Part shown: piece after piece, positions 1 through 64,000 of the stretch | How positions within the stretch are numbered: the stretch's first letter is position 1 | Layout of the letters: every line of letters starts with the position of its first letter | Source: Escherichia coli | Lineage (GTDB): Bacteria > Pseudomonadota > Gammaproteobacteria > Enterobacterales > Enterobacteriaceae | Reading direction: 5' to 3' (one strand) | Assembly: GCF_050920415.1 (NCBI RefSeq) | Contig: NZ_CP169309.1 | Length of the DNA stretch: 64,000 nt | Notes under the pieces: model-generated | What the model was told of the DNA's origin: nothing | Databases searched by the model: none | The model's input: only the letters and a program-made list of their open reading frames with translations | Position numbers and translations under genes: made by a program

Positions 1-71
1 GTCCTGACTCTACTGGCTATGTGCCGGGTAGCATGAAATAATTAGCGCCAACAATTTAGCAGGAGTTAACA

Positions 72-251
72 ATGTTTGCAGGTTTACCTTCACTCACCCA
101 TGAACAGCAGCAAAAAGCCGTCGAGCGGATCCAGGAACTGATGGCACAAGGGATGAGCAGCGGCCAGGCAATCGCGTTGGTGGCAGAAGAGCTGCGTGCC
201 AACCATTCCGGCGAGCGAATCGTGGCGCGTTTTGAGGATGAAGACGAGTAA
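72..251 (+). CDS. yoaH: Small protein YoaH (UPF0181 family), 59 aa
   Basis: ATG at 72, TAA at 249-251; translation [59 protein letters not shown]; below the ORF-track length cutoff; position next to yoaC matches K-12 order. Confidence 0.8.
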
Positions 252-370
252 CACACTAATCCGTATCGCTTTCGTTATAGAAGCCGATGGTTATTTGATT
301 GTGAGAAAAAGGACGCTTTTCATATGTGATTAAAAGCGTCCTGACCCATTTATGCTGATGTAAATTTAAC

Positions 371-670
371 TTAGACCAGTGCTTTTAGTTCTTCCTGCAT
401 ATATGTTGAAAAGTATTCAGGATTTTTAATCACAATGCGTTCACCAGACTCCATTTTTTTTGCCCATCCAACCATTTTTTCCGTGAACCCCGGGTTCCAG
501 CCTTCCTGGTCAGCTCGCGCCGTAATATCAGCGGCACTCGCGGGTACTCCCAGTTCTTTCAAATATTTAAAGATTCCCTTCGCCGTGCTTTCATTCATCG
601 AACTTGGTGTTGGCGCTGATACATCCATGGCACCAATGAAATCCAGGGCTTTATCTATTACAGCAGGCAT
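371..670 (-). CDS. yoaC: DUF1889-family protein YoaC (about 99 aa; ORF extends to 730 with an upstream Met)
   Basis: ORF track 371..730 (-); internal Met MPAVIDKALDF gives the length I recall for YoaC; start uncertain. Confidence 0.7.
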   Translation of the reverse strand: MPAVIDKALDFIGAMDVSAPTPSSMNESTAKGIFKYLKELGVPASAADITARADQEGWNPGFTEKMVGWAKKMESGERIVIKNPEYFSTYMQEELKALV

Positions 671-1091
671 ATTCTTATCCTTAAAATTAACCATGTTATC
701 GATAAGGCTATATATGACCTTAATTTGCATCTAATATCAAAGGGATTATAACGATATGGCACGAGTTAACCTGTTGACATTCAGGTGTTTTAAAGGTAGC
801 AGCTCATGGTGTGTTATCCAGTAAGAGGGAGAAAATTAACGGTCAGTTCTCACGCTATAACCAGATTGTTCAGCTAAGAAAGAAAACCAGAGATGCTAAT
901 CGAAGGGCGAACACAACGGCATTGTTATGTTTATTTATATAGTTAGTTTTATAGCTAAAATTGAAATTATAAAAATAAATAATGAATTAGCAGGAGCATC
1001 AACAGTAATATCTTAATCTCTGGTCGATTTATGTAAAACCGACCAGTATTATCGATAAATTATCGTCTGACTTATTTTGCTTCGATAAAGC

Positions 1092-1436
1092 TTACACCGC
1101 AGCCACAATCTTAATTTCAACTTTATACTTCGGGTTCATCAAACCCGCTTGTACCGTGCAGCGCACCGGCGCATGACCCGCGACAACCCAGGCATCCCAC
1201 GCTTTATTCATCGCCGCGAAGTCGTTTTTATCAGCCAGGAAAATGGTGGCATCCAGAATGCTCGATTTATTGCTGCCCTGTTTTTCCAGCACGGCGTCAA
1301 TCTGCGCCAGCGTGTTGGCGGTTTGCTCAAAGGCATTGGCGTCAAGGTTTTCCGGCACACCCGTATAGTAGAGAGTGTTGTTGTGGATCACGACATCAGA
1401 CCAGCGGGCTTCGGCGTCGATACGAACGATAGTCAT
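1092..1436 (-). CDS. yoaB: RidA/YjgF-family protein YoaB (114 aa)
   Basis: ORF track 1092..1484 (-); start trimmed to MTIVRIDAEARW; RidA-like sequence. Confidence 0.8.
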   Translation of the reverse strand: MTIVRIDAEARWSDVVIHNNTLYYTGVPENLDANAFEQTANTLAQIDAVLEKQGSNKSSILDATIFLADKNDFAAMNKAWDAWVVAGHAPVRCTVQAGLMNPKYKVEIKIVAAV

Positions 1437-1543
1437 CATTTTGTCCTCATTATACTTCCATTTTCGTGCTGCAAAGACTGCCACAATGTGAGGTCGCCGT
1501 CACCACTTCAACTGGCGAAAGCGCCCTCATCCTGACATAATCC

Positions 1544-1559
1544 CTGTTCAAATCAACAG
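1544..1559. promoter_or_regulatory. LexA-box-like palindrome CTGTTCAAATCAACAG (CTGT-N8-ACAG) immediately upstream of yoaA GTG start
   Basis: Exact CTGT-N8-ACAG core in the yoaB-yoaA divergent region, 9 nt upstream of yoaA start. Confidence 0.5.
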
Positions 1560-1567
1560 GGGGTAGT

Positions 1568-3478
1568 GTGACGGACGATTTTGCACCAGATGGTCAGCTG
1601 GCGAAAGCAATACCAGGCTTTAAGCCGCGAGAACCACAGCGACAGATGGCGGTAGCCGTCACCCAGGCGATAGAAAAAAGCCAGCCGCTGGTGGTGGAAG
1701 CCGGAACCGGTACGGGCAAAACCTACGCTTACCTGGCCCCTGCGCTGCGGGCGAAAAAGAAAGTCATTATCTCGACCGGCTCAAAAGCGTTGCAGGATCA
1801 GCTCTACAGCCGCGATTTGCCAACGGTCTCAAAGGCGTTGAAATACACGGGCAACGTGGCGTTGCTGAAAGGGCGCTCAAACTATCTCTGCCTCGAACGA
1901 CTGGAACAGCAGGCGCTGGCGGGCGGCGATTTGCCGGTACAAATCTTAAGCGATGTGATCCTGCTGCGCTCCTGGTCCAATCAGACGGTAGATGGCGATA
2001 TCAGCACCTGCGTCAGCGTGGCGGAAGATTCGCAGGCGTGGCCGTTGGTCACCAGCACCAACGACAACTGTCTTGGCAGCGATTGCCCGATGTATAAAGA
2101 TTGCTTTGTGGTTAAAGCACGCAAAAAAGCGATGGACGCCGATGTGGTGGTGGTAAACCATCATCTGTTTCTGGCGGATATGGTGGTGAAAGAGAGTGGA
2201 TTTGGCGAACTGATCCCGGAAGCTGACGTGATGATCTTCGACGAAGCCCACCAACTGCCTGACATTGCCAGCCAGTATTTTGGTCAGTCATTCTCCAGTC
2301 GACAACTGCTCGACCTGGCAAAAGACATCACCATCGCCTACCGCACCGAATTAAAAGACACCCAGCAGTTACAAAAGTGCGCCGACCGCCTTGCCCAGAG
2401 CGCGCAGGATTTTCGCCTTCAATTAGGTGAGCCAGGTTATCGTGGCAACCTGCGCGAACTGTTAGCTAATCCGCAAATTCAGCGAGCATTTTTACTGCTC
2501 GATGACACCCTGGAACTTTGTTATGACGTGGCGAAACTGTCGCTGGGGCGTTCCGCCTTGCTGGATGCGGCATTTGAGCGCGCCACGTTGTATCGTACGC
2601 GGCTGAAACGGCTAAAAGAGATCAATCAGCCGGGCTACAGCTACTGGTACGAATGCACTTCGCGCCATTTTACTCTGGCACTCACGCCGCTCAGCGTGGC
2701 GGATAAATTCAAAGAATTAATGGCGCTAAAACCAGGTAGCTGGATCTTTACCTCAGCAACGCTGTCGGTGAATGACGATCTGCATCATTTTACCTCGCGG
2801 CTTGGCATTGAACAGGCAGAGTCGTTGCTGTTACCCAGCCCGTTTGATTACAGCCGCCAGGCGTTACTCTGTGTGCCGCGCAACCTGCCGCAAACCAATC
2901 AACCGGGCTCCGCACGGCAACTGGCGGCAATGTTGCGACCGATCATCGAAGCTAACAACGGTCGTTGTTTTATGCTTTGTACCTCGCACGCCATGATGCG
3001 CGATCTGGCCGAGCAGTTCCGCGCTACCATGACGCTTCCCGTTTTGTTGCAGGGGGAAACCAGCAAAGGGCAACTGTTGCAGCAATTTGTCAGCGCCGGT
3101 AACGCGCTGCTTGTGGCAACCAGCAGCTTCTGGGAAGGGGTGGATGTGCGTGGCGATACATTGTCATTGGTGATTATCGACAAGTTGCCGTTTACCTCAC
3201 CGGATGATCCACTATTAAAAGCGCGCATGGAAGATTGCCGTTTGCGCGGAGGCGACCCGTTCGATGAAGTACAGCTGCCGGATGCGGTCATTACTCTCAA
3301 GCAGGGGGTAGGGCGACTGATTCGCGACGCCGACGATCGAGGGGTTTTGGTGATTTGCGACAATCGGCTGGTGATGCGCCCTTACGGCGCGACGTTTCTC
3401 GCCAGTCTGCCGCCAGCGCCGCGCACCCGTGACATTGCCCGTGCGGTTCGTTTCCTTGCGATACCATCCTCCAGGTAA
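1568..3478 (+). CDS. yoaA: DinG-family ATP-dependent DNA helicase YoaA (636 aa), GTG start
   Basis: ORF track; Walker A AGTGTGKT, DEAH box FDEAHQL, Cys cluster typical of Fe-S helicases. Confidence 0.9.
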   Translation: MTDDFAPDGQLAKAIPGFKPREPQRQMAVAVTQAIEKSQPLVVEAGTGTGKTYAYLAPALRAKKKVIISTGSKALQDQLYSRDLPTVSKALKYTGNVALLKGRSNYLCLERLEQQALAGGDLPVQILSDVILLRSWSNQTVDGDISTCVSVAEDSQAWPLVTSTNDNCLGSDCPMYKDCFVVKARKKAMDADVVVVNHHLFLADMVVKESGFGELIPEADVMIFDEAHQLPDIASQYFGQSFSSRQLLDLAKDITIAYRTELKDTQQLQKCADRLAQSAQDFRLQLGEPGYRGNLRELLANPQIQRAFLLLDDTLELCYDVAKLSLGRSALLDAAFERATLYRTRLKRLKEINQPGYSYWYECTSRHFTLALTPLSVADKFKELMALKPGSWIFTSATLSVNDDLHHFTSRLGIEQAESLLLPSPFDYSRQALLCVPRNLPQTNQPGSARQLAAMLRPIIEANNGRCFMLCTSHAMMRDLAEQFRATMTLPVLLQGETSKGQLLQQFVSAGNALLVATSSFWEGVDVRGDTLSLVIIDKLPFTSPDDPLLKARMEDCRLRGGDPFDEVQLPDAVITLKQGVGRLIRDADDRGVLVICDNRLVMRPYGATFLASLPPAPRTRDIARAVRFLAIPSSR

Positions 3479-3535
3479 TTTGTGATGGAGTATGGTATGA
3501 TGCGCGCCTTTTTATTGATCTAAGCACGAAGACCC

Positions 3536-4231
3536 ATGCGAATTCTGGCTATCGATACCGCGACAGAGGCCTGCTCTGTCGCCCTGTGGAACGACGGTAC
3601 TGTCAACGCTCATTTTGAGCTTTGCCCTCGTGAACATACTCAACGAATCTTACCGATGGTGCAGGATATCCTGACCACCAGCGGAACTTCCCTGACGGAC
3701 ATAAATGCTCTGGCTTACGGGCGCGGCCCCGGTAGCTTTACCGGCGTGCGCATTGGTATTGGCATTGCGCAAGGGCTGGCGCTTGGCGCGGAATTACCGA
3801 TGATTGGCGTCTCCACGCTAATGACGATGGCGCAAGGGGCGTGGCGCAAAAACGGCGCAACCCGCGTGCTGGCAGCCATTGACGCGCGAATGGGCGAAGT
3901 TTACTGGGCCGAATATCAGCGTGATGAAAATGGTATCTGGCACGGTGAAGAAACCGAAGCCGTACTCAAACCTGAACTCGTTCATGAACGGATGCAACAG
4001 CTTTCCGGCGAATGGGTGACGGTAGGGACGGGCTGGCAAGCCTGGCCGGATCTCGGTAAAGAGAACGGTTTGGCCCTGCGCGATGGCGAAGTGTTACTGC
4101 CCGCTGCAGAAGATATGCTGCCGATTGCTTGTCAGATGTTTGCCGAGGGTAAAACGGTGGCGGTGGAACATGCCGAACCGGTTTATTTACGTAACAACGT
4201 CGCATGGAAGAAACTTCCGGGCAAAGAATGA
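3536..4231 (+). CDS. tsaB: tRNA threonylcarbamoyladenosine biosynthesis protein TsaB (YeaZ)
   Basis: ORF track 231 aa; Kae1/YgjD-partner family; synteny. Confidence 0.9.
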
Positions 4232-4269
4232 ATCTTAAGAGTATGCCCTGAGAAAAAAGGAGTCGCATC

Positions 4270-4851
4270 ATGGCGGTTCAAAAGAATGTTATCAAAGGCA
4301 TACTGGCAGGTACGTTTGCGCTAATGCTGAGCGGTTGTGTTACTGTGCCGGATGCCATTAAAGGCAGCAGTCCCACGCCGCAACAAGATTTAGTTCGGGT
4401 GATGAGTGCGCCGCAGCTGTACGTTGGTCAGGAGGCACGCTTTGGCGGCAAAGTGGTTGCGGTACAAAACCAGCAAGGGAAAACCCGCCTGGAAATTGCT
4501 ACCGTACCGCTCGACAGCGGAGCCAGACCAACTTTGGGAGAACCTTCTCGCGGTCGCATTTATGCCGATGTGAACGGTTTTCTGGATCCGGTAGATTTTC
4601 GTGGACAATTGGTCACGGTAGTTGGACCAATCACCGGTGCGGTTGACGGCAAAATCGGCAACACGCCCTATAAATTTATGGTGATGCAGGTAACGGGTTA
4701 CAAACGTTGGCATTTAACCCAGCAGGTGATTATGCCGCCTCAGCCGATTGATCCATGGTTTTATGGCGGTCGTGGCTGGCCCTATGGCTACGGTGGATGG
4801 GGCTGGTATAATCCCGGCCCCGCGAGAGTACAAACTGTTGTAACTGAATAA
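4270..4851 (+). CDS. yeaY: Slp-family outer-membrane lipoprotein YeaY
   Basis: ORF track 193 aa; signal peptide with lipobox LSGC; synteny. Confidence 0.85.
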
Positions 4852-4873
4852 TTGCTTGTTTTTAAAGAAAAAG

Positions 4874-4900
4874 AAACAGCGGCTGGTCCGCTGTTTCTGC
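4874..4900 (+). terminator. Hairpin terminator downstream of yeaY
   Basis: AAACAGCGG-CTGGT-CCGCTGTTT stem-loop followed by T-rich tract. Confidence 0.55.
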
Positions 4901-4966
4901 ATTCTTACGGTAAAGATAAAAATAAATAGTGACGCGCTTCGCAACCTTTTCGTTGGGTAATCATCA

Positions 4967-4983
4967 AGCTGGTATGATGAGTT
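4967..4983. promoter_or_regulatory. FadR operator-like site AGCTGGTATGATGAGTT in fadD promoter
   Basis: Matches FadR consensus ANCTGGTCNGACNTGTT at most positions; about 70 nt upstream of fadD start. Confidence 0.6.
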
Positions 4984-5055
4984 AATATTATGTTAACGGC
5001 ATGTATATCATTTGGGGTTGCGATGACGACGAACACGCATTTTAGAGGTGAAGAA

Positions 5056-6741
5056 TTGAAGAAGGTTTGGCTTAACCGTTATCCCGCGGACGTTCCGACG
5101 GAGATCAACCCTGACCGTTATCAATCTCTGGTAGATATGTTTGAGCAGTCGGTCGCGCGCTACGCCGATCAACCCGCGTTTGTGAATATGGGGGAGGTGA
5201 TGACCTTCCGCAAACTGGAAGAACGCAGTCGCGCGTTTGCCGCTTATTTGCAACAAGGGTTGGGACTGAAGAAAGGCGATCGCGTTGCGTTGATGATGCC
5301 TAATTTATTGCAATATCCGGTGGCGCTGTTTGGCATTTTGCGTGCCGGGATGATTGTCGTAAACGTTAACCCGTTGTATACCCCGCGTGAACTTGAGCAT
5401 CAGCTTAACGATAGCGGCGCATCGGCGATTGTTATCGTGTCTAACTTTGCCCACACTCTGGAAAAAGTGGTTGATAAAACCGCCGTTCAGCACGTAATTC
5501 TGACCCGTATGGGCGATCAGCTATCTACGGCAAAAGGCACGGTAGTCAATTTCGTTGTTAAATACATCAAGCGTCTGGTGCCGAAATACCATCTGCCAGA
5601 TGCCATCTCATTTCGTAGCGCCCTGCACAACGGCTACCGGATGCAGTACGTCAAACCCGAACTGGTGCCGGAAGATTTAGCTTTCCTGCAATACACCGGC
5701 GGTACCACTGGTGTGGCGAAAGGCGCGATGCTGACTCACCGCAATATGCTGGCGAACCTGGAACAGGTTAACGCGACTTATGGGCCGCTGTTGCATCCGG
5801 GCAAAGAGCTGGTGGTGACGGCGCTGCCGCTGTATCACATTTTTGCACTGACCATTAACTGCCTGCTGTTTATTGAACTGGGTGGGCAGAACTTGCTTAT
5901 CACTAACCCGCGCGATATTCCGGGGTTGGTAAAAGAGTTAGCGAAATATCCGTTTACCGCGATAACCGGCGTTAACACCTTGTTCAATGCGTTGCTGAAC
6001 AATAAAGAGTTCCAGCAGCTGGATTTCTCCAGTCTGCATCTTTCTGCAGGCGGTGGTATGCCTGTTCAACAAGTGGTGGCTGAACGTTGGGTGAAACTGA
6101 CCGGACAGTATCTGCTGGAAGGTTATGGCCTGACCGAGTGTGCGCCGCTGGTCAGCGTTAACCCGTATGATATTGATTATCATAGTGGTAGCATCGGTTT
6201 GCCGGTGCCGTCGACGGAAGCCAAACTGGTGGATGATGATGATAACGAAGTACCACCGGGTCAACCGGGTGAGCTTTGTGTCAAAGGACCGCAGGTGATG
6301 CTGGGCTACTGGCAGCGTCCGGATGCCACTGATGAAATCATCAAAAACGGTTGGCTACACACTGGCGACATTGCCGTAATGGACGAAGAAGGTTTCTTAC
6401 GCATCGTTGATCGCAAAAAAGACATGATTCTGGTTTCCGGTTTTAACGTCTATCCCAACGAGATTGAAGATGTCGTCATGCAGCATCCTGGCGTACAGGA
6501 AGTCGCGGCTGTTGGCGTACCTTCCGGCTCAAGTGGTGAAGCGGTGAAAATCTTCGTTGTGAAAAAAGATCCATCGCTTACCGAAGAGTCACTGGTGACT
6601 TTTTGCCGCCGTCAGCTCACGGGCTACAAAGTACCGAAGCTGGTGGAGTTTCGTGATGAGTTACCGAAATCTAACGTCGGAAAAATTTTGCGACGAGAAT
6701 TACGTGACGAAGCGCGCGGCAAAGTGGACAATAAAGCCTGA
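5056..6741 (+). CDS. fadD: Long-chain-fatty-acid--CoA ligase FadD (561 aa), probable TTG start
   Basis: ORF track 4990..6741; mature N-terminus [10 protein letters not shown] corresponds to TTG at 5056; AMP-binding motif [12 protein letters not shown]. Confidence 0.9.
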
Positions 6742-6760
6742 GCGTTAAGTCAGTCGTCAG

Positions 6761-6787
6761 ACGCCGGTTAATCCGGCGTTTTTTTTG
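6761..6787 (+). terminator. Rho-independent terminator of fadD
   Basis: CGCCGG-TTAAT-CCGGCG stem-loop followed by TTTTTTTT. Confidence 0.75.
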
Positions 6788-6810
6788 ACGCCCACTAAAG
6801 AGAATACAAT

Positions 6811-7938
6811 TTGAATTACCAAATGATTACCACGGACGATGCGCTGGCTTCTTTGTGTGAAGCTGTCCGTGCCTTTCCGGCGATAGCCCTGGATACTGAA
6901 TTTGTTCGTACGCGCACCTATTACCCGCAGCTGGGTCTAATTCAACTTTTCGATGGCGAGCATCTGGCGCTAATTGATCCTCTCGTGATCACCGACTGGT
7001 CACCGCTGAAAGCGATCCTGCGCGATCCGTCCATCACAAAATTTCTCCATGCAGGCAGTGAAGATCTGGAAGTGTTCCTCAATGTCTTTGGCGAATTACC
7101 ACAACCCCTGATTGACACGCAAATCCTTGCTGCCTTCTGCGGACGCCCGATGTCATGGGGTTTTGCTTCCATGGTGGAAGAGTATTCCGGCGTTACGCTG
7201 GACAAGAGTGAATCGCGCACCGACTGGCTGGCCAGACCGCTGACTGAACGTCAGTGTGAATACGCAGCGGCGGATGTCTGGTATCTGTTACCGATCACCG
7301 CAAAGCTTATGGTAGAAACGGAGGCCTCCGGCTGGCTACCTGCGGCGCTGGATGAATGCCGCCTGATGCAAATGCGTCGTCAGGAAGTCGTTGCGCCGGA
7401 AGATGCCTGGCGTGATATCACCAATGCCTGGCAGTTACGCACACGCCAACTGGCCTGTCTGCAACTGTTAGCCGATTGGCGACTGCGTAAGGCGCGGGAG
7501 CGCGATCTGGCGGTGAACTTTGTCGTGCGTGAAGAGCATTTGTGGTCGGTAGCGCGTTATATGCCGGGAAGTTTAGGCGAACTGGACAGCCTGGGCTTAT
7601 CCGGTAGCGAAATCCGCTTTCACGGTAAAACGCTGCTGGCGCTGGTGGAAAAAGCGCAGACATTGCCGGAAGAGGCCTTACCGCAGCCGATGCTTAACCT
7701 GATGGACATGCCGGGTTATCGTAAAGCGTTTAAAGCGATTAAGTCGCTGATTACTGACGTGAGCGAAACACACAAGATCAGCGTCGAATTGCTGGCATCG
7801 CGTCGGCAAATCAACCAGCTGCTGAACTGGCACTGGAAACTGAAACCGCAGAACAATTTGCCGGAGCTGATTTCCGGCTGGCGTGGTGAGCTGATGGCGG
7901 AAGCATTACACAATTTATTGCAGGAATATCCACAGTAA
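6811..7938 (+). CDS. rnd: Ribonuclease D (375 aa), TTG start
   Basis: ORF track; DEDDy 3'-5' exonuclease plus HRDC-like C-terminus; begins at TTG codon. Confidence 0.9.
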   Translation: MNYQMITTDDALASLCEAVRAFPAIALDTEFVRTRTYYPQLGLIQLFDGEHLALIDPLVITDWSPLKAILRDPSITKFLHAGSEDLEVFLNVFGELPQPLIDTQILAAFCGRPMSWGFASMVEEYSGVTLDKSESRTDWLARPLTERQCEYAAADVWYLLPITAKLMVETEASGWLPAALDECRLMQMRRQEVVAPEDAWRDITNAWQLRTRQLACLQLLADWRLRKARERDLAVNFVVREEHLWSVARYMPGSLGELDSLGLSGSEIRFHGKTLLALVEKAQTLPEEALPQPMLNLMDMPGYRKAFKAIKSLITDVSETHKISVELLASRRQINQLLNWHWKLKPQNNLPELISGWRGELMAEALHNLLQEYPQ

Positions 7939-7991
7939 AATCTTCCGAAGCCGGACTGGGCGCGCTCAGCGCCACATCCGGCTTCGGCAAA

Positions 7992-8957
7992 CTACAAATC
8001 CAACACCAGGCGTTTACCCTTCGCGCGTGAACAACAGATCAACATACTTTGCTGGCTGGCACGCTCTTCATCGCTAAAATACTGATCCCGATGGTCAGCT
8101 TCACCTTCCAGTATTGCCGTTTCGCAGGTTCCGCATACCCCTTCACGACATAAACATTCCACTTTCGCTGCTTTATTATTTTCAATAACCTGCAAAATAG
8201 TCATCTCTTCCGGCACCACAAACTCTTTACCGGAACGGGCAAGCACCAGCGTAAATGCATCGCCGGTTTTGTCTTCGATAGCAAATTGCTCAAAGTGCAG
8301 CGTATCGGTGACGATGTCCAGACGCCCAGCTTCACTTCTTACCGCCTCATTTAGCGCCTCGGGGCCACAGGTATAAACATGTGTGCCAGGTTCGATATCC
8401 GCCAATAATCGCGCTAATTCCAGTCGTGTTCCGGTTGATGAATGATGCAAATGGACTTTCTCGGCCTGCGGATGCTGGACTAGCTCATCACGAAATGCGC
8501 AACTTTCTGGATTTCGCGAGCAGTAATGTAACTGCCAGTCGACGTCGCTGTATTGCAACTCTGCCATGTGCGACAGGAAAGGGGTGATACCAATACCGCC
8601 CGCGATAAACAGATGCTTTCTGGCCGAGGGAATTAGCGCAAACAGGTTATTCGGCGTTGAAATCGTTAACCGATCGCCAGCCTTCACTTTCTGATGTAAA
8701 AAACGCGAACCACCGCGCGAATTTTCTTCCAGTCGAACGGCAATCTGATAACGAGACGTATCGAGTGGCGAACTCAGCAGTGAGTACGCATTGCTGTACT
8801 GGTTATCACCATCGGCCATCTGCACAATGATGTGACTTCCGCCGTTGAACGCAGGCAGCGGTTTGCCCTCAGTTGCCACCAGCGTGAAGCGTTTCACCTG
8901 TTCGGTAAGCGGTTCAACCTGGCTCACCTGTACTTCAAACATTTGGTAGTTTGACAT
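7992..8957 (-). CDS. yeaX: Carnitine monooxygenase reductase subunit (FNR-type flavin reductase with plant-type 2Fe-2S domain)
   Basis: ORF track 321 aa; C-terminal CREGVCGTCE ferredoxin motif; synteny with yeaW. Confidence 0.85.
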   Translation of the reverse strand: MSNYQMFEVQVSQVEPLTEQVKRFTLVATEGKPLPAFNGGSHIIVQMADGDNQYSNAYSLLSSPLDTSRYQIAVRLEENSRGGSRFLHQKVKAGDRLTISTPNNLFALIPSARKHLFIAGGIGITPFLSHMAELQYSDVDWQLHYCSRNPESCAFRDELVQHPQAEKVHLHHSSTGTRLELARLLADIEPGTHVYTCGPEALNEAVRSEAGRLDIVTDTLHFEQFAIEDKTGDAFTLVLARSGKEFVVPEEMTILQVIENNKAAKVECLCREGVCGTCETAILEGEADHRDQYFSDEERASQQSMLICCSRAKGKRLVLDL

Positions 8958-9012
8958 TGCTGTACTCCATCAAAAATCAGCCCGGCGGCGGAAAATACCG
9001 CCGCCGATGTCA

Positions 9013-10137
9013 TTAGTCCTTAAACACCTGCGCCAGCAGATTATGGAAATGGGCGATACCGTGTTCGGAAATTCCGCTACCGCTACTGTCGGCCATGATG
9101 CGCCCCTGACCACGATAGCCACGCGATTTCAGCCCTTTCTGTACGCTTTCAACCAGACGTAAATCTTCCGGACGGAACACGTCGCGATACCACTCAATCA
9201 GTGATTTTTGCTCGTCGGTTAACTCTTCATTGGTGAAGTAAATATCGTAGTTTTGCAGGGTAGTTTCAGAATCCACCGGGAATTCATAAATGACCGTCAT
9301 CATCCCTTTGATAGGCGTAACGTTCAGCATTGTGCACGGCCACAGCCAGAAACCGTGGAATGCCGCATCCGTACCCTCTTCAAATTTGAAAGACTGTTCG
9401 GACGGTTTGGCGAAACCGTATTGCAGCGTCCAGTTACCGTGCATGGTGTGCCAGTAACGATCAACCTGAACGGAGTCGGAGAAACCTGGATGCACCGGAC
9501 CACAGTGATAGCACTCGAGATAGTTATCGACAATGTTCTTCCAGTTGGCAGGCGTGCGGGTGGTAAAACGGGCCGCCAGTTTCAGGTCATGGACTTCCGG
9601 GCAGGCTTCCAGCACTTTCTCTCCCAGACCGGGTAACTGATCTTCTACGCTGGTGGCGTTGGGGTCCATGTTGATGAAGACGAATCCGGCATATTCTTCC
9701 AGACGCACCGGAACCAGTTGCGCTTTGTCACTATCGAAATTGGCGACGTTTTCGCAGTTACGCGCATGGGCCAGGTTGCCATCGAGTTTGAATGCCCAGG
9801 CGTGATACGGACAGGTAATTACATTTTTCGCTTTCCCTTCGCCGCTCAATAACTGATGACCACGGTGTGGACAAACGTTATAGAACGCGCGCAAAACCTT
9901 ATCACGACCGCGTACCAGCACGATGCTTTCACCAATGATCTCACGGGTCACGTAATCATTGGCATTCGCCAGTTCGCTGCTGTGAGCGACACAAATCCAG
10001 CTTTTGGCGAAGACGTTCTCTTTTTCGTGTTCAAAGGCATTCTGATCAGTATAAAAACGGGCAGGAATGGTCCACGCCTCTTGCGGGTTAGCGCAAAAAT
10101 TTTCGGGTAGTACAAAGTCAGGGCTCAGATTGCTCAT
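9013..10137 (-). CDS. yeaW: Carnitine monooxygenase oxygenase subunit (Rieske non-heme iron oxygenase), about 374 aa
   Basis: ORF track 9013..10257; start trimmed to MSNLSPDFVL; Rieske motif CPHRGH...CPYHAW. Confidence 0.85.
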   Translation of the reverse strand: MSNLSPDFVLPENFCANPQEAWTIPARFYTDQNAFEHEKENVFAKSWICVAHSSELANANDYVTREIIGESIVLVRGRDKVLRAFYNVCPHRGHQLLSGEGKAKNVITCPYHAWAFKLDGNLAHARNCENVANFDSDKAQLVPVRLEEYAGFVFINMDPNATSVEDQLPGLGEKVLEACPEVHDLKLAARFTTRTPANWKNIVDNYLECYHCGPVHPGFSDSVQVDRYWHTMHGNWTLQYGFAKPSEQSFKFEEGTDAAFHGFWLWPCTMLNVTPIKGMMTVIYEFPVDSETTLQNYDIYFTNEELTDEQKSLIEWYRDVFRPEDLRLVESVQKGLKSRGYRGQGRIMADSSGSGISEHGIAHFHNLLAQVFKD

Positions 10138-10168
10138 AGGGATACCTTTATCGTTAGGATGATGGCGT

Positions 10169-11779
10169 TCAGTTGTCGCCTTTGAATACGGTTCCAGCAG
10201 GAAGCACTGGCGCTTTTCCCGGGGCTTCAACCGGTGTCTGCGGGAGATAATGTTCAACTTGATGAGCTGGAATGTCGGCGTAATCCTGTTTCAGCCAGCG
10301 AATAAATCCGCCGACTTTCACCAGTAAAATGGCGAGGAAGGGAAGGGCAGTGAGGACGACGGTAGTTTTCATTGTTTCCAGCGAAGCACCGGTAAACAAG
10401 ATGGAAAGCGGGATCAGAGTGATCACTACGCACCAGAACAGACGCAGCCCACGGTCAGGATCGTCACCTTCCTGGAGATTACGCGTGCTGGTCGCCGCCA
10501 TGGTGTAAGCCACCGCATCCATATGCGAGGCGAGGAAGATAATCATCACGCCCAGGTATGCGGCGAGGAACAATTTACCGGCTGGCAACGACATCAGAAC
10601 TTGCTGCACAGCTGTTTCGCCGCCCAGTGTTTCCAGCACCTGTGGGACGTTGATTACGCCATTGATAAACTGATGAATGGCATAGCTTTCCATTACACCG
10701 AAGAAGAACCAGCAACCGACAGTGCTGCCGAGGATCAGTCCCCAGATAACTTCTTTAATCTTTCGACCGCGCGAAACGCGGGTGACAAACATTGCTACGC
10801 CAGGGGTGTATGAGATCCACCACAGCCAGTAGAAAACGGTCCAGTTGCGGGTAAATGAACCATCGCCAAGCGGATCGGTGAATAAGCTCATTTGCAGGAA
10901 GTTTTGCGTGGTCAGGCCGATGGCATTGATGATGCTGTTGGTAATAAATTCGGTTGGACCGACAATCAGCACCAGTAATGGCAGCAGGAATGCGCCCCAG
11001 CCAACCATTTTGCTTAGACGTTGCAAACCGTTGTTGATACCAATCCACGAGCTTAGGCAAAAAATGCCGCCGGAAAGCAGGATCACAAATGCCTGTACGG
11101 TAAAGTTATCGGGTAAACCGGTCAGCGCGGAAAGCCCACGGGTAAAGGTTGCTGCGGTGACAACAAGGGAAATGGTCAGTGCGCCGACAGTGGCGATCAG
11201 GAACATCAAATCGACCAGTTTCCCCCACGGGCCTTGCGGGCGAACGCCGGTAATAGCAGCAATAATGCCGGAAAGGCTCAGCCCTTTATTTTTCCGCACA
11301 TGAAAGTGATAAGCCATGATTAATGAGGCCAGCGTATAAGTTGCCCAGGCGCTGATGCCCCAGTGGAAGAAGGAGTAGGGAACGCTAAATTCGAGTGCCT
11401 GTTGTGAACGCGGTGCGATATTTAATCCAGGCGTTTGATAATAATAGGCCCATTCAGCAACCCCCCAATAAAGCGTAGAAGAACCTAAACCTGCACAAAT
11501 AAACATAAACAGCCAGGAGAGCGTGCTGTATTCCGGTTTTCCTTCGCCAAGACGAATATTGCCGTATTTACTGGTGGCTAAATAAATCACCAGTCCCATT
11601 GCCAGCAAAACCAATACCTGTACGGCGGAACCTAACGTACGCGTGACAAAAGTGTATATAGCGTTTGCCGCGTCGGCCGATTGTTGTGGGAAAAGGCTTA
11701 ATGCAGCTGCGATGAAAAGAATGGCCACCAGGCTGATGCTTATCAACGGCACATCTTTTTTCTTAACATTGCTCATCAT
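10169..11779 (-). CDS. yeaV: BCCT-family transporter YeaV (probable carnitine/betaine-type transporter)
   Basis: ORF track 536 aa; multi-TM BCCT-like sequence; start uncertain (reference annotation may be shorter). Confidence 0.8.
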
Positions 11780-11982
11780 GAGTCATCTCCTGGGCATAAA
11801 AGCCCGCCTCTGGCTTTTGCCAGTTGTAATTATTTGCAGGGTATGAGTTGTATGTTGTGTTTAACAAATTGATTATTTACATGTTACATAAATTAAACAA
11901 TTAAGAATACGGAAAGCCATAAAACACGAAACGGAAACAATAAAAGGTGAAATGACGCAGGTTATTTACTGCAAAGAACGAA

Positions 11983-12008
11983 TAAAAAAACCGCGTCAGT
12001 GACGCGGT
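11983..12008 (-). terminator. Rho-independent terminator downstream of dmlA
   Basis: Stem CCGCGTC/GACGCGG with U-run on the minus-strand transcript (A7 on plus strand). Confidence 0.65.
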
Positions 12009-12028
12009 TCAAATAAACTGGTTTGACC

Positions 12029-13114
12029 TTAACGCAAAATAATTTTGCAAATCGCGTCGGCAACCTGTGGCGTGGTGGCATTGCCTTTCATATCAGGTGT
12101 TTTCGGCCCGTGAGCAATCACTTCTTCAATCGCGGCCAGAATACCGTTATGCGCTTGCTGGAAACGCTCATCGCCATTGCCGAGAAAATCGAGCATCATT
12201 GCACCGGCCCAAATCGTGGCGATAGGGTTAGCAATATTTTTCCCGTAGATATCCGGCGCGGAACCGTGGACTGGCTCGAAGAGCGACGGGAAAGTGCGTT
12301 CCGGATTCAGGTTGGCGGATGGGGCAATGCCAATGGTGCCGGTGCAGGCCGGGCCAAGATCGGAAAGGATATCGCCAAACAAATTGGACGCCACTACCAC
12401 ATCGAAGCGTTCCGGCTGCATCACAAAACGTGCGCAGAGAATGTCAATATGCTGCTTGTCCCAGCGGATCTCCGGGTAATTCTCAGCCATTGCTTCCACT
12501 CGCTCATCCCAATACGGCATGCTGATGGCTAAACCGTTCGATTTAGTGGCAGAAGTTAGCGTCTTACGTGGGCGGCTTTGCGCAAGTTCAAAGGCATAGC
12601 GCAAAATACGATCGACACCACGACGAGTAAATACCGATTCCTGAATGACGACTTCATGCTCTGTACCTTCATTCACTCTACCGCCGAGCGAGGAATATTC
12701 GCCTTCGGTGTTTTCCCTGACCACGTAAAAATCGATGTCGCCAGGCTGTTTTCCCGCCAGCGGGCAGGGAACGCCAGGAAAGAGACGAACCGGGCGCAGG
12801 TTGACGTACTGGTCGAACTCACGACGAAATTTCAGCAGCGAACCCCACAACGAAATATGGTCCGGAACGGTATCCGGCCAGCCGGCGGCACCAAAATAGA
12901 TGGCGTCGAAACGGCTAAGTTGCTCATGCCAGTCGTCCGGCATCATTTTACCGTGATGGCTGTAATACTCGCAGCTCGCCCACTCCATTTGCTCAAAACT
13001 CAAGGCGAAGCCCCAGCGCTCAGCGGCAGCCTGTAACACGCGAATCCCTTCAGGAAGGACTTCTTTGCCAATCCCGTCTCCCGGGATCGCAGCAATACGC
13101 ATCGTTTTCATCAT
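12029..13114 (-). CDS. dmlA: D-malate dehydrogenase (decarboxylating), isocitrate/isopropylmalate dehydrogenase family
   Basis: ORF track 361 aa; IDH/IPMDH family sequence; divergent from LysR gene. Confidence 0.9.
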   Translation of the reverse strand: MMKTMRIAAIPGDGIGKEVLPEGIRVLQAAAERWGFALSFEQMEWASCEYYSHHGKMMPDDWHEQLSRFDAIYFGAAGWPDTVPDHISLWGSLLKFRREFDQYVNLRPVRLFPGVPCPLAGKQPGDIDFYVVRENTEGEYSSLGGRVNEGTEHEVVIQESVFTRRGVDRILRYAFELAQSRPRKTLTSATKSNGLAISMPYWDERVEAMAENYPEIRWDKQHIDILCARFVMQPERFDVVVASNLFGDILSDLGPACTGTIGIAPSANLNPERTFPSLFEPVHGSAPDIYGKNIANPIATIWAGAMMLDFLGNGDERFQQAHNGILAAIEEVIAHGPKTPDMKGNATTPQVADAICKIILR

Positions 13115-13216
13115 TGGGTTCTCACTTCCTGACCATCAAAATTGACAACCTCACCATCCTATAATTGACTGAAAAGGAATTAATCCCCGCAACTGGTGAA
13201 ACATAAAACACGAATC

Positions 13217-14140
13217 ATGAATAATTTACCGCTGCTGAACGATTTGCGCGTCTTTATGCTGGTGGCTCGCCGGGCTGGTTTTGCCGCTGTGGCGGAAGAA
13301 TTGGGTGTTTCACCGGCTTTTGTCAGCAAACGCATTGCCTTGCTGGAACAAACGCTAAATGTGGTGTTGTTACACCGTACCACCCGCCGCGTCACCATTA
13401 CCGAAGAAGGAGAGCGGATTTATGAATGGGCGCAGCGGATTTTGCAGGATGTCGGCCAGATGATGGACGAACTTTCTGACGTGCGTCAGGTGCCGCAGGG
13501 GATGCTGCGTATTATCAGCAGCTTTGGTTTTGGACGACAGGTAGTGGCTCCGGCGTTATCAGCGCTGGCGAAAGCGTATCCGCAACTGGAATTACGTTTT
13601 GATGTGGAAGACCGGTTGGTCGATTTGGTCAATGAAGGTGTCGATCTCGACATTCGCATTGGCGATGACATCGCCCCTAATTTAATCGCCCGCAAACTGG
13701 CGACCAATTACCGTATTCTCTGCGCATCGCCGGAATTTATTGCGCAATATGGCACGCCGAAACATTTAACCGACCTTTCTGCATTGCCGTGCCTGGTCAT
13801 TAAAGAGCGCGATCATCCTTTTGGTATCTGGCAATTACGCAATAAAGAAGGCCACCATGCGATTAAAGTCACCGGCCCGCTGTCGTCTAATCATGGAGAA
13901 ATTGTTCATCAGTGGTGTCTTGATGGTCAGGGGATTGCGCTACGCTCCTGGTGGGATGTCAGCGAAAATATTGCCAGTGGTCATTTAGTGCAAGTGCTAC
14001 CGGAGTATTACCAGCCAGCAAATGTCTGGGCCGTTTATGTTTCAAGGCTGGCGACGTCAGCGAAAGTGCGGATAACGGTAGAATTTTTACGCCAGTATTT
14101 TGCCGAGCACTACCCGAATTTTTCACTGGAGCATGCCTGA
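13217..14140 (+). CDS. dmlR: LysR-type transcriptional regulator DmlR (about 307 aa)
   Basis: ORF track 13196..14140; start trimmed to MNNLPLLNDL; N-terminal HTH. Confidence 0.85.
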   Translation: MNNLPLLNDLRVFMLVARRAGFAAVAEELGVSPAFVSKRIALLEQTLNVVLLHRTTRRVTITEEGERIYEWAQRILQDVGQMMDELSDVRQVPQGMLRIISSFGFGRQVVAPALSALAKAYPQLELRFDVEDRLVDLVNEGVDLDIRIGDDIAPNLIARKLATNYRILCASPEFIAQYGTPKHLTDLSALPCLVIKERDHPFGIWQLRNKEGHHAIKVTGPLSSNHGEIVHQWCLDGQGIALRSWWDVSENIASGHLVQVLPEYYQPANVWAVYVSRLATSAKVRITVEFLRQYFAEHYPNFSLEHA

Positions 14141-14197
14141 TTAATGATTCAATTATCGGGTTGATATCGGGTTAAAACCTGATTTTCTCCTTTCTAA

Positions 14198-14905
<708 letters not shown>

Positions 14906-14988
14906 TGCTTTCAGCCCGCGTTATCGCGGGCTTCCTGCCTGTAATCTTTCCTTATTCATCGCTGATACGGTGCTAAAAAGTAACCAAT

Positions 14989-15011
14989 AAATGGTATTTA
15001 AAATGCAAATT
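14989..15011. promoter_or_regulatory. NsrR-type operator (AAATGGTATTT-A-AAATGCAAATT) upstream of yeaR-yoaG
   Basis: Two 11-bp half-sites resembling AAGATGCATTT / AAATGCATCTT around a 1-nt spacer, about 70 nt upstream of yeaR ATG. Confidence 0.5.
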
Positions 15012-15077
15012 ATCAGGCGTACCCTGAAACGGCTGAAATAAACTGTTTTCAGCACATTCATCGAAGGAGGGAAAAGG

Positions 15078-15437
15078 ATGCTGCAAATCCCACAGAATTA
15101 TATTCATACGCGCTCAACGCCTTTCTGGAATAAACAAACTGCGCCTGCCGGAATATTCGAACGTCATCTTGATAAAGGAACGCGCCCGGGGGTATACCCA
15201 CGCCTTTCCGTTATGCATGGGGCGGTCAAATATCTCGGCTACGCTGATGAACACAGTGCAGAACCTGATCAGGTGATCCTTATCGAAGCGGGGCAGTTTG
15301 CGGTGTTTCCGCCAGAAAAGTGGCACAACATTGAAACCATGACTGACGATACTTATTTCAACATTGACTTCTTCGTTGCTCCTGAAGTCCTGATGGAAGG
15401 CGCGCAACAACGGAAAGTCATTCATAACGGGAAATGA
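15078..15437 (+). CDS. yeaR: DUF1971 protein YeaR
   Basis: ORF track 119 aa; synteny; NsrR-like operator upstream. Confidence 0.8.
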   Translation: MLQIPQNYIHTRSTPFWNKQTAPAGIFERHLDKGTRPGVYPRLSVMHGAVKYLGYADEHSAEPDQVILIEAGQFAVFPPEKWHNIETMTDDTYFNIDFFVAPEVLMEGAQQRKVIHNGK

Positions 15438-15440
15438 ATC

Positions 15441-15623
15441 ATGGGCAAAGCAACGTATACCGTGACCGTTACCAATAACAGCAATGGTGTTTCTGTCGAT
15501 TATGAAACAGAGACGCCGATGACTTTGCTGGTGCCAGAAGTGGCGGCTGAAGTGATAAAAGATCTGGTGAATACCGTGCGTTCTTATGACACGGAAAACG
15601 AACATGATGTTTGTGGTTGGTAA
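15441..15623 (+). CDS. yoaG: Small protein YoaG (60 aa)
   Basis: ORF track; 3 nt downstream of yeaR, likely co-transcribed. Confidence 0.75.
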   Translation: MGKATYTVTVTNNSNGVSVDYETETPMTLLVPEVAAEVIKDLVNTVRSYDTENEHDVCGW

Positions 15624-15770
15624 TTATCACTGATCGTAGATGGCGCAATTTCTGCGCCATCGCAAAAAAATCCTCCGTGATGCTTGTCACAAATCTTGCC
15701 CTCCTGATGTTGTGCTATGCTTTTTATCAGCGACTAACCCGCTAATGCAAAACAGATAAGTGAGGAAACA

Positions 15771-16019
15771 ATGGGCATTCTGTCATGGATTATTTTTGGG
15801 CTTATTGCCGGTATTCTGGCGAAGTGGATCATGCCAGGTAAAGATGGTGGTGGATTCTTTATGACTATCCTGCTGGGAATAGTCGGTGCCGTAGTCGGCG
15901 GATGGATCAGCACGCTGTTTGGCTTTGGTAAAGTCGATGGCTTCAATTTTGGCAGCTTCGTGGTTGCCGTTATTGGTGCGATTGTCGTGCTGTTTATCTA
16001 CAGAAAGATCAAAAGTTAA
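15771..16019 (+). CDS. yeaQ: GlsB/YeaQ/YmgE-family small membrane protein
   Basis: ORF track 82 aa; Gly-rich double TM sequence. Confidence 0.8.
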   Translation: MGILSWIIFGLIAGILAKWIMPGKDGGGFFMTILLGIVGAVVGGWISTLFGFGKVDGFNFGSFVVAVIGAIVVLFIYRKIKS

Positions 16020-16077
16020 CGCGTAAATTGCACAAAGGCTGCACACAGGCAGCCTTTGCTATTTTTTAGATGTGACG

Positions 16078-16152
16078 TTACCACCATCCCAACTCAGTGC
16101 CGAGAACGACAATAATCGCTACGCCCATCATAATAATCGTTGTTTTTTTCAT
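16078..16152 (-). CDS. yoaJ: Small membrane protein YoaJ (24 aa)
   Basis: Reverse-strand ORF MKKTTIIMMGVAIIVVLGTELGWW, preceded by GGAGCA SD-like sequence; not in ORF track (too short). Confidence 0.6.
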   Translation of the reverse strand: MKKTTIIMMGVAIIVVLGTELGWW

Positions 16153-16154
16153 CT

Positions 16155-16253
16155 TTATGCTCCCGGGGCAGCATAGCCGCCAATAAAAAACCATGCTAAA
16201 AATACGACCGCTGTAATAAAGATTACAACCGGAAAAATAATACCGATTCGCAT
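16155..16253 (-). CDS. yoaK: Small membrane protein YoaK (32 aa)
   Basis: Reverse-strand ORF MRIGIIFPVVIFITAVVFLAWFFIGGYAAPGA; stop 3 nt before yoaJ ATG. Confidence 0.6.
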   Translation of the reverse strand: MRIGIIFPVVIFITAVVFLAWFFIGGYAAPGA

Positions 16254-16285
16254 GTTATCACCAATCAAAAGGATGTGAATACGCC

Positions 16286-17311
16286 TCAGGAATGTAGCAC
16301 TGAATGCGCGACAAAAGGTGTTTTCTGTTTGTGTTTTTTCTCCTGATACATCGCGATATCGGCAGCATGCAGGGCGCTGTCTGCATCGGTCGTTTCAGGA
16401 TCGACTTCTACTATGCCAAGACTGGCACCAGGATAATACAAATCAACATCACCTAAGTGATATTCTCCGCGTATTTGCTGTTGAATACGTTCTCGCAGCG
16501 ATGGAATATCCGCATTCTCATTGTTCAGTGAAACAACCAAAAACTCATCACCGCCGAGACGACCAATAACTTCGCCATTTTGCTGGAGCGTATTAAGGCG
16601 CTCGCCAACCTGAATAAGAAACAGATCGCCACTATTATGACCAAAACGATCATTGATTAATTTGAAGTTATCCAGATCGATAAATGCGATCATTATCTTA
16701 TGGTTAAGATGCCGGGCGAGGGAAAACAGCGTCGTCAGATTTTCAAAAATCGCCCGCCGATTTGGTAACCCGGTTAACGAGTCGGTATACGATTGCGCAA
16801 TCAGCGCGGCATTGGCTTCGCGCAGCTGTTCTACCAGCGCCTCTTTTTGAATATATTGTGCAATCAGTCCGGCGAATAACTGCAAAACCTGTTCCGCGCG
16901 TTCACTCCACTGGCGCTTCTCACTGCTGGCGGCGCAAAGCGTGCCATAGAATGATCCATCCGGTAAGTGAATTGGCGTGCTCAGAAATGTGGTGATGCCA
17001 AGATTGCGTGCCGCAATACAGTCGCCCCAACGGTCGGGGACTTCATCGCTGAAAAAGCAGTTTTCATCAATGGCGCGTTTGCATAACGAGTAATCCCACG
17101 AGACGGTAAAATTCTCCGGGATGTGCATTTTCTGGCTGTTACGGGCAAACATTATATGCTGCAGGCGCGCTTCGACATCCACTTTGGTCAGGTAGGTTGA
17201 TTCCATATCAGTGACCATTTCCAGCATCTCCAGAAGCTGTCGGACCAGACTTTCCAGTGACTGTTCTTTGGCAAGGGATTGCGAGACGCGGGCGATAATC
17301 TGATCTGACAC
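16286..17311 (-). CDS. yeaP: Diguanylate cyclase with GAF domain (about 341 aa), probable GTG start
   Basis: ORF track 16286..17440; intact GGDEF motif (RLGGDEF); start trimmed by expected length. Confidence 0.8.
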   Translation of the reverse strand: MSDQIIARVSQSLAKEQSLESLVRQLLEMLEMVTDMESTYLTKVDVEARLQHIMFARNSQKMHIPENFTVSWDYSLCKRAIDENCFFSDEVPDRWGDCIAARNLGITTFLSTPIHLPDGSFYGTLCAASSEKRQWSERAEQVLQLFAGLIAQYIQKEALVEQLREANAALIAQSYTDSLTGLPNRRAIFENLTTLFSLARHLNHKIMIAFIDLDNFKLINDRFGHNSGDLFLIQVGERLNTLQQNGEVIGRLGGDEFLVVSLNNENADIPSLRERIQQQIRGEYHLGDVDLYYPGASLGIVEVDPETTDADSALHAADIAMYQEKKHKQKTPFVAHSVLHS

Positions 17312-17493
17312 GAAACAACTCCAGGATACGGCGGGTAAATGCTGATTATTTAATCTTTGCAGGCATGATAAAACATCATCAACAAAGATGAAACAAGGCG
17401 TAATATGATTTGAGTGAATGTAATAAAAATAGTGCTGCAAAACAAAACGATACCGCGATACTCTAAGCCTGGATAAATATGTGAGATCAATAA

Positions 17494-17748
17494 ATGAAAA
17501 TTATCAGTTTTGTTCTGCCTTGCTTGCTGGTCCTGGCTGGTTGTTCAACCCCTTCTCAGCCAGAAGCACCTAAACCGCCGCAGATTGGTATGGCAAATCC
17601 GGCGTCGGTCTATTGCCAGCAGAAGGGCGGGACGCTCATTCCTGTGCAGACAGCGCAAGGGGTCAGCAACAATTGCAAATTACCGGGCGGTGAAACGATT
17701 GATGAATGGGCATTGTGGCGACGGGACCATCCGGCTGGTGAAAAATAA
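17494..17748 (+). CDS. yoaF: DUF333 lipoprotein YoaF
   Basis: ORF track 84 aa; lipobox LAGC. Confidence 0.8.
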   Translation: MKIISFVLPCLLVLAGCSTPSQPEAPKPPQIGMANPASVYCQQKGGTLIPVQTAQGVSNNCKLPGGETIDEWALWRRDHPAGEK

Positions 17749-17769
17749 CCGCCGGATGCTGCACTAAAA

Positions 17770-18117
17770 TCACAAGCTACGTAGCCAGTCGGCCAGCACC
17801 AGCGCATGGTTCTGCGTGGTGTTTTTTGCTGAGTAGAGCAGGGTCAGCGGCTGTTTTTTGGCGATGTCTGCCAGCCGCTTTCCTTCTTGCTCGTGTTGCG
17901 TCAGTTCTGCAAGATATTGCTCGCGAAAGGTTGCAAAATCGACGACTTCGCCGTGAAAGGCTTTGCGCAGTTCCGTTGACGGCGTGATTTCTTTATCCCA
18001 CTCATCAAGGGCTAAATCGGTTTTTTTGATACCGCGTGGCCAGAGGCGGTCGACCAGTACGCGATAACCATCGCTCTGTTCAGCCGGATCATAAACGCGT
18101 TTGCACTGAATATTCAT
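17770..18117 (-). CDS. yeaO: DUF488 protein YeaO (about 115 aa)
   Basis: ORF track 17770..18138; start trimmed to MNIQCKRVYDP. Confidence 0.8.
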   Translation of the reverse strand: MNIQCKRVYDPAEQSDGYRVLVDRLWPRGIKKTDLALDEWDKEITPSTELRKAFHGEVVDFATFREQYLAELTQHEQEGKRLADIAKKQPLTLLYSAKNTTQNHALVLADWLRSL

Positions 18118-18171
18118 CGTATTTGTTCTCCCTTTCACGCATGATTTGTCACGTCACTATAGCACCGGATA

Positions 18172-19353
18172 TTAGCGAATTTCTTTGTCTCTCCCGGCGC
18201 AAAGTCCGAAAATCGCCATCAGTAGTGAAAGTATTGCAACACCCATCAGTGGTACGGACCAGTCACCGTTAGCATCGTGTATTTTACCCATCAGTGGCGG
18301 CCCACAGGCTGCCAGCAAATACCCGACGGATTGTGCCATCCCCGAGAGTGCCGCCGCCTGATGCGCAGAACTTGCCCGCAGACCAATGAACGTCAACCCC
18401 AGTATCATTGTTGCGCCGGAACCAAAACCGAAAAGCAGAGTCCAGGTGATCGCGTGTGCTGGCATAAAGCAGAGCCCAACCGCGCCCACTGCGCACATCA
18501 AGGCAACGAACGCTGCAATACCACGCTGATCTTTCACATGATGTAAGAAAAGTGGGATCAGCAAGCCGGGAGCTGCTGTGGCTAGTTGCAGCAAACCATG
18601 CAGTGAACCCGCCTGTGCTTCGCTATAGCCGTGACTGATGAGGATCGCCGGAAGCCAGCCAATAATCACGTAATAGACCAGTGAGTTGATCCCAAGAAAC
18701 AATGTCACCTGCCAGGCAAGCGGCGAACGCCAGATACCCCGAGTATGTAAGGCGCGTGAGGTACTCAAATTTGCATGTTGTTGACTTCGCCACTGTGGCA
18801 GCCATAAAAAAAGAGCCAGCAGAGGAAAACACATCAGCATGAGCAACGCGCCTTGCCAGCCAAAACCGTTCAAAGCCAGCGGCACTACCATAGCCGATCC
18901 CAGTGCCGCCGCAGCTCCCATTGTCAGGGAATATGCGCCGGTAAGTCTGGCGACGGAATGAGGGAAATCGCGTTTAATTAATCCTGGCAGTAAGACATTG
19001 CCTAATGCAATCCCACCGCCAATGACCGCTGTACCGCCAAATAATAAGTAAGGCGAAGGGAGAGAGCGAATTGCAATACCAGCACAGATCAAAAGTAACG
19101 CGGCAAACAGGCTACGTTCCATACCAAAACGTCGCGCCACCGGGGCGGCCAGCGGTGAGATTAGCGCAAAGGCTAATAATGGCAGGGTGGTCAATAAGCC
19201 GGTTTGCGCCGTCGTTAGCGAGTAAGCGGAACGAATCGTATCCAGTAACGGTGCTGCGCCGGTAAAGGTGACGCGTAATGTTGTGGCAATCATCAGAATG
19301 CCAGCGATAAGGACAATCCTGTTTTTACCGCTTAATGAAGTTGAACAGGTCAT
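18172..19353 (-). CDS. yeaN: MFS transporter YeaN (NimT, reported 2-nitroimidazole exporter)
   Basis: ORF track 393 aa; 12-TM MFS sequence; divergent AraC regulator. Confidence 0.85.
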   Translation of the reverse strand: MTCSTSLSGKNRIVLIAGILMIATTLRVTFTGAAPLLDTIRSAYSLTTAQTGLLTTLPLLAFALISPLAAPVARRFGMERSLFAALLLICAGIAIRSLPSPYLLFGGTAVIGGGIALGNVLLPGLIKRDFPHSVARLTGAYSLTMGAAAALGSAMVVPLALNGFGWQGALLMLMCFPLLALFLWLPQWRSQQHANLSTSRALHTRGIWRSPLAWQVTLFLGINSLVYYVIIGWLPAILISHGYSEAQAGSLHGLLQLATAAPGLLIPLFLHHVKDQRGIAAFVALMCAVGAVGLCFMPAHAITWTLLFGFGSGATMILGLTFIGLRASSAHQAAALSGMAQSVGYLLAACGPPLMGKIHDANGDWSVPLMGVAILSLLMAIFGLCAGRDKEIR

Positions 19354-19449
19354 ATGCTTCTCATTGTCACAAACGAGGCTGTACCTTACCGTTTTTATTG
19401 TTATGTTGAATCAAGCTAAAATGACAAAATATCGCTAAATTCTGACAAA

Positions 19450-20271
19450 ATGATGCACAGGTTGAATCTCAATGGCTATGAACCCGACCGACACCATGAA
19501 GCCGCGGTCGCATTTTGTATTCACGCCGGAACGGATGAGTTAACCAGTCCTGTACATCAGCACCGCAAAGGGCAGCTGATACTGGCGCTACATGGTGCAA
19601 TTACCTGTACGGTGGAAAATGCGTTGTGGATGGTGCCGCCGCAATATGCGGTTTGGATACCGGGAGGGGTGGAACATAGCAATCAAGTGACAGCTAACGC
19701 TGAACTCTGTTTTTTGTTTATAGAGCCCAGCGCAGTGACAATGCCGACAACATGTTGCACATTGAAAATATCGCCCTTATGCCGGGAATTAATTTTAACC
19801 CTGGCAAACAGGACGACGACTCAGCGTGCTGAGCCGATGACCCGCAGATTAATTCAGGTCCTGTTTGATGAACTCCCTCAGCAGCCACAACAACAGCTGC
19901 ACCTGCCCGTTTCTTCTCATCCTAAAATCCGCACGATGGTGGAGATGATGGCGAAAGAGCCCGTTGAGTGGGGCTCATTGGGGCAATGGGCTGGCTTTTT
20001 TGCGATGAGTGAACGCAATCTTGCCCGGCTGATAGTGAAAGAGACGGGGTTGAGTTTTCGCCAGTGGCGTCAGCAGTTACAGCTGATTATGGCGCTTCAG
20101 GGATTAGTGAAAGGCGATACTGTACAGAAAGTTGCTCATACGCTGGGGTATGATTCAACAACGGCCTTTATTACTATGTTTAAGAAAGGCCTGGGGCAAA
20201 CGCCAGGCCGATATATTGCGGGATTAACTACTGTTTCCCCACAATCAGCGAAACCAGACCCGCGGCAATAA
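19450..20271 (+). CDS. yeaM: AraC-family transcriptional regulator YeaM (NimR)
   Basis: ORF track 273 aa; cupin N-terminus plus AraC HTH C-terminus. Confidence 0.85.
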
Positions 20272-20674
20272 GCGGGCCAACCGGTACGCCGCGAAACAGC
20301 GCCACGCCCAAAACAGTGCCCACCAGCAGCCCGGCGACCAGTTGCGGCTGGCTGCCCATTAACGTCACGCCGCGCCCACCTAGCCAGGAGACAATAACGC
20401 CTACTGCAATTGCCACCAGCGATTTCCAGTTCAGAAACGAGTGAATCAGGGTTGAGGGCGGTAGCGTCCCGCTGGCGATGGGGGCCATAACGCCAATCGT
20501 CAGAATGATTATCCCGATACTTAGCCCCTGTTTTTCAATCCACGGGAAAAAGGTGCTTAACGGTGTGACGCGGACAATGATTAACACCAGAATTGAAACG
20601 GCCACAGTGGTGTTATGACTGATAAAGCCCAGCGCAGCTAACCCGAGCAGGATCAGCAAAGTGACATCAAACAT
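20228..20674 (-). CDS. yeaL: DUF441 inner-membrane protein YeaL
   Basis: ORF track 148 aa; all-TM sequence; 3' end overlaps yeaM 3' end. Confidence 0.8.
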
Positions 20675-20842
20675 CGTGGTTTCCTTGCCAAAAAATAATA
20701 AGCCTGCTTACTTTACGCTTGCTGCAGGAAGGAAGTAGAAAATCTTTACGTTTTTTGCATAAAAAATCAGGCGAACTGTCATCAAACTGCCATTTGTACA
20801 CGCTATCAATAACGTGAAAACAGTTATCTCCCGGGGCATACC

Positions 20843-20947
20843 ATGAACGATCAAATGTTCGTTGAGACACTGATTATCACGTCATCGTTTTTTGTTATTG
20901 CTGTTGTGCTGGTTTTGTCCGTTCTGCTTATTGAACGGACAGGCTAG
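20843..20947 (+). CDS. yoaI: Small membrane protein YoaI (34 aa)
   Basis: [37 protein letters not shown] read from sequence; not in ORF track. Confidence 0.6.
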
Positions 20948-21451
20948 TTACGCAGTGCGGCGGAAATTGACCAGTTCTGGTTGCGCAATGCGCAAATAAT
21001 CCGCAGTTTTCAAAATAACGGATTTATTCAGCATGCCTGCATTAAAGGCGATTTCATCGAATCGCTCGAAGAGCAATGGGTCGGCGACCAGTTTGAGTTT
21101 TGGATGGAAGCTGAAAGGGGGGATCGCGCCGAAGACACAGCCTGTGAGTTCATCGACTTCCGCCGGGCTGGCCAACGAAGCGCGTAATCCGCCTATATGG
21201 CTGGCGAGTTGGCTCAGATCGGCCTGTTGATCGGCCGCGAGGATCGCCAGAACATGTTGATTTACACCATTGCCTTTGACTTTACATACCAGTGCCTTAG
21301 CCCCCTGGCCTAAAGCGGTGCCACGAATTTCTGACACCGCTTCACATTTACCTACCGCTTCATGGGTAACGACGCGGAAGTCAGCACCTTCTTGTGATAA
21401 TAAAGCGATTAACCGCTGATGCGTCACGCTTCCTTTAGCCATTTCAGTCAT
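20948..21451 (-). CDS. yeaK: YbaK/ProX-like aminoacyl-tRNA deacylase YeaK
   Basis: ORF track 167 aa. Confidence 0.85.
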   Translation of the reverse strand: MTEMAKGSVTHQRLIALLSQEGADFRVVTHEAVGKCEAVSEIRGTALGQGAKALVCKVKGNGVNQHVLAILAADQQADLSQLASHIGGLRASLASPAEVDELTGCVFGAIPPFSFHPKLKLVADPLLFERFDEIAFNAGMLNKSVILKTADYLRIAQPELVNFRRTA

Positions 21452-21493
21452 TTCATGCTCCTGAGATTACAAGCAAACAACCACAGAAGGTTA

Positions 21494-22984
21494 TCATGAA
21501 CGGCTGTTTTTGTTCTGCTTATTGACATATAAACGCTCATCGGAAGCTTTATATGCATCATGTAACGTATCGTTTTCTTTCATCGCGTAAATACCGGAAG
21601 AGAAGCCGATCTCTTTCTGAGGCGCGATATGTTGCAGACGTTTTTCGATACGTTCAGGCAGTTGTGCTGCAATTTGCGGCGTCGAATCGACAAGAATGAT
21701 GCAGAATTCATCGCCACCGAGTCGGATGGCATAATCACTTTTACGAATCGACTGTTTAATCGCCTGAGCTAATAACGTAATCGCTAAATCCCCCTCCTGA
21801 TGACCGAGGGTGTCATTTATTTGCTTTAACTTGTCCATGTCAATTGCAATAAACATCACCGAAGAACCGGATTGCACCAGTTTCTGCAACCGCTGCTCCA
21901 GTTCAGGGGTTAAAATTTTGCGATTATACAGTCCAGTCATCGCATCACTAATATTTTCTCGCGACACGTTTTGGTATAAACGGAAGTGCATCCGGACCAT
22001 ATTCAGCAAAATTAACGCCGTCAAAATCCAGAACAGAACGCTTTTCCACGAAGACGTGATAAAGTAAAGAATATCAATGGATAACGAGACACGAATACCG
22101 CCCGGTAAGTCATGGACGTAACTGACATACTGGAACAGATTATCTTCGCTCTGGTTGATGATAATGTCGCGCCCTGAATCTGTATCAGTTAGCGTGACAT
22201 TGAGAAAACGCCAGAGGAGAGGGCGGTCATGAGTGTAAAAGATATTCCGCAGATTGTTTTTGTTAATATCCAGCAGCACAATCCCTTTTAGCTGCCCTGC
22301 GACATATACCGGCGTCAGCAAACTCATCACGTTCTGTTTAGTACGCTGATCCTGGTAAATGCTCGATAATACGGTACGCCCGGTAAATACCTTTTCAATA
22401 TCTTTGCGATCGATGCCAATACTTCCTGACTGCAGGAAGGACCAGTTATTCATCGCAAAGTACTCAACATTAACCGGCTCATAAAAATAGACATAGCGGT
22501 CATTGAGATCGAGATAATAGTGAAATTTCTCTTCGGCCATTCCAAGACCTGAACCGTAATCATCCTGGTGGCGGTTGCCTTCCACTGCCTGATCAAAAGC
22601 GGGTAATAGTGCTGCAGCTTCCACAATTGTGTCGCAGTCAGTGGATGCGGTTTGTAGTGTGCCGCGTAAGCCCGGGTATTTATGGGCAGTCAGGTTTAAG
22701 CCATGGGTATTATTGGCAGACTCAAAAGCCTCGCAGATGGCGCGCCGCTGTTCTGGCGACACTTCCGACTGCTCAGCAGCGAGAGCGCGCATCACATGCG
22801 CGGCAATACTCTGATTCTGATACTTATCATAAAGAAAGGAGGAATCTGCTCTCTGCACGATATAGCGCAGATAGGCACTCATTGCTCTGTCGCTGGCGAC
22901 AAGTTCAAAAATAAGGAAGGAAGATGTCAGCACAATGACACTTGCGGCGATAAAATGCCGGAGCATTCTATGGTGCAATTTCAT
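21494..22984 (-). CDS. yeaJ: Membrane-anchored diguanylate cyclase (about 496 aa)
   Basis: ORF track 21494..23164; intact GGDEF (RLGGDEF); start trimmed to MKLHHRMLRHF. Confidence 0.85.
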   Translation of the reverse strand: MKLHHRMLRHFIAASVIVLTSSFLIFELVASDRAMSAYLRYIVQRADSSFLYDKYQNQSIAAHVMRALAAEQSEVSPEQRRAICEAFESANNTHGLNLTAHKYPGLRGTLQTASTDCDTIVEAAALLPAFDQAVEGNRHQDDYGSGLGMAEEKFHYYLDLNDRYVYFYEPVNVEYFAMNNWSFLQSGSIGIDRKDIEKVFTGRTVLSSIYQDQRTKQNVMSLLTPVYVAGQLKGIVLLDINKNNLRNIFYTHDRPLLWRFLNVTLTDTDSGRDIIINQSEDNLFQYVSYVHDLPGGIRVSLSIDILYFITSSWKSVLFWILTALILLNMVRMHFRLYQNVSRENISDAMTGLYNRKILTPELEQRLQKLVQSGSSVMFIAIDMDKLKQINDTLGHQEGDLAITLLAQAIKQSIRKSDYAIRLGGDEFCIILVDSTPQIAAQLPERIEKRLQHIAPQKEIGFSSGIYAMKENDTLHDAYKASDERLYVNKQNKNSRS

Positions 22985-23164
22985 GATAAATGGCACTCCT
23001 TCGGTTAGTGAAACGAGAAAACCAGATAAAGTTCGATTGCGGCCTGGCACAGGGGCGCTAATTATACTCATCTCTGCGCCGCTGGGGAGGGGAAATTTAG
23101 GGGTAATAGTAATAAATTGTATGCAAAAGCCACGCAAAAAGCATGGCTCTGAATATTTTTGCAC

Positions 23165-24640
23165 TTAAATATGATGAATAATCACTTTGTTGCCCCCCTC
23201 GCTTTTCGCTTCGCGTAAGGCTTTATCTGCTTCCGTCATGACAAGCGAGATATTACGCGTGTCACCCGTTGAAAAAACCGTGCCAATACTGATGGTCATT
23301 TGTTCAGGAACATCATATCTGTTACTAAAACCGGTCAGGAGTTCGACATTTTTACGCATACGTTCCGCAATGATTTTTGCCTGGGCACTATTGAGTTCGG
23401 TAAATAGCAAGCCAAACACCTCACCCTCCAGTCGCGCTAAAATATCATCGGGGCGGATGCTTTGCTGGATAATATCGACAATTGAAACCAGCACTTTATC
23501 ACCCACACGATGTCCCCATTGGGCATTGATGCGCTTGAACTGATTAATATCAACCAGCATGACACAAAAGTCCTTAACAACAGGTCGCGACAATAATGAC
23601 TCTACGCTGTTGAAAAAGTAGCGCCGATTATAAATATTGGTCAGTACATCATGAACTGCCAGTTTGCTGGAGAGTTGCAGTTCCTGAAAAATGTTATAAA
23701 TCAGAAAAGACACAACAAACAGTTTACTGGAAACTTCAATCCCGCGACTGATATACCAGATGGTGTAATTATACTCATCCAGAGTCAGTAGAAGTAAGTT
23801 GCAGCATAGCGATGCCAGACATAATAATGCTATTAACGGCCATAGTTCGCTGGCTAATCGTGTACGCATGATAATAAAGAACAGTAAAAATGCCCACAGA
23901 CAAACCAATATTTTTGTATAGTTGATTCCCCAGGTCGCAGTATGGTTGTCCGGACAGTAATCGACGACATACAAAGAATAGTCAGCGTTATAACTGCTCA
24001 GATTGTGTGCCAGAAGGGGAAAAAATAAAAAAGGAATCAGCGCCAGCAACAGAATGCCAGTTTTTTTCTTATTGTTGTCAAGGATGTTGTCTTTCCCATA
24101 ACAAAAGAGCGCCAGCGAGGTTAAACAAATGAAACTGAGTTGGCGGAAAATATAGAAAATAGAAACATCATTCGACTTTGTCTGGATCAGTGTACTGCCG
24201 TTGATTGGTTTATGGATAATTACAATGGTTTCAACTAAATAGATAAGGCCACTTAAAAATGCAAGGCTTAAAATGAGTGTTGGTAAAATTTGTTTGTTAG
24301 TGAAATACTTCATTAACATGAAAAGAAAAATGACGGCGTTAAGGAAAAACAAAGCCACAACAACCATCAGGTAATTCATCTGTGGGATGAGTTTTACATT
24401 CGTGTTTTCGTTATATAAGGTAGTAATGCAAAATAAAATTAACGTCAGCAATAAGCTGAAAATAAAAAAGCCTTGAGCTTTTAATTTTTGTGTACCCATA
24501 GAAGCCATAAAAAGGAGAGCAATGTGAGTGCTGGATTTTATTGATGGCAGAGATATATGGTTTTGACCAGGATCAATTTTCGTTGACGATAAAAAATAAT
24601 TAAAGAATAACCCCAGGGAAATACGTGTTGACCGAATCAT
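23165..24640 (-). CDS. yeaI: Multi-TM degenerate GGDEF-domain protein (motif EGEVF), likely catalytically inactive c-di-GMP effector
   Basis: ORF track 491 aa; GGDEF position reads RLEGEVFGLLF. Confidence 0.85.
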   Translation of the reverse strand: MIRSTRISLGLFFNYFLSSTKIDPGQNHISLPSIKSSTHIALLFMASMGTQKLKAQGFFIFSLLLTLILFCITTLYNENTNVKLIPQMNYLMVVVALFFLNAVIFLFMLMKYFTNKQILPTLILSLAFLSGLIYLVETIVIIHKPINGSTLIQTKSNDVSIFYIFRQLSFICLTSLALFCYGKDNILDNNKKKTGILLLALIPFLFFPLLAHNLSSYNADYSLYVVDYCPDNHTATWGINYTKILVCLWAFLLFFIIMRTRLASELWPLIALLCLASLCCNLLLLTLDEYNYTIWYISRGIEVSSKLFVVSFLIYNIFQELQLSSKLAVHDVLTNIYNRRYFFNSVESLLSRPVVKDFCVMLVDINQFKRINAQWGHRVGDKVLVSIVDIIQQSIRPDDILARLEGEVFGLLFTELNSAQAKIIAERMRKNVELLTGFSNRYDVPEQMTISIGTVFSTGDTRNISLVMTEADKALREAKSEGGNKVIIHHI

Positions 24641-24748
24641 TTTTCCGAATGATTGTTTTCTGAAACTAAATTGTGTAAAGGTTATGCTGTCATATTTAAA
24701 GCGATTGTAAGCTAATGTATGTAATAAATGAGATAATTTACAGTGAGC

Positions 24749-24781
24749 TAAAAATCAGCCAGGCGATAATGACCCGGCTGA
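24749..24781 (-). terminator. Rho-independent terminator downstream of yeaH
   Basis: GC-rich hairpin CAGCCGGGTCATTATCGCCTGGCTG followed by U-run on minus strand, immediately after yeaH stop. Confidence 0.65.
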
Positions 24782-24786
24782 CAGTT

Positions 24787-26082
<1,296 letters not shown>

Positions 26083-26182
26083 CTACATTTGCCAACTGTT
26101 TGCTACGCCTGTGTTGCCGCTTCTCTGGCCCACGGTTCGCTGTCGTTGTAGGCCCGGTAGCATGCGTACCGGGCCATGGTTG

Positions 26183-28117
26183 TTAAGACGATTTACGTAC
26201 GCGCAAATACCATTCGCACAGTAAACGCACCTGTTTACGGGTGTAGCCTTTTTCCATCATACGGTCGACAAAATCGTCGTGTTTCTTCTGCTCGTCGGTT
26301 GACGTTTTGGCGTTAAACGAAATAACTGGCAACAGCTCCTCGGTATTAGAGAACATTTTCTTCTCAATAACCGTGCGCAGTTTTTCATAGCTGGTCCAGT
26401 TCGGATTGCGTCCGCTGTTATTCGCTCTGGCGCGCAGTACGAAGTTGACAATCTCGTTGCGGAAATCTTTTGGATTACTGATCCCCGCCGGTTTCTCAAT
26501 TTTCTCCAGCTCAGCGTTGAGAGATTCGCGGTCAAATAGCTGCCCGGTATCCGGGTCGCGATACTCCTGATCCTGAATCCAGAAATCTGCATACGTGACA
26601 TAACGGTCAAAAATGTTTTGTCCATATTCAGAATAGGATTCAAGATACGCAGTCTGAATCTCTTTACCGATAAACTCAGCATATTTCGGAATCAAGTAAC
26701 CTTTCAGGAACTCGAGATAACGCTCAGCCTGCTCCTGAGGGAACTGCTCGCGCTCGATCTGCTGTTCCAGGACGTAGAACAGATGGACCGGGTTTGCCGC
26801 CACTTCTACATGATCGAAGTTGAACACGCGAGAGAGGATCTTAAACGCAAAACGCGTGGACAGACCGTTCATCCCTTCATCAACGCCTGCGTAGTCACGA
26901 TATTCCTGATACGACTTGGCTTTCGGATCGGTGTCTTTCAGACTTTCGCCATCATAAACCCGCATCTTCGAATAAATGCTGGAGTTTTCCGGCTCTTTCA
27001 GACGCGAAAGAATGGAAAAACGAGACAGCGTTTCCAGCGTGCCAGGTGCGCAGGGGGCGTGAGTCAGTTCACTGTGATTAAGCAATTTCTCGTAGATTTT
27101 GATCTCTTCGGAAATACGCAAGCAATATGGCACCTTCACGATATAAACACGATCGAGGAAGGCTTCGTTGTTCTTGTTATTACGGAAAGTGACCCATTCG
27201 GATTCGTTCGAATGGGCGAGAATAATCCCGTTAAACGGCAAGGCGGAGATACCTTCCGTCCCGTTGTAGTTACCTTCCTGAGTGGCGGTTAACAGGGGAT
27301 GCAGCACTTTAATCGGTGCTTTAAACATCTCGACAAACTCCATGATCCCCTGGTTGGCGCGGCATAGTGCACCGGAATATCCGTAGGCGTCTGGATCGTT
27401 CTGCGCGTAGTGTTCGAGTTTACGGATATCGACTTTCCCTACCAGCGCTGAGATGTCCTGGTTGTTCTCATCGCCAGGTTCCGTTTTGGCGATAGCAATT
27501 TGTTGCAGAATTGACGGCCAGACCTTTACCACCCGGAACTTAGTAATATCGCCACCAAATTCATGCAGGCGTTTTGCTGCCCACGGCGACATGATGGTGC
27601 CAAGATAGCGTCGAGGAATGCCATACTCTTTTTCCAGAATCTGCGCATCTTCTTGCGGATTGAAAAGACAGAACGGATGATCGTTGACCGGGCTCCGCTC
27701 ACCGTTAGCGCTTAATACATAGATCGGCACGAGCTGCATTAATGATTTCAGTCGCTCAGCAAGCGATGATTTACCCCCACCCACAGGCCCCAGCAGATAC
27801 AGGATTTGTTTCTTCTCCTCCAGCCCCTGAGCCGCGTGTTTCAGATAAGAGACAATCTGTTCAATCGCGTCTTCCATGCCGTAAAACTCTTCAAAGGCCG
27901 GGTAACGTGCAATGACCCGGTTAGAAAAGAGTCGAGAAAGTCTGGGTTCCTGGGCTGTATCGACCATGACAGGCTCACCGATAGCCATCAATAGCCGCTC
28001 AGCCGCGTTGGCATAAGCACTGCGATCTTGCCGACAAGTGGTAAGAAACTCCTGCAGTGTGAACTCTTCGTCCTTGGCAGCTTCATATCGCTGGCGATAG
28101 TGATCGAATATATTCAT
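26183..28117 (-). CDS. yeaG: PrkA-family serine protein kinase YeaG
   Basis: ORF track 644 aa; Walker A GPVGGGKSS; sigma54-type promoter upstream. Confidence 0.9.
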   Translation of the reverse strand: MNIFDHYRQRYEAAKDEEFTLQEFLTTCRQDRSAYANAAERLLMAIGEPVMVDTAQEPRLSRLFSNRVIARYPAFEEFYGMEDAIEQIVSYLKHAAQGLEEKKQILYLLGPVGGGKSSLAERLKSLMQLVPIYVLSANGERSPVNDHPFCLFNPQEDAQILEKEYGIPRRYLGTIMSPWAAKRLHEFGGDITKFRVVKVWPSILQQIAIAKTEPGDENNQDISALVGKVDIRKLEHYAQNDPDAYGYSGALCRANQGIMEFVEMFKAPIKVLHPLLTATQEGNYNGTEGISALPFNGIILAHSNESEWVTFRNNKNNEAFLDRVYIVKVPYCLRISEEIKIYEKLLNHSELTHAPCAPGTLETLSRFSILSRLKEPENSSIYSKMRVYDGESLKDTDPKAKSYQEYRDYAGVDEGMNGLSTRFAFKILSRVFNFDHVEVAANPVHLFYVLEQQIEREQFPQEQAERYLEFLKGYLIPKYAEFIGKEIQTAYLESYSEYGQNIFDRYVTYADFWIQDQEYRDPDTGQLFDRESLNAELEKIEKPAGISNPKDFRNEIVNFVLRARANNSGRNPNWTSYEKLRTVIEKKMFSNTEELLPVISFNAKTSTDEQKKHDDFVDRMMEKGYTRKQVRLLCEWYLRVRKSS

Positions 28118-28220
28118 GGTATGCCGTCCTTTCGTTTTTTAGCACAGGTTAAGAGCCGTTCATATGAATAGTAGAGGCTCCCGGAAGAGGTAAACTGAAC
28201 GACGTCTCTTGCTAAAACAC

Positions 28221-28236
28221 AGCAACTCTCATGCCA
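28221..28236 (-). promoter_or_regulatory. sigma54 (-24/-12) promoter TGGCATG-N4-TTGCT reading toward yeaG
   Basis: Reverse strand reads TGGCATGAGAGTTGCT, matching TGGCACG-N4-TTGCW; about 100 nt upstream of yeaG start. Confidence 0.55.
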
Positions 28237-28552
28237 TTTTATCGACGATGAGAACAACGTGCCCGGTGATACACCTTCAAAATTAAGCGTAGATGGCAAA
28301 TGGAAAACTTGCCTGCACGGCTTTCTTAATTTCAATGGCATATCAACAACTCATCCATAAAATTTGCATAATTAATGTAAAGACCAGGGTCGCCAGTAAC
28401 GCGTAATTCATTTGGCTGTAAGCGTGGTGTCATCTGCGTCAGGAAAATTAAACAGTTACTTTAAAAAATGAAAACGTAAAAAGGTTGGGTTTCGATGTAT
28501 TGACGGGTAAACTTTGTCGCCCGCTAAACATTTGTTTAAGGAATGATTAATT

Positions 28553-29299
28553 GTGACCAAACTCAAACTTCTGGCACTTGGAGTGCTTATCGCAACGTCT
28601 GCAGGCGTAGCGCACGCTGAAGGTAAATTTTCCCTGGGCGCAGGCGTAGGTGTCGTTGAACACCCATATAAAGATTACGATACCGATGTTTACCCAGTAC
28701 CGGTAATCAACTATGAAGGCGATAACTTCTGGTTCCGTGGCTTAGGTGGTGGTTACTACCTGTGGAATGACGCAACGGATAAACTTTCAATTACCGCTTA
28801 CTGGTCGCCGCTTTACTTCAAAGCTAAAGACAGTGGCGATCACCAAATGCGTCACCTGGATGACCGTAAGAGCACCATGATGGCTGGTCTGTCTTATGCT
28901 CACTTTACCCAGTACGGTTACCTGCGTACCACCCTGGCTGGCGATACCCTGGATAACAGCAACGGCATCGTCTGGGATATGGCCTGGTTGTATCGTTACA
29001 CCAACGGTGGCCTGACCGTGACTCCGGGTATTGGTGTGCAGTGGAACAGCGAAAACCAGAACGAATACTATTATGGCGTATCGCGCAAAGAGTCTGCGCG
29101 CAGCGGTCTGCGTGGCTATAACCCGAACGACAGCTGGAGCCCTTACCTGGAGCTAAGTGCCAGCTACAACTTCCTCGGTGACTGGAGTGTTTACGGTACC
29201 GCGCGCTACACCCGTCTGTCTGATGAAGTTACTGACAGCCCAATGGTGGATAAATCCTGGACTGGCCTGATTTCTACCGGGATCACCTACAAATTCTGA
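28553..29299 (+). CDS. mipA: MltA-interacting outer-membrane protein MipA, GTG start
   Basis: ORF track 248 aa; signal peptide, beta-barrel-like sequence ending in aromatic residue. Confidence 0.9.
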   Translation: MTKLKLLALGVLIATSAGVAHAEGKFSLGAGVGVVEHPYKDYDTDVYPVPVINYEGDNFWFRGLGGGYYLWNDATDKLSITAYWSPLYFKAKDSGDHQMRHLDDRKSTMMAGLSYAHFTQYGYLRTTLAGDTLDNSNGIVWDMAWLYRYTNGGLTVTPGIGVQWNSENQNEYYYGVSRKESARSGLRGYNPNDSWSPYLELSASYNFLGDWSVYGTARYTRLSDEVTDSPMVDKSWTGLISTGITYKF

Positions 29300-29330
29300 T
29301 AATGCATCTTTCCAGGGCATTTTGTGCATA

Positions 29331-29358
29331 AAAACAGGGCGTAACGCCCTGTTTTGCA
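29331..29358 (+). terminator. Rho-independent terminator of mipA
   Basis: ACAGGGCG-TAA-CGCCCTGT stem-loop followed by TTTTG. Confidence 0.75.
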
Positions 29359-29388
29359 TTACGGTGGTGCAATACCTGGGAGGAAACA

Positions 29389-30243
29389 ATGCAACAAAAA
29401 ATGATTCAATTTAGTGGCGATGTCGCACTGCCAGCCATAGGGCAGGGAACATGGTATATGGGCGAAGATGCCAGTCAGCGTAAAACAGAAGTTGCTGCAC
29501 TACGCGCGGGCATTGAACTCGGTTTAACCCTCATTGATACCGCCGAAATGTATGCCGATGGCGGTGCCGAAAAAGTGGTTGGGGAAGCATTAATCGGTCT
29601 GCGTGAGAACGTCTTTCTCGTCTCTAAAGTCTATCCGTGGAATGCTGGCGGGCAAAAAGCGATAAATGCATGCGAAGCCAGTTTACGCCGTCTCAATACT
29701 GATTATCTCGATCTCTACTTATTACACTGGTCTGGCAGTTTCGCTCTCGAAGAGACTGTCGCAGCGATGGAAAAATTGATCGCCCAGGGAAAAATCCGCC
29801 GCTGGGGCGTTTCTAACCTTGATTATGTCGATATGCAGGAACTCTGGCAGCTGCCGGGGGGAAATCAGTGTGCCACTAATCAGGTGCTTTACCATCTCGG
29901 TTCACGAGGGATTGAGTACGATTTACTTCCCTGGTGCCAGAAACAGCAGATGCCGGTGATGGCTTACAGTCCATTAGCCCAGGCCGGGCGGTTGCGCAAT
30001 GGACTGTTAAAAAATGCGGTAGTCAACGAAATTGCACATGCTCACAATATCAGTGCGGCACAAGTATTGTTGGCGTGGGTAATCAGCCATCAGGGTGTGA
30101 TGGCGATTCCAAAAGCGGCAACTGTCGCACATGTCCAACAAAATGCGGCTGTGCTTGAGGTTGAACTTTCGTCAGCGGAATTAGTTATGCTGGATAAAGC
30201 GTATCCGGCACCAAAAGGAAAAACTGCGCTGGATATGGTGTGA
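29389..30243 (+). CDS. yeaE: Aldo-keto reductase YeaE
   Basis: ORF track 284 aa; AKR family. Confidence 0.9.
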   Translation: MQQKMIQFSGDVALPAIGQGTWYMGEDASQRKTEVAALRAGIELGLTLIDTAEMYADGGAEKVVGEALIGLRENVFLVSKVYPWNAGGQKAINACEASLRRLNTDYLDLYLLHWSGSFALEETVAAMEKLIAQGKIRRWGVSNLDYVDMQELWQLPGGNQCATNQVLYHLGSRGIEYDLLPWCQKQQMPVMAYSPLAQAGRLRNGLLKNAVVNEIAHAHNISAAQVLLAWVISHQGVMAIPKAATVAHVQQNAAVLEVELSSAELVMLDKAYPAPKGKTALDMV

Positions 30244-30293
30244 TGTTGATACGTGCCGGATGCATCGCACCCGGCACACAATATTAACGCAAA

Positions 30294-31178
30294 TTAACGT
30301 TTCGCAACGCGAATGGATTGCGCCAGATGTGCAGGTTTCTCTTTGGTGACTTTTTGCGTTTCTGAAGCGTATGCCGTTTCTACACAAACAAAGGTCTTGT
30401 AGCCATCATCCGGCATATCGCCCATGCTAACTGAAAGCGCCGGTCCTGGGTTCCAGCCTACAACGTTCAGATGATGCTGGTGGCCTACGGCGATAATACG
30501 ATTCAGCGCTTCGTCATTAATTACGCTGCAATCTTGCGGATTCAGATACACGCGATCGGTACGGTCAGGGAAGGTCTGAATACCGTCGGTCAGTACATCT
30601 TCTTTCGCGTCATTTACTTTATCAATGAAGCGATCGCCTAGTCCACTGACGCTTACCTTAGCGATATCACCCACGTTAAAGTAGGTATGCAGAGCAGAGG
30701 TAGTTTCAAATTCGCCGTGTGCTTCAAGATCGATTTCACAGGTTTTACCCACGTGGAAATGCGCTAACAGCGTAAAGTCGTGCGGCCAGAATTTTTTCGT
30801 CTCTTCGCTTTGTGTCAATTCAAAAGTCAGCGCTACACCATCAGCATCTTCACGATGTGATTTCAGCGTCCACGGCAGGTTGCGGGCAAAACCGTGCGCA
30901 GGCAGACCTTGTTGTGCAGCCGGACCAAACCACGGCCAGCAAACCGGTATGCCACCGCGAATGGCGACGCCATTTTTGAACGGTGTGTTGTTACTCAACC
31001 ACAGAACTTCTTCTTCACCCGCAGGTTTCCACGAGAGAAGGTGTGCGCCCTGTAATGCAAAAGAGGCTTTTACCTGGGGATGATCGACCACAATGAGGTC
31101 CAGTTCATCCAGTTTACGACGGGAGAGGACAGGGGAGATTTGTTCGATGACCGGAAGGGCAAAAATTTTCTTAATCAT
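30294..31178 (-). CDS. yeaD: Glucose-6-phosphate 1-epimerase YeaD (about 294 aa)
   Basis: ORF track 30294..31199; aldose-1-epimerase-like; start trimmed to MIKKIFALP. Confidence 0.85.
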   Translation of the reverse strand: MIKKIFALPVIEQISPVLSRRKLDELDLIVVDHPQVKASFALQGAHLLSWKPAGEEEVLWLSNNTPFKNGVAIRGGIPVCWPWFGPAAQQGLPAHGFARNLPWTLKSHREDADGVALTFELTQSEETKKFWPHDFTLLAHFHVGKTCEIDLEAHGEFETTSALHTYFNVGDIAKVSVSGLGDRFIDKVNDAKEDVLTDGIQTFPDRTDRVYLNPQDCSVINDEALNRIIAVGHQHHLNVVGWNPGPALSVSMGDMPDDGYKTFVCVETAYASETQKVTKEKPAHLAQSIRVAKR

Positions 31179-31209
31179 GACGCAGTCCTTTAACTTCATT
31201 TTATCAGGT

Positions 31210-31240
31210 AAAAAAAAGAGCGACCGAAGTCGCTCTTTTT
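31210..31240 (-). terminator. Rho-independent (bidirectional) terminator downstream of gapA
   Basis: A-run, GAGCGAC-CGAA-GTCGCTC stem-loop, T-run. Confidence 0.8.
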
Positions 31241-31261
31241 AGATCACAGAGTCATCTCAAC

Positions 31262-32269
<1,008 letters not shown>

Positions 32270-32598
32270 CTATTTGTTAGTGAATAAAAGGTTGCCTGTA
32301 AAATTACAAAAACCTTACGCAGCGTCAAGCGGAATCGTGTCAATCATTGCGACAAATCAATCCTGTGCCTAAGCATTACGCGACTGACTCGCCTCACTCT
32401 TCCTTTGGGCTTGAGACCACATGGGGTCGGCGCCCCGAATTTTAAAGGGCAATTACGATAAAAATGTGATTTTCATCACGATTTAGGTGCAGCCATTTCG
32501 TCGAGATCAAGTTTAGGACAAAATTTTGCCAGTTGGTGTTAATGTTTTGTTAGAATCAGTCGCGTAATGTGAGCACGATTAAAGTGAGATGTGAGCAA

Positions 32599-33012
32599 AT
32601 GGCTAATAAACCTTCGGCAGAAGAACTGAAAAAAAATTTGTCCGAGATGCAGTTCTACGTGACGCAGAATCATGGGACAGAGCCGCCATTTACGGGTCGT
32701 TTACTGCATAACAAGCGTGACGGCGTATATCACTGTTTGATCTGCGATGCCCCGCTGTTTCATTCCCAAACCAAGTATGATTCCGGCTGTGGCTGGCCCA
32801 GTTTCTACGAACCGGTGAGTGAAGAATCCATTCGTTATATCAAAGACTTGTCACATGGAATGCAGCGCATAGAAATTCGTTGCGGTAACTGTGATGCCCA
32901 TCTGGGGCATGTCTTCCCCGACGGGCCGCAGCCAACGGGTGAACGTTATTGTGTTAACTCAGCCTCTTTACGCTTTACCGATGGCGAAAACGGCGAAGAA
33001 ATCAACGGTTGA
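32599..33012 (+). CDS. msrB: Peptide methionine sulfoxide reductase MsrB (137 aa)
   Basis: ORF track 32569..33012; start trimmed to [10 protein letters not shown]; zinc CxxC pairs and catalytic Cys. Confidence 0.9.
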
Positions 33013-33053
33013 AAAAACGATTCAGCAACTTATTCCACAGGAGCGGAAAAATT

Positions 33054-33326
33054 ATGAATCTTGATGACATTATCAACAGCATGACGCCTGAGGTATACCA
33101 GCGTTTGTCGACTGCTGTTGAACTGGGAAAATGGCCCGATGGCGTTGCGCTGACCGAGGAACAAAAAGAGAACTGCCTACAGCTGGTGATGCTGTGGCAA
33201 GCCCGCCATAATACCGAAGCTCAGCATATGACAATTGACACACATGGTCAGATGGTCATGAAGAGCAAACAGCAGTTAAAAGAAGATTTTGGTATCTCAG
33301 CAAAGCCTATTGCCATGTTTAAGTAA
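33054..33326 (+). CDS. yeaC: DUF1315 protein YeaC (about 90 aa)
   Basis: ORF track 33009..33326; start trimmed to MNLDDIINSM. Confidence 0.8.
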   Translation: MNLDDIINSMTPEVYQRLSTAVELGKWPDGVALTEEQKENCLQLVMLWQARHNTEAQHMTIDTHGQMVMKSKQQLKEDFGISAKPIAMFK

Positions 33327-33626
33327 GTGGTTTGTCCCCTTTTTGCCGCGGTTATAAAGGGGATAGCCAACAATAACCCCACGACTCATCTCAATTATCT
33401 CGCCCCGACCTGGCTAAGTCCCAGCCCGGTCTCTTGCAGTCGCGTTCACGCCTGAATGACTTCTCCTGAACTTAAGTCTCAGACCTATTTGGCCGGTAAT
33501 CCCTCTCAAATTTGCTCATTTTGCGTTCCACCTTCCATCACCCTGTAACAGACCCAGCCATTTTCTGCGTAATTGTGATCTGAGTTGTAAAACGCAGATC
33601 ATTATCTGTGTTTTAAAGATTTAATG

Positions 33627-33658
33627 TTGACCTCAAAAATCATGTGGGTAAGTATGAT
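33627..33658 (+). promoter_or_regulatory. Candidate sigma70 promoter for ydjL operon (TTGACC, about 17-nt spacer, AAGTAT/TATGAT)
   Basis: -35-like TTGACC at 33627-33632 and -10-like hexamers at 33650-33658; 40 nt upstream of ydjL ATG with GAGGA SD. Confidence 0.4.
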
Positions 33659-33695
33659 GGCCATCTAAGCAAAACAAAACACAGAGGATGACGCA

Positions 33696-34772
33696 ATGAA
33701 AGCACTGGCTCGGTTTGGCAAAGCCTTTGGCGGCTACAAGATGATCGATGTCCCACAACCCATTTGTGGCCCGGAAGATGTGGTGATTGAAATTAAAGCT
33801 GCGGCAATCTGCGGCGCAGACATGAAGCACTACAATGTCGATAGCGGTTCTGATGAGTTTAACTCTATCCGCGGCCATGAGTTCGCAGGTTGTATTGCGC
33901 AGGTTGGTGAAAAAGTCAAAGACTGGAAAGTGGGGCAACGCGTCGTGTCGGATAACAGCGGTCACGTTTGCGGCGTTTGTCCGGCCTGTGAACAAGGTGA
34001 TTTTCTGTGTTGTACAGAAAAAGTAAACCTTGGTCTGGATAACAATACGTGGGGCGGTGGTTTTTCCAAATATTGTCTGGTTCCTGGTGAAATTCTCAAA
34101 ATTCATCGTCATGCGTTGTGGGAAATCCCTGATGGTGTTGATTATGAGGACGCAGCCGTACTTGACCCTATCTGCAATGCCTACAAATCCATCGCGCAGC
34201 AATCGAAATTCCTCCCTGGTCAGGATGTAGTCGTCATCGGCACTGGCCCACTCGGGCTGTTCTCCGTACAAATGGCGCGGATTATGGGGGCGGTAAATAT
34301 CGTCGTCGTTGGTCTACAAGAAGATGTGGCGGTCCGCTTCCCGGTTGCAAAAGAACTGGGTGCGACGGCTGTAGTAAATGGTTCTACCGAAGATGTGGTG
34401 GCGCGCTGCCAGCAAATTTGTGGTAAAGACAATCTGGGACTGGTGATTGAATGCTCCGGTGCCAATATCGCACTTAAACAAGCCATCGAAATGCTCCGTC
34501 CGAACGGGGAAGTGGTACGCGTTGGAATGGGCTTCAAGCCTCTTGATTTCTCGATTAATGACATTACCGCCTGGAACAAAAGAATCATTGGGCATATGGC
34601 CTATGACTCCACCTCATGGCGTAACGCTCTCCGGCTATTAGCCAGCGGCGCTATCAAAGTCAAACCGATGATCACGCATCGTATCGGCCTGTCGCAATGG
34701 CGCGAAGGGTTTGATGCGATGGTCGATAAAACCGCAATCAAAGTGATCATGACTTACGACTTTGATGAATAA
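33696..34772 (+). CDS. ydjL: Zn-dependent medium-chain dehydrogenase YdjL
   Basis: ORF track 358 aa; GHEFAGCI zinc motif, GxGxxG. Confidence 0.85.
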   Translation: MKALARFGKAFGGYKMIDVPQPICGPEDVVIEIKAAAICGADMKHYNVDSGSDEFNSIRGHEFAGCIAQVGEKVKDWKVGQRVVSDNSGHVCGVCPACEQGDFLCCTEKVNLGLDNNTWGGGFSKYCLVPGEILKIHRHALWEIPDGVDYEDAAVLDPICNAYKSIAQQSKFLPGQDVVVIGTGPLGLFSVQMARIMGAVNIVVVGLQEDVAVRFPVAKELGATAVVNGSTEDVVARCQQICGKDNLGLVIECSGANIALKQAIEMLRPNGEVVRVGMGFKPLDFSINDITAWNKRIIGHMAYDSTSWRNALRLLASGAIKVKPMITHRIGLSQWREGFDAMVDKTAIKVIMTYDFDE

Positions 34773-34798
34773 CTACTCTCCTGAAGGAACGTTATCGC

Positions 34799-36178
34799 AT
34801 GGAACAGATAACAAAACCGCATTGTGGTGCACGGCTGGATCGCTTACCGGATTGCCGCTGGCATTCGTCAATGTTTGCTATCGTCGCGTTTGGCTTGCTT
34901 GTCTGCTGGAGTAATGCCGTTGGTGGCTTGATCCTCGCGCAGCTGAAAGAGTTGGGCTGGACAGATAATTCCACCACTGCCACATTCTCAGCAATCACGA
35001 CCGCCGGGATGTTTCTCGGTGCGCTGGTTGGCGGCATCATCGGTGACAAAACCGGTCGCAGAAATGCGTTCATCCTCTATGAGGCCATTCATATTGCCTC
35101 GATGGTTGTCGGTGCTTTTTCACCGAATATGGATTTCCTTATTGCCTGCCGTTTTGTGATGGGCGTTGGGCTGGGAGCTTTACTGGTGACGCTGTTTGCT
35201 GGTTTCACCGAATATATGCCCGGTAGAAATCGCGGAACATGGTCCAGTCGGGTTTCCTTTATTGGCAACTGGTCATATCCGCTCTGTTCATTGATTGCGA
35301 TGGGACTCACGCCGCTGATTAGTGCAGAGTGGAACTGGCGAGTACAACTGCTTATCCCTGCAATATTGTCGCTTATCGCTACGGCGCTGGCCTGGCGCTA
35401 CTTTCCTGAATCCCCGCGCTGGCTGGAATCGCGCGGACGGTATCAGGAAGCCGAGAAAGTCATGCGGAGTATAGAAGAAGACGTCATACGCCAGACGGGT
35501 AAACCTTTGCCGCCCGTGGTTATTGCTGATGACGGTAAAGCGCCACAAGCGGTGCCGTATTCAGCCTTACTGACAGGAGTATTACTGAACCGCGTGATAT
35601 TAGGTTCTTGTGTGCTGATTGCCATGAACGTTGTGCAGTACACACTAATTAACTGGTTGCCAACGATATTCATGACCCAGGGGATTAATTTAAAAGACTC
35701 GATTGTTTTAAATACCATGAGTATGTTTGGCGCGCCATTTGGTATTTTTATTGCCATGCTGGTGATGGATAAAATTCCGCGTAAAACAATGGGTGTGGGG
35801 CTATTAATCCTGATTGCGGTGCTCGGATATATCTATTCACTGCAAACCAGTATGTTGCTCATAACGCTGATTGGTTTCTTCCTGATTACTTTCGTCTATA
35901 TGTACGTTTGCTATGCCTCGGCAGTGTATGTCCCTGAGATCTGGCCGACAGAGGCCAAATTACGTGGCTCCGGTCTGGCGAATGCAGTAGGGCGAATCAG
36001 TGGTATTGCCGCACCTTATGCCGTTGCAGTGCTGCTCAGTAGTTATGGCGTAACGGGAGTCTTTATTCTTCTGGGGGCGGTTTCAATTATTGTCGCAATT
36101 GCTATCGCCACCATTGGAATTGAAACCAAAGGTGTCTCCGTTGAAAGTTTAAGTATTGATGCAGTAGTCAATAAATAA
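34799..36178 (+). CDS. ydjK: MFS sugar/metabolite transporter YdjK
   Basis: ORF track 459 aa; 12-TM MFS. Confidence 0.85.
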   Translation: MEQITKPHCGARLDRLPDCRWHSSMFAIVAFGLLVCWSNAVGGLILAQLKELGWTDNSTTATFSAITTAGMFLGALVGGIIGDKTGRRNAFILYEAIHIASMVVGAFSPNMDFLIACRFVMGVGLGALLVTLFAGFTEYMPGRNRGTWSSRVSFIGNWSYPLCSLIAMGLTPLISAEWNWRVQLLIPAILSLIATALAWRYFPESPRWLESRGRYQEAEKVMRSIEEDVIRQTGKPLPPVVIADDGKAPQAVPYSALLTGVLLNRVILGSCVLIAMNVVQYTLINWLPTIFMTQGINLKDSIVLNTMSMFGAPFGIFIAMLVMDKIPRKTMGVGLLILIAVLGYIYSLQTSMLLITLIGFFLITFVYMYVCYASAVYVPEIWPTEAKLRGSGLANAVGRISGIAAPYAVAVLLSSYGVTGVFILLGAVSIIVAIAIATIGIETKGVSVESLSIDAVVNK

Positions 36179-36194
36179 TACTGGTGGATTCAAA

Positions 36195-37238
36195 ATGAAA
36201 AATTCAAAAGCAATATTGCAGGTGCCGGGCACAATGAAAATTATTTCAGCAGAAATACCTGTGCCTAAAGAAGATGAAGTTTTGATTAAAGTAGAATATG
36301 TCGGTATTTGTGGTTCAGATGTACATGGTTTTGAATCAGGCCCGTTTATTCCGCCTAAAGACCCAAATCAAGAAATTGGCCTGGGTCATGAATGCGCCGG
36401 GACGGTTGTGGCTGTGGGAAGCCGTGTGCGCAAATTTAAAGCGGGGGATCGGGTAAATATCGAACCTGGCGTTCCTTGCGGTCACTGTCGTTACTGTCTG
36501 GAAGGCAAATATAACATCTGTCCGGACGTTGATTTTATGGCGACACAACCCAACTACCGCGGCGCATTAACGCACTATCTGTGTCATCCGGAGAGCTTTA
36601 CTTACAAACTGCCCGACAATATGGACACGATGGAAGGGGCGCTGGTGGAGCCTGCTGCAGTCGGTATGCATGCCGCGATGCTGGCAGATGTTAAACCGGG
36701 TAAGAAGATAATTATTCTGGGAGCGGGTTGTATTGGTTTGATGACGTTGCAAGCATGCAAATGCCTGGGAGCTACGGATATTGCCGTCGTTGATGTACTG
36801 GAAAAACGTCTGACAATGGCGGAACAGCTCGGCGCGACAGTGGTTATTAACGGCGCAAAAGAAGACACTATTGCACGTTGTCAGCAATTTACCGAAGAAA
36901 TGGGCGCAGATATTGTTTTCGAAACAGCGGGTTCTGCGGTCACCGTTAAACAGGCACCTTATCTGGTAATGCGCGGCGGTAAAATTATGATTGTTGGTAC
37001 TGTACCGGGCGATTCGGCAATCAATTTCCTCAAAATCAATCGCGAAGTCACTATCCAGACAGTATTCCGCTATGCCAATCGTTATCCGGTCACGATTGAA
37101 GCTATTTCCTCAGGGCGATTCGATGTGAAATCGATGGTGACACATATTTACGATTATCAGGATGTACAACAGGCATTTGAAGAGTCGGTTAACAACAAAC
37201 GCGACATTATTAAAGGCGTTATTAAAATTAGCGATTAA
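36195..37238 (+). CDS. ydjJ: Zn-dependent medium-chain dehydrogenase YdjJ
   Basis: ORF track 347 aa; GHECAGTV zinc motif. Confidence 0.85.
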   Translation: MKNSKAILQVPGTMKIISAEIPVPKEDEVLIKVEYVGICGSDVHGFESGPFIPPKDPNQEIGLGHECAGTVVAVGSRVRKFKAGDRVNIEPGVPCGHCRYCLEGKYNICPDVDFMATQPNYRGALTHYLCHPESFTYKLPDNMDTMEGALVEPAAVGMHAAMLADVKPGKKIIILGAGCIGLMTLQACKCLGATDIAVVDVLEKRLTMAEQLGATVVINGAKEDTIARCQQFTEEMGADIVFETAGSAVTVKQAPYLVMRGGKIMIVGTVPGDSAINFLKINREVTIQTVFRYANRYPVTIEAISSGRFDVKSMVTHIYDYQDVQQAFEESVNNKRDIIKGVIKISD

Positions 37239-37258
37239 TTAATACGGGAGAACAGAAT

Positions 37259-38095
37259 ATGCTCGCAGATATCAGATATTGGGAAAACGATGCCACAAAT
37301 AAACATTATGCAATTGCCCATTTTAATGTATGGAATGCAGAAATGTTGATGGGCGTTATCGACGCAGCCGAAGAAGCGAAATCACCGGTTATTATTTCTT
37401 TTGGTACAGGTTTTGTCGGGAACACCTCATTTGAAGATTTCTCTCACATGATGGTATCAATGGCAAAAAAAGCAACGGTGCCGGTAATAACTCATTGGGA
37501 TCATGGTCGGAGTATGGAAATTATTCATAACGCCTGGACTCATGGTATGAATTCATTAATGCGTGATGCTTCCGCATTTGATTTCGAAGAAAATATTCGT
37601 TTAACCAAAGAGGCTGTTGATTTCTTCCATCCGCTGGGTATTCCGGTAGAGGCAGAATTAGGGCATGTCGGTAATGAAACCGTTTATGAAGAAGCGCTGG
37701 CGGGCTATCACTATACCGATCCTGACCAGGCGGCTGAATTTGTTGAACGTACGGGCTGTGACTCATTGGCTGTCGCCATCGGCAACCAGCATGGGGTTTA
37801 TACGTCAGAGCCACAATTGAACTTTGAGGTCGTCAAACGCGTACGCGATGCCGTTTCTGTTCCGCTGGTTTTGCACGGCGCATCGGGGATCAGTGATGCC
37901 GACATTAAAACTGCAATTTCGTTGGGTATCGCGAAAATCAACATTCATACGGAGCTCTGTCAGGCCGCAATGGTAGCAGTGAAAGAAAACCAGGATCAGC
38001 CTTTCCTGCATTTAGAACGTGAAGTACGTAAAGCTGTAAAAGAACGGGCATTGGAAAAAATTAAACTGTTCGGTTCTGATGGCAAAGCGGAATAA
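37259..38095 (+). CDS. ydjI: Class II (metal-dependent) aldolase YdjI
   Basis: ORF track 278 aa; FBA/tagatose-bisphosphate aldolase class II-like. Confidence 0.85.
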   Translation: MLADIRYWENDATNKHYAIAHFNVWNAEMLMGVIDAAEEAKSPVIISFGTGFVGNTSFEDFSHMMVSMAKKATVPVITHWDHGRSMEIIHNAWTHGMNSLMRDASAFDFEENIRLTKEAVDFFHPLGIPVEAELGHVGNETVYEEALAGYHYTDPDQAAEFVERTGCDSLAVAIGNQHGVYTSEPQLNFEVVKRVRDAVSVPLVLHGASGISDADIKTAISLGIAKINIHTELCQAAMVAVKENQDQPFLHLEREVRKAVKERALEKIKLFGSDGKAE

Positions 38096-38099
38096 TGAT

Positions 38100-39047
38100 A
38101 TGGATAATCTCGACGTTATTTGTATAGGTGCCGCTATTGTTGATATTCCATTGCAACCGGTCAGTAAAAATATCTTTGATGTGGATTCTTATCCTCTTGA
38201 AAGAATCGCAATGACCACCGGGGGTGATGCAATAAATGAAGCAACAATTATTTCTCGCCTGGGCCATCGCACAGCATTAATGAGTCGTATTGGTAAAGAT
38301 GCCGCCGGGCAATTTATTCTCGACCATTGTCGCAAAGAGAATATTGATATTCAAAGCCTGAAGCAGGACGTCAGCATAGATACCTCTATTAACGTTGGAC
38401 TGGTGACGGAGGATGGCGAGCGGACGTTTGTCACAAACCGTAACGGCAGTCTGTGGAAATTGAATATTGACGATGTTGATTTTTCGCGGTTTTCTCAGGC
38501 GAAATTATTATCTCTGGCCAGTATTTTCAACAGTCCTCTATTGGATGGTAAAGCGCTAACAGAAATTTTTACGCAAGCTAAAGCCCGGCAGATGATTATC
38601 TGTGCCGATATGATCAAACCGCGGTTGAATGAAACGCTGGATGATATTTGCGAAGCATTGAGTTATGTCGATTATCTGTTTCCTAATTTTGCCGAGGCAA
38701 AATTACTCACTGGGAAAGAGACACTGGATGAAATTGCTGACTGCTTTCTTGCGTGCGGCGTAAAAACGGTGGTGATTAAAACGGGTAAAGACGGCTGCTT
38801 TATCAAGCGTGGTGACATGACGATGAAGGTGCCGGCGGTCGCAGGAATAACCGCCATCGACACTATTGGCGCAGGCGATAACTTTGCTTCTGGCTTTATA
38901 GCGGCTCTGTTAGAAGACAAAAATCTGCGTGAATGCGCACGCTTTGCCAATGCAACGGCGGCTATCTCGGTTCTAAGCGTCGGTGCCACCACCGGTGTAA
39001 AAAACAGAAAGCTGGTCGAACAATTGCTGGAAGAATACGAAGGATAA
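38100..39047 (+). CDS. ydjH: PfkB-family sugar kinase YdjH (about 315 aa)
   Basis: ORF track 38079..39047; GAGD motif (DTIGAGDNFASG); start trimmed to MDNLDVICIG. Confidence 0.85.
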   Translation: MDNLDVICIGAAIVDIPLQPVSKNIFDVDSYPLERIAMTTGGDAINEATIISRLGHRTALMSRIGKDAAGQFILDHCRKENIDIQSLKQDVSIDTSINVGLVTEDGERTFVTNRNGSLWKLNIDDVDFSRFSQAKLLSLASIFNSPLLDGKALTEIFTQAKARQMIICADMIKPRLNETLDDICEALSYVDYLFPNFAEAKLLTGKETLDEIADCFLACGVKTVVIKTGKDGCFIKRGDMTMKVPAVAGITAIDTIGAGDNFASGFIAALLEDKNLRECARFANATAAISVLSVGATTGVKNRKLVEQLLEEYEG

Positions 39048-39056
39048 TGAAGGCAA

Positions 39057-40037
39057 ATGAAAAAGATACCTTTAGGCACAACGGATATAACGCTTTCGCG
39101 AATGGGGTTGGGGACATGGGCCATTGGCGGCGGTCCTGCATGGAATGGCGATCTCGATCGGCAAATATGTATTGATACGATTCTTGAAGCCCATCGTTGC
39201 GGCATTAACCTGATTGATACTGCGCCAGGATATAACTTTGGCAATAGTGAGGTTATCGTCGGTCAGGCGTTAAAAAAACTGCCCCGTGAACAGGTTGTAG
39301 TAGAAACCAAATGCGGCATTGTCTGGGAACGAAAAGGGAGTTTATTCAACAAAGTTGGCGATCGGCAGTTGTATAAAAACCTTTCCCCGGAATCTATCCG
39401 CGAAGAGGTAGAAGCCAGCTTGCAACGTCTGGGTATTGATTACATCGATATCTACATGACGCACTGGCAGTCGGTGCCGCCATTTTTTACGCCGATAGCT
39501 GAAACTGTCGCAGTGCTCAATGAGTTAAAGGCCGAAGGGAAAATTCGCGCTATAGGCGCTGCTAACGTCGATGCTGACCATATCCGCGAGTATCTGCAAT
39601 ATGGTGAACTGGATATTATTCAGGCGAAATACAGTATCCTCGACCGGGCAATGGAAAGCGAACTGCTGCCGCTATGTCGTGATAATGGCATTGTGTTACA
39701 GGTTTATTCCCCGCTAGAGCAGGGATTGTTGACCGGTACCATCACTCGTGATTATGTTCCGGGCGGCGCTCGGGCAAATAAAGTCTGGTTCCAGCGTGAA
39801 AACATGCTGAAAGTGATTGATATGCTTGAACAGTGGCAGCCACTCTGTGCTCGTTATCAGTGCACAATTCCCACTCTGGCACTGGCGTGGATATTAAAAC
39901 AGAGTGATTTAATCTCCATTCTTAGTGGGGCTACTGCGCCGGAACAGGTACGTGAAAATGTCGCGGCACTGAATATCAACTTATCGGATGCAGACGCAAC
40001 ATTGATGAGGGAAATGGCAGAGGCTCTGGAGCGTTAA
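39057..40037 (+). CDS. ydjG: Aldo-keto reductase YdjG
   Basis: ORF track 326 aa. Confidence 0.85.
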   Translation: MKKIPLGTTDITLSRMGLGTWAIGGGPAWNGDLDRQICIDTILEAHRCGINLIDTAPGYNFGNSEVIVGQALKKLPREQVVVETKCGIVWERKGSLFNKVGDRQLYKNLSPESIREEVEASLQRLGIDYIDIYMTHWQSVPPFFTPIAETVAVLNELKAEGKIRAIGAANVDADHIREYLQYGELDIIQAKYSILDRAMESELLPLCRDNGIVLQVYSPLEQGLLTGTITRDYVPGGARANKVWFQRENMLKVIDMLEQWQPLCARYQCTIPTLALAWILKQSDLISILSGATAPEQVRENVAALNINLSDADATLMREMAEALER

Positions 40038-40173
40038 ATACTCAACACGATTCACCTCTGTTTCTGTGAAAACTGTGATGAAAATCTGTGATTCAAACAG
40101 GTTATTTTGAAAGTAAACATCGGTTATGCGATAATCGCGCTAATGTGATGTAAAAAGATACAGGGGTGTAATC

Positions 40174-40932
40174 GTGGCGGCAAAAGACAGGATTCAGGCA
40201 ATTAAGCAAATGGTTGCCAACGATAAAAAGGTGACAGTCTCAAATTTGAGTGGGATTTTTCAGGTAACCGAAGAAACCATTCGCCGCGATCTTGAGAAGC
40301 TGGAAGATGAAGGCTTTTTGACCAGAACCTATGGTGGTGCTGTTTTAAATACAGCGATGTTGACGGAGAATATCCATTTTTATAAGCGCGCTTCATCGTT
40401 TTATGAAGAGAAGCAGCTTATTGCACGCAAGGCACTACCCTTTATCGACAATAAAACCACTATGGCAGCCGATTCCAGTAGTACCGTTATGGAATTGCTC
40501 AAATTGTTGCAGGACCGTAGTGACCTGACGTTGCTAACTAACTCGGCGGAAGCGATTCATGTTCTGGCTCAATCAGAAATTAAAGTCGTTTCAACGGGGG
40601 GGGAACTAAACAAAAATACACTTTCCCTGCAAGGAAGAATTACTAAAGAGATCATCAGCCGCTACCATGTCGATATCATGGTAATGAGTTGTAAAGGTCT
40701 TGATATTAACAGCGGCGCGCTGGACTCTAACGAAGCGGAAGCTGAAATCAAAAAGACAATGATCCGTCAGGCGACAGAAGTTGCGTTATTGGTTGATCAC
40801 TCTAAGTTTGATCGCAAAGCTTTTGTCCAGTTAGCTGACTTTAGTCATATTAATTACATAATAACTGATAAATCACCGGGTGCAGAGTGGATAGCATTTT
40901 GCAAAGACAATAATATCCAGCTGGTGTGGTAA
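40174..40932 (+). CDS. ydjF: DeoR-family transcriptional regulator YdjF, GTG start
   Basis: ORF track 252 aa; N-terminal HTH, DeoR C-terminal sugar-phosphate-binding domain. Confidence 0.85.
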   Translation: MAAKDRIQAIKQMVANDKKVTVSNLSGIFQVTEETIRRDLEKLEDEGFLTRTYGGAVLNTAMLTENIHFYKRASSFYEEKQLIARKALPFIDNKTTMAADSSSTVMELLKLLQDRSDLTLLTNSAEAIHVLAQSEIKVVSTGGELNKNTLSLQGRITKEIISRYHVDIMVMSCKGLDINSGALDSNEAEAEIKKTMIRQATEVALLVDHSKFDRKAFVQLADFSHINYIITDKSPGAEWIAFCKDNNIQLVW

Positions 40933-41049
40933 TTTAAGCACACGTTGTCAATATTATTTGTTCCTGCGCCTGGAAAATAAAATGATGATAAAGATGCGGC
41001 AAGTGAATTTGCCGCAATTGCTACCTTTTTAGCAAATCCGAGGCACCTA

Positions 41050-42408
41050 ATGGAACAATATGATCAAATTGGCGCAAGACTGGACCGCTTGCCTTTGGCC
41101 CGGTTTCATTATCGTATATTTGGTATTATAAGCTTTAGTCTGTTATTAACGGGTTTTTTGAGTTATTCAGGCAATGTTGTTTTAGCAAAGCTGGTAAGCA
41201 ATGGATGGTCAAATAATTTCCTCAATGCCGCCTTTACCTCGGCATTAATGTTTGGTTATTTCATCGGCTCTCTTACCGGTGGGTTCATCGGTGATTATTT
41301 TGGGCGGCGCAGGGCTTTTCGCATAAATCTTCTCATCGTCGGTATTGCGGCAACAGGGGCCGCTTTTGTCCCTGATATGTACTGGCTCATTTTCTTTCGC
41401 TTCCTGATGGGCACAGGAATGGGGGCGCTGATTATGGTTGGCTATGCTTCGTTTACGGAGTTTATCCCCGCGACGGTGCGTGGAAAATGGTCCGCGCGGC
41501 TGTCATTTGTCGGTAACTGGTCGCCCATGCTGTCTGCGGCGATAGGCGTGGTGGTTATCGCTTTTTTTAGTTGGCGGATAATGTTTCTGCTGGGTGGTAT
41601 TGGCATACTGTTAGCCTGGTTTCTCTCAGGTAAATACTTTATTGAGTCGCCTCGATGGTTGGCGGGGAAAGGACAAATCGCAGGTGCAGAAAGCCAACTT
41701 CGTGAAGTAGAGCAGCAAATTGAAAGAGAGAAGAGTGTTCGTTTACCCCCGCTTACTTTGAATCAGAGCAACAGCAAGGCTAACGTAATCAATGGTACTT
41801 TCTGGCTGCTGTTTAAAGGGGAAATGTTACGACGTACATTAGTTGCGATTACTGTTTTAATTGCAATGAACATTTCACTTTATACCATCACCGTATGGAT
41901 ACCGACCATATTTGTTAACTCCGGTATTGATGTTGATAAATCAATATTAATGACTGCTGTTATTATGATTGGCGCTCCGGTAGGTATATTTATTGCGGCA
42001 TTAATTATTGATCATTTTCCTCGTCGATTATTTGGCTCCGCCTTGCTTATTATTATTGCCATGTTAGGCTATATCTATTCAATTCAGACTACAGAGTGGG
42101 CGATTTTAATCTATGGCCTGGTGATGATCTTCTTTTTATACATGTATGTTTGCTTCGCGTCGGCGGTTTATATCCCGGAGCTTTGGCCAACGCATTTACG
42201 CCTGCGCGGTTCGGGTTTCGTTAATGCCGTCGGACGGATCGTCGCGGTCTTCACGCCTTATGGCGTTGCGGCACTATTAACGCATTATGGGTCAATCACG
42301 GTGTTTATGGTGCTTGGCGTGATGTTAGTGCTCTGTGCGCTGGTTCTCTCCATTTTTGGCATCGAAACGCGGAAGGTGTCGCTGGAAGAGATTTCTGAGG
42401 TGAATTAA
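41050..42408 (+). CDS. ydjE: MFS transporter YdjE
   Basis: ORF track 452 aa; paralogous to ydjK. Confidence 0.85.
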   Translation: MEQYDQIGARLDRLPLARFHYRIFGIISFSLLLTGFLSYSGNVVLAKLVSNGWSNNFLNAAFTSALMFGYFIGSLTGGFIGDYFGRRRAFRINLLIVGIAATGAAFVPDMYWLIFFRFLMGTGMGALIMVGYASFTEFIPATVRGKWSARLSFVGNWSPMLSAAIGVVVIAFFSWRIMFLLGGIGILLAWFLSGKYFIESPRWLAGKGQIAGAESQLREVEQQIEREKSVRLPPLTLNQSNSKANVINGTFWLLFKGEMLRRTLVAITVLIAMNISLYTITVWIPTIFVNSGIDVDKSILMTAVIMIGAPVGIFIAALIIDHFPRRLFGSALLIIIAMLGYIYSIQTTEWAILIYGLVMIFFLYMYVCFASAVYIPELWPTHLRLRGSGFVNAVGRIVAVFTPYGVAALLTHYGSITVFMVLGVMLVLCALVLSIFGIETRKVSLEEISEVN

Positions 42409-42430
42409 ATCTTTCGTTGATGGCGTCAAT

Positions 42431-42496
42431 TGCCAGATGTACCACTGACGTGTTTTATCTGGCCTACAATGGCAGTACAGAATTGTAGGCCAGCAT
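42431..42496. repeat. REP-type palindromic element(s) between ydjE and pncA
   Basis: TGCCAGATG...TTATCTGGCCTAC followed by inverted ATTGTAGGCCAGCAT; resembles E. coli REP consensus ending CTTATCNGGCCTAC. Confidence 0.55.
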
Positions 42497-42500
42497 AAAA

Positions 42501-43142
42501 TTACTCCTGCGTCTCTTCCCAGTCTGCCAGCGTATATAGCGTTGCCCCAGCTGCTGACATCTCCATAAACGCGTGCGCACTGTCCTGTGGCTGGATATTC
42601 ACGCCACGACAACCATCGGTAATCACATTAACCTTATAACCTAACTGTAACGCGTCCAGCACGGTAAACTTCACGCAATAGTCAGTAGCCAGGCCCATAA
42701 TGATCAATTCATCGATTTCATGATCGCGTAACCAGTCATCGAGCGTGGTTTTCTGCCGACGGCCGTTATCAAAAAAGGCACTGTAACTGTCAACTAAAGG
42801 ATTTTCGCCTTTATGGAACACCGCTGCGATCGCTTTTTGGTTCAGTAACGGATGTAATTGTGCGCCTTCACTGTTCTGCACACAGTGATCTGGCCAGAAG
42901 GTTTGTGGCAAACCGTCGAGTTGGCCTGGCGTATAAGGCTCTACACCGTGCTGACTGGCAAAACTGCCGTGATTCGCCGGGTGCCAGTCTTGACTGGCGA
43001 TAACCGCTTCACCGCGCGACTGGCACCAGTCAATCAGGCGGTTAGCGACATCCACCGTACTGTCACCTTCCGGCACGGCGAGCGCGCCACCAGCACAGAA
43101 ATCATTTTGTAAATCGACCAGTAACAGGGCGCGAGGGGGCAT
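42501..43142 (-). CDS. pncA: Nicotinamidase/pyrazinamidase PncA (about 213 aa)
   Basis: ORF track 42501..43160; isochorismatase-fold; start trimmed to MPPRALLLVD. Confidence 0.9.
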   Translation of the reverse strand: MPPRALLLVDLQNDFCAGGALAVPEGDSTVDVANRLIDWCQSRGEAVIASQDWHPANHGSFASQHGVEPYTPGQLDGLPQTFWPDHCVQNSEGAQLHPLLNQKAIAAVFHKGENPLVDSYSAFFDNGRRQKTTLDDWLRDHEIDELIIMGLATDYCVKFTVLDALQLGYKVNVITDGCRGVNIQPQDSAHAFMEMSAAGATLYTLADWEETQE

Positions 43143-43152
43143 TGCAGTCTCC

Positions 43153-44169
43153 TTAATCATCCGGCGTCAGTTCGCCGCGCAGGTTTTGGCTCATGGCCTT
43201 GCGAATGGTTTCAGTATCCAGTTCCTGGCTAAGCAGGTAATGCAGTTTTGTTAGCGTAGCTTCTACTGTCATATCAGCTCCACCAATGACGCCGGCATGG
43301 GCGAGGGCGTTACCGGTGGCATAACCCCCCATGTTCACTTTACCGGACATACATTGTGTCAGGTTGACTACCACAATTCCGCGATCGCTGGCTTCTTGTA
43401 ATTCTTGCAGGAAGGCTTTGTTTTGTGGCGCATTACCCACGCCATATGAGCGCAGAATCAATGCTTTCACCGGTTGGCGCAGAAAATTGCGCACGACGTC
43501 AGCAGAAATCCCCGGATAAATCGTCACTACGCCAATTGGTTGTGGGGTGATTGGATGAACGATCAATTCCCCTTCACCGTGCGGGGCGGGGGGCGTATTC
43601 AAACGACGAATATGGATACCTGCTTCCAGTAACGGAGGAAGGTTTGGAGAGGCAAACGCATCAAAACCATCGGCATGGGCTTTGGTGGTACGGTTGCCAC
43701 GATAAAGTCGATTATTAAAAAAGAGAGTTACTTCGTTGATAGGATAATTCGCCGCAACGTACAACGCATTCAGCAGATTAATTTGTCCGTCAGAGCGTAA
43801 CTCAGCCAGCGGGATTTGTGACCCTGTCACAATGACCGGTTTACCGAGATTCTCGAGCATGAACGACAGCGCAGAGGCGGTATACGCCATCGTGTCGGTG
43901 CCGTGCAGAATGACAAAACCATCATAGTCGTCATAATGCGCTTTAATATCTTCAGCAATATGCTGCCAGTCTTCTGGCGTCATATCTGAAGAGTCCATCA
44001 GCGGCGTATATTCATGAATGGTGAAATCTGGCATCTCCGGGCGATGGAATTCCGGCATCAGCGCCAGTTGGCGTTGTAGATGACCTGACACCGGAATATA
44101 ACCCTGCTCGGAACGCTGCATCCCGATGGTCCCGCCCGTGTAGGCGACGTAAATTGATTTCTTTTGCAT
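43153..44169 (-). CDS. ansA: Cytoplasmic L-asparaginase I
   Basis: ORF track 338 aa; asparaginase family. Confidence 0.9.
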   Translation of the reverse strand: MQKKSIYVAYTGGTIGMQRSEQGYIPVSGHLQRQLALMPEFHRPEMPDFTIHEYTPLMDSSDMTPEDWQHIAEDIKAHYDDYDGFVILHGTDTMAYTASALSFMLENLGKPVIVTGSQIPLAELRSDGQINLLNALYVAANYPINEVTLFFNNRLYRGNRTTKAHADGFDAFASPNLPPLLEAGIHIRRLNTPPAPHGEGELIVHPITPQPIGVVTIYPGISADVVRNFLRQPVKALILRSYGVGNAPQNKAFLQELQEASDRGIVVVNLTQCMSGKVNMGGYATGNALAHAGVIGGADMTVEATLTKLHYLLSQELDTETIRKAMSQNLRGELTPDD

Positions 44170-44300
44170 GATATTGATATGAATGATATCGAAAGAGCAA
44201 AAGTATATACGTGAGGGGCAGCGAGCGCACCTGGATACTCTGTGGATATGAGAAAAGTCCGGCAGAACGGAGGGATTAGTGTCCCGCCGGAGAAAAGTGG

Positions 44301-45023
44301 TTAATCCTGCAACGCATAGGTTACGGTGGTGACTACGCGTACCGTTTTATTAATCGCCGTAGGATCATCTTCATCACTGCCACTGGCGAAGATCTGGAAC
44401 ACGCCTTGTGAGGCATCGCTAATTGACCCCACCTGGCTACCTGAGTCCGTTGCAAATTGTAATGCTGCGTTGCGTGCATCTTTGGTGGCGGCGGCAATCA
44501 TCTCAGCGCGCAGTGCGCCAATACCATTAAAGCGATAGGCGACTTTGCTCTCAGCGATAGCGCCCTCCGTAGCGACTTGCAGTTCGTTTAATTTCGCGAC
44601 GACTTTTTCGACAGCAGCAACATTATGGGTTTTTATCGTCACTGACCCGTCTGCGTTATAGCGTGGCATTGTGGGATCATCTTTCAGATAAAAGGAATCA
44701 GTTCGCTTGCTTGTCCATTGGCCCAGGGTTATCTCTTTCTCGTTAATCCCCTGAGCATTGAGTTCGGCAACAATTTTTTTCTGCGCGTCTTCCAGTTTCG
44801 GGAACAGTTCGCCGGGTATATTACCCTTAAAGTTAATCGCAATTGTTAATTCTGCCGTATCTGCGCGAACTTCTTTTTCAGAAAGCCCACGCACATTTAC
44901 ATAACGGTTATTGGTTTTTAAATGTTTAACACCATCGCCAACAAAATAACCACAGGCGCTAATCCCCAGTCCGAGGACGATAGCGGCAATTAAAGAGGGG
45001 GCCTTATTCACTGATGACTCCAT
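44301..45023 (-). CDS. Hypothetical exported or membrane-anchored protein, SIMPL/DUF541-like (about 239 aa; ORF extends to 45113)
   Basis: ORF track 44301..45113 (-); N-terminal hydrophobic segment APSLIAAIVLGLGISACGYFV; resemblance to SIMPL proteins (BP26/YggE type) is by eye only; a gene here is not expected from K-12 order. Confidence 0.55.
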   Translation of the reverse strand: MESSVNKAPSLIAAIVLGLGISACGYFVGDGVKHLKTNNRYVNVRGLSEKEVRADTAELTIAINFKGNIPGELFPKLEDAQKKIVAELNAQGINEKEITLGQWTSKRTDSFYLKDDPTMPRYNADGSVTIKTHNVAAVEKVVAKLNELQVATEGAIAESKVAYRFNGIGALRAEMIAAATKDARNAALQFATDSGSQVGSISDASQGVFQIFASGSDEDDPTAINKTVRVVTTVTYALQD

Positions 45024-45126
45024 ATCAGATGCTAAATGAGCAAGGGAATGTAGTGGAGAGAGGGAGTGAAAGACAGTCCGATTCAGGAGTGTGGCCGACA
45101 GCATATCGGCCACATTTTTGCAGGAT

Positions 45127-46983
45127 TTAACGCACGTTGGCGCAGGTCAGGCAAAACGCATAACGGTTTTGTGGGTCGTTAAACGCTGCCAGCTTGTCGC
45201 TTTCACTTTTAACGGTAGAGGCTACCGAGGCCAGCGGTGCAGGTAACATGGCCTGGAACGCATCTGGCAACATTGCCCGGACAGAACCAGACATATTGTC
45301 CATCACTTTGTCGAAGAAGGTCGGTTCATCAACGTAGTATTCCAGATGCCACTGTTTCACTTTTGCCAGCTCTGCTGCTTTGGCAACCGCATCATCGAAA
45401 TCCCCGAGACTATCGACCAGCCCGTTAGCTTTTGCATCCTGACCGGTCCAGACGTGGCCCTGGGCGATTTTATCAATCTGCTCCGGCGTCGAATGACGCG
45501 CATCAGCAACCAGCGTGATAAAGCGTTTATAGCCATTCTCAATGCTTAACTGCATCATCTGCTGCGCTTCCGGCGGCAGTGCCTTGGTGATAGAAACATC
45601 CGCCAGCGGTGAAGTTGAGACGCCATCGGTATGAACACCAATCGAATCCAAACTATTTTCTACGGTAGTGACCACGCCGAAGATACCGATAGAACCGGTC
45701 AGGGTGCTGGGGTTAGCCACAATGTAATTAGCTGGCGTGGAAATCCAGTAACCACCAGATGCCGCCATGCCGCCCATCGATACAACCACAGGCTTACCCG
45801 CTGCCCTGGCAGCTGCCAGTTCAGCGCGAATCACTTCAGAGGCGGTAACGCTGCCGCCAGGGCTATTAACACGCAGAACAATCGCTTTCACTTTCGGGTC
45901 AAGGCGAGCGTCGCGGATTTGTGCCGCAGTGGTATCACCGCCAACATTCCCCTGAGTTTCCTCGCCATCCATAATTGCGCCATTCGCGAAGACGACACCG
46001 ATGCTGTCACCGGTATCTGCCGGCGTTTTCAATGCGTAATCGTAATAACTGATGGCGCGATAATTTTTATCAGTCTTACTCCAGCCGAACTCTTTGGTCA
46101 GAGCTTTTTCGATTTCGGCACTTGATGCCAGTGCATCGACCAGCTTGTTTTCCAGCGCATATTTCGCGGTATCGCCACCGGTTTTGGTTAAACCCTCAAG
46201 CAACCCTTGCGCACCAGGGAATACCTGCTGAGCAGGGATCTGCCGGTTAGCGGCAACAGTATTCAGATAGTTTTGCCACAGCTCACCGATCCAGCGGCTG
46301 TCAGCTTCGCGGGCTGCCGGTGACATATCATCACGAATAAACGGTTCAACGGCAGATTTATACGTACCCACGCGGAACACATGGGTGGAAACTTTCAGCT
46401 TATCCAGTAACGATTTGTAGTACAGACCGTTGGTAGCAAAACCGTGCAGATCCACCACGCCTTGTGGAGATAGCCAAATTTTGTTGGCGAAACTGGCGAG
46501 ATAATATTGCCCCTGGCTGTAGTTCTCGCCTATGGCATAAACTGGTTTCCCGCTGTCACGAAACTCTTTCAGGGCTTTGCCGATGTACTGCATAGACGGC
46601 TGGTCGCCGCCTGCGAAGTTTTTCAGATCCATCACGATACCGGTGATATTGCGGTCATCCTTCGCCTGGCGAATGGTGTTGACGATATCAAACAGTGAGT
46701 TTTCCTGCAGACGATCGGAACTGGCACCAAGGAGCTGGCGGCTTAGCTTACTAAACCGCTGAGAACTGTCGGGTTTATCGACGATTACACCAGATATGTC
46801 CAGCAGCAGCGCGCCACGACTGGCCGTTTCTTTCGAATCACCACCACTGACCTGCATCCAGATCCCCACACCAACCAGTACGAGAAAAATAAAGAACAGG
46901 TTAAGTACCATTTCACGGACGAAATTCAGCAGACGCCACGTCCATTTAAAAAATCCGGCAATAAATCGCCAAAGGGTTCGCAT
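45127..46983 (-). CDS. sppA: Signal peptide peptidase SppA (protease IV), 618 aa
   Basis: ORF track 45127..47127; start trimmed to [12 protein letters not shown]; tandem S49 peptidase domains. Confidence 0.9.
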
Positions 46984-47143
46984 GTATTCTCCCAAATTAA
47001 GGTCACACCTGTCACAGGCGCAATAGATGTGGTTATCGTAATGACCCAACCGGCACTTGTCAGCAGGAATTGCGGACTGTGCTGTAACAAAATCCACTCT
47101 CGTGTTAATTTTGTGAATAAATATCATGACAGGAGTTAATCAA

Positions 47144-47695
47144 ATGGATGCACTCGAACTATTGATCAATCGCCGTAGCGCCTCCCGCCTGGCTGAACCT
47201 GCGCCAACGGGTGAACAACTGCAAAACATCCTGCGTGCGGGTATGCGTGCCCCGGACCATAAGTCCATGCAACCGTGGCATTTTTTTGTGATTGAAGGGG
47301 AAGGACGCGAGCGTTTCAGCGCATTATTGGAACAGGGGGCGATTGCTGCCGGTAGTGATGACAAAGCTATCGACAAAGCGCGTAATGCGCCGTTCCGCGC
47401 ACCGCTCATCATAACGGTGGTGGCAAAATGCGAAGAAAATCATAAAGTCCCGCGCTGGGAACAGGAAATGTCTGCGGGATGTGCGGTCATGGCGATGCAA
47501 ATGGCAGCAGTTGCCCAGGGGTTTGGCGGCATCTGGCGCAGTGGCGCATTAACTGAAAGTCCGGTAGTGCGTGAAGCATTCGGTTGCCGTGAGCAGGATA
47601 AAATTGTCGGTTTTCTCTACCTTGGTACGCCGCAGTTGAAAGCATCTACATCGATAAACGTTCCGGACCCGACGCCGTTTGTGACTTATTTCTGA
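47144..47695 (+). CDS. ydjA: Nitroreductase-family protein YdjA (183 aa)
   Basis: ORF track 47126..47695; start trimmed to [12 protein letters not shown]. Confidence 0.85.
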
Positions 47696-47811
47696 TAATT
47701 GTCGCGAAACTGTCTGGATTGTGAGCAAAGGCGCAGGAATTCAGACACTCTCACTTATCACTTCATGGAATGAGGGTTACCATACCCGGATTGCATTGAC
47801 AGGAGATGTCC

Positions 47812-48855
47812 ATGAGCGAGAACTCGATTCGTTTGACCCAATACAGCCACGGTGCAGGTTGCGGCTGTAAAATTTCCCCAAAAGTGTTGGAAACCATCCT
47901 GCACAGTGAGCAGGCGAAGTTTGTTGATCCGAATTTGCTTGTGGGTAATGAAACCCGCGACGATGCGGCGGTGTACGATCTGGGCAATGGCACCAGCGTT
48001 ATCAGTACCACCGACTTCTTTATGCCGATCGTTGATAATCCTTTCGATTTTGGCCGCATTGCGGCGACTAACGCCATCAGCGATATCTTCGCGATGGGTG
48101 GCAAACCGATTATGGCGATTGCGATCCTCGGCTGGCCTATTAACAAACTTTCCCCTGAAATTGCCCGCGAAGTAACCGAAGGTGGACGCTATGCATGCCG
48201 TCAGGCGGGTATTGCGCTGGCTGGCGGTCACTCCATCGATGCGCCGGAGCCGATTTTTGGTCTGGCGGTAACGGGGATCGTACCGACCGAGCGGGTGAAG
48301 AAAAACAGTACTGCACAAGCCGGATGCAAACTGTTCCTGACGAAACCGCTGGGAATTGGCGTTCTTACTACGGCTGAGAAAAAATCACTGCTGAAACCAG
48401 AACATCAGGGACTAGCGACGGAAGTGATGTGCCGGATGAACATCGCAGGCGCGTCCTTTGCCAACATCGAAGGCGTAAAAGCGATGACTGACGTGACTGG
48501 TTTTGGTCTGCTGGGGCATTTGAGCGAAATGTGTCAGGGTGCTGGTGTGCAGGCGCGAGTCGACTATGAAGCGATCCCGAAACTGCCAGGGGTTGAAGAG
48601 TACATTAAGTTGGGCGCAGTGCCTGGCGGCACCGAACGTAACTTTGCCAGCTATGGGCATCTGATGGGTGAAATGCCGCGTGAAGTGCGCGATCTGCTGT
48701 GCGATCCGCAAACTTCTGGCGGTCTGCTGCTGGCGGTCATGCCGGAAGCAGAAAATGAGGTCAAAGCTACAGCCGCCGAGTTTGGCATTGAACTGACGGC
48801 GATTGGCGAACTGGTGCCAGCGCGCGGCGGTCGTGCCATGGTTGAGATTCGTTAA
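47812..48855 (+). CDS. selD: Selenide, water dikinase (selenophosphate synthetase) SelD
   Basis: ORF track 47806..48855; N-terminal HGAGCGCK with catalytic Cys. Confidence 0.9.
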
Positions 48856-48859
48856 GTCG

Positions 48860-50815
48860 ATGCGGTTGTTTATTGCCGAAAAACCGAGTCTGGCGCGCGC
48901 CATTGCTGATGTCCTGCCCAAACCGCACCGGAAAGGCGATGGCTTTATCGAGTGCGGTAATGGCCAGGTGGTGACCTGGTGTATCGGTCACCTGCTTGAG
49001 CAGGCGCAGCCAGACGCCTACGACAGTCGCTATGCGCGCTGGAACCTGGCCGATCTCCCCATTGTCCCGGAAAAGTGGCAATTACAGCCCCGACCCTCCG
49101 TGACTAAACAACTTAATGTCATCAAACGCTTTCTGCATGAAGCCAGCGAAATCGTTCACGCCGGTGACCCGGACCGTGAAGGGCAATTACTGGTAGATGA
49201 AGTGCTGGACTACCTGCAACTGGCACCGGAAAAGCGCCAGCAGGTGCAGCGTTGCTTGATCAACGACCTGAACCCGCAGGCGGTTGAACGGGCGATCGAT
49301 CGTCTTCGTTCCAATAGCGAGTTTGTACCGCTGTGCGTTTCCGCGCTGGCGCGAGCGCGTGCCGACTGGCTGTACGGCATCAATATGACCCGCGCGTACA
49401 CCATTCTCGGTCGTAATGCGGGTTATCAGGGCGTGCTTTCCGTGGGACGCGTGCAGACGCCCGTGCTCGGGCTGGTGGTGCGCCGCGATGAAGAGATTGA
49501 AAACTTCGTGGCGAAAGACTTCTTTGAAGTCAAAGCGCATATCGTGACACCTGCCGATGAGCGGTTTACCGCTATCTGGCAACCGAGCGAAGCGTGTGAA
49601 CCGTACCAGGATGAAGAAGGGCGCTTGTTACATCGTCCGCTGGCGGAGCATGTAGTTAACCGCATCAGCGGCCAACCGGCTATTGTCACCAGCTATAACG
49701 ATAAACGGGAATCAGAATCCGCACCGCTGCCGTTTTCGCTTTCGGCGTTGCAGATTGAAGCGGCTAAACGCTTTGGTCTGAGTGCGCAGAACGTGCTTGA
49801 TATCTGCCAGAAGTTGTACGAAACGCACAAGCTAATCACTTATCCGCGTTCCGATTGTCGCTATCTGCCAGAAGAGCATTTTGCCGGACGCCACGCAGTG
49901 ATGAATGCCATCAGCGTTCATGCACCGGGCTTGTTACCGCAGCCAGTGGTCGATCCAGATATACGCAACCGCTGCTGGGATGACAAAAAGGTCGATGCAC
50001 ACCACGCCATCATCCCGACCGCGAGGAGTTCTGCCATCAACCTGACGGAAAACGAGGCGAAGGTCTATAACCTGATTGCTCGTCAGTATTTGATGCAGTT
50101 CTGTCCGGACGCGGTGTTCCGCAAGTGTGTTATCGAACTGGACATTGCCAAAGGCAAATTTGTCGCTAAAGCCCGTTTTCTTGCTGAAGCAGGCTGGCGC
50201 ACACTGTTAGGCAGCAAAGAGCGCGATGAAGAAAACGACGGCACGCCGCTGCCTGTGGTGGCGAAAGGCGATGAGTTGCTGTGTGAAAAAGGTGAAGTGG
50301 TAGAGCGGCAAACCCAGCCGCCGCGCCATTTTACCGATGCAACACTGCTTTCGGCGATGACCGGGATCGCGCGCTTTGTTCAGGACAAAGATCTGAAAAA
50401 GATCCTTCGTGCCACCGATGGTCTGGGGACAGAAGCAACCCGTGCCGGGATTATTGAACTGTTGTTCAAGCGTGGCTTTCTGACCAAAAAAGGGCGCTAT
50501 ATCCACTCCACCGACGCCGGAAAAGCGTTATTCCATTCGCTGCCAGAAATGGCTACGCGACCGGACATGACCGCGCACTGGGAATCGGTGCTGACGCAAA
50601 TCAGCGAAAAGCAGTGTCGCTATCAGGACTTTATGCAACCGTTGGTGGGGACGCTGTATAAGTTGATTGATCAGGCCAAACGTACGCCGGTGCGGCAGTT
50701 TCGCGGCATAGTGGCTCCAGATGGAGGAGAAGGAAATAAAAAGACTTCACCCCGTAAGCGAGCAGCGAAAAAAAGCCCGCCAGCAGCAGAGGCGGGCAGT
50801 GGAGTGATAATGTAA
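48860..50815 (+). CDS. topB: DNA topoisomerase III
   Basis: ORF track 48803..50815; start trimmed to [12 protein letters not shown] (Toprim N-terminus). Confidence 0.9.
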
Positions 50816-50837
50816 TGCTCTGATGCAGTCAGTTTTC

Positions 50838-50872
50838 GTAGGCCAGATAAGGCGTTCACGCCGCATCTGGCA
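50838..50872. repeat. REP element in topB-gdhA convergent spacer
   Basis: GTAGGCCAGATAAGGCGTTCACGCCGCATCTGGCA, close to canonical REP sequence. Confidence 0.7.
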
Positions 50873-50898
50873 TAAACGCCTGAAACGGCGCTAATGAC

Positions 50899-52242
50899 TT
50901 AAATCACACCCTGCGCCAGCATCGCATCGGCAACCTTCACAAAACCGGCAATGTTCGCGCCCTGCACGTAGTTGGTTTGCTCACCTTCACCACCATGCTC
51001 AACACAGGCATGGTGGATATCCAGCATGATGTGATGCAAACGTGCGTCAACTTTCTCGGCTTTCCAGCCCAGGCGCGCAGCGTTTTGCGCCATTTCCAGG
51101 CCGGATGTAGCTACGCCACCAGCATTAGCCGCTTTACCCGGTGCAAACAGTACGCCTGCCTGCTGGAACAGTTCAGTCGCTTCGATGGTGGTCGGCATAT
51201 TTGCCCCTTCGGCGACGGCTTTAACGCCATTGGCGATAAGCTGATGCGCGGCGTCTACATCCAGTTCGTTCTGGGTGGCGCAAGGCAGGGCGATATCAAC
51301 CGGTACAGACCACGGCTGTTGGCCTTCGAGATAGACCAGGCCAAATTTTTTGGCGTAATCTGCCACTCGACCATCGCGGCTGGCTTTGATTTCGATAAGA
51401 CGTGCCAGTTTCTCTTTAGTGAATCCGCTTTCATCAACGACAGTGCCACTGGAGTCTGACGCAGTAATCACACGGGCACCAAATTCCATCGCTTTTTCGA
51501 TAGCGTACTGAGCGACGTTGCCGGAGCCAGAAACGGAAACGCGCATCCCTTCAAAACCCATACCGTGGCGTTTTAGCATTGCCTCGGTGAAATAAACCAG
51601 ACCGTAGCCGGTTGCTTCCGGGCGAATAAGACTGCCGCCAAAAGAAAGCCCCTTACCGGTGAAGACGCAGGCGGTATTGTTGGAGAGCTTTTTCATCATC
51701 CCCGCCATAAAGCCGACTTCACGACCACCAACGCCGATATCACCTGCCGGAACGTCGGTATCTGCGCCCAGGTGGCGATACAGTTCAGTCATTAGCGCCT
51801 GGCAGAACCGCATCACTTCGCCTTCGCTTTTCCCTTTCGGGTCGAAATCGCTGCCGCCTTTACCACCGCCCATCGGCAGAGTTGTCAGGGCATTTTTGAA
51901 GGTTTGTTCAAAGCCGAGGAATTTGAGAATGGAGAGATTTACCGATGGATGGAAGCGCATACCACCTTTGTACGGGCCGATGGCGGAGCTGAACTGCACG
52001 CGCCATGCACGGTTGACCTGTACCTGGTTGCGATCGTCAACCCATACCACGCGAAACTGGATCACGCGCTCCGGTTCAACCAGACGCTCCAGTAATGACA
52101 TCTGACGATATTTTGGATTTTGTTCAAGAAAAGGCCAGAGTGTGGTCATTACTTCACGAACGGCTTGCGCGAACTCGGTTTGATTCGGGTCGCGCTTTTG
52201 GACATGGTTGAGGAATGACTCCAGAGAATATGTCTGATCCAT
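50899..52242 (-). CDS. gdhA: NADP-specific glutamate dehydrogenase
   Basis: ORF track 447 aa; GGGKGG motif. Confidence 0.95.
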   Translation of the reverse strand: MDQTYSLESFLNHVQKRDPNQTEFAQAVREVMTTLWPFLEQNPKYRQMSLLERLVEPERVIQFRVVWVDDRNQVQVNRAWRVQFSSAIGPYKGGMRFHPSVNLSILKFLGFEQTFKNALTTLPMGGGKGGSDFDPKGKSEGEVMRFCQALMTELYRHLGADTDVPAGDIGVGGREVGFMAGMMKKLSNNTACVFTGKGLSFGGSLIRPEATGYGLVYFTEAMLKRHGMGFEGMRVSVSGSGNVAQYAIEKAMEFGARVITASDSSGTVVDESGFTKEKLARLIEIKASRDGRVADYAKKFGLVYLEGQQPWSVPVDIALPCATQNELDVDAAHQLIANGVKAVAEGANMPTTIEATELFQQAGVLFAPGKAANAGGVATSGLEMAQNAARLGWKAEKVDARLHHIMLDIHHACVEHGGEGEQTNYVQGANIAGFVKVADAMLAQGVI

Positions 52243-52477
52243 AGATATAAAACCCTTATATATTAATACGATTATGCTTATGTTGTTTATGTCATGTGCT
52301 TTTGCAGTTTTCGACTATACCATCAAGAATGTGACGGTAAGCAAGAAAAAAATGACTCACGAAAGCAAATTAATAACGGGAGAAATCTCATAACCAAAAG
52401 CGATAACTCAGACGCTAAAGTTTTGCCGCCAGGCTACCGTTATCAGTAGCAGAGACAAAAACGTTAAGGAGTTCCCT

Positions 52478-52750
52478 GTGAGTCGAGCATTGTTCGCCCT
52501 AGCATTGGCATTTCCATTCATTGCACTGGCTAACCCGCATTATCGTCCGGACGTGGAGGTAAACGTACCGCCTGAAGTATTCAGTTCAGGCGGGCAGTCA
52601 GCGCAGCCCTGTACTCAGTGCTGCGTCTATCAGGATCAAAACTATTCTGAAGGGGCGGTAATTAAAGCCGAAGGAATACTGCTGCAATGCCAGCGGGATG
52701 ACAAAACTCTTAGCACTAATCCGCTGGTCTGGCGGCGCGTAAAGCCATAA
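52478..52750 (+). CDS. ynjH: Secreted small protein YnjH (DUF1496), GTG start
   Basis: ORF track 90 aa; signal peptide; 3' end overlaps nudG 3' end. Confidence 0.7.
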   Translation: MSRALFALALAFPFIALANPHYRPDVEVNVPPEVFSSGGQSAQPCTQCCVYQDQNYSEGAVIKAEGILLQCQRDDKTLSTNPLVWRRVKP

Positions 52751-53123
52751 ACGCCTCTAATAGTGGAATGTCAGCAGGGGCCAGCGGATATTGCAGCGCC
52801 TCTTCAGGTGAGCACCAGACCAGCGCCTGATGTTCATGTGCCTGTAACGTCCCGTGGAAGTCGGGTACGTGCCAGGCATGAAGATGGATAATCCGCCCCG
52901 ACACTTCTCGCTGATGGCTGGCAACATACTCACCCACAGTTGCTTCGATGCCCAATTCTTCGCGTAACTCACGCACCAGCGCCTGCCGCTGGCTTTCATC
53001 CGGCTCGACTTTACCACCGGCAAACTCCCATAATCCCGCCTGATCGCTATGGGCGGGGCGTTGAGCGAGTAAAATTTTGCCATCACGTTCGATGATGGCG
53101 GCAACAACTTCAATCATATTCAT
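52716..53123 (-). CDS. nudG: Nudix hydrolase NudG (CTP/5-methyl-dCTP pyrophosphohydrolase)
   Basis: ORF track 135 aa; Nudix box GGKVEPDESQRQALVRELREELGI. Confidence 0.85.
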   Translation of the reverse strand: MNMIEVVAAIIERDGKILLAQRPAHSDQAGLWEFAGGKVEPDESQRQALVRELREELGIEATVGEYVASHQREVSGRIIHLHAWHVPDFHGTLQAHEHQALVWCSPEEALQYPLAPADIPLLEAFMALRAARPAD

Positions 53124-53209
53124 AAATTACACACGGGCAGATAAGCGAAAAATGCCATAATATCCGCACTGTTGCTCAATCAGAAAGGCTTTATATTTAA
53201 GGAGTGCCT

Positions 53210-53830
53210 GTGTTAGACCGCCATCTTCATCCCCGAATTAAACCTTTGTTGCATCAGTGTGTGAAGGTTCTGGATAAACCTGGTATCACGCCAGATGGTT
53301 TAACGTTAGTGGGGTTTGCTATCGGCGTGTTGGCATTGCCGTTTCTGGCACTGAGCTGGTATCTGGCGGCGCTGATTGCCATTTTACTAAACAGATTGCT
53401 TGATGGTCTGGACGGCGCGCTGGCACGGCGTCGAGGCCTCACCGACGCAGGCGGCTTTCTCGATATCTCGTTGGATTTCCTTTTTTACGCGCTGGTGCCT
53501 TTTGGGTTTATCCTCGCCGCACCGGAGCAAAACGCGCTGGCAGGCGGCTGGCTGCTGTTTGCGTTTATCGGCACGGGCAGCAGTTTTCTCGCTTTTGCTG
53601 CGCTGGCGGCGAAACATCAGATTGATAATCCCGGTTATGCGCATAAATCGTTTTATTATCTGGGCGGGTTAACCGAAGGCAGCGAGACGATTTTGCTGTT
53701 TGTTCTGAGTTGTCTCTTGCCGGCTTATTTTCCGTGGTTTGCGTGGATATTTGGCGCGCTGTGCTGGATGACGACCTTTACGCGGGTGTGGAGTGGATAT
53801 CTGACGCTGAAGTCGCTCCAGCGTCAGTAG
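53210..53830 (+). CDS. ynjF: CDP-alcohol phosphatidyltransferase-family membrane protein YnjF, GTG start
   Basis: ORF track 53204..53830; AGGAG SD 5 nt before GTG at 53210; DGxxAR motif. Confidence 0.8.
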   Translation: MLDRHLHPRIKPLLHQCVKVLDKPGITPDGLTLVGFAIGVLALPFLALSWYLAALIAILLNRLLDGLDGALARRRGLTDAGGFLDISLDFLFYALVPFGFILAAPEQNALAGGWLLFAFIGTGSSFLAFAALAAKHQIDNPGYAHKSFYYLGGLTEGSETILLFVLSCLLPAYFPWFAWIFGALCWMTTFTRVWSGYLTLKSLQRQ

Positions 53831-53838
53831 TTGCAATG

Positions 53839-55146
53839 TTATTTGCTGCTGTCCGGGCCGCGCTCACCGGTTGCTACGGGATTTTTCGGATCGCTGCTCC
53901 ATTCGTACCAGCCGCCGTCGTAAACGGAGACGTTATTCCAGCCCATTGCTCGTGCGTACATAAAGGTTTCGGACGCGCGCCAGCCGGTGCCGCAGTAGAA
54001 TGAAACTTGCTGATCTGGTTTGATATTCCATGCTTTCCACATAGCGGCAATATCATCGGCGCTACGCATGGTGCCATCCGGGTTATGGAAATCCTCCATA
54101 TGCGTCGAGTCGCTACCAGCGTGTCCCCAACGGGCTCCGGCTATTTCACCTTTTGGCTTAATATAGCTGTAACCACTGGTCGTACCGATAAATTCTGGCC
54201 ACGAACGAATGCTCACCAGCGATGCATCCTGGCGATGCAGCAGCCCACGGGCCTGTTCCATATCAAGCATCAACTGCGGTTGCGCCGGGATCTTCACGCC
54301 GAAATCCGGTTCAGCTTTCACTTTCGGTGGCGTTCCGCGCTCAACAGGCAGTCCCGCGTCGGACCAGGTTTGCCAGCCGCCGTCCAGCAGGCGCACATCT
54401 TTCACCCCTGCATAGAGCATAATCTGTGCTACACGCGCTGCTGCGTATACATCACGACCATATAGAATCACCGTGGTGTCATGACGAATGCCATGTTTTG
54501 CCAGCATCGCTTTCAGTTGTTCATCAGAGACTTTATTCCACAGCGGTTCGCTTTCCACTTCATTGGTATCGATGTAATCCGCGCCGGGAATATGGCTGAT
54601 AAGGTAAAGCTTAGGAGCGCCCCAGGCCGCTTCAATGACTTTCCAGTCACCGGCAGGTTTCGCTGTAACGTCTTTTCCTTGTTGCAGGTCATGCAGCCAT
54701 TGCGGATAAACCAGCTGCTCAAAGTGCGGCAGTTTTTGCAGACGGGAAGGTTCGCTTAGCGCGTCACTCAAAATGGAGATATGCGTAAAACCTGCTTTTT
54801 GCAGTCGCGTTTTGACGGCGTCGACATCTTTGTCATTACCGTACAGCGCCACCGGAGCGTCGGTTTTCAGGTTATGTTGCTTGATCCACGCGTTGAGCTG
54901 TTCGGTGCTCATTTTGTCGAGCCAGCTAGCAGAGAGGTTTAAGGCGGCAGGTTCATGACCAGAAGGGCCATTTAAGGTTTGTGGCCAGCCGTTATAAAAC
55001 GCGCTGGGGCGAGTATCTATCGCTTTGCCATTTTGTTGTTGAAGCTGGTCAAGTGTAAGAGGCTTCGCCAGTTCAGCGGCCCACGAAGAAGCGCAAGCCA
55101 GCCCTAAAGCCATTGCCAGCGCGGTCATTTGAGAAACACGTTTCAT
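53839..55146 (-). CDS. ynjE: Periplasmic multi-domain rhodanese (thiosulfate sulfurtransferase) YnjE
   Basis: ORF track 53839..55161; signal peptide; rhodanese active-site Cys (YCGTGWRAS). Confidence 0.85.
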   Translation of the reverse strand: MKRVSQMTALAMALGLACASSWAAELAKPLTLDQLQQQNGKAIDTRPSAFYNGWPQTLNGPSGHEPAALNLSASWLDKMSTEQLNAWIKQHNLKTDAPVALYGNDKDVDAVKTRLQKAGFTHISILSDALSEPSRLQKLPHFEQLVYPQWLHDLQQGKDVTAKPAGDWKVIEAAWGAPKLYLISHIPGADYIDTNEVESEPLWNKVSDEQLKAMLAKHGIRHDTTVILYGRDVYAAARVAQIMLYAGVKDVRLLDGGWQTWSDAGLPVERGTPPKVKAEPDFGVKIPAQPQLMLDMEQARGLLHRQDASLVSIRSWPEFIGTTSGYSYIKPKGEIAGARWGHAGSDSTHMEDFHNPDGTMRSADDIAAMWKAWNIKPDQQVSFYCGTGWRASETFMYARAMGWNNVSVYDGGWYEWSSDPKNPVATGERGPDSSK

Positions 55147-55212
55147 CGAAAATCCCGACATTGTAGTTTTGAGTGCGCCATTCTGAACTGACGCATTGGG
55201 AAAAACTTTGCG

Positions 55213-55866
55213 TTATCGCAGTTTGTTGTAATTTTCTGACCACTGCGCCATATCCAGAACAGAACTATCAGCAGGAACATCCTGGATATCGTGCGTTACC
55301 TGAACGACGGGGATCGCCATGGCGCGAATTTCGCTGAACACCCACTGGCGAAAATTATCGCGCAGAGCCACATCAAGACGGCTGAACGGCTCATCCAGGA
55401 GTAACGCTCTTGGCTGGGCGAGAAGGGCGCGTAGCAGAGCAACGCGCGCTCGCTGACCGCCAGACAAAGTGGCAGGATCCTGATGGAAAGCTCCGTCAAG
55501 GCCTGAACGCTCAAGTGCATCATTCACGGCATTACGTCGGGCATTCCCCTTAAGTGTCTCCGGTAGCGCCAGCAGTAAATTTTGCCCGACGCTGAACTGG
55601 TCAAATAACAGTGCATCCTGGAAAAGAATGCCAATCTGACGCTGTGCGGTGGGTTGCATGTCAATCCGTTGCTCATTGAGCCATAGCTCACCTGCACAAG
55701 AAAACTGTCCGGCCAGCGCACCAATCATCCATGAAAACAGTGTAGATTTTCCACAGCCAGACGGCCCCATTAACGTGACAATGTCACCTTTATCCACCGT
55801 AAAGTTAACGTTTGTCAGCAAGCGGCTTTCTGGTAAACGTAGCGAAACATTTTTCACGCAGAGCAT
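55213..55866 (-). CDS. ynjD: ABC transporter ATP-binding protein YnjD
   Basis: ORF track 55213..55953; Walker A GPSGCGKST, signature LSGGQRARV; start overlaps ynjC stop. Confidence 0.85.
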   Translation of the reverse strand: MLCVKNVSLRLPESRLLTNVNFTVDKGDIVTLMGPSGCGKSTLFSWMIGALAGQFSCAGELWLNEQRIDMQPTAQRQIGILFQDALLFDQFSVGQNLLLALPETLKGNARRNAVNDALERSGLDGAFHQDPATLSGGQRARVALLRALLAQPRALLLDEPFSRLDVALRDNFRQWVFSEIRAMAIPVVQVTHDIQDVPADSSVLDMAQWSENYNKLR

Positions 55867-57401
55867 TAGCGGAGTCCTTGTCTGACATAACCTACCCATT
55901 TTGCGACTAACGCGGTCAGGGCAAAAATAATAAGCGGCAACAGTAGTTGCCATAAAGCCTGGGCGGCGAGAATGCCGTTGCTGCCGCCGCTGCTTAATGC
56001 CACCGCTTCAGTGGTGAGCGTCGGAAAACGCCCCGCGCCCAGCCACAGAGTCGGCATATACTGCGCAATACTGACTGAAAATCCTACCGCGAAGGCAATC
56101 AGCGCAGGGCGCAACATGAGTGGGCATTTCACGTAAAAGAAGATTTTGGCCCGCGACCAGCCCAGTGTTTGCGCAATCAAAATTAACCGTGAATCAATGC
56201 GCTGCCAGGCGGGTTGCAGGATAAACAGCATCCACGGCATTACCCACAGCAGATGCCCCCAGACCACCGCTGTCCAGCTCCCATCTATGTTCAGCCATAG
56301 CGCCAGCATGTACTGGCCCGCCACCAGCGGCAGAGCGGGTAATAAAATGGGCAACCAGAGCCACAACTGGCGACGCTTTGCCCCCCATTCCAGCCACAGC
56401 AGTAACAGGACCAAAGCGATAAACGTCGCCACCAGCCCCATTGTCAGGCTGTTGATGAGCGCTTCACTATTGATCGTCGACTGATCCGCGAGGATCGCCA
56501 GCAGAACCACACACAGCACACCGGTTAAGGGTAAAAAACTCGCCAGTGTATTGCCGGGTAATAAAGGCGTGGCGGGCTTACGAACGCCATCTACGCGGGG
56601 AATGGTGCACTGCCAGGCGCGCCAAAGTAAATAGCCCAGCAAAACGTAGACGGCGAGTAACAGCATCAGCAGCAGGCTGGCGAGTGCGCCTTTCATCTGT
56701 TGATCGGCGTCGCCTTGGGTTAACCACTGCCAGCTAATTACCGCCAGCGTCGGTGGATTACCCGGCCCGAGAATAATTGCCACATCCACGACCGACAACG
56801 ACCATGCCACAATAGCCAGCATCGCCATTGCCAGTGCAGGCGCGACGGAGGGCAACAACAACCAGTTCAGACATTGCCAGCGGCTGTAGCCCAGCGAATC
56901 CAGTACAATAACCTGCTGCAACAGCCGTTTCTCGCTCAATACTGCCGCTAAGATCCACAGCAGAAATGCGCTTTCTTTCACCGCCAGGGTAAGGCCCAGC
57001 CCAATACCCAATTTATCCATCGGCGGAGTGAGAAAAGGAAAAACCTGATAAACCAGGCCACCTTCAGCAAACAGCAACAGGGCGCTGGTGGCAAAAGCCA
57101 CATGGGGAATGGCGAGCAGCCACGGCAGACGGGCGCACATACGCTGCCATTTCGGCCCAGGCCACAGCGCCATAATTACCAGCAGGGCAATCGTCAATGC
57201 GCCGAGCGCCGCGATGGTTGTTGACACCAGTGTTGCCAGTAAGGCCTGCGGTAGCTGCGGATCGGCAAATAACGCCTGCCAGTGTGCCAACGACAAAGCA
57301 GGCGATATCAGCGTGAGAGCTGCCGGGATCAGCGGTGCATAAATCACCGCCACCATCGCCCACAGCAACAAGATTAATGCGTACCGTAACGGTGTAGCCA
57401 T
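55866..57401 (-). CDS. ynjC: ABC transporter permease YnjC (fused double permease)
   Basis: ORF track 55866..57425; multi-TM. Confidence 0.85.
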   Translation of the reverse strand: MATPLRYALILLLWAMVAVIYAPLIPAALTLISPALSLAHWQALFADPQLPQALLATLVSTTIAALGALTIALLVIMALWPGPKWQRMCARLPWLLAIPHVAFATSALLLFAEGGLVYQVFPFLTPPMDKLGIGLGLTLAVKESAFLLWILAAVLSEKRLLQQVIVLDSLGYSRWQCLNWLLLPSVAPALAMAMLAIVAWSLSVVDVAIILGPGNPPTLAVISWQWLTQGDADQQMKGALASLLLMLLLAVYVLLGYLLWRAWQCTIPRVDGVRKPATPLLPGNTLASFLPLTGVLCVVLLAILADQSTINSEALINSLTMGLVATFIALVLLLLWLEWGAKRRQLWLWLPILLPALPLVAGQYMLALWLNIDGSWTAVVWGHLLWVMPWMLFILQPAWQRIDSRLILIAQTLGWSRAKIFFYVKCPLMLRPALIAFAVGFSVSIAQYMPTLWLGAGRFPTLTTEAVALSSGGSNGILAAQALWQLLLPLIIFALTALVAKWVGYVRQGLR

Positions 57402-58540
57402 TCTTGTTCCAGCGCATTTACCCAACCTGCGTGCGGTTCAGCCAGTACCGGCGGCAGATCCTGCGGCATTCTTGATTGCAATATTTCATGCTGCCCGTCA
57501 GGCAGTTTTTGCGGATCGAGAACCGATGGATCGCCCCAGACAGCAGGGTCTGCTTTACGTAGCTGTGCATCAGGTGAGAGCAGGAAATTGGCAACCACCT
57601 TCGCCGCAGCACTGGCATTCGCGTTAGCAGGAATGGTGACAAAATGCACGTTGCCAATCATCCCCTCGTTAAAACCAAAACTGTAACTGCTTGCCGGCAA
57701 ATCGCCACTGGCGATTTTTTGCTGGGCATGTGCAGGATTAAAGGTCAGCGACAGGCGCAATGTGCCAGCTTTCAGCAGAGCATCCATCCGCGCGGGCGAA
57801 GGTGGGAAATCCTTTCCTTCGCGCCATAAATACGGATGCAGCGCATCAAGATATTGCCACAAGGGCGCAGTGATACGGGCGAAAGTCGCATCGTTCGGCG
57901 CTTCTTTTAATGCTGCGGGATCTGGCGTCAGCATAATCAGTAACTGTTCAAGAAATGCGGTGCCAGTAAAGTCTGGCGGGCGCGGATAGGTAACCGTGCC
58001 AGGATTGGCTGTAGCAAATTCCAGTAAGGCTTGCGGTGTTTGTGGTGGCTGTGGCGTAACATCGCGGCGGGCGATAAACGTCAGTTGAGCGCCGCCCCAC
58101 GGCGATTCTGCGCCTTCGACAGGTACAGAAAAATCTTCCCGTACCGGCAGTTGTGTATCGACATAACGCCAGTTTGGCAGAGTCTCAGCCCAGCCGGTTT
58201 GCAGTAAATTGGCCTCTTTTAAAGTGCGGAAGTTTTCGCCGTTCACCCAGAGCAGATCCACCGAACCGCCTGTCTCGCGCCCGGCTGCGGCTTCGGTCTG
58301 AATGCGCTTCACCGCGTCTGCGGCATCCGCCAGGCGGACAATCTTCAGGTTTATATCATAATGGGTTTTCATCTCGCCGCTAACCCAGTCGAGATAGCGG
58401 TTAATTGCGGTATCGCCGCCCCAGGCGTTAAACCAGACGGTTTGCCCTTTGGCCTCATTTTTAACTTCCTGCCAGTCACTGGCATGTGTTGCCAGAGAAA
58501 ACAGCGATAACAATCCCAGCAACCACCCACAATGGCGCAT
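57374..58540 (-). CDS. ynjB: ABC transporter periplasmic substrate-binding protein YnjB
   Basis: ORF track 57374..58543; signal peptide. Confidence 0.85.
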   Translation of the reverse strand: MRHCGWLLGLLSLFSLATHASDWQEVKNEAKGQTVWFNAWGGDTAINRYLDWVSGEMKTHYDINLKIVRLADAADAVKRIQTEAAAGRETGGSVDLLWVNGENFRTLKEANLLQTGWAETLPNWRYVDTQLPVREDFSVPVEGAESPWGGAQLTFIARRDVTPQPPQTPQALLEFATANPGTVTYPRPPDFTGTAFLEQLLIMLTPDPAALKEAPNDATFARITAPLWQYLDALHPYLWREGKDFPPSPARMDALLKAGTLRLSLTFNPAHAQQKIASGDLPASSYSFGFNEGMIGNVHFVTIPANANASAAAKVVANFLLSPDAQLRKADPAVWGDPSVLDPQKLPDGQHEILQSRMPQDLPPVLAEPHAGWVNALEQEWLHRYGTH

Positions 58541-58549
58541 CATCTCTCC

Positions 58550-59098
58550 TTAAGAACGTTTTTCAGGAATACGGCACAGCCCCTGAGCGGGAATGTCCAT
58601 GGCAGAATTAAAACGGGCTGACAGATTTTGCAGGCCGATCAATGCCGTCAGTTCGGTGAGCGCCTGGGCGTCAAAATGCGCAGCCAGTCGGGTACGCAGG
58701 GCATCATCGACCGTTGGCGGCGTTACGCTGGCGGCTTCGGCGTACTCCAGCGCCAGCCGTTCTTCATCGCTAAAGAGCGGGCTTTGCCGCCAGTCAGCCA
58801 CTGCCAGCAACTTATCGGTGCTGCCGGTACGCTCGGCGACTTTCATACTGGTGATATCCACGCAAAACTCACACAGGCACATTTGCGCAATGCGCGCGCT
58901 GACAAGCGATCGCACTACCGGATCGAGCGGTGAGCGTTTACGCTCCAGCCAACCGACAAACATCGACACCAGATAAAAGATAAACGGGATCCGTCCCCAC
59001 CAGCGAATTGGACTTAGCACCTCGCCGTAATGGCGACGATGCAGCCACGCCTGCGGACGTAAACTTAAAGGAATTTTGCTAAGCGGTGGTAAACCCAT
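58550..59098 (-). CDS. ynjA: Carboxymuconolactone decarboxylase (AhpD-like) family protein YnjA
   Basis: ORF track 182 aa; CxxC-containing AhpD-like sequence. Confidence 0.8.
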   Translation of the reverse strand: MGLPPLSKIPLSLRPQAWLHRRHYGEVLSPIRWWGRIPFIFYLVSMFVGWLERKRSPLDPVVRSLVSARIAQMCLCEFCVDITSMKVAERTGSTDKLLAVADWRQSPLFSDEERLALEYAEAASVTPPTVDDALRTRLAAHFDAQALTELTALIGLQNLSARFNSAMDIPAQGLCRIPEKRS

Positions 59099-59802
59099 CA
59101 GGCATTCCTCTTCTGGCGTTCAAGCCATATTTTTTTCGCCATAAAAATCACCACGGTCAGGGCAAACAGAATAAACAGTCCGGTGACAAACCAGAAGGTA
59201 CCGCCCGTTAACATACTGCCCGCCCAGGAATAAACAATAGTCGCCGGTAACTGACCAAGCCCGGTGGCGATAAAAAACGAGCGAAAACGTATTGACGTCA
59301 AACCGGCAGCATAGCTGATTGGATCGAAAGGGACAAAAGGCAATAACCGGCATACCAGGATAGTGTGTTTGCCGTAGCGAGTGAAAAAGCCGTCCATACT
59401 GTCAAGCATGGTTTTACCGGTTAATTTTTCCACCACTTCGCGGCCCATTACTCTGGCGATAAAAAAGCATAGCGCCGCGCCCGCCATAGAACTGGTCCAC
59501 GACAGCAAGCCGCCCCAGAACGCGCCAAACAGCGACGCATTGGCAAAGGTGATCAAAAATGCAGGCAGCGGTGCAGCAATGGCCTGTAAGATCATTAAAA
59601 AGAATGAGACCAGTGCAGCCTGCGTGCCGTAAGACGCAATAAAGCGTTCAATGCCTTGTTGATCCACGGCGGCAAAGGCTACAAGGCTGCTGTTAATAAA
59701 CTCATAAACGCCGGGAATCAGCGCCCATGCGAGCAGCGCAACAATTAACAAGATGATAATGACGCCACGCCAGAGCCACATTTTACGGTTTTTATCTCTC
59801 AT
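59098..59802 (-). CDS. ydjZ: DedA/TVP38-family inner-membrane protein (YdjZ-like)
   Basis: ORF track 234 aa; stop overlaps ynjA start by 1 nt. Confidence 0.8.
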   Translation of the reverse strand: MRDKNRKMWLWRGVIIILLIVALLAWALIPGVYEFINSSLVAFAAVDQQGIERFIASYGTQAALVSFFLMILQAIAAPLPAFLITFANASLFGAFWGGLLSWTSSMAGAALCFFIARVMGREVVEKLTGKTMLDSMDGFFTRYGKHTILVCRLLPFVPFDPISYAAGLTSIRFRSFFIATGLGQLPATIVYSWAGSMLTGGTFWFVTGLFILFALTVVIFMAKKIWLERQKRNA

Positions 59803-59805
59803 CTT

Positions 59806-60510
59806 TCATCTTTGTTGTTCGGTTAAAGAGGTTTTATCAGAAGTGGTCAGTGCCACTTGTTTGTAACGGGCGTAGCATTTAGCAAGCTGAATAAGAATAA
59901 ACAGTATTAGCCCTGCCAGACAAAGTTTGAAAATAAATGATAATGTTATGCCTTCAGTAACAAGGTCGCTGGCCATAAAAGTATAAATAAAGATCCCCGG
60001 CAGAGTCGTGAATGCCGAAATAAAGGTATATGGCCAAAAGGCAATGGCGGTTAATCCGTAGGCGTAATTTTGAATATTGTAAGGAAATAGCGGAATTAAG
60101 CGGGTAAGAATAAGAAAATCGATACCGTTACGTGCAATCCCTTTCTCAATAGACTGAAAGACGGTGGTATCCCCAACATATTTCAGCACCAGTTCTCGCC
60201 CCATCCAGCGAGCAATCAAAAAGGAAACCGACGAAGCGAGCGTTGCTGCAACTAACGAAAGCAGAGTCCCCAAGAATGGACCAAAAATAATGCCACTGCC
60301 AATGACCAGGACACTACCGGGCAGCAGCAGAAGAGTGGCAATAACAAATAACAGAATATAAAGGCTGTAACCGAAAATACCACTCTGGCGAATAAGTGCC
60401 TGCAAGTGAGGAAGATCGCTAATGAAATTGAATATGCCTGAAGCATAAACAAGATAAATTGCCAGAGCAAAAGTCAGACTACCAACAACGAACTTACACT
60501 CAGCTTTCAT
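59806..60510 (-). CDS. ydjX: DedA/TVP38-family inner-membrane protein (YdjX-like)
   Basis: ORF track 234 aa; paralog of adjacent gene; stop 3 nt before ydjZ start. Confidence 0.75.
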   Translation of the reverse strand: MKAECKFVVGSLTFALAIYLVYASGIFNFISDLPHLQALIRQSGIFGYSLYILLFVIATLLLLPGSVLVIGSGIIFGPFLGTLLSLVAATLASSVSFLIARWMGRELVLKYVGDTTVFQSIEKGIARNGIDFLILTRLIPLFPYNIQNYAYGLTAIAFWPYTFISAFTTLPGIFIYTFMASDLVTEGITLSFIFKLCLAGLILFILIQLAKCYARYKQVALTTSDKTSLTEQQR

Positions 60511-60666
60511 CGTGGAGATTTCCTATATCAAGCCTTGATAATAGAGAAGTGAAAAACGCGATGACGGTATAACAAACCTAAGCTGGTCACAAATCCTTAC
60601 TGCCAGTTTCTTGATTATCCTCAAGAATCGGCCTCCTGACCTGGAGGATGTCAGGAGGCTGCGTCA

Positions 60667-61473
60667 TTAGCGGCGGAAGGTCGCCCACACAGGCGCGTGA
60701 TCGGACGGTTTTTCCATGCTGCGGATTTCATAGTCGATGCCGGTTTCTACGCAACAGTCTGCCAGCGGTTGGCTGGCGAGCAGCAGGTCGATACGCAGAC
60801 CACGGTTATCGTCAAAACCTTTTGAGCGGTAATCAAACCATGAGAAACGATCTGCTGTTTCCGGATTCGCATGGCGGAAGGTATCCACCAGCCCCCAACT
60901 TATCAGCCTGTCCATCCATTCACGTTCTTCAGGCAGGAAAGAACATTTACCAGTACGCAGCCAGCGTTTGCGGTTCTCTTCGCCAATGCCGATATCCAGG
61001 TCGGTGGGGCTGATATTCATATCGCCCATAATCAGCACCGGATTTTCACGCTTGAGTTCGGTTTCCAAATAATTTTGCAGATTCTGATAAAACTGCGCCT
61101 TCGCCGGGAATTTTATCGGATGGTCGCGGCTTTCACCCTGCGGGAAGTAACCGTTGATCACGGTGACATTGCCCAGCGGCGAGGGGATTTCCGCCATAAT
61201 AATTCGCCGCTGCGCCTCTTCGCCGTCGTCAGGGAAGCCGCGACGCACGGCAATCGGCGTCTCTTTGGTCAGCAGCGCCACGCCATAATGGCCTTTCTGC
61301 CCGTGATAAAACACGTTGTAGCCGAGCTTCGCCACCTCTTCGAGCGGAAACATATCGTCATGAACTTTTGTCTCCTGCAGGCCAATCACATCCGGTTGGT
61401 GCTTTTCGACGATGGCTTCAAGCTGGTGAGGTCTGGCGCGCAGGCCGTTGATATTAAAAGAGACAAATTTCAT
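60667..61473 (-). CDS. xthA: Exodeoxyribonuclease III (268 aa)
   Basis: ORF track 60667..61485; start trimmed to [14 protein letters not shown]. Confidence 0.95.
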
Positions 61474-61830
61474 AGTCGCTGCCATTTATTCAGATAAAGA
61501 GTGCGTGGATGGTAGCAGAATTTCGCTTTGCTTACCGCCTGTTGTTAAGTGATTTGATCGATGGTTGTTAATGATGTCAACGATGGCGCAAAAAATGCCC
61601 GCTTTTGGTGCGCGCTGCGTCAGAATGGCGCAGTAATTTCCAGTAAATTTCGTCAATGATCACAATTCCAGAATTATATTTTACTTCTGCATAACATTGC
61701 GTTTTTTATTCTTTTTATTCACCTGCATCGCAAACGTATTCACTTTATATGCACTTTAAATGCATATGGTTTGGTTATAACTCCTTGATTTCCAGTTAGC
61801 CACCGCGGTTTATGCACTTTTATCACTGGC

Positions 61831-61846
61831 TGGCACGAACCCTGCA
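61831..61846 (+). promoter_or_regulatory. sigma54 promoter TGGCACG-N4-CTGCA upstream of astC
   Basis: TGGCACGAACCCTGCA about 70 nt upstream of astC ATG. Confidence 0.6.
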
Positions 61847-61882
61847 ATCTACATTTACAGCGCAAACATTACTTATTATTAA

Positions 61883-64000
<2,118 letters not shown>

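Follow-up and report, generated by a model that had tools for sequence, protein, structure and literature searches.

What controls the ydj operon of Escherichia coli, and which part of the DNA in front of ydjL would carry that control? YdjF was classed as an uncharacterised E. coli transcription factor in the 2016 literature. We analysed a 64,000-nt stretch of E. coli DNA (the window); strain MFDS1022581 matches it at 100% identity, and most other E. coli genomes at 96-97%. Its + strand carries, in this order, msrB, yeaC, ydjL, ydjK, ydjJ, ydjI, ydjH, ydjG, ydjF, and ydjE. The yeaC gene ends with a TAA stop codon at 33326 and ydjL starts with ATG at 33696; the spacer between them, correctly located by an initial annotation of this DNA that gave its length as 370 bp, measures 369 bp by gene coordinates. 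The RefSeq annotation of K-12 contains no feature in this spacer. A GalR site in ydjI is unrelated to it.

The whole ydj island is absent from about 1,100 of 5,426 complete E. coli genomes, in which yeaC adjoins pncA. A phylogroup bias of the island has been reported (PMC9602453) and agrees with our count of island-free E. coli. YdjF, encoded at 40174-40932, contains the Pfam domains HTH_DeoR (PF08220, 2.9e-17) and DeoRC (PF00455, 2.4e-49), bearing out the earlier statement that the operon encodes its own DeoR-type regulator, and ydjF is syntenic with ydjL in 30 or more loci from several phyla. The only solved structure related to YdjF that we found is that of a DeoR C-terminal domain (7L6L), and we found no DNA complex for the family. 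In the literature searched, including papers that mention YdjF, we found no description of a YdjF operator or of a DeoR-family TCTGTG motif.

The two parts of the yeaC-ydjL spacer

Conservation divides the spacer into a distal part of about 200 bp next to yeaC and a proximal part of 125 bp next to ydjL. The distal part contains two features:

33328-33369, + strand: hairpin 3' of the yeaC stop codon with core stem GTCCCCTTT (33334-42) and AAAGGGGAT (33356-64), -19.1 kcal/mol, z -2.6
33370-33570, no strand assigned: distal pyrimidine-rich spacer, single-copy, unannotated, and fast-evolving

The hairpin has an invariant stem and a variable loop in four Escherichia sequences and is probably a 3'-end or insulating structure for msrB-yeaC. 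We rejected it as a canonical intrinsic terminator because the stem, stable as it is, is followed by no T run and a terminator scan was blank.

As the initial annotation had remarked, the upstream 200 bp are pyrimidine-rich (33366-33570 is 63% C+T, and its GC and AT skews are both negative) and hold no convincing open reading frame, the only ones in the spacer being 30-42 aa long. Because conservation of the distal sequence does not extend from one Escherichia species to another, we discarded a conserved small open reading frame. We also discarded the idea that the distal 205 bp are a repeat or the remnant of a mobile element, since they are single-copy in every E. coli that has them and were not found elsewhere. 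We found no similarity between the distal spacer and the yeaC-pncA junction of island-free strains. The distal 200 bp show 90-95% identity in 3567 of 4333 E. coli, compared with 95-99% for the proximal 125 bp, and are unrelated even in other Escherichia species. An Rfam scan of 32900-34000 (E up to 10) returned only noise, the best match reaching 21 bits against a gathering threshold of 55 (E 8.6). A riboswitch or leader RNA was therefore rejected, also because the two dyads and the sites O1 and O2, described below, lie upstream of the predicted transcription start. We regard the distal spacer as unconstrained junction sequence, i.e., filler.

For footprinting, we aligned 23 Enterobacterales sequences, namely the window and 22 others with the whole ydjL-ydjF cluster. 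The genera compared include Citrobacter, Klebsiella, Raoultella, Yokenella, Budvicia, Symbiopectobacterium, Enterobacillus, and Serratia. Similarity begins abruptly at about 33571 (TTTGTGATC), whatever adjoins upstream, and does so even in genomes in which the cluster lies away from yeaC; before about 33567, no similarity was found outside Escherichia. On balance, we take the proximal 125 bp (about 33571-33695) to be a promoter-operator cassette that serves ydjLKJIHG, an operon for sugar-acid catabolism. Its elements, together with one immediately upstream, are:

33564-33570, + strand: TCTGCGT, left arm of dyad I, an Escherichia-only extra hexamer copy, exact in 3/23 sequences, 20 bp upstream of the start of O2
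33574-33580, + strand: TGTGATC, exact in 22/23 sequences, more invariant than any other element and marking the upstream edge of the conserved cassette
33584-33598, no strand assigned: O2, weaker operator-like 15-mer GTTGTAAAACGCAGA (GTTGTGAAATGCAGA in most genera), 6.1 bits, 21 bp upstream of O1
33605-33619, no strand assigned: O1, main candidate YdjF operator TCTGTGTTTTAAAGA, 19.0 bits, best of 127,972 positions
33625-33639, no strand assigned: weak third operator-like site TGTTGACCTCAAAAA, 7.2 bits, with the -35 hexamer embedded, in a 20-21-bp register with O1
33627-33632, + strand: predicted -35, TTGACC, with TTGA invariant in 23/23 sequences
33650-33655, + strand: predicted -10, AAGTAT, after a 17-bp spacer
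33684-33688, + strand: ydjL Shine-Dalgarno sequence GAGGA, 7 nt before the ATG at 33696

The conserved TTGACC agrees with the earlier proposal of a ydjL promoter with a candidate -35 downstream of the inverted repeats. Distant genera have AATTAT, AACTAT, or GATAAT at the same -10 spacing, and transcription of ydjL is predicted to start near 33662. In K-12 coordinates (NC_000913.3), this start corresponds to about 1,861,366 on the minus strand, and O1 to 1,861,409-1,861,423. Of the two predicted ydjL promoter elements, the -35 (TTGACC) is good and the -10 (AAGTAT) weak. A consensus promoter scan found no + strand promoter above its threshold of 9, the ydjL promoter scoring 8/12; its one match, on the - strand inside the palindromic array, faces no gene. 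A further inverted repeat, I1 (33599-614 and 33676-691), was rejected as an RNA element sequestering the ribosome binding site because its left arm lies upstream of the predicted start.

From nested dyads to a 15-bp motif

The initial annotation had proposed as a possible operator a compound of two overlapping dyads, TCTGCGT-N21-ACGCAGA (dyad I) and TGATCTG-N12-CAGATCA (dyad II). Both lie exactly where it placed them, dyad I at 33564-70 and 33592-98 and dyad II at 33576-82 and 33595-601, and both are perfect in the window and in K-12. Compared with 2000 dinucleotide shuffles of the spacer, the four perfect 7-nt inverted repeats with a gap of up to 30 nt exceed the 0.72 +/- 1.08 expected (P = 0.028), and two overlapping 7-nt inverted repeats occur in 5% of shuffles. 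Taken as dyads, they are marginally unusual (P about 0.03-0.05).

Footprinting, one of the checks that had been suggested for these repeats, showed, across Enterobacterales, dyad I not to be conserved and dyad II to be conserved in part. Dyad I is intact (7/7) only in three Escherichia sequences and reaches at most 5/7, mostly 1-3/7, in the other 20, because conservation starts at about 33571, downstream of its left arm. Dyad II is intact in 6/23 sequences and matches in at least six of seven positions in 14/23. Serratia, Enterobacillus, and Symbiopectobacterium have lost dyad II, E. coli is polymorphic at its seventh and last base, and a change in one arm is never compensated in the other among the 23 sequences.

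The unit that is enriched is shorter. The hexamer TCTGNG/CNCAGA occurs five times in the 136 nt from 33560 to 33695 against 0.20 expected, a 25-fold enrichment matched in 0/2000 shuffles, and a 15-bp quasi-palindrome, TCT[G/T]TG-W3-CA[C/A]AGA, has this hexamer as its half-site. All four dyad arms contain the hexamer, and the right arms of both dyads fall within O2, which holds the right arm of dyad I and most of that of dyad II (site matches at -112/-113). Dyad I arises from the Escherichia-only hexamer at 33564 and the right half of O2; dyad II arises from that same O2 half, together with its flank, and a hexamer at 33579 that is poorly conserved and lies inside the invariant TGTGATCT. The 15-mer holding the left arm of dyad I (33564-78) scores 3.6 bits and is likewise confined to Escherichia. 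The fifth hexamer copy, CACAGA at 33680-85 beside the ydjL Shine-Dalgarno sequence, belongs to no full site (no 15-mer above 2 bits).

On this reading, the nested dyads are by-products of four copies of the half-site hexamer. That the compound dyad itself is the operator unit, read as long-spaced inverted repeats, strikes us as most improbable. Its perfection in the window and K-12, the enriched hexamer in its arms, and the persistence of dyad II at 6/7 or better in 14/23 sequences would fit such a unit, but dyad I is confined to Escherichia, dyad II decays with distance, uncompensated and polymorphic in E. coli, and the shuffle significance is marginal. Moreover, the 15-mer with its N3 spacer is found again at the ydjF promoter, within ydjL, and in other phyla, but neither of the dyad spacings is. 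The region is operator-like, as had been supposed, and the right arms lie within the conserved O2, but the dyads are not the conserved unit; on the operator-array model, they would be the wrong targets for mutagenesis.

The best site, O1, lies between the dyads and the -35 and did not figure in the initial annotation; nor did an inverted repeat returned by a repeat finder, TAAAACGCAGAT (33588-99) and ATCTGTGTTTTA (33604-15). O1 reads TCTGTGTTTTACAGA in K-12 and most E. coli, and at its position Serratia and Enterobacillus have the perfect palindrome TCTGTGTTTCACAGA, i.e., AAATCTGTG-TTT-CACAGATTT. With 91% mean identity outside Escherichia (23 sequences), O1 is both the highest-scoring and the best-conserved site. 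It ends 7 nt before the -35 and is centred at about -50 relative to the predicted start. The starts of the sites in the array are 20-21 bp apart, i.e., two helical turns. In the O2 register, other motif-like sequences take the place of O2, TCTGCGAAACAAATA in Serratia and TCTTCAATGTGAAGA, a perfect palindrome TCTTCA-ATG-TGAAGA, in Symbiopectobacterium. Since different sequences of this kind occupy the same register, the comparison argues for conservation of the O2 register by function and not by descent. Two spacing variants, TCTG-N5-CAGA and TCTG-N7-CAGA, are present, and therefore the true half-site register is uncertain.

The whole ydjL-ydjF cluster, including a YdjF orthologue, is also found in Firmicutes, Atopobiaceae, and Megamonas, with YdjL 76-84% identical. 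To avoid circularity, we gave an unsupervised Gibbs sampler with local background nothing but the upstream regions of 12 non-enterobacterial ydjL genes. The top motif was TCT[G/T]T[G/A]AAA.CA.AGA; the site TCTTTAAAACAAAGA, from a Clostridiaceae genome, is one base off the reverse complement of the E. coli O1, and TCTGTGAAACACAGA, from Atopobiaceae, equals the Serratia O1 on the opposite strand. A k-mer enrichment of Firmicute upstream regions against whole-locus background was set aside as swamped by A/T-rich intergenic composition, being informative only for AAAACAAA and CTGTGAAA.

A matrix built from the 12 sites of the Firmicute/Actinobacteria side was scanned over both strands of the 64-kb window (127,972 positions). 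Its top three distinct matches all lie within the ydj cluster:

33605-33619: rank 1, 19.0 bits, O1
40085-40099, no strand assigned: rank 2, 17.1 bits, operator-like site TCTGTGATTCAAACA in the ydjG-ydjF spacer, 7 nt before the ydjF -35
34001-34021, no strand assigned: palindrome TTTTCTGTGTTGTACAGAAAA inside ydjL (codons 102-108), containing rank 3 (34004-18, 13.9 bits)

Reciprocally, a matrix of the Enterobacterales O1 sites was scanned over 14 non-enterobacterial loci of 9-19 kb each, and the top match of the locus fell within 500 bp upstream of ydjL in 9/14. In Atopobiaceae, the top three matches form a tandem array at 20-21 bp, and in one of these loci (L037), a third site of 16.8 bits covers the -35. 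The arrangement of a site, 7-8 nt, and a -35 is common to E. coli ydjL, E. coli ydjF, and loci L024, L025, L036, and L037. Tandem sites are 20-22 bp apart across loci, and the tandem layout is seen in L025, L037, L040, and at ydjF. The canonical motif is absent from three loci with YdjF orthologues, two from Anaerococcus and one from Megamonas; Megamonas has two variant palindromes, TGTTTA-N3-[C/T]AAACA, which are 21 bp apart and lie downstream of the -10.

The ydjF promoter (-35 TTGAAA, 40107-12; -10 GATAAT, 40130-35) repeats the layout of the ydjL promoter. TCTGTG occurs at 40063, 22 bp upstream of the 40085-99 site, and a weaker site of 10.8 bits at 40105-19 covers the -35, paralleling the third ydjL site. 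The 40085-99 site is conserved in nine Enterobacterales and is a candidate autoregulatory site of YdjF; at the level of sequence, the regulator gene is preceded by the same motif as its operon.

The palindrome inside ydjL encodes DFLCCTE, in the part of YdjL that has the structural-zinc cysteines. Among 24 Enterobacterales sequences, no other 21-mer of the gene is as conserved (rank 1/1054), and the seven codons of the palindrome have the lowest third-position entropy (rank 1/352 windows, 1.19 vs a median of 7.3). Its variants TCTTTG, CAAAGA, TGCAGA, and CACAGA are those tolerated in the upstream operators, and several of them break the RNA hairpin without compensation. For both reasons, we favour a DNA site over an RNA structure. 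The palindrome is a candidate auxiliary operator at +308 of ydjL, with its centre 399 bp from the centre of O1. The 15-mer in it (34004-18) corresponds to 1,861,010-1,861,024 in K-12. This site was not found in Firmicutes ydjL.

YdjF and other candidate readers of the sites

The motif is assigned to YdjF because it travels with the cluster and its regulator, precedes ydjL and ydjF alike, and has its top three matches in the window within the cluster. We infer, with moderate confidence, a tandem YdjF operator array that is probably repressing and autoregulatory and that possibly loops to the intragenic site. YdjF, which the initial annotation had suggested as the binder, thus appears to be the most likely candidate, and the operator idea would hold in a form other than the dyads. 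The clustering of several related sites at the promoter (O2, O1, and the -35 site) is what is expected of a DeoR/GlpR-family system. The helix-turn-helix sequence of YdjF, VTEETIRRDLEKLE, is near-invariant across phyla; it is weak evidence because the recognition-helix sequence is conserved in the DeoR family generally.

As a mechanism, we propose that YdjF, a member of the DeoR/GlpR family, would nucleate on O1 and extend cooperatively over the -35, possibly helped by the intragenic operator at +308 through a loop of about 400 bp. YdjF would keep the operon off until it is released by an intermediate of the pathway, probably a phosphorylated sugar acid. Autoregulation of YdjF would follow from the presence of the motif at the corresponding place before the -35 of ydjF. 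Only tentatively, and with some doubt, do we extend this to history: the ydj cluster may have moved between Firmicutes/Actinobacteria and Enterobacterales as a full cassette of regulator, motif, and operator-to--35 geometry, Enterobacterales may have added an intragenic operator maintained by selection at synonymous codon positions, and YdjF may repress through the 400-bp loop. As part of this tentative picture, two Dam GATC sites in the array (33577-80 and 33597-600) might render occupancy sensitive to methylation and expression in the gut heterogeneous.

Could a regulator other than YdjF read the conserved sites, or could they act as RNA structure, with YdjF controlling something else? Binding of YdjF is deduced from sequence comparison, the half-site CTGT/ACAG resembles a LexA half-site, and an unconventional LexA ChIP signal near ydjF has been reported, which counts for another regulator; the intragenic palindrome, for its part, could fold in the mRNA. 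Nevertheless, the motif and the YdjF orthologue travel together across phyla that share no other specific regulator, and the motif also precedes ydjF. In O1 of K-12 and in the intragenic site, the spacing is CTGT-N5-ACAG, and not the CTGT-N8-ACAG of the LexA box. O1 and O2 lie upstream of the predicted start and would not be transcribed, there is no Rfam match, and the intragenic variants break pairing uncompensated. We consider this explanation highly unlikely.

Whether YdjF would act as a repressor or an activator is a separate question. The centre of O1 near -50, upstream of the core promoter, is a position that suits activators as well as repressors, and the only site over the core promoter is the weak 7.2-bit site on the -35 of a predicted promoter, the strong one ending 7 nt upstream. 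Silent in culture, the ydjL promoter becomes active in the mouse gut (PMC6561318). It is also absent from a list of 'constitutive promoters' recognised by RNA polymerase alone, on which the ydjF promoter (TTGAAA-17-GATAAT) is present (PMC3946193). This absence, together with the score below the scan threshold, hints at a need for an activator.

We favour repression because sites overlap the -35 in E. coli and Atopobiaceae, because the Megamonas variant palindromes sit downstream of the -10, because GlpR provides a family precedent (PMC4117983), and because ydjL promoter activity is seen in the gut but not in culture. On the same sites, YdjF could instead be an inducer-dependent activator, as FucR of the same family, contacting, from about -50 and -71, the RNA polymerase at a promoter whose -10 is weak. 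O1 and O2 lie on the same helical face, a rigid spacing between site and -35, as kept across phyla and at ydjF, is seen more typically with activators, ydjL is missing from the RNA-polymerase-alone list that contains ydjF, and the switch from culture to gut fits either sign. What weighs against activation are the tandem variants downstream of the -10 in Megamonas, the further site over the -35 in L037 and at both E. coli promoters, and the ydjF promoter, which has the same geometry and binds RNA polymerase alone (PMC3946193). We hold activation by YdjF to be unlikely, if still worth keeping in mind. Repression by YdjF thus stays our preferred reading; it also accords with the family at large, as most characterised DeoR-family members are repressors.

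The 15-mer model does not account for the invariance of TGTGATC. All 23 Enterobacterales sequences have TGTGA.C, including those in which another sequence stands in for O2, and the left arm of dyad II (33576-82) overlaps the element. It may be an orphan half-site for YdjF or else the better half of a weak CRP-like site. As a YdjF half-site, it would be read as TTTGTG, which agrees with the operator half-site in 5/6 positions and lies 11 bp before the left half of O2. On the CRP reading, TGTGATCT (33574-81) could supply the strong half of a cAMP-CRP site; CRP would then activate the weak promoter while overlapping the YdjF array, competing or cooperating with it as at glpFK, an arrangement compatible with our main explanation. 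TGTGATCT equals the extended CRP half-site consensus and occurs twice in the 64 kb. The CRP-like 16-mer (33574-89, centre 33581.5) would be at about -80.5 from a start that is only predicted, near the class I spacing (-61.5, -72.5, -82.5, and -92.5), and the promoter has a weak -10. Overlap between GlpR operators and CRP sites is known from glpFK (PMC4117983), and Genomic SELEX detected the similarly TGTGA-rich ydjF promoter region, which has three TGTGA repeats at 10-12-bp spacing (PMC3105977).

Yet, measured against TGTGA-N6-TCACA, the left half matches 5/5 and the right half, TTGTA/TTGTG in place of TCACA, only 2/5; the total of 7/10 has 216 equal-or-better matches in the window. As a CRP 22-mer, the site scores 12/22, which is equalled or beaten at 205 positions in the window. 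The ydjL and yeaC genes are absent from the SELEX list of CRP targets on which ydjF is present, although absence there is no proof (PMC3105977). Given the 5/6 match of TTTGTG to the operator half-site and the three TGTGA repeats at ydjF, the same protein could read both elements. A CRP site in front of ydjL seems to us possible, albeit doubtful.

The operator model for YdjF gives coordinates, a cross-phylum motif, and predicted autoregulatory and intragenic sites. YdjF-operator binding could be used to screen inducers and so to find the natural substrate of the ydj pathway. A gut-responsive biosensor is already triggered by the ydjL promoter (PMC6561318), and the model would allow rational engineering of this device.

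The ydj control region compared with known systems

We found no earlier description of the ydj control region in the literature searched; its predicted architecture is a familiar one, a DeoR/GlpR-type tandem array with a possible auxiliary site. The ydj motif TCTGTG-N3-CACAGA is not known to be related to the GlpR consensus. Auxiliary operators inside the coding region of glpD, acting at a distance, were reportedly described by Yang and Larson in 1996. At E. coli glpFK, GlpR binds four tandem operators that overlap two CRP sites, and the one over the core promoter gives most of the repression (PMC4117983). The predicted ydj sites resemble this system in the family of the regulator and in the tandem, side-by-side placement of operators across a promoter, but the strongest ydj site lies upstream of the -35, whereas that of GlpR is over the -10.

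E. coli DeoR, which belongs to the same family as YdjF, is an oligomeric repressor that uses multiple palindromic operators hundreds of base pairs apart and DNA looping. The deo operon differs in having 16-bp palindromes that overlap the -10 of two promoters, while the ydj operon has one promoter and its candidate distant site is intragenic. Purely as an analogy, the lac operon also combines a main operator with a weaker auxiliary one in the first structural gene, at a distance of about 401 bp compared with 399 bp in ydj. The lac repressor is of the unrelated LacI family, its main operator is positioned differently relative to the promoter, and looping in ydj is conjecture.

Operator-like sites within ydjL and upstream of ydjF

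The following features of the window and of the Megamonas locus were identified around ydjL and ydjF:

33328-33369: stable hairpin directly 3' of the yeaC stop codon (-19.1 kcal/mol, z -2.6)
33577-33580 and 33597-33600: two Dam GATC sites within the conserved array of predicted YdjF sites upstream of ydjL, separated by 20 bp
33808-33820: perfect palindrome TCTGCGGCGCAGA in the ydjL codons for ICGAD, with the same half-site hexamers (TCTGNG/CNCAGA) and a 1-nt spacer
34001-34021: palindrome TTTTCTGTGTTGTACAGAAAA inside ydjL (codons 102-108), matching the operator matrix trained on 12 ydjL upstream regions from outside Enterobacterales
40085-40099: operator-like site TCTGTGATTCAAACA, 7 nt upstream of the ydjF -35
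within 40063-40135: second TCTGTG, 22 bp upstream of TCTGTGATTCAAACA
within 40063-40135: weak operator-like site covering the ydjF -35
Megamonas locus, ~60 nt upstream of ydjL and 3' of the -10: two variant palindromes, TGTTTACAACAAACA and TGTTTAAAATAAACA, spaced by 21 bp

The palindrome at 34001-34021 lies 399 bp from O1, the main candidate YdjF operator. Across 24 Enterobacterales, it shows the highest conservation of all ydjL 21-mers, and its codons reach the gene's minimum of third-codon-position entropy. We regard it as a candidate intragenic auxiliary operator. The second palindrome within ydjL, at 33808-33820, also occurs in other phyla; because the Ala codon varies within it, this recurrence is probably due to amino-acid constraint. 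In the array upstream of ydjL, the GATC at 33577-33580 is nearly invariant, and methylation sensitivity of the pair is possible.

All three sites in the ydjG-ydjF spacer, i.e., TCTGTGATTCAAACA, the upstream TCTGTG and the weak -35 site, are kept in nine Enterobacterales, a degree of conservation that implies that the DeoR-type regulator YdjF may control its own expression. The same spacer contains three TGTGA repeats, and ydjF is among the targets recovered by CRP SELEX (PMC3105977). In addition, an 'unconventional' LexA ChIP-chip site, CCCTGTATCTTTTTACATCA, has been assigned to ydjF/ydjK (PMC3542263). Compared by eye, it appears to be the reverse complement of ~40144-40163, the stretch immediately 5' of the ydjF start codon.

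Presence and boundaries of the ydj island

Among 5,426 complete genomes of E. coli, ~1,100 lack the whole ydjL-ydjE island (33327 to ~42500), including the yeaC-ydjL spacer. In these, pncA is the next gene after yeaC, and the match to the window ends exactly at the yeaC stop codon. The stem of the hairpin at this position is kept across Escherichia species while its loop changes; a canonical terminator was ruled out since the hairpin is not followed by a T run. In Citrobacter (L005, 6970-8930), and similarly in Klebsiella, an insert of ~2 kb separates yeaC and ydjL, and the ydjL promoter cassette downstream of the Citrobacter insertion is unchanged. Judging from translations read by eye, a 137-aa ORF of the Citrobacter insert resembles an HNH-endonuclease protein, and a 426-aa ORF resembles a family-18 chitinase.

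Outside the island, mipA (~28584-29299) is annotated as frameshifted in E. coli MFDS1022581, the strain 100% identical to the window.

The ydj cluster in other phyla

YdjL of E. coli shares 76-84% identity with its counterparts in Lachnospiraceae, Eubacteriaceae, Anaerococcus, Enterococcus, Megamonas, and Atopobiaceae (loci L023-L046), and the cluster is syntenic with these loci. This combination points to inter-phylum horizontal transfer, in which the regulator and the operator motif would have travelled with the pathway. Compared with the common motif, the Megamonas palindromes have the same C-to-G change in both half-sites, suggesting that these variant sites co-evolved with the regulator.

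Follow-up and report, generated by a model that had tools for sequence, protein, structure and literature searches.

The window analysed here, a 64,000-nt stretch of an Escherichia coli genome, carries on its plus strand the complete ydjLKJIHGFE cluster (33696-42408), eight co-directional open reading frames that have no internal stops and retain the lengths known from K-12. In order these are ydjL (33696-34772, 358 aa), ydjK (34799-36178, 459 aa), ydjJ (36195-37238, 347 aa), ydjI (37259-38095, 278 aa), ydjH (38100-39047, 315 aa), ydjG (39057-40037, 326 aa), ydjF (40174-40932, 252 aa, with a GTG start) and ydjE (41050-42408, 452 aa). A mechanical list of reading frames takes an in-frame ATG farther upstream (38079) as the start of ydjH; the start used by RefSeq, by K-12 and in the crystallised protein is 38100. 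The preliminary description of this region had placed the cluster at exactly these coordinates. It had also called the genes tightly packed, which is true from ydjL to ydjG (successive gaps of 26, 16, 20, 4 and 9 nt) but not for ydjF and ydjE, which are set off by 136 and 117 nt and probably form transcription units of their own. The operon of the literature is ydjLKJIHG rather than all eight genes, a point absent from that description.

Ten kilobases of the region are 100% identical to E. coli MFDS1022581, whose annotation reads ydjLKJIHGFE, flanked by msrB-yeaC and pncA-ansA. The K-12 cluster (b1776-b1769) is the same system in its genes, their order and lengths, all eight start codons and the slot between yeaC and pncA. 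The differences are allelic only: nucleotide identity is 97.9%, individual genes differ by 1.4-2.1% except ydjE (4.2%, double the divergence of the others), and each protein carries 1-10 amino-acid changes. With a dN/dS against K-12 of 0.06 overall and 0.02-0.08 across the eight genes, the cluster is complete and is evolving under purifying selection. Our own analysis bears on gene content, integrity, protein families, conservation, the promoter footprint and motif enrichment; the in-vitro kinase and aldolase activities, methylglyoxal reduction by YdjG, activation of ydjL in the gut, the listing under CRP and Rho-dependent attenuation were demonstrated by others.

Enzymes and transporters of the cluster

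The families named in the preliminary description (two Zn-dehydrogenases, two MFS transporters, a class II aldolase, a PfkB kinase, an aldo-keto reductase and a DeoR regulator) were borne out for all eight genes by Pfam, NCBIfam and catalytic-residue checks. YdjL is a Zn-dependent medium-chain dehydrogenase (PF08240, PF00107) in which, among 79 orthologues, C39, H61 and E62 never vary and 175 of 358 positions are at least 97% conserved. Among NCBIfam models and PDB entries L-threonine 3-dehydrogenases come closest to it, but at 216.6 bits it falls far below that equivalog's cut-off of 380. YdjJ is a sorbitol-dehydrogenase-like, Zn-dependent polyol dehydrogenase that matches PDB 5VM2 at 771 bits and, after that entry, ketose reductase 1E3J and the human sorbitol (227 bits), L-arabinitol 4- and xylitol dehydrogenases. 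Judged from sequence, its closest characterised relatives are polyol 2-dehydrogenases; C39, H65, E66, E152 and D200 are invariant among orthologues. The third oxidoreductase, YdjG, is an NADH-dependent aldo-keto reductase (NF049922 equivalog, 628 bits; cut-off 550) with an invariant tetrad of D54, Y59, K85 and H136. Its sole demonstrated activity, cited in PMC6561318, is the NADH-linked reduction of methylglyoxal in vitro.

YdjH is a PfkB-family ketose 1-kinase (PF00294; PDB 3H49/3IN1 at 682 bits) with conserved G41-G42-D43 and D254...D260 (DTIGAGD), and YdjI a class II (Zn) DHAP-dependent aldolase (TIGR00167, 325 bits; cut-off 215.6) with invariant D81, H82, H178 and H206 that matches the PDB entry "YdjI aldolase" (6OFU) at 624 bits. 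The K-12 RefSeq products are L-glycero-L-galacto-octuluronate kinase for YdjH and L-glycero-L-galacto-octuluronate-1-phosphate aldolase for YdjI, names that reportedly derive from in-vitro work of 2019 by Raushel. Published summaries of the work describe phosphorylation by YdjH, and cleavage by YdjI, of 2-keto sugars that have a long chain and end in a carboxylate, the YdjI reaction being octuluronate-1-phosphate <-> DHAP + L-arabinuronate; they call the functions of the ydj operon "only partially determined" (PMC9602453, PMC11194214). As summarised in PMC9602453, the kinetics are best for chains of 7-9 carbons that end in a carboxylate, and L-glycero-L-galacto-octuluronate, which is not known to occur in nature, is the best in-vitro substrate. 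These assignments and the solved structures of YdjI (6OFU), YdjH (3H49/3IN1) and YdjJ (5VM2) had escaped the preliminary description.

YdjK and YdjE are MFS paralogues (43.5% identity), both matching PF07690 and PF00083. YdjK is presumed to be the importer; it reached the cut-off of no NCBIfam subfamily model, and its gene occurs in 58 of 80 species-level loci. Linkage of ydjE to the cluster is confined to Enterobacteriaceae (22 loci); that ydjE does not belong to the module outside this family had been overlooked previously. Untargeted metabolomics ties YdjE to the export of acetophenone and 3-phenyllactate (PMC10971958), a role in aromatic acid export that is at odds with sugar import.

Control regions

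A predicted ydjL promoter occupies 33627-33655 of the plus strand (-35 TTGACC, 33627-33632; 17-nt spacer; -10 AAGTAT, 33650-33655) and is followed by the ribosome-binding site GAGGA (33684-33688). Across the upstream regions of 14 Enterobacterales GTTGAC does not vary and the -10 keeps the form nAnnAT, which is weak enough that a simple consensus scan missed the promoter. Ending 8 nt before the -35 is a 15-bp pseudo-palindrome, TCTGTGTTTTAAAGA (33605-33619; consensus TCTKTR-N3-YAMAGA). In 37 of 78 loci this motif occurs in the 250 nt before ydjL, against a background of 0.014 per 250 nt, the enrichment having been counted in the same loci from which the motif was derived; 43 of its 85 matches within 1.5 Mb lie in these ydjL-upstream stretches. 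The loci that bear it belong to the Enterobacterales, Lachnospiraceae, other Clostridia and Atopobiaceae. Conserved across phyla, the palindrome is a candidate operator for YdjF, a DeoR/GlpR-family regulator (PF08220 HTH_DeoR, PF00455 DeoRC) whose gene adjoins the enzyme genes in 67 of 80 loci.

Farther upstream, an element at 33574-33601 (plus strand) combines a TGTGATC half-site (33574-33580) with the inverted repeat TGATCTG (33576-33582)/CAGATCA (33595-33601). The 14 Enterobacterales show little or no variation in it, and sequence still farther upstream cannot be aligned. The element may serve as a secondary operator or as a class-I CRP site, which would be centred near -81; with three mismatches to the CRP consensus it scores no better than background and is not significant by sequence alone. 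Published lists place ydjLKJIHG among CRP-activated operons (PMC8085971) and ydjF among the CRP targets of genomic SELEX (PMC3105977), and Rho-dependent attenuation within ydjL has been reported. The cluster is silent in laboratory culture, and a ydjL promoter fragment turns on reproducibly in the mouse gut (PMC6561318).

Between ydjG and ydjF, the plus-strand interval 40065-40135 holds three direct TGTGA repeats (at 40065, 40074 and 40087) and the top promoter-like site of the region in our promoter scan (40107-40135; TTGAAA-17-GATAAT with an extended TG, 10/12 matches), and is a putative control region. A terminator-like hairpin, GCGGCAA-N6-TTGCCGC (40995-41016), separates ydjF from ydjE; its fold is not significant (z = -1.9), and as a terminator it would be weak at best. 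A perfect, REP-like hairpin at 42452-42501 lies between the convergent ydjE and pncA. Its fold of -32 kcal/mol (z = -3.6) was equalled by none of 200 shuffles, it gives a weak, sub-threshold match to Rfam naRNA4 (REP-derived), and it is kept in genomes without the ydj cluster. It probably terminates transcription in both directions and marks the right-hand edge of an accessory segment.

Pathway logic and the nature of the substrate

The order L-(K)-J-I-H-G-F is kept in 80 species-level loci, which represent at least five phyla or classes. The core L-J-I-H-G(-F) recurs in Clostridia, Negativicutes, Atopobiaceae, Synergistaceae and Gilliamella, with YdjI identities of 74-87%.

The logic of the route proposed below resembles that of other pathways. 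The animal polyol pathway and fructolysis employ aldose reductase AKR1B1, sorbitol dehydrogenase, ketohexokinase and aldolase B, and all four classes have a counterpart in ydj in the same logical sequence: an aldo-keto reductase, a Zn polyol 2-dehydrogenase, a kinase of the ribokinase/PfkB fold that acts on C1 of a 2-ketose, and an aldolase that yields DHAP and an aldehyde. It differs in its second dehydrogenase, its C7-C9 carboxylate-ended in-vitro substrates, its clustering with transporters and a DeoR regulator, and its metal-dependent class II aldolase where the animal enzyme is class I. In the sulfoquinovose (sulfo-EMP) yih system of E. coli, a PfkB kinase phosphorylates a charged ketose at C1, DHAP and a charged aldehyde are released, and a dedicated reductase acts on the latter. 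The ydj cluster resembles it in this charged-end logic, in its DeoR-family regulator, in transporters of the cation-symporter type and in its relevance to the gut, whereas yih starts with a glycosidase and has an isomerase and a class I aldolase; ydj has neither glycosidase nor isomerase and carries an aldo-keto reductase and two Zn-dehydrogenases instead. The Agrobacterium D-altritol/galactitol pathway likewise has two Zn-dependent medium-chain polyol dehydrogenases that channel different polyols into one ketose for a PfkB tagatose kinase, together with an aldolase-family enzyme; it uses an ABC sugar transporter and ends by epimerisation to fructose-6-phosphate, unlike the DHAP cleavage of ydj. 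YdjI itself shares the PF01116 fold and family with the tagatose-bisphosphate aldolases GatY (galactitol) and KbaY (AgaY; N-acetylgalactosamine) and with class II fructose-bisphosphate (FBP) aldolases (170-185 bits to 1GVF, 8Q57 and 3Q94), including the Asp-His and two further His metal ligands. Nonetheless, it scores below all GatY/KbaY/FBP-type equivalog cut-offs (225.9 against 443.55 bits for the tagatose-bisphosphate model), ydj has no GatZ/KbaZ partner and no PTS, and the YdjI substrate is the monophosphate of a longer sugar acid.

We propose that YdjK, and possibly YdjE, would import an anionic long-chain polyhydroxy acid, probably C7-C9, or its aldose or polyol precursor. YdjG would reduce an aldehyde, and YdjJ and YdjL would oxidise the secondary alcohol beside a terminal CH2OH, giving a 2-ketose with a carboxylate end. 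YdjH would phosphorylate its C1 hydroxyl, YdjI would split the resulting ketose-1-phosphate, releasing DHAP and an acid-aldehyde with three carbons fewer, and one of the ydj oxidoreductases would then reduce or oxidise this aldehyde. Transcription of ydjLKJIHG would start at 33627-33655, from a weak promoter that depends on an activator; YdjF is its probable repressor, acting through 33605-33619 until a phosphorylated intermediate releases the regulator, and ydjF and ydjE are probably driven by promoters of their own. The order and substrates of the oxidoreductases, the transported species and the operator and effector of YdjF are what we infer. The scheme envisaged in the preliminary description, in which a sugar or sugar acid undergoes import, redox steps, phosphorylation and aldol cleavage, agrees with what is published on YdjH and YdjI (PMC9602453, PMC11194214).

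It is unlikely that the cluster serves an ordinary C6 polyol or ketose of the sorbitol, galactitol, allitol or tagatose type, and that the long-chain acids are favoured in vitro through promiscuity. The likeness of YdjJ to sorbitol, ketose, xylitol and arabinitol dehydrogenases, the membership of YdjI in the tagatose/fructose-bisphosphate aldolase family, the Pfam sugar-transporter matches of YdjK and YdjE and an AlsE-like epimerase added in Firmicute loci (257 bits to the D-allulose-6-phosphate 3-epimerase model; cut-off 271) would all suit such a route. However, no hexitol or hexose enzyme equivalog cut-off in NCBIfam was reached, the cluster contains no PTS genes, and the published kinetics point to longer, carboxylate-ended chains. 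Moreover, the transporters linked in other phyla are of dicarboxylate and amino-acid types, not sugar PTS or CUT1/CUT2: a Na+:dicarboxylate-symporter-family (DAACS) gene in 27 loci, variable in position and sometimes inside the operon, and a Liv-type ABC system with Peripla_BP_6 binding proteins in about 12. They provide an independent fit to an anionic substrate.

These same transporters, the threonine dehydrogenases nearest to YdjL, and the aminotransferase, 5-oxoprolinase-like and RraA-like aldolase genes that adjoin the cluster in 6-7 loci might instead suggest a nitrogen-containing substrate, such as a polyhydroxy amino acid or a sugar-amino-acid conjugate. We consider this quite improbable: YdjL lies far under the threonine dehydrogenase cut-off, the aminotransferase/LysR block varies in orientation and position and may be an unrelated neighbour, the E. 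coli cluster has none of these genes, and the in-vitro substrates (PMC9602453) require no nitrogen.

Variation within E. coli could be taken to mean that the cluster is a cryptic, decaying remnant. Junction alignment with strain 2013C-3252, in which yeaC and pncA are 160 nt apart, defines a 9.1-kb presence/absence segment (33362-42436) that cluster-less genomes replace with about 50 nt of unrelated sequence. The ydjI-ydjH pair is present in 4,306 of 5,426 complete genomes (79%); the absence of the cluster from the remaining ~21%, together with several lineages, O157:H7 strains among them, whose copy has IS insertions or is partly deleted, indicates that it is dispensable. Laboratory silence, Rho attenuation and substitutions in this lineage at positions near-invariant among orthologues (YdjL S296R, YdjH G273D, YdjK K264N) would also accord with decay. 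Yet the eight genes are intact with low dN/dS, the promoter and candidate operator are conserved, the promoter is reproducibly active in the mouse gut, and YdjG is reported, in work cited in PMC6561318, to reach higher levels in the cecum of germ-free mice. A loss of present function is thus very unlikely.

An idea raised by the authors of PMC6561318, and in keeping with the RefSeq name of YdjG, is that the unit detoxifies reactive aldehydes such as methylglyoxal. The activity of YdjG and its equivalog match to NADH-dependent methylglyoxal reductase notwithstanding, we give this idea scarcely any credence, for it leaves a kinase, a DHAP aldolase, two polyol-type dehydrogenases, transporters and a regulator of the sugar-phosphate type, kept in order across phyla, unexplained, and aldo-keto reductases commonly reduce methylglyoxal promiscuously.

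In agreement with the preliminary description, a search of the full-text literature to mid-2026, with subscription journals partly covered, found no physiological substrate with genetic proof, and no growth substrate or mutant phenotype is known to link the cluster to any compound. The cluster in this genome is ordinary and already known biology. The reading that we favour, with a probability of about 75%, is that ydj is an inducible catabolic route, with the steps and regulation proposed above, which would deliver carbon to glycolysis as DHAP.

Enzyme families and published biochemistry

The ydj cluster occupies 33696-42408 on the plus strand of the window and comprises, in order, ydjL, ydjK, ydjJ, ydjI, ydjH, ydjG, ydjF and ydjE, flanked in the annotated record by msrB-yeaC and by the convergent pncA-ansA. 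A preliminary description, made from the sequence alone, had proposed these limits together with a set of protein families and a carbohydrate-acid catabolic role. The limits agree exactly with the list of open reading frames, and Pfam and NCBIfam bear out the families for all eight proteins. The sole difference from that list concerns ydjH, whose longest open reading frame starts at 38079, as against 38100 in RefSeq, in E. coli K-12 MG1655 (hereafter K-12) and in the crystallised protein.

YdjI scores 325 bits with TIGR00167 (cut-off 215.6) and 298.9 bits with PF01116, and is thus a class II, metal-dependent, ketose-bisphosphate aldolase. Its metal ligands, an Asp-His pair and two further histidines (D81, H82, H178 and H206), are at least 97% conserved among 80 orthologues, and the ligand histidines presumably correspond to AgaY His83/180/208. 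It falls below the equivalog models for tagatose-/fructose-1,6-bisphosphate aldolases (TIGR01858, 225.9 versus 443.55; TIGR01859, 246.8 versus 343.05) and below the GatY subfamily model (240.1, cut-off 383). YdjH is a PfkB carbohydrate kinase (PF00294, 246 bits) with the motifs TTGGD (G41, G42, D43) and DTIGAGD (D254-D260), of which D43, D254 and D260 are invariant. Both proteins are 99.4-99.6% identical in sequence to their characterised K-12 counterparts, and structures have been solved for YdjI (6OFU), YdjH (3H49, 3IN1) and YdjJ (5VM2).

The K-12 RefSeq product names are L-glycero-L-galacto-octuluronate kinase for YdjH and the matching 1-phosphate aldolase for YdjI. In the 2019 work of Huddleston and Raushel, YdjH is said to phosphorylate 2-ketoses at C1, which agrees with the "1-phosphate" of the RefSeq name. 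As that work by Huddleston, Raushel and colleagues has been summarised, the two enzymes favour long-chain monosaccharides with a carboxylate end, L-glycero-L-galacto-octuluronate being the best YdjI aldolase substrate, albeit one without known natural abundance, and the functions of the operon are "only partially determined" (PMC9602453). The YdjI reaction joins DHAP and L-arabinuronate (PMC11194214). The pathway interpretation of the preliminary description therefore holds, as known biology, and matches the published in-vitro kinase and aldolase work. Its view that the physiological substrate was still to be found also stands: we looked for a published substrate with genetic proof in the searchable full-text literature to mid-2026, and came upon none.

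The remaining proteins are less closely defined by their models. YdjJ and YdjL both carry ADH_N and ADH_zinc_N domains (PF08240, PF00107) and are Zn-dependent medium-chain dehydrogenases whose Zn ligands (YdjJ C39, H65, E66 and E152; YdjL C39, H61 and E62) are invariant in about 80 orthologues. Their best-scoring named family, L-threonine 3-dehydrogenase, was rejected (NF003808, 216.6 for YdjL and 204.7 for YdjJ, cut-off 380). YdjG is an aldo-keto reductase that passes the NF049922 equivalog (628.4, cut-off 550), and its catalytic tetrad of D54, Y59, K85 and H136 is invariant in 78 orthologues. YdjF, a DeoR/GlpR regulator, has an N-terminal HTH_DeoR domain (PF08220, 62.6 bits) and a C-terminal DeoRC sensor (PF00455, 167.8 bits). 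The transporters YdjK and YdjE, 43.5% identical to each other, belong to the general MFS and Sugar_tr families only; among MFS subfamily and equivalog models their best match was the aromatic-acid:H+ symporter (148.8 and 155.9, cut-off 418.55). Untargeted metabolomics has tied YdjE to the export of acetophenone and 3-phenyllactate (PMC10971958). Among the ydj enzymes YdjG alone reached a named-function cut-off, those for threonine dehydrogenase, tagatose-/fructose-bisphosphate aldolase, ribokinase and hexitol dehydrogenase all being missed, and judged by sequence only the others remain orphans.

An ordinary hexitol pathway would find some kinship in YdjJ, whose closest characterised relatives are polyol 2-dehydrogenases (ketose reductase and sorbitol, arabinitol and xylitol dehydrogenases). 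The PTS-dependent form of such a pathway (gat/srl type) was rejected: no PTS gene is present from yeaC to pncA, and the galactitol-1-phosphate 5-dehydrogenase model gave 165.9 against 550. We regard a hexitol substrate as unlikely.

The module beyond the Enterobacteriaceae

A scan for YdjI in 100,044 species genomes returned 148 relatives, of which the best 80 loci were analysed. Within these, YdjI identity is 74-87% in Lachnospiraceae and other Clostridia, 79-83% in Veillonella and Megamonas, 78-81% in Atopobiaceae, 82% in Synergistaceae, 77% in Anaerococcus, 78-82% in Erysipelotrichaceae and 74% in Gilliamella. When all eight proteins were searched by tblastn in the same best 80 of 148 loci, the gene order L-(K)-J-I-H-G-F was found nearly everywhere. 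Identity to E. coli ranks I > L > J > H > G > K and F; in one Lachnospiraceae locus, for example, the values for I, L, J, H, G, K and F are 86, 82, 79, 68, 62, 54 and 51%. Linkage of ydjE was confined, among the loci examined, to Enterobacteriaceae; the core module is L-J-I-H-G-F, and ydjE is an enterobacterial add-on. A recent horizontal transfer was ruled out: even when E. coli is compared with Citrobacter, ydjI has reached saturation at its synonymous sites (pS 0.7-1.0); the spread is thus not recent, and the 74-87% identity across phyla reflects strong constraint. The sole grounds for suggesting horizontal transfer as such are the patchy distribution and the conserved gene order and operator.

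Clustering of the open reading frames of 58 non-enterobacterial loci, followed by Pfam and NCBIfam annotation, revealed several added genes. In 29 loci ydjL and ydjK are separated by a member of the ribulose-phosphate-3-epimerase family; it is AlsE-like, with 257 bits to the D-allulose-6-phosphate 3-epimerase model (cut-off 271). A transporter of the sodium:dicarboxylate-symporter family is present in 27 loci. Its usual place is after ydjF, but Erysipelotrichaceae have it between ydjG and ydjF, and one Synergistaceae genome has it between ydjL and ydjJ; these varied positions argue for a functional linkage. About 12 loci, most of them without ydjK, encode a Liv-type ABC system whose binding protein is of the Peripla_BP_6 type (as in L048, L053 and L080). 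In 4-5 loci three further genes come after this system: an FGGY kinase gene scoring best to rhamnulokinase, an Aldolase_II gene scoring best to fuculose-phosphate aldolase and ribulose-5-phosphate epimerase, and a gene for a xylose-isomerase-like TIM barrel, none of which reaches a cut-off. Example coordinates of added genes, in the ydj-related loci L026-L084 from other genomes, are L039 6479-7174, L044 10731-12095 (a symporter-family carrier), L060 17182-19307 and L056 19417-20304. A tetronate or an L-xylulose pathway was considered for the downstream trio and rejected, as the scores are below cut-off; no assignment was made. Speculatively, the second kinase/aldolase set, seen in few loci, would fit a long sugar being shortened step by step, one DHAP unit at a time.

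The characterised members of the dicarboxylate-symporter family, by their NCBIfam matches, are carriers of dicarboxylates and amino acids, and Liv-type ABC systems transport small acids, amino acids among them, a range broader than the Pfam family names suggest. The two transporter types lend independent support to an anionic substrate, in agreement with the published carboxylate preference, and the ydj substrate is probably anionic. The amino-acid carriers among these families would also suit a nitrogen-containing substrate, a reading that we hold to be improbable given the carboxylate-ended monosaccharides favoured by the kinase and the aldolase.

Promoter, candidate operator and transcription units

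When the 200 nt upstream of ydjL were aligned from 14 Enterobacterales, conservation was confined to the last ~130 nt. The footprint contains a TGTGATC half-site with a TGATCTG/CAGATCA inverted repeat (33574-33601), conserved in the 14 genomes; a conserved 15-bp pseudo-palindrome, TCTGTGTTTTAAAGA (TCTKTR-N3-YAMAGA, 33605-33619), which adjoins the -35 box; a promoter with an invariant -35 (TTGACC, 33627-33632), a 17-nt spacer and a weak -10 (AAGTAT, 33650-33655); and a conserved ribosome-binding site (GAGGA) upstream of ydjL. A simple consensus scan missed the promoter that footprinting recovered, as expected if it is activator-dependent. This promoter is off in culture and on in the mouse gut (PMC6561318). 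The operon ydjLKJIHG is listed among those activated by CRP (PMC8085971), and ydjF is a CRP SELEX target (PMC3105977). Upstream of ydjL and of ydjF, the CRP consensus gave only 3-mismatch matches, of which the window has 188, no better than chance; CRP control is thus supported by the literature and not by the sequence. In a rho mutant a ydjL 5'UTR+ORF fusion is up >2-fold (bioRxiv 2020.07.18.207399), and the leader being only ~35 nt, this effect probably lies within the ydjL reading frame.

In Lachnospiraceae, other Clostridia and Atopobiaceae, too, the palindrome, as TCTTTGAAACAAAGA and variants, stands beside the -35 of the ydjL promoter. In 37 of 78 loci it falls within the 250 nt that precede ydjL, where 0.014 would be expected per 250 nt, and half of its 85 matches in 1.5 Mb fall in those upstream stretches, the motif having been derived from the same sequences in which this enrichment was counted. 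Because the Firmicutes lack CRP yet keep ydjF beside the enzymes, the palindrome at 33605-33619 is most simply explained as an operator of YdjF, for which it is a likely candidate. Autoregulation of YdjF through the same palindrome is unsupported, the motif being upstream of ydjF in 1 of 67 loci.

Several further sites were observed. A second full match, TCTGTGTTGTACAGA, lies inside ydjL (34004-34018), and a half-site, AAAACACAGA (33676-33691), overlaps the ydjL ribosome-binding site; DNA looping between operators is common among DeoR-family proteins, but chance predicts about two matches per 64 kb. In Lachnospiraceae there are often two copies ~100 nt apart. Sixteen Lachnospiraceae loci (L026-L046) have in common a perfect palindrome of 16 bp, GTTTCCGGCCGGAAAC, in the leader between promoter and gene, ~60-110 nt before ydjL (for example, L039 5230-5260). 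It has no Rfam match, is followed by a possible mini-ORF (GGGAGATG...), and might serve as a second operator or form a leader hairpin. Rfam gave no above-threshold match in the ydj cluster or in six related loci.

The best promoter-like site of the region lies upstream of ydjF (40107-40135, 10/12 matches, extended -10) and is preceded by three direct TGTGA repeats. Terminator scanning and folding revealed no convincing intrinsic terminator after ydjG or ydjF, the only significant hairpin being a strong REP-like one (42452-42501, z = -3.6) between ydjE and pncA. These features point to ydjLKJIHG, ydjF and ydjE as the likely transcription units, with read-through possible.

The E. coli allele and the proposed pathway

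The window copy is an ordinary allele of the known ydj cluster, already annotated, crystallised and partly characterised. The surrounding 10 kb are 100% identical to E. coli MFDS1022581 and 95-99% identical to nearly all of 5,426 complete E. coli genomes. Gene order, lengths, start codons and flanking genes (yeaC, pncA) match K-12 b1776-b1769, and in this comparison none of the eight genes has an internal stop. The nucleotide difference is 1.4-2.1% per gene (4.2% in ydjE), with 1-10 amino-acid changes per protein and a dN/dS of 0.02-0.08 by gene and 0.06 overall. The gaps from ydjL to ydjG are 26, 16, 20, 4 and 9 nt, whereas ydjF and ydjE follow gaps of 136 and 117 nt. The G+C content of the cluster is 46.3% against 50.3% in the remaining window. 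This copy looks functional and is under purifying selection.

In the complete E. coli genomes, ydjI-ydjH are present in 4,306 of 5,426 (79%) and absent from 1,120. By phylogroup, ydjI is found in ~30% of B1 isolates and in 97-100% of A, B2, D and E (PMC9602453). The genomes without the cluster mostly have a clean swap of window 33362-42436 for ~50 nt of unrelated filler, the REP-like element being retained; in strain 2013C-3252 the yeaC-pncA spacing is thereby 160 nt (L003, the locus of this strain, 3328-3487). The same yeaC-pncA slot holds the cluster in Citrobacter, Klebsiella, Raoultella, Yokenella and other Escherichia species, so that its absence from E. coli genomes is most simply a secondary loss. 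Several lineages, including the O157:H7 strains 86-24 and F3398, have IS3-, IS5- or IS1-family insertions or partial deletions within it. Such losses, and a promoter silent in culture, might suggest a cryptic remnant; with a low dN/dS and intact genes we consider this very unlikely. Five PLSDB matches were chromosome-sized records or large non-mobilizable replicons and so give no evidence of plasmid mobility; one 221-kb non-mobilizable "plasmid" of K. pneumoniae (NZ_CP076548.1) has a full ydj-like cluster at 55349-64179, with 78% nucleotide identity.

Three non-conservative substitutions relative to K-12 affect residues that hardly vary in the orthologues: YdjL S296R (codon 34581-34583; Ser in 76 of 79 orthologues), YdjH G273D (38916-38918; Gly in 73 of 79) and YdjK K264N (35588-35590; Lys or Arg in 57 of 58). 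The gene ydjE (41050-42408) is twice as divergent as its neighbours (4.2% versus ~2% of nucleotides; dS 0.16 versus 0.07), and 7 of the 10 changes in its product fall within residues 215-248, perhaps marking a recombination tract or a central loop that is free to vary. The closest genome, NZ_CP169399.1, differs over 16 kb at only three positions (34988, 36335 and 38225), all within ydj genes: two are synonymous, and the third, in ydjK codon 64, gives Ser in the window and Ala in that record. At each of them the window agrees with K-12, so these changes are private to that record or errors there. Elsewhere, a SIMPL-domain protein gene (44301-45113, minus strand) separates ansA and sppA, which are adjacent in K-12; of the 5,426 complete E. 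coli genomes only 943 cover at least 80% of it, and it is thus a second accessory insertion near the ydj segment. The gene mipA (28553-29299, plus strand), flagged "frameshifted" by RefSeq in the closest record, is uninterrupted in the window at 248 aa, which we take to be the length of K-12 MipA; the flag may be an annotation artefact.

In the pathway that we propose, YdjK would import the substrate; YdjG and YdjJ/YdjL would convert an aldose-acid or aldonate to a keto-uronate; YdjH would phosphorylate this; YdjI would cleave the product to DHAP and a shorter acid-aldehyde, which would then be reduced or oxidised; and a phosphorylated intermediate would relieve repression by YdjF. In-vitro support, from the work of others, covers the kinase and aldolase steps, and we infer the remainder. 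The polyol-2-dehydrogenase kinship of YdjJ, the C1 kinase YdjH and the release of DHAP by YdjI together parallel the animal polyol pathway and fructolysis, which the set of aldo-keto reductase, polyol dehydrogenase, ketose-1-kinase and aldolase mirrors; ydj differs in that its substrate would have an acidic far end. Methylglyoxal is a substrate of YdjG, whose abundance is higher in the cecum (PMC6561318), but aldehyde detoxification as the role of a cluster with its own kinase and aldolase seems to us most improbable.

The boldest reading, to which we give a probability of about 0.45 and which is therefore tentative, is that ydj is a multi-phylum catabolic unit of gut and plant-associated bacteria. 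It would consist of the core L-J-I-H-G-F with its own conserved operator, swappable carboxylate/amino-acid-type transporters and, in Clostridia, an AlsE-like 3-epimerase (in some with a second isomerase-kinase-aldolase set). The nutrient served would be one new to metabolism, in all likelihood a sugar acid of C7-C9 that is broken down into DHAP units. If this is true, that nutrient could be named directly with the help of the Clostridial binding proteins and of the PydjL/YdjF switch. The comparative results already narrow the substrate question, with a probably anionic substrate, a core of L-J-I-H-G-F, ydjE as an add-on and a likely YdjF operator. A complete pathway has been kept under strong purifying selection in E. 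coli and in many gut anaerobes, with a promoter that is on in the gut. Were its substrate identified, both a catabolic pathway and a nutrient niche of the gut would be added to those known, and there would be an explanation for why presence or absence of the cluster follows phylogroup and habitat in E. coli.

Follow-up and report, generated by a model that had tools for sequence, protein, structure and literature searches.

The spacer between sppA and ansA in the 64,000-nucleotide stretch of Escherichia coli DNA analysed here (the window) carries an intact gene for a SIMPL-domain protein, and comparative evidence indicates that it is a genuine accessory gene under selective maintenance. We consider it highly probable that one account covers the whole locus, in which a maintained ancestral SIMPL envelope gene was lost from K-12-type genomes and, where it persists, would be reached by read-through from sppA and encode a signal-anchored periplasmic domain with a non-enzymatic role. 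The gene is already known, being annotated by RefSeq as WP_001030438.1 and in O157 Sakai as ECs_2473; it is ordinary accessory content and not the unexpected gene that a first-pass annotation of this DNA had described.

The spacer extends from 44170 to 45126 (957 bp), between the minus-strand sppA stop codon TAA at 45127–45129 and the ansA start at 44169, and its K-12 equivalent is 166 bp. The first-pass annotation had put the gap at about 960 bp and had described adjacent sppA and ansA genes with a short spacer in K-12, both of which agree with these measurements. A single long open reading frame occupies the minus strand of the spacer (44301–45113, 270 residues from the furthest GTG), with alternative internal starts at ATG 45023 (240 residues) and GTG 45011 (236 residues). 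On the basis of the open reading frame list and the RefSeq coding sequence, we place the SIMPL-domain gene at 44301–45011 on the minus strand (236 residues, GTG start, TAA at 44301–44303). GTG 45011 is the start that RefSeq uses in the identical genome NZ_CP169399.1, and the protein of the window is identical to the RefSeq entry, named 'SIMPL domain-containing protein'. A Shine–Dalgarno sequence, GGAG, can be read 6 nt upstream of this codon (45018–45021, minus strand), with AAGGAG or AAGGAA kept at the aligned position in other Escherichia species. Of the candidate starts, moreover, GTG 45011 alone is conserved across E. albertii, E. fergusonii, E. whittamii and two further Escherichia species, and the position of ATG 45023 reads ATA in most of the compared species. 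The 270-residue form is unlikely because its start would fall within the hairpin that follows sppA. The originally proposed frame of about 239–270 residues is thus intact, on the same strand and up to 270 residues long, but its conserved-start form has 236. The gene is somewhat low in GC when set against its flanks, the comparison that the first-pass annotation had suggested (47.8% versus 50–52% in the neighbouring genes; GC3 46% versus 51–55%). Its dN/dS is 0.067 against E. albertii and 0.109 against E. fergusonii, and its dS against these two species is at least as high as, and in the range of, that of the flanking genes.

The assignment to the SIMPL family (DUF541), initially made by eye, proved correct. 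A search of Pfam with the 240-residue ATG-start form gave a significant match to PF04402 (E = 3.2e-18, 67.2 bits) that covers the complete model (1–205 of 205) and residues 42–236 of the query, and the same domain is carried by all homologues listed at E below about 3e-27, one fragment excepted. The AlphaFold model of the protein has a mean pLDDT of 89.4 and predicts a two-lobed alpha/beta SIMPL domain at about residues 33–236. Foldseek matched this model to the Campylobacter jejuni SIMPL-like protein (7C50; E = 4.3e-16, target TM-score of 0.80) and to BP26 (4HVZ; E = 4.6e-11). Sequence matches in the PDB were 10am_A (E = 7e-28, residues 9–236, including most of the N-terminal helix) and 7c50 (E = 3e-26), and the family profile gave E values of 8e-66 for 10am, 3e-63 for 7c50 and 3.7e-5 for BP26 (4hvz). 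The homologues conserve two motifs, G-[YF]-F-[IV]-G-x-G and R-x-V-x-V-[RK]-G-x-x-E. By both similarity and profile, the protein falls within the membrane-anchored SIMPL subfamily of the C. jejuni 7C50/10AM type, and we place it in the same subfamily as the C. jejuni protein on these sequence grounds.

Similarity to the C. jejuni structures (7C50/7C51 and the full-length 'Periplasmic protein' 10AM) extends along almost the entire length and takes in most of the 10AM helix; the proteins are about 231–236 residues long, and the predicted E. coli fold superposes on 7C50 at 32% identity. The E. coli protein differs from its Campylobacter counterpart in its enterobacterial host, in its sppA–ansA locus in Escherichia and Citrobacter, and in sequence, the identity being only about 32%. 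The 10AM entry contains nine chains, which may be a sign of an oligomer. A full-text literature search found no functional data on the Campylobacter protein and, on the function of this subfamily, only the Sakai microarray table discussed below.

Two further members of the family are more distant. Brucella BP26/Omp28 (4HVZ, the 26-kDa periplasmic immunogenic protein) shares the Pfam family and the fold class, the relationship being a remote one (17% identity, TM-score of about 0.5, rmsd of 7.5 Å). BP26 has its signal peptide cleaved and forms a large soluble oligomer; unlike BP26, the E. coli protein retains a conserved hydrophobic N-terminal helix. YggE, the oxidative stress defence protein, is likewise a SIMPL-family envelope protein of E. 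coli, and its NCBIfam equivalog model, NF008299, matched at 19.5 bits (E = 5e-4) against a curated cut-off of 249. YggE is encoded at a different locus and is a distant, non-orthologous paralogue; yggE is present in K-12, unlike the sppA–ansA gene. The label 'YggE type' given at first pass therefore does not fit a protein whose closest solved relatives are 7C50 and 10AM. A second copy of YggE, acting as YggE does in oxidative-stress defence and soluble in the periplasm after cleavage of its signal peptide, would account for the shared Pfam family, for the YggE model being the sole NCBIfam match and for an N terminus that resembles a signal peptide, but we regard it as quite improbable given the equivalog score, the strength of the family profile on 10AM and 7C50 relative to BP26, and a helix that runs into a subfamily-conserved motif and aligns with the N terminus of full-length 10am_A. 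Because of this continuation into the motif and this alignment, the helix would appear to be retained in the mature protein.

The N-terminal hydrophobic segment noted at first pass corresponds to a helix at residues 4–30 of the AlphaFold model (codons at 44922–45002, minus strand), a putative signal-anchor or signal peptide that includes ISAC (Cys20) and GYFVGDG; both the hydrophobic segment and the G-[YF]-F-[IV]-G-x-G motif show conservation across 108 homologues. We propose that a short N-terminal tail and one hydrophobic helix (about residues 5–27) precede the SIMPL domain and that, by homology, the helix serves as an uncleaved signal-anchor in the inner membrane with the domain facing the periplasm. 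The flanks of the helix carry family mean net charges of +1.4 on the C-terminal side and +0.5 on the N-terminal side. Read by the positive-inside rule, these charges give no support to a periplasmic domain and no clear orientation, and the eukaryotic SIMPL protein is intracellular. From what has been proposed for other SIMPL proteins, the role is most likely that of a non-enzymatic, dispensable envelope protein acting in scaffolding, binding or stress protection. An anti-phage defence function found no counterpart in PADLOC, which returned no match for the gene.

In E. coli, lipidation at Cys20 could take the place of the signal-anchor, in which case the protein would be a true lipoprotein in Escherichia, cut before Cys20 by signal peptidase II and sorted to the outer membrane through Gly at +2. 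The sequence MNKAPSLIAAIVLGLG-ISAC-G fits a lipobox, with Lys in the n-region, I-S-A at −3 to −1 and Cys20, and it agrees with the lipoprotein rule [LVI][ASTVI][GAS]C at residues 15–35 (K3, a hydrophobic stretch and I-S-A-C20). The rule also fits E. albertii and the Citrobacter-type sequence (ITAC), and the Sakai annotation reads 'putative lipoprotein'. However, the cysteine is not conserved among orthologues and homologues: it is missing from 97 of the 108 family members (only 11 have any Cys within the first 45 residues), the close homologue P0009 has Gly in its place (ITAG), E. fergusonii reads I-T-V-C, in which position −1 is a disfavoured Val, and the GYFVGDG that follows the cysteine belongs to the conserved hydrophobic helix. 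We consider lipidation somewhat unlikely and prefer the uncleaved signal-anchor.

The order sppA–gene–ansA is shared by E. albertii (86% amino acid identity), E. fergusonii (70%), and E. whittamii and two further Escherichia species (92–96%). It recurs on a contig (L031) whose SIMPL protein is 68% identical and whose SppA fragment is 97–98% identical to SppA of the Citrobacter freundii complex, so that no fewer than five other Escherichia species and one Citrobacter contig have the gene at this site. This common order indicates that the gene already lay between sppA and ansA in the common ancestor of the Escherichia and Citrobacter carriers. The first-pass annotation had left the choice between a strain-specific insertion and a gene lost from K-12; occupancy of one site across Escherichia species and Citrobacter contradicts the former and supports the latter.

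The segment absent from K-12-type genomes, as defined by aligning the spacers of the window, K-12-like genomes, E. albertii and E. fergusonii, comprises the whole gene and its 5′ leader (44297–45090, endpoints that are approximate because the adjoining remnants are strongly diverged). The alignment shows one deletion allele, net 791 bp, that removed the gene and kept both the sppA hairpin and the ansA-upstream region. This last region (CACGTATATACTTTTGCTCTTTCGATATCATTCATATCAATATC, 44170–44230, minus strand) is 92% identical to K-12 in the alignments and is common to the gene-carrying and empty E. coli alleles and the gene-carrying Citrobacter contig; the C. freundii and C. koseri spacers that carry no gene lack it. 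These two empty spacers (55 and 127 bp, respectively) and that of K-12 (166 bp) are mutually unrelated, which argues that the three losses are independent deletions and do not reflect one ancestral empty site. A CCAC occurs both at the hairpin end and just past the SIMPL stop codon, compatible with a deletion at microhomology, although the K-12 remnants used in this comparison are strongly diverged. Beyond Escherichia and Citrobacter the nearest relatives are environmental sequences of 50–58% identity, which, together with the lower GC, makes an old horizontal acquisition that predates the Escherichia–Citrobacter split likely.

The opposite polarity, with the K-12 arrangement ancestral and the gene a horizontally acquired, strain-specific islet of some lineages, would draw on the same environmental kinship and on the same deficit of a few points in GC and GC3, as well as on the patchy spread within E. 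coli (ST131, phylogroup E and a few other lineages) and on a segment of about 1.5 kb that is near-identical to ST131 between flanks that differ by about 3%, a pattern in which the allele moves by recombination. We judge it very improbable, and consider insertion largely refuted by comparisons at the sequence level: the gene sits at the same site across species with a divergence that tracks species distance (96, 94, 92, 86, 70 and 68% amino acid identity), its dS is no lower than in the flanking genes, the site has no flanking direct repeats, integrase, tRNA or IS element, and the gene-free spacers of K-12, C. freundii and C. koseri bear no relation to one another. We found no meaningful direct repeats around the gene, no mobility genes among the open reading frames, and neither the insertion signatures nor the absence from the sister-species site that would mark an islet or a mobile element. 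In the neighbourhoods of homologues at 22 loci in other phyla, recurrence was seen only within Chryseobacterium or sphingomonads, and sppA was never adjacent; this survey yielded no conserved neighbourhood from which a function could be read. A spurious open reading frame or a decaying pseudogene in a long spacer, which absence from K-12 and nothing more would suggest, is vanishingly improbable in view of the full-model Pfam match, the high-confidence fold, a dN/dS of about 0.1 across species, an intact and annotated gene in every sampled genome of the 943 carriers and regulated expression in microarray data. Separately, a perfect 10-nt inverted repeat (44303–44312 and 45118–45127) overlaps the ends of the SIMPL gene and sppA; we rejected it as the end of an element, as about one such repeat is expected by chance per 1.5 kb by our estimate, and it is not conserved in E. 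albertii and lies off the K-12 deletion endpoints.

Of 5426 complete E. coli genomes, 943 carry the gene, in each case as a single copy on the chromosome, with a patchy distribution that takes in ST131, phylogroup E and a few other lineages; O157:H7 is among the carriers. All 60 sampled rows of carrier genomes bear the annotation 'SIMPL domain-containing protein'. The K-12-type empty junction was found in 4481 of the 5426 genomes at an identity of at least 93.8%, so that, on this sequence census, K-12 and about 83% of complete genomes have lost the gene by deletion. Its presence is thus variable, as the first-pass annotation had supposed, and it is not a core gene of K-12 and most E. coli. The gene belongs with the small K-12-absent segments of O157:H7: Sakai ECs_2473 is the same gene at the same position (97.5% nucleotide identity) and had already been listed as absent from MG1655 and present in EDL933. 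In an O157 Sakai microarray study, ECs2473, missing in MG1655, was induced 11.65-fold by lettuce cell-wall polysaccharide (PMC4940412).

The copy in the window is an ST131-type allele, 99.7% identical to that of ST131, in a rare lineage; there, the flanking sequence has diverged by about 3% from ST131, O157 and K-12. Over a segment of about 1.5 kb around the gene, the window strain and ST131 differ at 0.5% of positions, against 3.3% in the flanks, which shows that the gene-carrying allele has moved between distant E. coli lineages by homologous recombination. The empty allele has flanking genes that are about 97% identical to those of the window; its 40-nt stub after sppA matches the window at 70% identity (E. 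albertii, 87.5%) and its junction-proximal 70 nt at 55% (E. albertii, 59%). Measured against any gene-carrying Escherichia allele, the remnant DNA at the junction is therefore at least as distant as E. albertii. It is conceivable, if unlikely, that presence and absence constitute an old polymorphism that has persisted across lineages, rather than a recent loss. Remnant divergence and recombination would fit long-term upkeep of both alleles by balancing or niche-dependent selection acting on an envelope protein that ST131 and O157 possess, and would alternatively fit a deletion allele imported from another Escherichia lineage. If the polymorphism is indeed old, recombination would have maintained presence and absence side by side over a long period, and the locus would offer a compact case of this.

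The practical value of these assignments is small: pipelines already call the gene, and what is added is its correct start codon, its subfamily and the direction in which the locus has evolved. They also show that the K-12 sppA–ansA gene order is a derived state, and they concern one of the few non-prophage single-gene differences that separate ST131 and O157:H7 from K-12 and most commensal lineages. As such a difference, and as a gene for a SIMPL envelope protein, it is a cheap knock-out target for work on SIMPL proteins or on lineage-specific features of the envelope.

A GC-rich hairpin, GTGGCCGA / CAGCATA / TCGGCCAC, lies just past the sppA stop codon (45091–45113; identified by folding of both strands and by alignment) and is present in gene-carrying and empty alleles alike in the alignment with K-12, E. 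albertii and E. fergusonii. Its fold (−17.8 to −19.7 kcal/mol) is far more stable than that of shuffled sequence on either strand (z-score of −3.9 for the gene strand, −6.7 for the plus strand). An ATTTTTG run (45114–45120) follows the hairpin on the plus strand only, where the predicted fold extends the stem into it; on the gene strand it forms an A-tract before the stem. The first-pass annotation was right that the hairpin is real and that ATTTTTG adjoins it, but gave its coordinates one base off (45092–45114), and the run cannot serve as a terminator element of sppA, being on the wrong strand, antisense to both sppA and the SIMPL gene. On the gene strand, the sequence 3′ of the stem is ACUCCUGAAUCGG and the U-tract is missing. 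A terminator scan of 44000–45300 returned 0 sites, and an Rfam search of the spacers gave no match at E up to 1. Because the T-run lies on the antisense strand, sppA in the window allele has no canonical Rho-independent terminator. In K-12 and E. fergusonii, but not in the window, a T-run follows the stem on the sppA strand; that of K-12 could equally well be inherited from an ancestral terminator of sppA such as E. fergusonii has.

A crude promoter scan of 44000–45300 gave no promoter-like site in the 115-bp leader or elsewhere in that interval, even upstream of ansA, and is therefore of limited sensitivity; by eye the leader has no convincing −35/−10 or sigma-E pair. Because the sppA hairpin lacks a gene-strand U-tract and the leader shows no promoter-like site, we infer that transcripts of the SIMPL gene probably arise, at least in part, by read-through from sppA. 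In E. fergusonii a full terminator separates the gene from sppA, which means that the gene must have its own promoter in that species. At the other end, a terminator-like hairpin follows the gene on the minus strand (44248–44291), with an 11-pair stem at 44258–44291 and then CUUUUCUCAU at 44248–44257. It folds at −18.3 kcal/mol (z-score of −4.7), escaped the simple terminator scan because its loop is 12 nt long, and is where the SIMPL transcript would be expected to end (44258–44291). Escherichia sp. E1V33 and E. whittamii preserve the stem, with a T-to-C substitution that converts a G-U pair to G-C.

The 957-bp gap between sppA (minus strand, 45127-46983 in its RefSeq form) and ansA (minus strand, 43153-44169) contains one long ORF, on the minus strand at 44301-45113. 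The most upstream start codon available, a GTG at 45113, falls within a hairpin and is probably not used. RefSeq begins the gene at a GTG at 45011, giving a 236-aa product; this codon has a GGAG 6 nt upstream and is kept in all other Escherichia species aligned. The first-pass annotation had described an ORF of about 239-270 aa: the ORF is indeed intact, but the ATG at 45023 implied by a length of 239 aa is ATA in most other Escherichia species aligned. Nor is the gene unexpected, as that annotation had it, since it is already known, being annotated in RefSeq (WP_001030438.1) and as ECs_2473 in O157:H7 Sakai. Mechanical ORF calling extends sppA to 666 aa (45127-47127, from an upstream ATG at 47127), overlapping the beginning of the divergent ydjA region; the start in RefSeq and in all other species examined is the ATG at 46983 (618 aa, MRTLWRF...).

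As its layout had suggested by eye, the protein is SIMPL-like, matching the Pfam SIMPL model (PF04402) over its whole length (E 3.2e-18). The sole NCBIfam match, the YggE equivalog, scored only 19.5 bits, far short of its curated 249-bit cut-off; the protein is a distant paralogue of YggE and not the YggE-type protein first proposed. By sequence, the closest solved structures are PDB 10am_A (E 7e-28), a 231-aa 'Periplasmic protein' present in nine chains, and the SIMPL-like protein of Campylobacter jejuni (7C50/7C51; E 3e-26). The 10am_A alignment begins at residue 9 and so takes in a large part of the N-terminal helix. A family profile built from 58 homologues recovered 10am (8e-66) and 7C50/7C51 (3e-63) strongly, but Brucella BP26 at no better than 3.7e-5. 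The AlphaFold model (pLDDT 89.4) has an N-terminal helix at residues 4-30 followed by an alpha/beta domain, and its first two matches in a Foldseek structure set lacking 10am were 7C50 (E 4e-16, target TM-score 0.80) and BP26 (E 5e-11). The 10am entry, dated 2026 and for which a literature search found no publication, holds the full-length 231-aa protein and may show how this SIMPL subfamily assembles.

The predicted helix bears out the N-terminal hydrophobic anchor or signal segment noted earlier, and homologues conserve a hydrophobic helix with G-[YF]-F-[IV]-G-x-G at its end and, after it, R-x-V-x-V-[RK]-G-x-x-E. Lipidation in Escherichia is a possible alternative to a membrane anchor: the E. 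coli sequence satisfies the lipobox rule, with K3 and then I-S-A-C20, and the Sakai annotation of ECs_2473 reads 'putative lipoprotein'. However, a Cys anywhere in the first 45 residues occurs in just 11 of 108 full-length homologues; the lipobox position reads I-T-V-C in E. fergusonii, and a close relative has Gly in place of the Cys. Because the helix is conserved among homologues but the Cys is not, we interpret the N-terminus as a membrane anchor that stays on the mature protein. The charge distribution around the helix does not decide its orientation; homology to BP26 and YggE, together with the name of the Campylobacter protein, points to a periplasmic location. The protein would have a single-pass anchor at the inner membrane and its SIMPL domain in the periplasm, probably with a non-enzymatic, dispensable role in the envelope. 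To our knowledge, no SIMPL-family member has a defined biochemical activity, and gene neighbourhoods in other phyla gave no functional hint.

The gene is real and functioning. It is under purifying selection (dN/dS of 0.067 against E. albertii and 0.109 against E. fergusonii), with dS values of 1.2 and 1.7, respectively, that equal or exceed those of sppA, ansA and pncA. The protein is evolving more quickly than those encoded next to it: its identity to the E. albertii and E. fergusonii versions is 86% and 70%, compared with 97% and 87% in SppA and 99% and 94% in AnsA. The gene's GC content is 47.8% (GC3 46%) versus 50-52% (GC3 51-55%) in the neighbours. Transcription is regulated in O157: on a Sakai microarray, ECs2473, which the study lists as absent from MG1655 and present in EDL933, rose 11.65-fold with lettuce cell-wall polysaccharide (PMC4940412).

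Across the E. coli pangenome the gene is variable, being found in 943 of 5426 complete genomes, always as a single chromosomal copy; identity was at least 99% in 585, including O25b:H4-ST131 and SE15, and 95-99% in 358 (O157:H7, O145). A K-12-type junction with a 166-bp spacer is present in 4481 genomes, among them ATCC 25922 and O104:H4, in agreement with the K-12 gene order given in the first-pass annotation, where sppA and ansA are adjacent with a short spacer. All 4481 junctions are at least 93.8% identical to K-12, so the empty E. coli loci form a single allele class. The gene is thus ordinary accessory content. Neither arrangement is present in one or two of the 5426 genomes, perhaps because of larger deletions or rearrangements at the locus; two ansA-proximal spacer matches fell on records labelled as plasmids.

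The first-pass annotation had left open a strain-specific insertion or a loss from K-12. The same sppA-gene-ansA order occurs in E. albertii, E. fergusonii, E. whittamii and two other Escherichia species, and on a short assembly contig (L031) whose SIMPL protein is 68% identical and whose SppA fragment is 97-98% identical to SppA of the Citrobacter freundii complex, which marks the change as a loss in K-12 and not an insertion here. The empty spacers of typical C. freundii (55 bp) and C. koseri (127 bp) are unrelated to each other and to that of K-12, and all three differ in their endpoints. The two Citrobacter spacers also lack the conserved ansA-upstream block common to the gene-carrying Citrobacter contig and Escherichia. 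The C. freundii spacer is merely a 55-bp terminator hairpin, and that of C. koseri (L040 4358-4484) holds a REP-like palindromic element, GCCGGATGGCG ... GTAGGCCGGATAAGGCG. The parsimonious reading of these sequences is that the gene stood between sppA and ansA in the common Escherichia/Citrobacter ancestor, with several independent deletions since. The K-12 loss is a net 791-bp deletion, roughly window 44297-45090, that left the hairpin after sppA and the promoter region of ansA in place. We found no resemblance to a mobile element at the site in ORFs or flanking direct repeats. The initial observation is confirmed and its interpretation largely correct as to an anchored SIMPL protein missing from K-12, though not as to the YggE type or an insertion. 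The nearest relatives outside Escherichia and Citrobacter are environmental sequences only 50-58% identical, such as a Phycisphaerales genome assembled from a metagenome, and a much older horizontal origin is therefore possible.

E. coli MFDS1022581 (NZ_CP169399.1), from animal-source food in South Korea, matches the window at 100% identity. Over 24 kb (33000-57000) just five other complete genomes reach 98.6-98.9%, the next best being about 96.5%, which places the strain in a rare or divergent lineage. Compared with ST131, 44045-45560 has 8 differences in 1516 bp (0.5%), 2 of them inside the gene, whereas divergence is 3.3% in the sppA, ansA and pncA DNA on either side; compared with O157, the segment shows 1.7% divergence. 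It looks as if the gene-carrying segment was swapped between this lineage and that of ST131 by homologous recombination. We also compared the empty-allele remnants in a K-12-like sequence (L002 4001-4166) with window 44170-44300 and 45087-45126. Identity to the window was 70% for the 40-nt stub after sppA (E. albertii, 87.5%), 55% for the junction-proximal 70 nt of the 3' spacer (59%) and 92% for the ansA-proximal 61 nt (92%); in neighbouring coding DNA, the window and the K-12-like genome share about 97% identity. Near the junction, the distance of the K-12-type remnants from every gene-carrying Escherichia allele equals or exceeds that of E. albertii. This divergence, over the approximately 110 nt compared, could mean that the allele is old, that it changed fast once the deletion had occurred or that it was imported from a different lineage.

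The hairpin next to the sppA stop exists, one base away from where it was first placed: its stem spans 45091-45113, folds far better than shuffled sequence and adjoins ATTTTTG at 45114-45120. Because the stem is followed by ACUCCUGAAUCGG on the strand of sppA and the SIMPL gene, with the T-run on the plus strand, the window allele lacks a canonical intrinsic terminator after sppA, and a terminator scan reported none there. On the sppA strand a U-tract is present in K-12 (GGCCAC-ATTATTTTTT) and E. fergusonii (GGCCAC-ATTTTTTTG). Since the hairpin has no U-tract and an insensitive promoter scan found no promoter-like site in the 115-bp leader, read-through from sppA probably accounts for at least part of the gene's transcription. 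Transcription would probably end at the gene's own terminator-like hairpin (44258-44291, then CUUUUCUCAU), whose stem is preserved in cryptic Escherichia lineages. A perfect 10-nt inverted repeat, AATCCTGCAA / TTGCAGGATT (44303-44312 and 45118-45127), extends over the stop codons of the SIMPL gene and sppA and their surroundings. By our estimate, chance alone would give about one repeat of this kind per 1.5 kb; E. albertii does not conserve this one, and its position differs from the endpoints of the K-12 deletion.

Gene content beside pncA also varies between species. In E. fergusonii (L005 7500-10700) and Escherichia sp. MOD1-EC7003 (L009 6515-6559), pncA leads directly to the yeaC/msrB/gapA region (window ~30300-33400), and the ydjE-ydjL cluster is therefore missing. 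E. albertii (L003/L004 7544-8125) has an additional ORF of 185-193 aa, with no Pfam match, between pncA and ydjE. The ydjE gene is intact in the window (41050-42408) and a pseudogene in Sakai (L038 33062-35630) and Xuzhou21, interrupted or truncated beside an IS629/IS1203 copy.

Follow-up and report, generated by a model that had tools for sequence, protein, structure and literature searches.

A ynjI-free topB–gdhA junction with a single REP element in an Escherichia cryptic clade I region

The genes topB and gdhA are convergent in the DNA studied here, a stretch of 64 kb (64,000 nt, hereafter the window), and only a short spacer separates their stop codons (Table 1). The gene order runs from yoaH to pncA-ansA-sppA-ydjA-selD-topB and continues with gdhA-ynjH-nudG-ynjF-ynjE on the far side. 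Strain MFDS1022581, in which the topB region is annotated, matches the window there with 99.99% identity. A first-pass annotation of the window had described a spacer that carries a REP element and lacks ynjI, and this is confirmed: the ORF list has no reading frame of at least 60 aa wholly inside the spacer, and no tblastn match to YnjI was found anywhere in the 64-kb window. The same annotation gave the length of the spacer as 84 bp. The spacer is indeed short, but its exact length is 83 nt. Its description as essentially a single REP is roughly right, as the element takes up 35 of the 83 nt and is accompanied by a half-REP remnant.

Elsewhere in the window, a gene for a SIMPL-domain protein lies between ansA and sppA, in a stretch that is missing in a cryptic Escherichia (L007) and in Salmonella (L015). 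The block ydjL-ydjK-ydjJ-ydjI-ydjH-ydjG-ydjF-ydjE is present in the window and absent between yeaC and pncA in the clade I strain RMDEC465, in L007, in a second cryptic Escherichia (L009), and in Salmonella L015. In MFDS1022581, whose genome is essentially identical, the annotation marks mipA as frameshifted.

Table 1. Positions of the features discussed; numbers refer to the window unless a comparison locus (L number) is given.
Feature	Position	Strand	Remarks
topB, DNA topoisomerase III, 651 aa	48860-50815	+	ORF list; TAA stop at 50813-50815
gdhA, NADP-specific glutamate dehydrogenase, 447 aa	50899-52242	-	ORF list; stop reads TTA at 50899-50901
topB-gdhA spacer, 83 nt	50816-50898		Between convergent stop codons; aligns with empty spacers of L007, L008 and E. 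albertii L010
Hypervariable topB 3′ end, coding for the C-terminal tail	50690-50815	+	Changes together with site content
Terminator-like hairpin for the gdhA transcript (predicted)	50768-50797	-	GCCCGCC-N9-GGCGGGC, then U7; fold of the gdhA-sense strand
REP, 35 nt, GTAGGCCAGATAAGGCGTTCACGCCGCATCTGGCA	50838-50872		22 nt past the topB stop, 26 nt past the gdhA stop
REP head motif GTAGGCCAGATAAGGCG	50838-50854		
REP palindrome arms	50839-50855 and 50858-50874		
Probable left-arm remnant of a second REP, 15 nt, GCCTGAAACGGCGCT	50878-50892		Alignment with E. albertii
15-nt word CATAAACGCCTGAAA	50871-50885		Identical to K-12 sequence overlapping the ynjI stop codon
SIMPL-domain protein gene	44301-45011		
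ydjL-ydjE block	about 33400-42500		
mipA	28584-29299		
K-12-type flank comparison	L001 3590-3845 and 4887-5002; L022 9940-10100; L026 9930-10145		Pseudocitrobacter, Citrobacter sp. NCU1
Hsp70 cassette, UPEC957C	L004 323-5006		
Hsp70 cassette, E. coli 536	L089 2134-8173		
HH97 gap	L005 4000-4540		Probable assembly artefact
hscC-djlC-ybeR-ybeQ, BL21(DE3)	L092 7934-12959		
In-frame TAG in topB, E. albertii NBRC 107761	L010 6151-6153		
Group II intron, clade I RMDEC465	L088 about 12709-15060	gdhA-sense	

The 35-nt element in the spacer has the hallmarks of a REP (repetitive extragenic palindrome). The head motif is present with 0 mismatches, where 0.15 matches are expected at up to 2 mismatches, and GTAGGCCNGATAAGNCG is matched exactly; the element has the conserved GTAGGCC / GGCCTAC head and a GC-rich stem. 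The two arms of the palindrome, 17 nt each, are 82% complementary, and the hairpin is stable on both strands (z-scores of -2.3 and -3.3). The element lies outside coding sequence, just past both stop codons, and it belongs to a type with many dispersed copies. A 35-nt copy with 100% identity was found at an unrelated place in E. coli genomes, and a 311-nt junction query gave a median of 20 matches per E. coli genome, a number driven by the REP part. Within the 64-kb window itself there is only one further REP match, a weak one. The Rfam family naRNA4, presumably a REP-derived RNA (REP325-derived), matched the element with 36.2 bits (E 9.7e-5), which is under its gathering score of 59.5.

REPs 3′ of gdhA in K-12 were reportedly described by Becerril, Merino, Valle, and Bolivar in the 1980s, and deletion of one of them is said to lower the stability of gdhA mRNA. 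The window element shares with these and with REP/BIME elements in general the 35-nt imperfect palindrome, the GTAGGCC head, the extragenic location, the multiple copies, and the association with the gdhA 3′ region. It differs from the K-12 elements in number, type, and place: the window has a single REP of another sequence type between gdhA and topB, whereas K-12 has a pair between gdhA and ynjI. Where L007, a further cryptic Escherichia (L008), and E. albertii have CCGG in the stem, the window REP has CCAG/CTGG, a compensated change. A complete second REP, GCCTGATGCAACGCTTGCGCGTCTTATCAGGCCTAC, is present in E. albertii where the window has the 15 nt at the gdhA end of the spacer, and the alignment indicates that these 15 nt are probably the leftover left arm of a second REP.

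In the compact junction, both convergent transcripts have the REP in their 3′ untranslated region. Judging from REPs at other places, it would most likely act as a stem-loop barrier that shields the upstream mRNA from 3′-5′ exonucleases. No T-run terminator for topB was found in the spacer. The gdhA transcript probably ends at a GC-rich hairpin followed by U7, read here as a putative gdhA terminator, which sits within the last topB codons (KKSPP...EAG), about 75 nt past the REP on the gdhA-sense strand. This hairpin folds with -16.0 kcal/mol in the window, and similar values were obtained for L002, L007, L008, and many Citrobacter and Kosakonia. It is kept, at -14 to -20 kcal/mol and in some cases with variant stems, in most of the empty alleles (those with no gene between topB and gdhA) that bear the A run in Escherichia, Citrobacter, Salmonella, and Kosakonia, and it is weak in both ynjI-bearing alleles (-7.2 kcal/mol in K-12 and -7.9 kcal/mol in L009). 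Retention in empty alleles and weakness in those with ynjI fit a long-standing compact arrangement. For the REP and for the hairpin alike, we infer candidate roles at the level of RNA.

The 3′ end of topB, within which the hairpin lies, is hypervariable. In a three-way alignment of the window with K-12 and a B2-type strain, divergence is ordinary up to about position 50690, the similarity then collapses, and it recovers at the gdhA stop. Over the tail-coding stretch, the window is identical to K-12 at 0.69 and to the B2-type allele at 0.80 of positions, compared with mostly 0.91–1.00 in the flanking 100-nt windows. Four distinct C-terminal tails of topoisomerase III pair with four states of the site. 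The best outgroup match to the window tail is L007, at only 85% identity. In E. albertii NBRC 107761, topB contains an in-frame TAG 81 nt before the usual stop position, so that the tail would be 27 residues shorter; the sequence downstream is still homologous to the Escherichia tail-coding region.

On the sppA-selD region alone, the window is Escherichia cryptic clade I. In a set of 5,426 complete E. coli genomes, an identity of ≥99.4% to the window over this region (sppA-ydjA-selD) is reached by 18, and the next best has 98.1%. The 18 include EC42405 and 2013C-4282, which PMC10100065 lists under cryptic clade I and which are 99.5%–99.7% identical to the window over 3.7 kb. Across a 9-kb region, the window is ∼95% identical to K-12 and to the B2-type strain alike, while these two look slightly closer to each other in the three-way alignment, a pattern that fits clade I. 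The first-pass annotation had suggested a lineage without ynjI as one explanation of the junction, and the relatives support this, 17 of the 18 carrying the window junction at 97.4%–100% identity. In the eighteenth, RMDEC465, a group II intron that encodes an ltrA reverse transcriptase/maturase splits the same spacer; it is the only genome in the survey with such an intron beside the REP. The intron is inserted exactly at the REP foot, between CAGTTT and TCGTAGGCC, on the gdhA-sense strand and with a GTGCG 5′ end, which suggests that the REP stem-loop was its target.

Comparison with K-12 confirmed the map given in the first-pass annotation, in which a 346-aa gene lies between topB and gdhA. 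In MG1655p, which is derived from K-12 MG1655, ynjI encodes 346 aa with the Pfam domain DUF1266, and it is preceded by a 127-nt promoter region and followed by two REPs. REPs on both sides of ynjI, which had been proposed as a check, are not what K-12 has: two lie between ynjI and gdhA, and none between topB and ynjI. The K-12 locus (b1762, a DUF1266 inner-membrane protein) occupies the same slot as the window junction and has the same neighbors, ydjA-selD-topB on one side and gdhA-ynjH-nudG-ynjF-ynjE on the other. The window, however, is without ynjI, without its promoter region, without the K-12-type topB tail (...ADEVGSGAIA), and without the REP pair beside gdhA. The empty spacers of E. albertii, L007, and L008 can be aligned with the window spacer along its length, REP and flanking parts included (89% identity over 57 nt to L007 in blastn).

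These differences bear on the other explanation offered at first, a deletion in which ynjI would have been excised from a K-12-like allele and the REP left or made at the scar. The identity of the word CATAAACGCCTGAAA with the K-12 ynjI stop region speaks for such an event, as does a short TTTCGT that the window and the K-12 allele have in common on the left side. None of 2,000 shuffles gave a shared word of >11 nt, and the 15-nt word appears to reflect some link between the two alleles. As a deletion scar it was rejected, because the flanks around it are not K-12-like. The last ∼120 nt of topB are only ∼69% identical to K-12, the rest of the spacer cannot be aligned with it, and both are homologous to ynjI-free junctions instead. 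The K-12 REP pair is absent, and a different REP stands where E. albertii, L007, and L008 have theirs; a deletion could not have created a REP that is common to all of these. A tail and spacer unlike those of K-12 but homologous to empty Escherichia spacers are a pattern that deletion from a K-12-like allele cannot give, and we consider simple deletion very improbable.

To place the junction in the wider population, the content of the site is given here for the 5,426 complete genomes. About 3,506 of them (about 65%) have the ynjI segment, among them K-12, BL21, O157:H7, O55:H7, and O111. In about 1,515 genomes, topB and gdhA are contiguous with no gene between them, and only 17 of these have the window allele. 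The remaining roughly 1,490 empty junctions, carried for example by U15A, strain 1190, and O166:H15 strains, are a different allele with 73%–77% identity to the window over the 311-nt junction. Concealment of ynjI by a collapsed or mis-joined region in the assembly would also produce an apparent gap, but 17 complete genomes, independent of one another, share the junction, about 1,490 others have a related one, and the sequence reads cleanly, with topB and gdhA both intact. The chance of such an artefact is practically negligible. In the unrelated genome HH97, a gap that might have passed for an intermediate with a partial ynjI deletion was rejected; it consists of homopolymer-rich noise partly resembling ynjI and looks like a consensus-error artefact of the assembly.

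In about 369 genomes, for example 536, 83972, and the Seattle 1946 strain, the site holds a gene for an HscC-like Hsp70, accompanied by J-domain/Sel1 genes (one or two) and, in some cases, by a gene for a 266-aa protein. The cassette comes with a topB tail of its own (...KKDATVKRD). Its Hsp70 is 43% identical to HscC, and the 266-aa protein found in some cassettes is of unknown family. A relationship of this protein to YnjI was considered and not accepted, as the match covers 49 residues with E 5e-4 in a single comparison and there is no Pfam match. PADLOC, run on YnjI and on the cassette proteins, yielded only marginal, uninformative matches and no support for a known defense system.

The outgroup set comprised 80 loci from other species and did not include E. 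fergusonii or several of the cryptic clades. In about 50 species of Enterobacteriaceae, topB and gdhA are directly convergent with no gene between them, and the spacers read in nine of these species measure 15–133 nt. ynjI was absent from the site in every non-Escherichia locus examined. About ten of the outgroup loci have unrelated cargo or longer gaps. An AT-rich Hcp island occupies the gap in L043. In L053, the cargo consists of a porin, a PTS EIIBC, and a protein of the β-lactamase family, and in L062 of the TRAP transporter DctP/DctM. L071 has an enolase-superfamily enzyme and L031 a lone distant homologue of the 266-aa cassette protein. The gap of Klebsiella spallanzanii (L028) carries an Hsp70 and a J-domain gene. 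The topB-gdhA site is like other variable cargo sites between conserved core genes, in that the same conserved flanks enclose alternative, unrelated cargo. It differs from integration or replacement hot spots in that no integrase, tRNA, or att-like repeats are visible. A search of the literature did not find the topB-gdhA site named as a hot spot.

What is established is how the junction is built, how often each of its states occurs in the population, and that the spacer is homologous to empty ones; the history that we prefer on these grounds is one of retention. With a probability of roughly 0.8, the window has kept an old, compact, ynjI-free junction, an 83-nt spacer with one REP, and has undergone no recent deletion of ynjI. 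We infer that the site may be a variable slot whose content is swapped by homologous recombination, with crossovers in the topB end and in the gdhA end. ynjI sits in a separate junction allele with its own topB tail and its own REP pair.

The same sequence would result if a clade I ancestor had carried ynjI and had then received an empty allele from another Escherichia by homologous recombination across topB and gdhA, in which case ynjI was lost by allelic exchange and the compact junction was not retained. Several observations are compatible with such a secondary replacement. In the cryptic Escherichia L009 (MOD1-EC7003), ynjI is present at the site and is 91.8% identical to K-12, and the flanking topB is 92.8% identical; the gene and its flanks have diverged to a similar degree, and the ynjI allele is therefore also old at the site. 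The topB tail is a mosaic between lineages, that of L008 being half K-12-like and half B2-like. For gdhA, the identity of the window is 96.9% to K-12 and 95.8% to the B2 type, but its topB tail is nearer to the B2 type, which places breakpoints of recombination at the junction. Among possible donors, however, no allele exceeded 85%–89% identity, and the window allele is shared at ≥97.4% identity by 17 clade I genomes, with the same allele, interrupted by the intron, in the eighteenth. Any exchange would therefore have to be older than the diversification of the clade I genomes sampled. Replacement of this kind is unlikely, and retention of the ancestral junction remains the preferred reading.

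The GC content of ynjI is 36%–44%, and that of its flanks is 52%–57%. The gene is activated by BglJ-RcsB and affected by H-NS/StpA (PMC3950696). The low GC content together with this regulation is typical of acquired DNA, and ynjI looks like an AT-rich accessory gene that was acquired. Compared with the empty spacers of other Escherichia, those of Citrobacter sp. NCU1 and Pseudocitrobacter are more similar to the flanks of the K-12 allele; the matching features are a topB tail with GSGAIA at its end, the TAAGCGA that follows the stop codon, and a two-REP cluster beside gdhA. This resemblance hints at a mosaic or foreign origin of the K-12 allele.

In NCBIfam, YnjI is assigned solely to an uncharacterized equivalog. 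At another place in the BL21(DE3) genome, the genes ybeQ (Sel1), ybeR (DUF1266), djlC (J-domain), and hscC (Hsp70) adjoin. Through this adjacency, both of the alternative gene cargos at topB-gdhA can be seen to draw on the same domain families. YnjI and YbeR, both DUF1266 proteins, have no significant pairwise similarity, and the link between them is at the family level only. The co-occurrence of DUF1266, Hsp70, J-domain, and Sel1 in hscC-djlC-ybeR-ybeQ may hint that the two cargos are one chaperone module. In its fullest form, this idea would make the site a long-established cargo slot that recombination maintains. Each cargo would be exchanged with its matching topoisomerase III tail, the YnjI and Hsp70/J-domain/Sel1 cargos would be versions of a single specialized chaperone module, the polymorphism might be kept by selection, and the empty allele would be the third and ancestral alternative. 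We put this forward as speculation with a small chance of being right.

The absence of ynjI from the window is an ordinary accessory-gene polymorphism at a variable site. Among the 5,426 complete assemblies, the window-type junction was found in clade I genomes only and can serve as a simple marker for them. The current understanding of the region is not challenged, and the observations may be of interest for work on hot spots of the pan-genome and on the 3′ ends of convergent genes. In a wider picture, exchange of the slot would drag the end of topB along with it, and a predicted terminator-like hairpin of gdhA would be written in topB codons. For E. coli as a species, ynjI is an accessory rather than a core gene, and K-12 does not represent the default state at topB-gdhA.

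Follow-up and report, generated by a model that had tools for sequence, protein, structure and literature searches.

Convergent ynjH and nudG genes of Escherichia coli: an ancient 35-bp coding overlap with transcriptional read-through and a candidate Rho loading region

Introduction

The coding sequences of the Escherichia coli genes ynjH and nudG run tail to tail into one another. Does this arrangement represent an annotation error, a regulatory device or simply an old overlap of two genuine genes, and where does the transcription of each gene end? We addressed this question within a 64-kb window, i.e. the whole stretch of DNA that was analyzed. The overlap itself is already known: it is present in the reference annotation, in a ribosome-profiling figure and in a published table of overlapping transcripts. 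A 1-kb query centered around it gave matches in 5423 of 5426 complete E. coli genomes. The window is chromosomal, and the entire 64 kb corresponds to positions 2258061-2322060 of the RefSeq record NZ_CP169399.1 (99.99% identity), from which it differs by five substitutions and one 1-bp indel, and the boundaries of ynjH and nudG are identical in that record.

Results

Structure of the overlap

The features that define the overlap are as follows.

52716-52750, both strands: shared 35-bp segment, read from the sequence, containing the 3′ ends of ynjH and nudG
52478-52750, + strand: ynjH coding sequence from the list of open reading frames (ORFs); 90 amino acids (aa), GTG start codon, TAA stop codon at 52748-52750
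52716-53123, − strand: nudG coding sequence from the ORF list; 135 aa, TAG stop codon, which is the reverse complement of 52716-52718

The original prediction of a 35-bp tail-to-tail overlap between ynjH (+) and nudG (−) at positions 52716-52750 was borne out by both the ORF list and the RefSeq annotation; the two genes form a convergent overlapping pair whose coding 3′ ends share bases. The RefSeq record of K-12 MG1655 is annotated alike [nudG at 1841490-1841897 (+), ynjH at 1841863-1842135 (−)]. On the + strand the shared segment encodes YnjH from Thr80 (two of its three bases) to Pro90, followed by TAA, and on the − strand it encodes NudG from Phe125 (two of its three bases) to Asp135, followed by TAG. 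The reading frames are placed such that third codon positions of ynjH face second positions of nudG and vice versa, and first positions face each other; the overlap therefore contains no site at which a substitution could be silent for both genes.

It had been suggested that shorter reading frames of ynjH or nudG might remove the overlap. This was excluded: alternative start codons are unable to abolish a 3′ overlap, because its extent is set by the stop codons alone, and both frames are supported by the evidence presented below.

Conservation of the gene pair and unequal constraint on the shared codons

A scan for NudG, with one genome taken per species, yielded 80 loci. The addition of K-12 and the removal of loci lacking a ynjH match gave a comparison set of 79 loci, and in all 79, each carrying both genes, ynjH and nudG are convergent. 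An overlap of at least 23 bp was found in 62 of the 79 loci, originating from at least 16 named genera of the Enterobacteriaceae. The genera with overlaps of 23-44 bp include Escherichia, Citrobacter, Salmonella, Kosakonia and Kluyvera, as well as Enterobacter, Buttiauxella, Cedecea and Mangrovibacter. The most frequent lengths among the 62 loci are 41 bp (31 loci) and 35 bp (21 loci), followed by 26, 38 and 44 bp (three loci each) and 23 bp (one locus). Serratia, Yersinia and Erwinia retain the convergent pair, but there the genes either lie 4-100 bp apart or overlap by 8-12 bp. The ynjH/nudG overlap has been kept well beyond chance, and its distribution suggests that it is as old as the family Enterobacteriaceae, an estimate of age that the present analysis adds to the known annotation.

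The shared segment is unequally constrained in the two proteins. The YnjH residues encoded by it, TNPLVWRRVKP, show 94% identity, versus 70% in the preceding 45 residues (60 loci scored), and the corresponding NudG residues, MALRAARPAD, show 70% identity, versus 77% in the remainder of the protein. TNPL[VI]W is just as well conserved in Yersinia and Serratia, in which the genes do not overlap, and the constraint therefore belongs to YnjH rather than to dual coding. The shared codons are dominated by ynjH, with the NudG tail tolerating the remainder.

When positions are measured from the NPL motif, the ynjH stop codon is nearly fixed among the overlapping loci and it is the nudG stop codon that shifts. 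In the window, the latter is placed as follows.

52716-52718, − strand: nudG stop codon TAG, the complement of CTA lying across the ynjH codons Thr80-Asn81 (ACT AAT)

A synonymous change of the Thr80 codon to ACC or ACG converts this TAG into TGG or TCG, respectively; the nudG stop is lost, NudG gains two residues and the overlap becomes 41 bp long. The replacement of Val84 of YnjH by Ile84 (CTT ATC) creates TAA in the nudG frame, by which NudG loses three residues and the overlap is reduced to 26 bp. Where the nudG stop codon falls is a passive by-product of ynjH codon choice, and this dependence explains the occurrence of the 26, 35, 38, 41 and 44 bp variants among the genera. The asymmetric constraint and the codon-level account of the length variants are additions of the present analysis, and they make this locus a clean small example of a pair in which one gene dictates the codons and the stop codon of its partner moves with silent changes.

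FliA-dependent transcription of ynjH and read-through into nudG

Transcription of ynjH is initiated at a defined promoter.

52416-52450, + strand: ynjH σ28 promoter (RegulonDB ynjHp, quoted in the supplement of PMC4183435)

It is composed of TAAAGTTT (52416-52423), a 12-nt spacer and ACCGTTAT (52436-52443), with the transcription start at 52450. The σ28 motif has a score of 13/16, which was attained by 3 of 2000 shuffled sequences. ynjH is a member of the FliA (σ28) regulon, and deletion of fliA lowered its expression from 29 to 2 in RNA-seq (14-fold) and to 0.02 of the wild-type level in qPCR (about 50-fold; PMC4183435). This control by FliA is also conserved in Salmonella. Most Enterobacteriaceae loci retain a σ28-like motif equally far upstream of ynjH; it could not be recognised in the ynjH loci of Serratia, Yersinia and Erwinia.

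A second σ28-like motif (TAACGTTT, 11-nt spacer, ACTGATAA; score 13/16) was identified at 52440-52466 on the − strand. It partially overlaps the motif at 52416-52443 (+), from which it diverges on the opposite strand, and is directed to gdhA, not to ynjH. It is this − strand motif that appears, one base off K-12, as the ynjH motif in Table 2 of the FliA ChIP-seq paper.

According to the original prediction, the transcript of each gene must enter its partner. This holds insofar as the full mRNAs are complementary to each other over 35 nt or more, and for the direction from ynjH into nudG it is borne out by published strand-specific RNA-seq, in which nudG antisense exceeds sense (PMC7373196). 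In Table S1c of that study, the sense/antisense values (RPM) for nudG are 9.0/45.4 in the wild type, 3.8/29.2 in rnc-14 and 5.6/17.0 in rnc-38, i.e. an antisense:sense ratio of 3-8 fold, while those for ynjH are 80.0/2.7, 79.0/0.9 and 27.4/2.5, respectively. Arithmetic on the same data indicates that a ynjH transcript stopping at its own stop codon could account for at most ~9-10 RPM of nudG antisense. Since the recorded values are higher, the ynjH transcript must extend far into nudG. Read-through from nudG is low, in proportion to the low expression of this gene.

Overlap of the two transcripts in vivo is thus documented in the literature (PMC7373196, PMC12288877). In PMC12288877, nudG-ynjH is one of 165 convergent excludons occurring in at least 50% of 58 MG1655 transcriptomes. 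This report, the ExcludonFinder paper, was also the sole match in a full-text literature search combining nudG, antisense and Rho.

The original prediction added that antisense interference could result. It is conceivable that the pair acts as a functional convergent excludon, in which FliA-driven ynjH antisense RNA lowers NudG in motile cells, whether through colliding polymerases or through duplexes that are formed and then cleaved, and in which motility is thereby linked to the level of a modified-CTP/(p)ppGpp hydrolase. The place of nudG-ynjH on the MG1655 core list, the excess of antisense over sense RNA, the strong dependence of ynjH on FliA and its retention in Salmonella would all agree with such a putative role, but nudG is unmentioned in the main text and examined supplements of the FliA regulon study (PMC4183435). 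In the RNase III mutants rnc-14 and rnc-38, the nudG sense level shows no increase over the wild type (single samples), and the double-stranded RNA captured by p19 over nudG amounts to an unremarkable 6-35 RPM. Retention of the convergent pair across the whole order, together with a σ28-like motif whose position is kept in most Enterobacteriaceae loci having the overlap, could also be cited in favour of an excludon, as a selected regulatory arrangement would likewise show deep conservation, a conserved σ28 promoter and more antisense than sense RNA. However, the co-occurrence of promoter and overlap is confounded by phylogeny, and overlapping pairs are expected to be evolutionarily stable merely since they are hard to separate (PMC4161906, and the abstract of PMC2845580). 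We consider a functional excludon unlikely.

Similarly improbable is the specific proposal that the 3′ extension of the ynjH mRNA is a built-in antisense RNA against nudG, kept together with the σ28 promoter across the Enterobacteriaceae for that function. If it were true, motile cells would make less of the (p)ppGpp/modified-CTP hydrolase, and the phenotypes of ynjH mutants could partly be nudG effects. A transposon screen published in 2026 reported low c-di-GMP in ynjH insertion mutants (PMC13031359), a phenotype in which effects on nudG could be a confounding factor. By default, the overlap is read as having no regulatory role.

Termination of the convergent transcripts

The claim that no room is left for terminators between ynjH and nudG proved correct, given that their coding 3′ ends overlap by 35 bp. 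A consensus terminator scan of both strands of the region 52243-53363 revealed no terminator-like sites, RNA folds around the overlap were not more stable than those of shuffled sequences on either strand (z +0.45 and +0.13), and an Rfam scan of 51500-54500 gave no matches at E values up to 1. The hallmarks of a bidirectional intrinsic terminator (a G+C-rich hairpin with an A tract and a T tract) are not present at the ynjH and nudG 3′ ends.

Two perfect inverted repeats, ATCCGCTGG (52719-52727) with CCAGCGGAT (52781-52789) and CGCTGGTCTGG (52722-52732) with CCAGACCAGCG (52815-52825), could be taken as signs that a cryptic intrinsic terminator, acting in both directions and lying within the coding sequence in or close to the overlap, stops both transcripts. 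Overlapping terminators have been predicted in 146 of the 165 convergent excludons (PMC12288877), the members being unspecified. Nevertheless, the repeat arms are separated by 53 and 82 nt and are not flanked by T or A tracts, the terminator scan was empty, the folds were unexceptional, and nudG antisense RNA is several-fold more abundant than a ynjH transcript ending at the overlap would allow. Such a terminator is very improbable. The 9- and 11-nt repeats were dismissed as chance occurrences on the basis of their folds, long spacers and lack of T tracts.

Since no terminator fits between the genes or is embedded nearby, each transcript continues into the partner gene, where it forms untranslated antisense RNA. 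A segment that might end this transcription in the ynjH direction was distinguished within nudG.

52884-53056, + strand: C-rich, G-poor tract distinguished by base composition, candidate Rho loading (rut) region

This tract begins about 135 nt and ends about 305 nt beyond the ynjH stop codon, antisense to nudG. Its C/G ratio is about 2 (78-nt windows), and its peak %C−%G value of +25.6 places it in the top 0.02% of all windows of this size within the 64 kb. An untranslated RNA of at least ~80 nt that is rich in C and poor in G, as would suit Rho, is produced in the ynjH direction only; the strand of nudG read-through shows a mild C excess (C/G 1.3-1.5). These compositional features lead us to infer that ynjH read-through is ended by Rho near the 5′ end of nudG. 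The candidate loading tract is an addition of the present analysis. The SMRT-Cappable-seq supplements and the examined supplement files of the Term-seq study of Adams 2021 (eLife) contain no ynjH or nudG entry.

Only four sustained tracts of this C-rich, G-poor kind occur in the 64-kb window, the present one included: 7456-7614 (−), 8062-8239 (+), 52884-53056 (+) and 62915-63100 (−). Three of the four are located on the read-through strand just beyond a convergent gene end, i.e. at rnd/yeaX in both directions and at ynjH into nudG. This placement fits Rho loading sites inside the convergent partner, although the observation was made post hoc and the sample is small.

The NudG and YnjH proteins

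NudG, alias Orf135, is a Nudix hydrolase annotated as a CTP/5-hydroxy-CTP diphosphatase. Its NUDIX domain spans residues 4-125 (Pfam), and all 135 of its 135 residues align with PDB entry 2rrk ('CTP pyrophosphohydrolase'). The purified protein cleaves (p)ppGpp (PMC5845004). AlphaFold models of both NudG and YnjH were built on alignments of the collected loci. The NudG model (mean pLDDT 93.6) has a C-terminal helix (residues 118-130) followed by a low-confidence tail (residues 131-135); the predicted share of NudG in the overlap is the final turn and a half of this helix plus the floppy tail.

YnjH carries a signal peptide and a DUF1496 domain, the full Pfam profile of which matches residues 33-89 of 90 (E = 2.4e-24). 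An alignment of 30 diverse homologues contains 16 invariant YnjH residues, four of them cysteines (C45, C48, C49 and C71). YnjH is a small secreted protein, and its model has a confident core (residues 45-90, pLDDT about 85) with five predicted β strands, the last of which (residues 83-88, LVWRRV) lies inside the overlap and within the most highly conserved portion of YnjH. A Foldseek search of the PDB with this model gave no significant match, the best hits (E = 0.43) being small disulfide-rich von Willebrand factor/mucin modules. The YnjH protein has been detected by proteomics, and at 42 °C both its mRNA and the protein drop, alongside motility genes (PMC6551532). A strand-specific Ribo-seq figure in the GWIPS-viz 2018 paper uses nudG/ynjH as its example of overlapping genes (PMC5753223).

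Taken together, the Pfam matches, PDB 2rrk, the conservation of the C-termini and the published proteomic and Ribo-seq data indicate that both frames are genuine up to their annotated stop codons. An annotation artefact, with one frame wrong or unexpressed, might be suspected from the short length of ynjH, its GTG start codon and the fact that its function is not known, but it is refuted, and left with practically no probability, by the DUF1496 profile reaching residue 89 of 90, the invariant residues including the cysteines, the detection and regulation of YnjH, the Ribo-seq display, and the purification of NudG and the solution of its structure at precisely the 135-residue length.

Other convergent pairs and features of the window

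The window contains 11 convergent gene pairs, with spacings of 119, 53, 58, 21, −44, 0, 50, 92, 83, −35 and 8 bp; two of the 11 overlap and five leave no room for a terminator. The second coding overlap is the longer one: nimR (19450-20271, +) and yeaL (20228-20674, −) share 44 bp at 20228-20271. The genes yoaI and yeaK abut with zero gap at ~20947-20948, and ynjF and ynjE are 8 bp apart (53831-53838); neither pair has terminator room. Further excludons from the window listed in PMC12288877 are ynjE-ynjF, yeaL-nimR, yeaK-yoaI and yeaO-yoaF.

An intragenic σ54 site, IS23, was detected by ChIP-seq inside ynjE of K-12, with nudG as the next gene on the same strand, 1309 bp downstream (PMC4591121). 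In the window, ynjE is located as follows.

53839-55161 (window coordinates): ynjE, the gene that contains the σ54 site IS23 in K-12

Several differences from related genomes were observed. The gene ynjI (K-12 b1762) is absent from the strain analyzed, leaving a gdhA-topB spacing of 83 bp (50816-50898); about 1.3 kb of K-12 sequence near gdhA/topB has no match in the window, and the topB 3′ end adjoining 50816-50898 shows only 92.9% identity to K-12. The sole indel relative to NZ_CP169399.1 is one extra C at 28942, within mipA (28553-29299), which has an intact reading frame of 248 aa in the window and is annotated as frameshifted in NZ_CP169399.1. Between ansA and sppA, at ~44300-45010 (−), the annotation shows a gene for a SIMPL-domain protein; the K-12 map presumably has no gene at this position.

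Discussion

The most convincing explanation, which we consider highly probable, is that ynjH/nudG is an ordinary ancient overlap of two genuine genes with transcriptional read-through, in which termination by Rho and the lack of a regulatory role are inferred parts. The anatomy of the overlap, its conservation, the coupling of the codons, the absence of a terminator and, from published data, the read-through provide its firm basis.

A plausible course of events at this locus can be outlined. The FliA-driven ynjH transcript demonstrably passes well into nudG, Rho would load on the C-rich, G-poor tract that it encounters there and end the transcript, and polymerase collisions and RNA decay may contribute to ending the transcripts. 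The overlap probably persists because the separation of overlapping genes needs a duplication; its maintenance does not require regulation.

The shared bases have a practical consequence for mutant construction. Any deletion or insertion made in either gene can damage the other or de-repress it. In at least one laboratory, the primer used for the deletion of ynjH was placed inside the shared bases, which stayed intact (PMC4183435).

How does this pair compare with known systems? With noncontiguous operons (PMC12288877) it shares a layout of ynjH (+), nudG (−) and ynjF (+), in which ynjH transcription enters nudG in antisense, but ynjH/nudG/ynjF is outside the three noncontiguous operons reported there for E. 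coli.

The similarity to convergent excludons is closer. These are overlapping transcripts of neighbours on opposite strands, nudG-ynjH itself being listed, and mscL-arfA is a studied example (PMC10070815). In nudG-ynjH it is the coding sequences that overlap and not merely the untranslated regions. The outcome that defines an excludon (PMC12288877), in which interference or RNase III makes the expression of the two genes mutually exclusive, is putative for nudG-ynjH.

Once RNA polymerase passes the ynjH stop codon, the RNA becomes untranslated, C-rich and G-poor. In this respect it would resemble the untranslated antisense transcription of E. coli that is reportedly suppressed in a Rho-dependent manner, as described by Peters et al. 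in 2012. The difference is that the assignment of ynjH is a putative one, drawn from base composition.

Finally, ynjH/nudG belongs to the common class of bacterial convergent overlaps. Among the adjacent gene pairs of E. coli, 663 overlap, and 75 of these are convergent (Huvet and Stumpf 2014, PMC4161906). As in other members of this class, the partners are two genuine genes of opposite orientation with 3′ ends in common, the length of the overlap shifts via movement of a stop codon, and gene order is steadier than that of non-overlapping neighbours (PMC4161906). There is no essential difference: at 35 bp the overlap exceeds those of a few bases, and that of nimR/yeaL reaches 44 bp.
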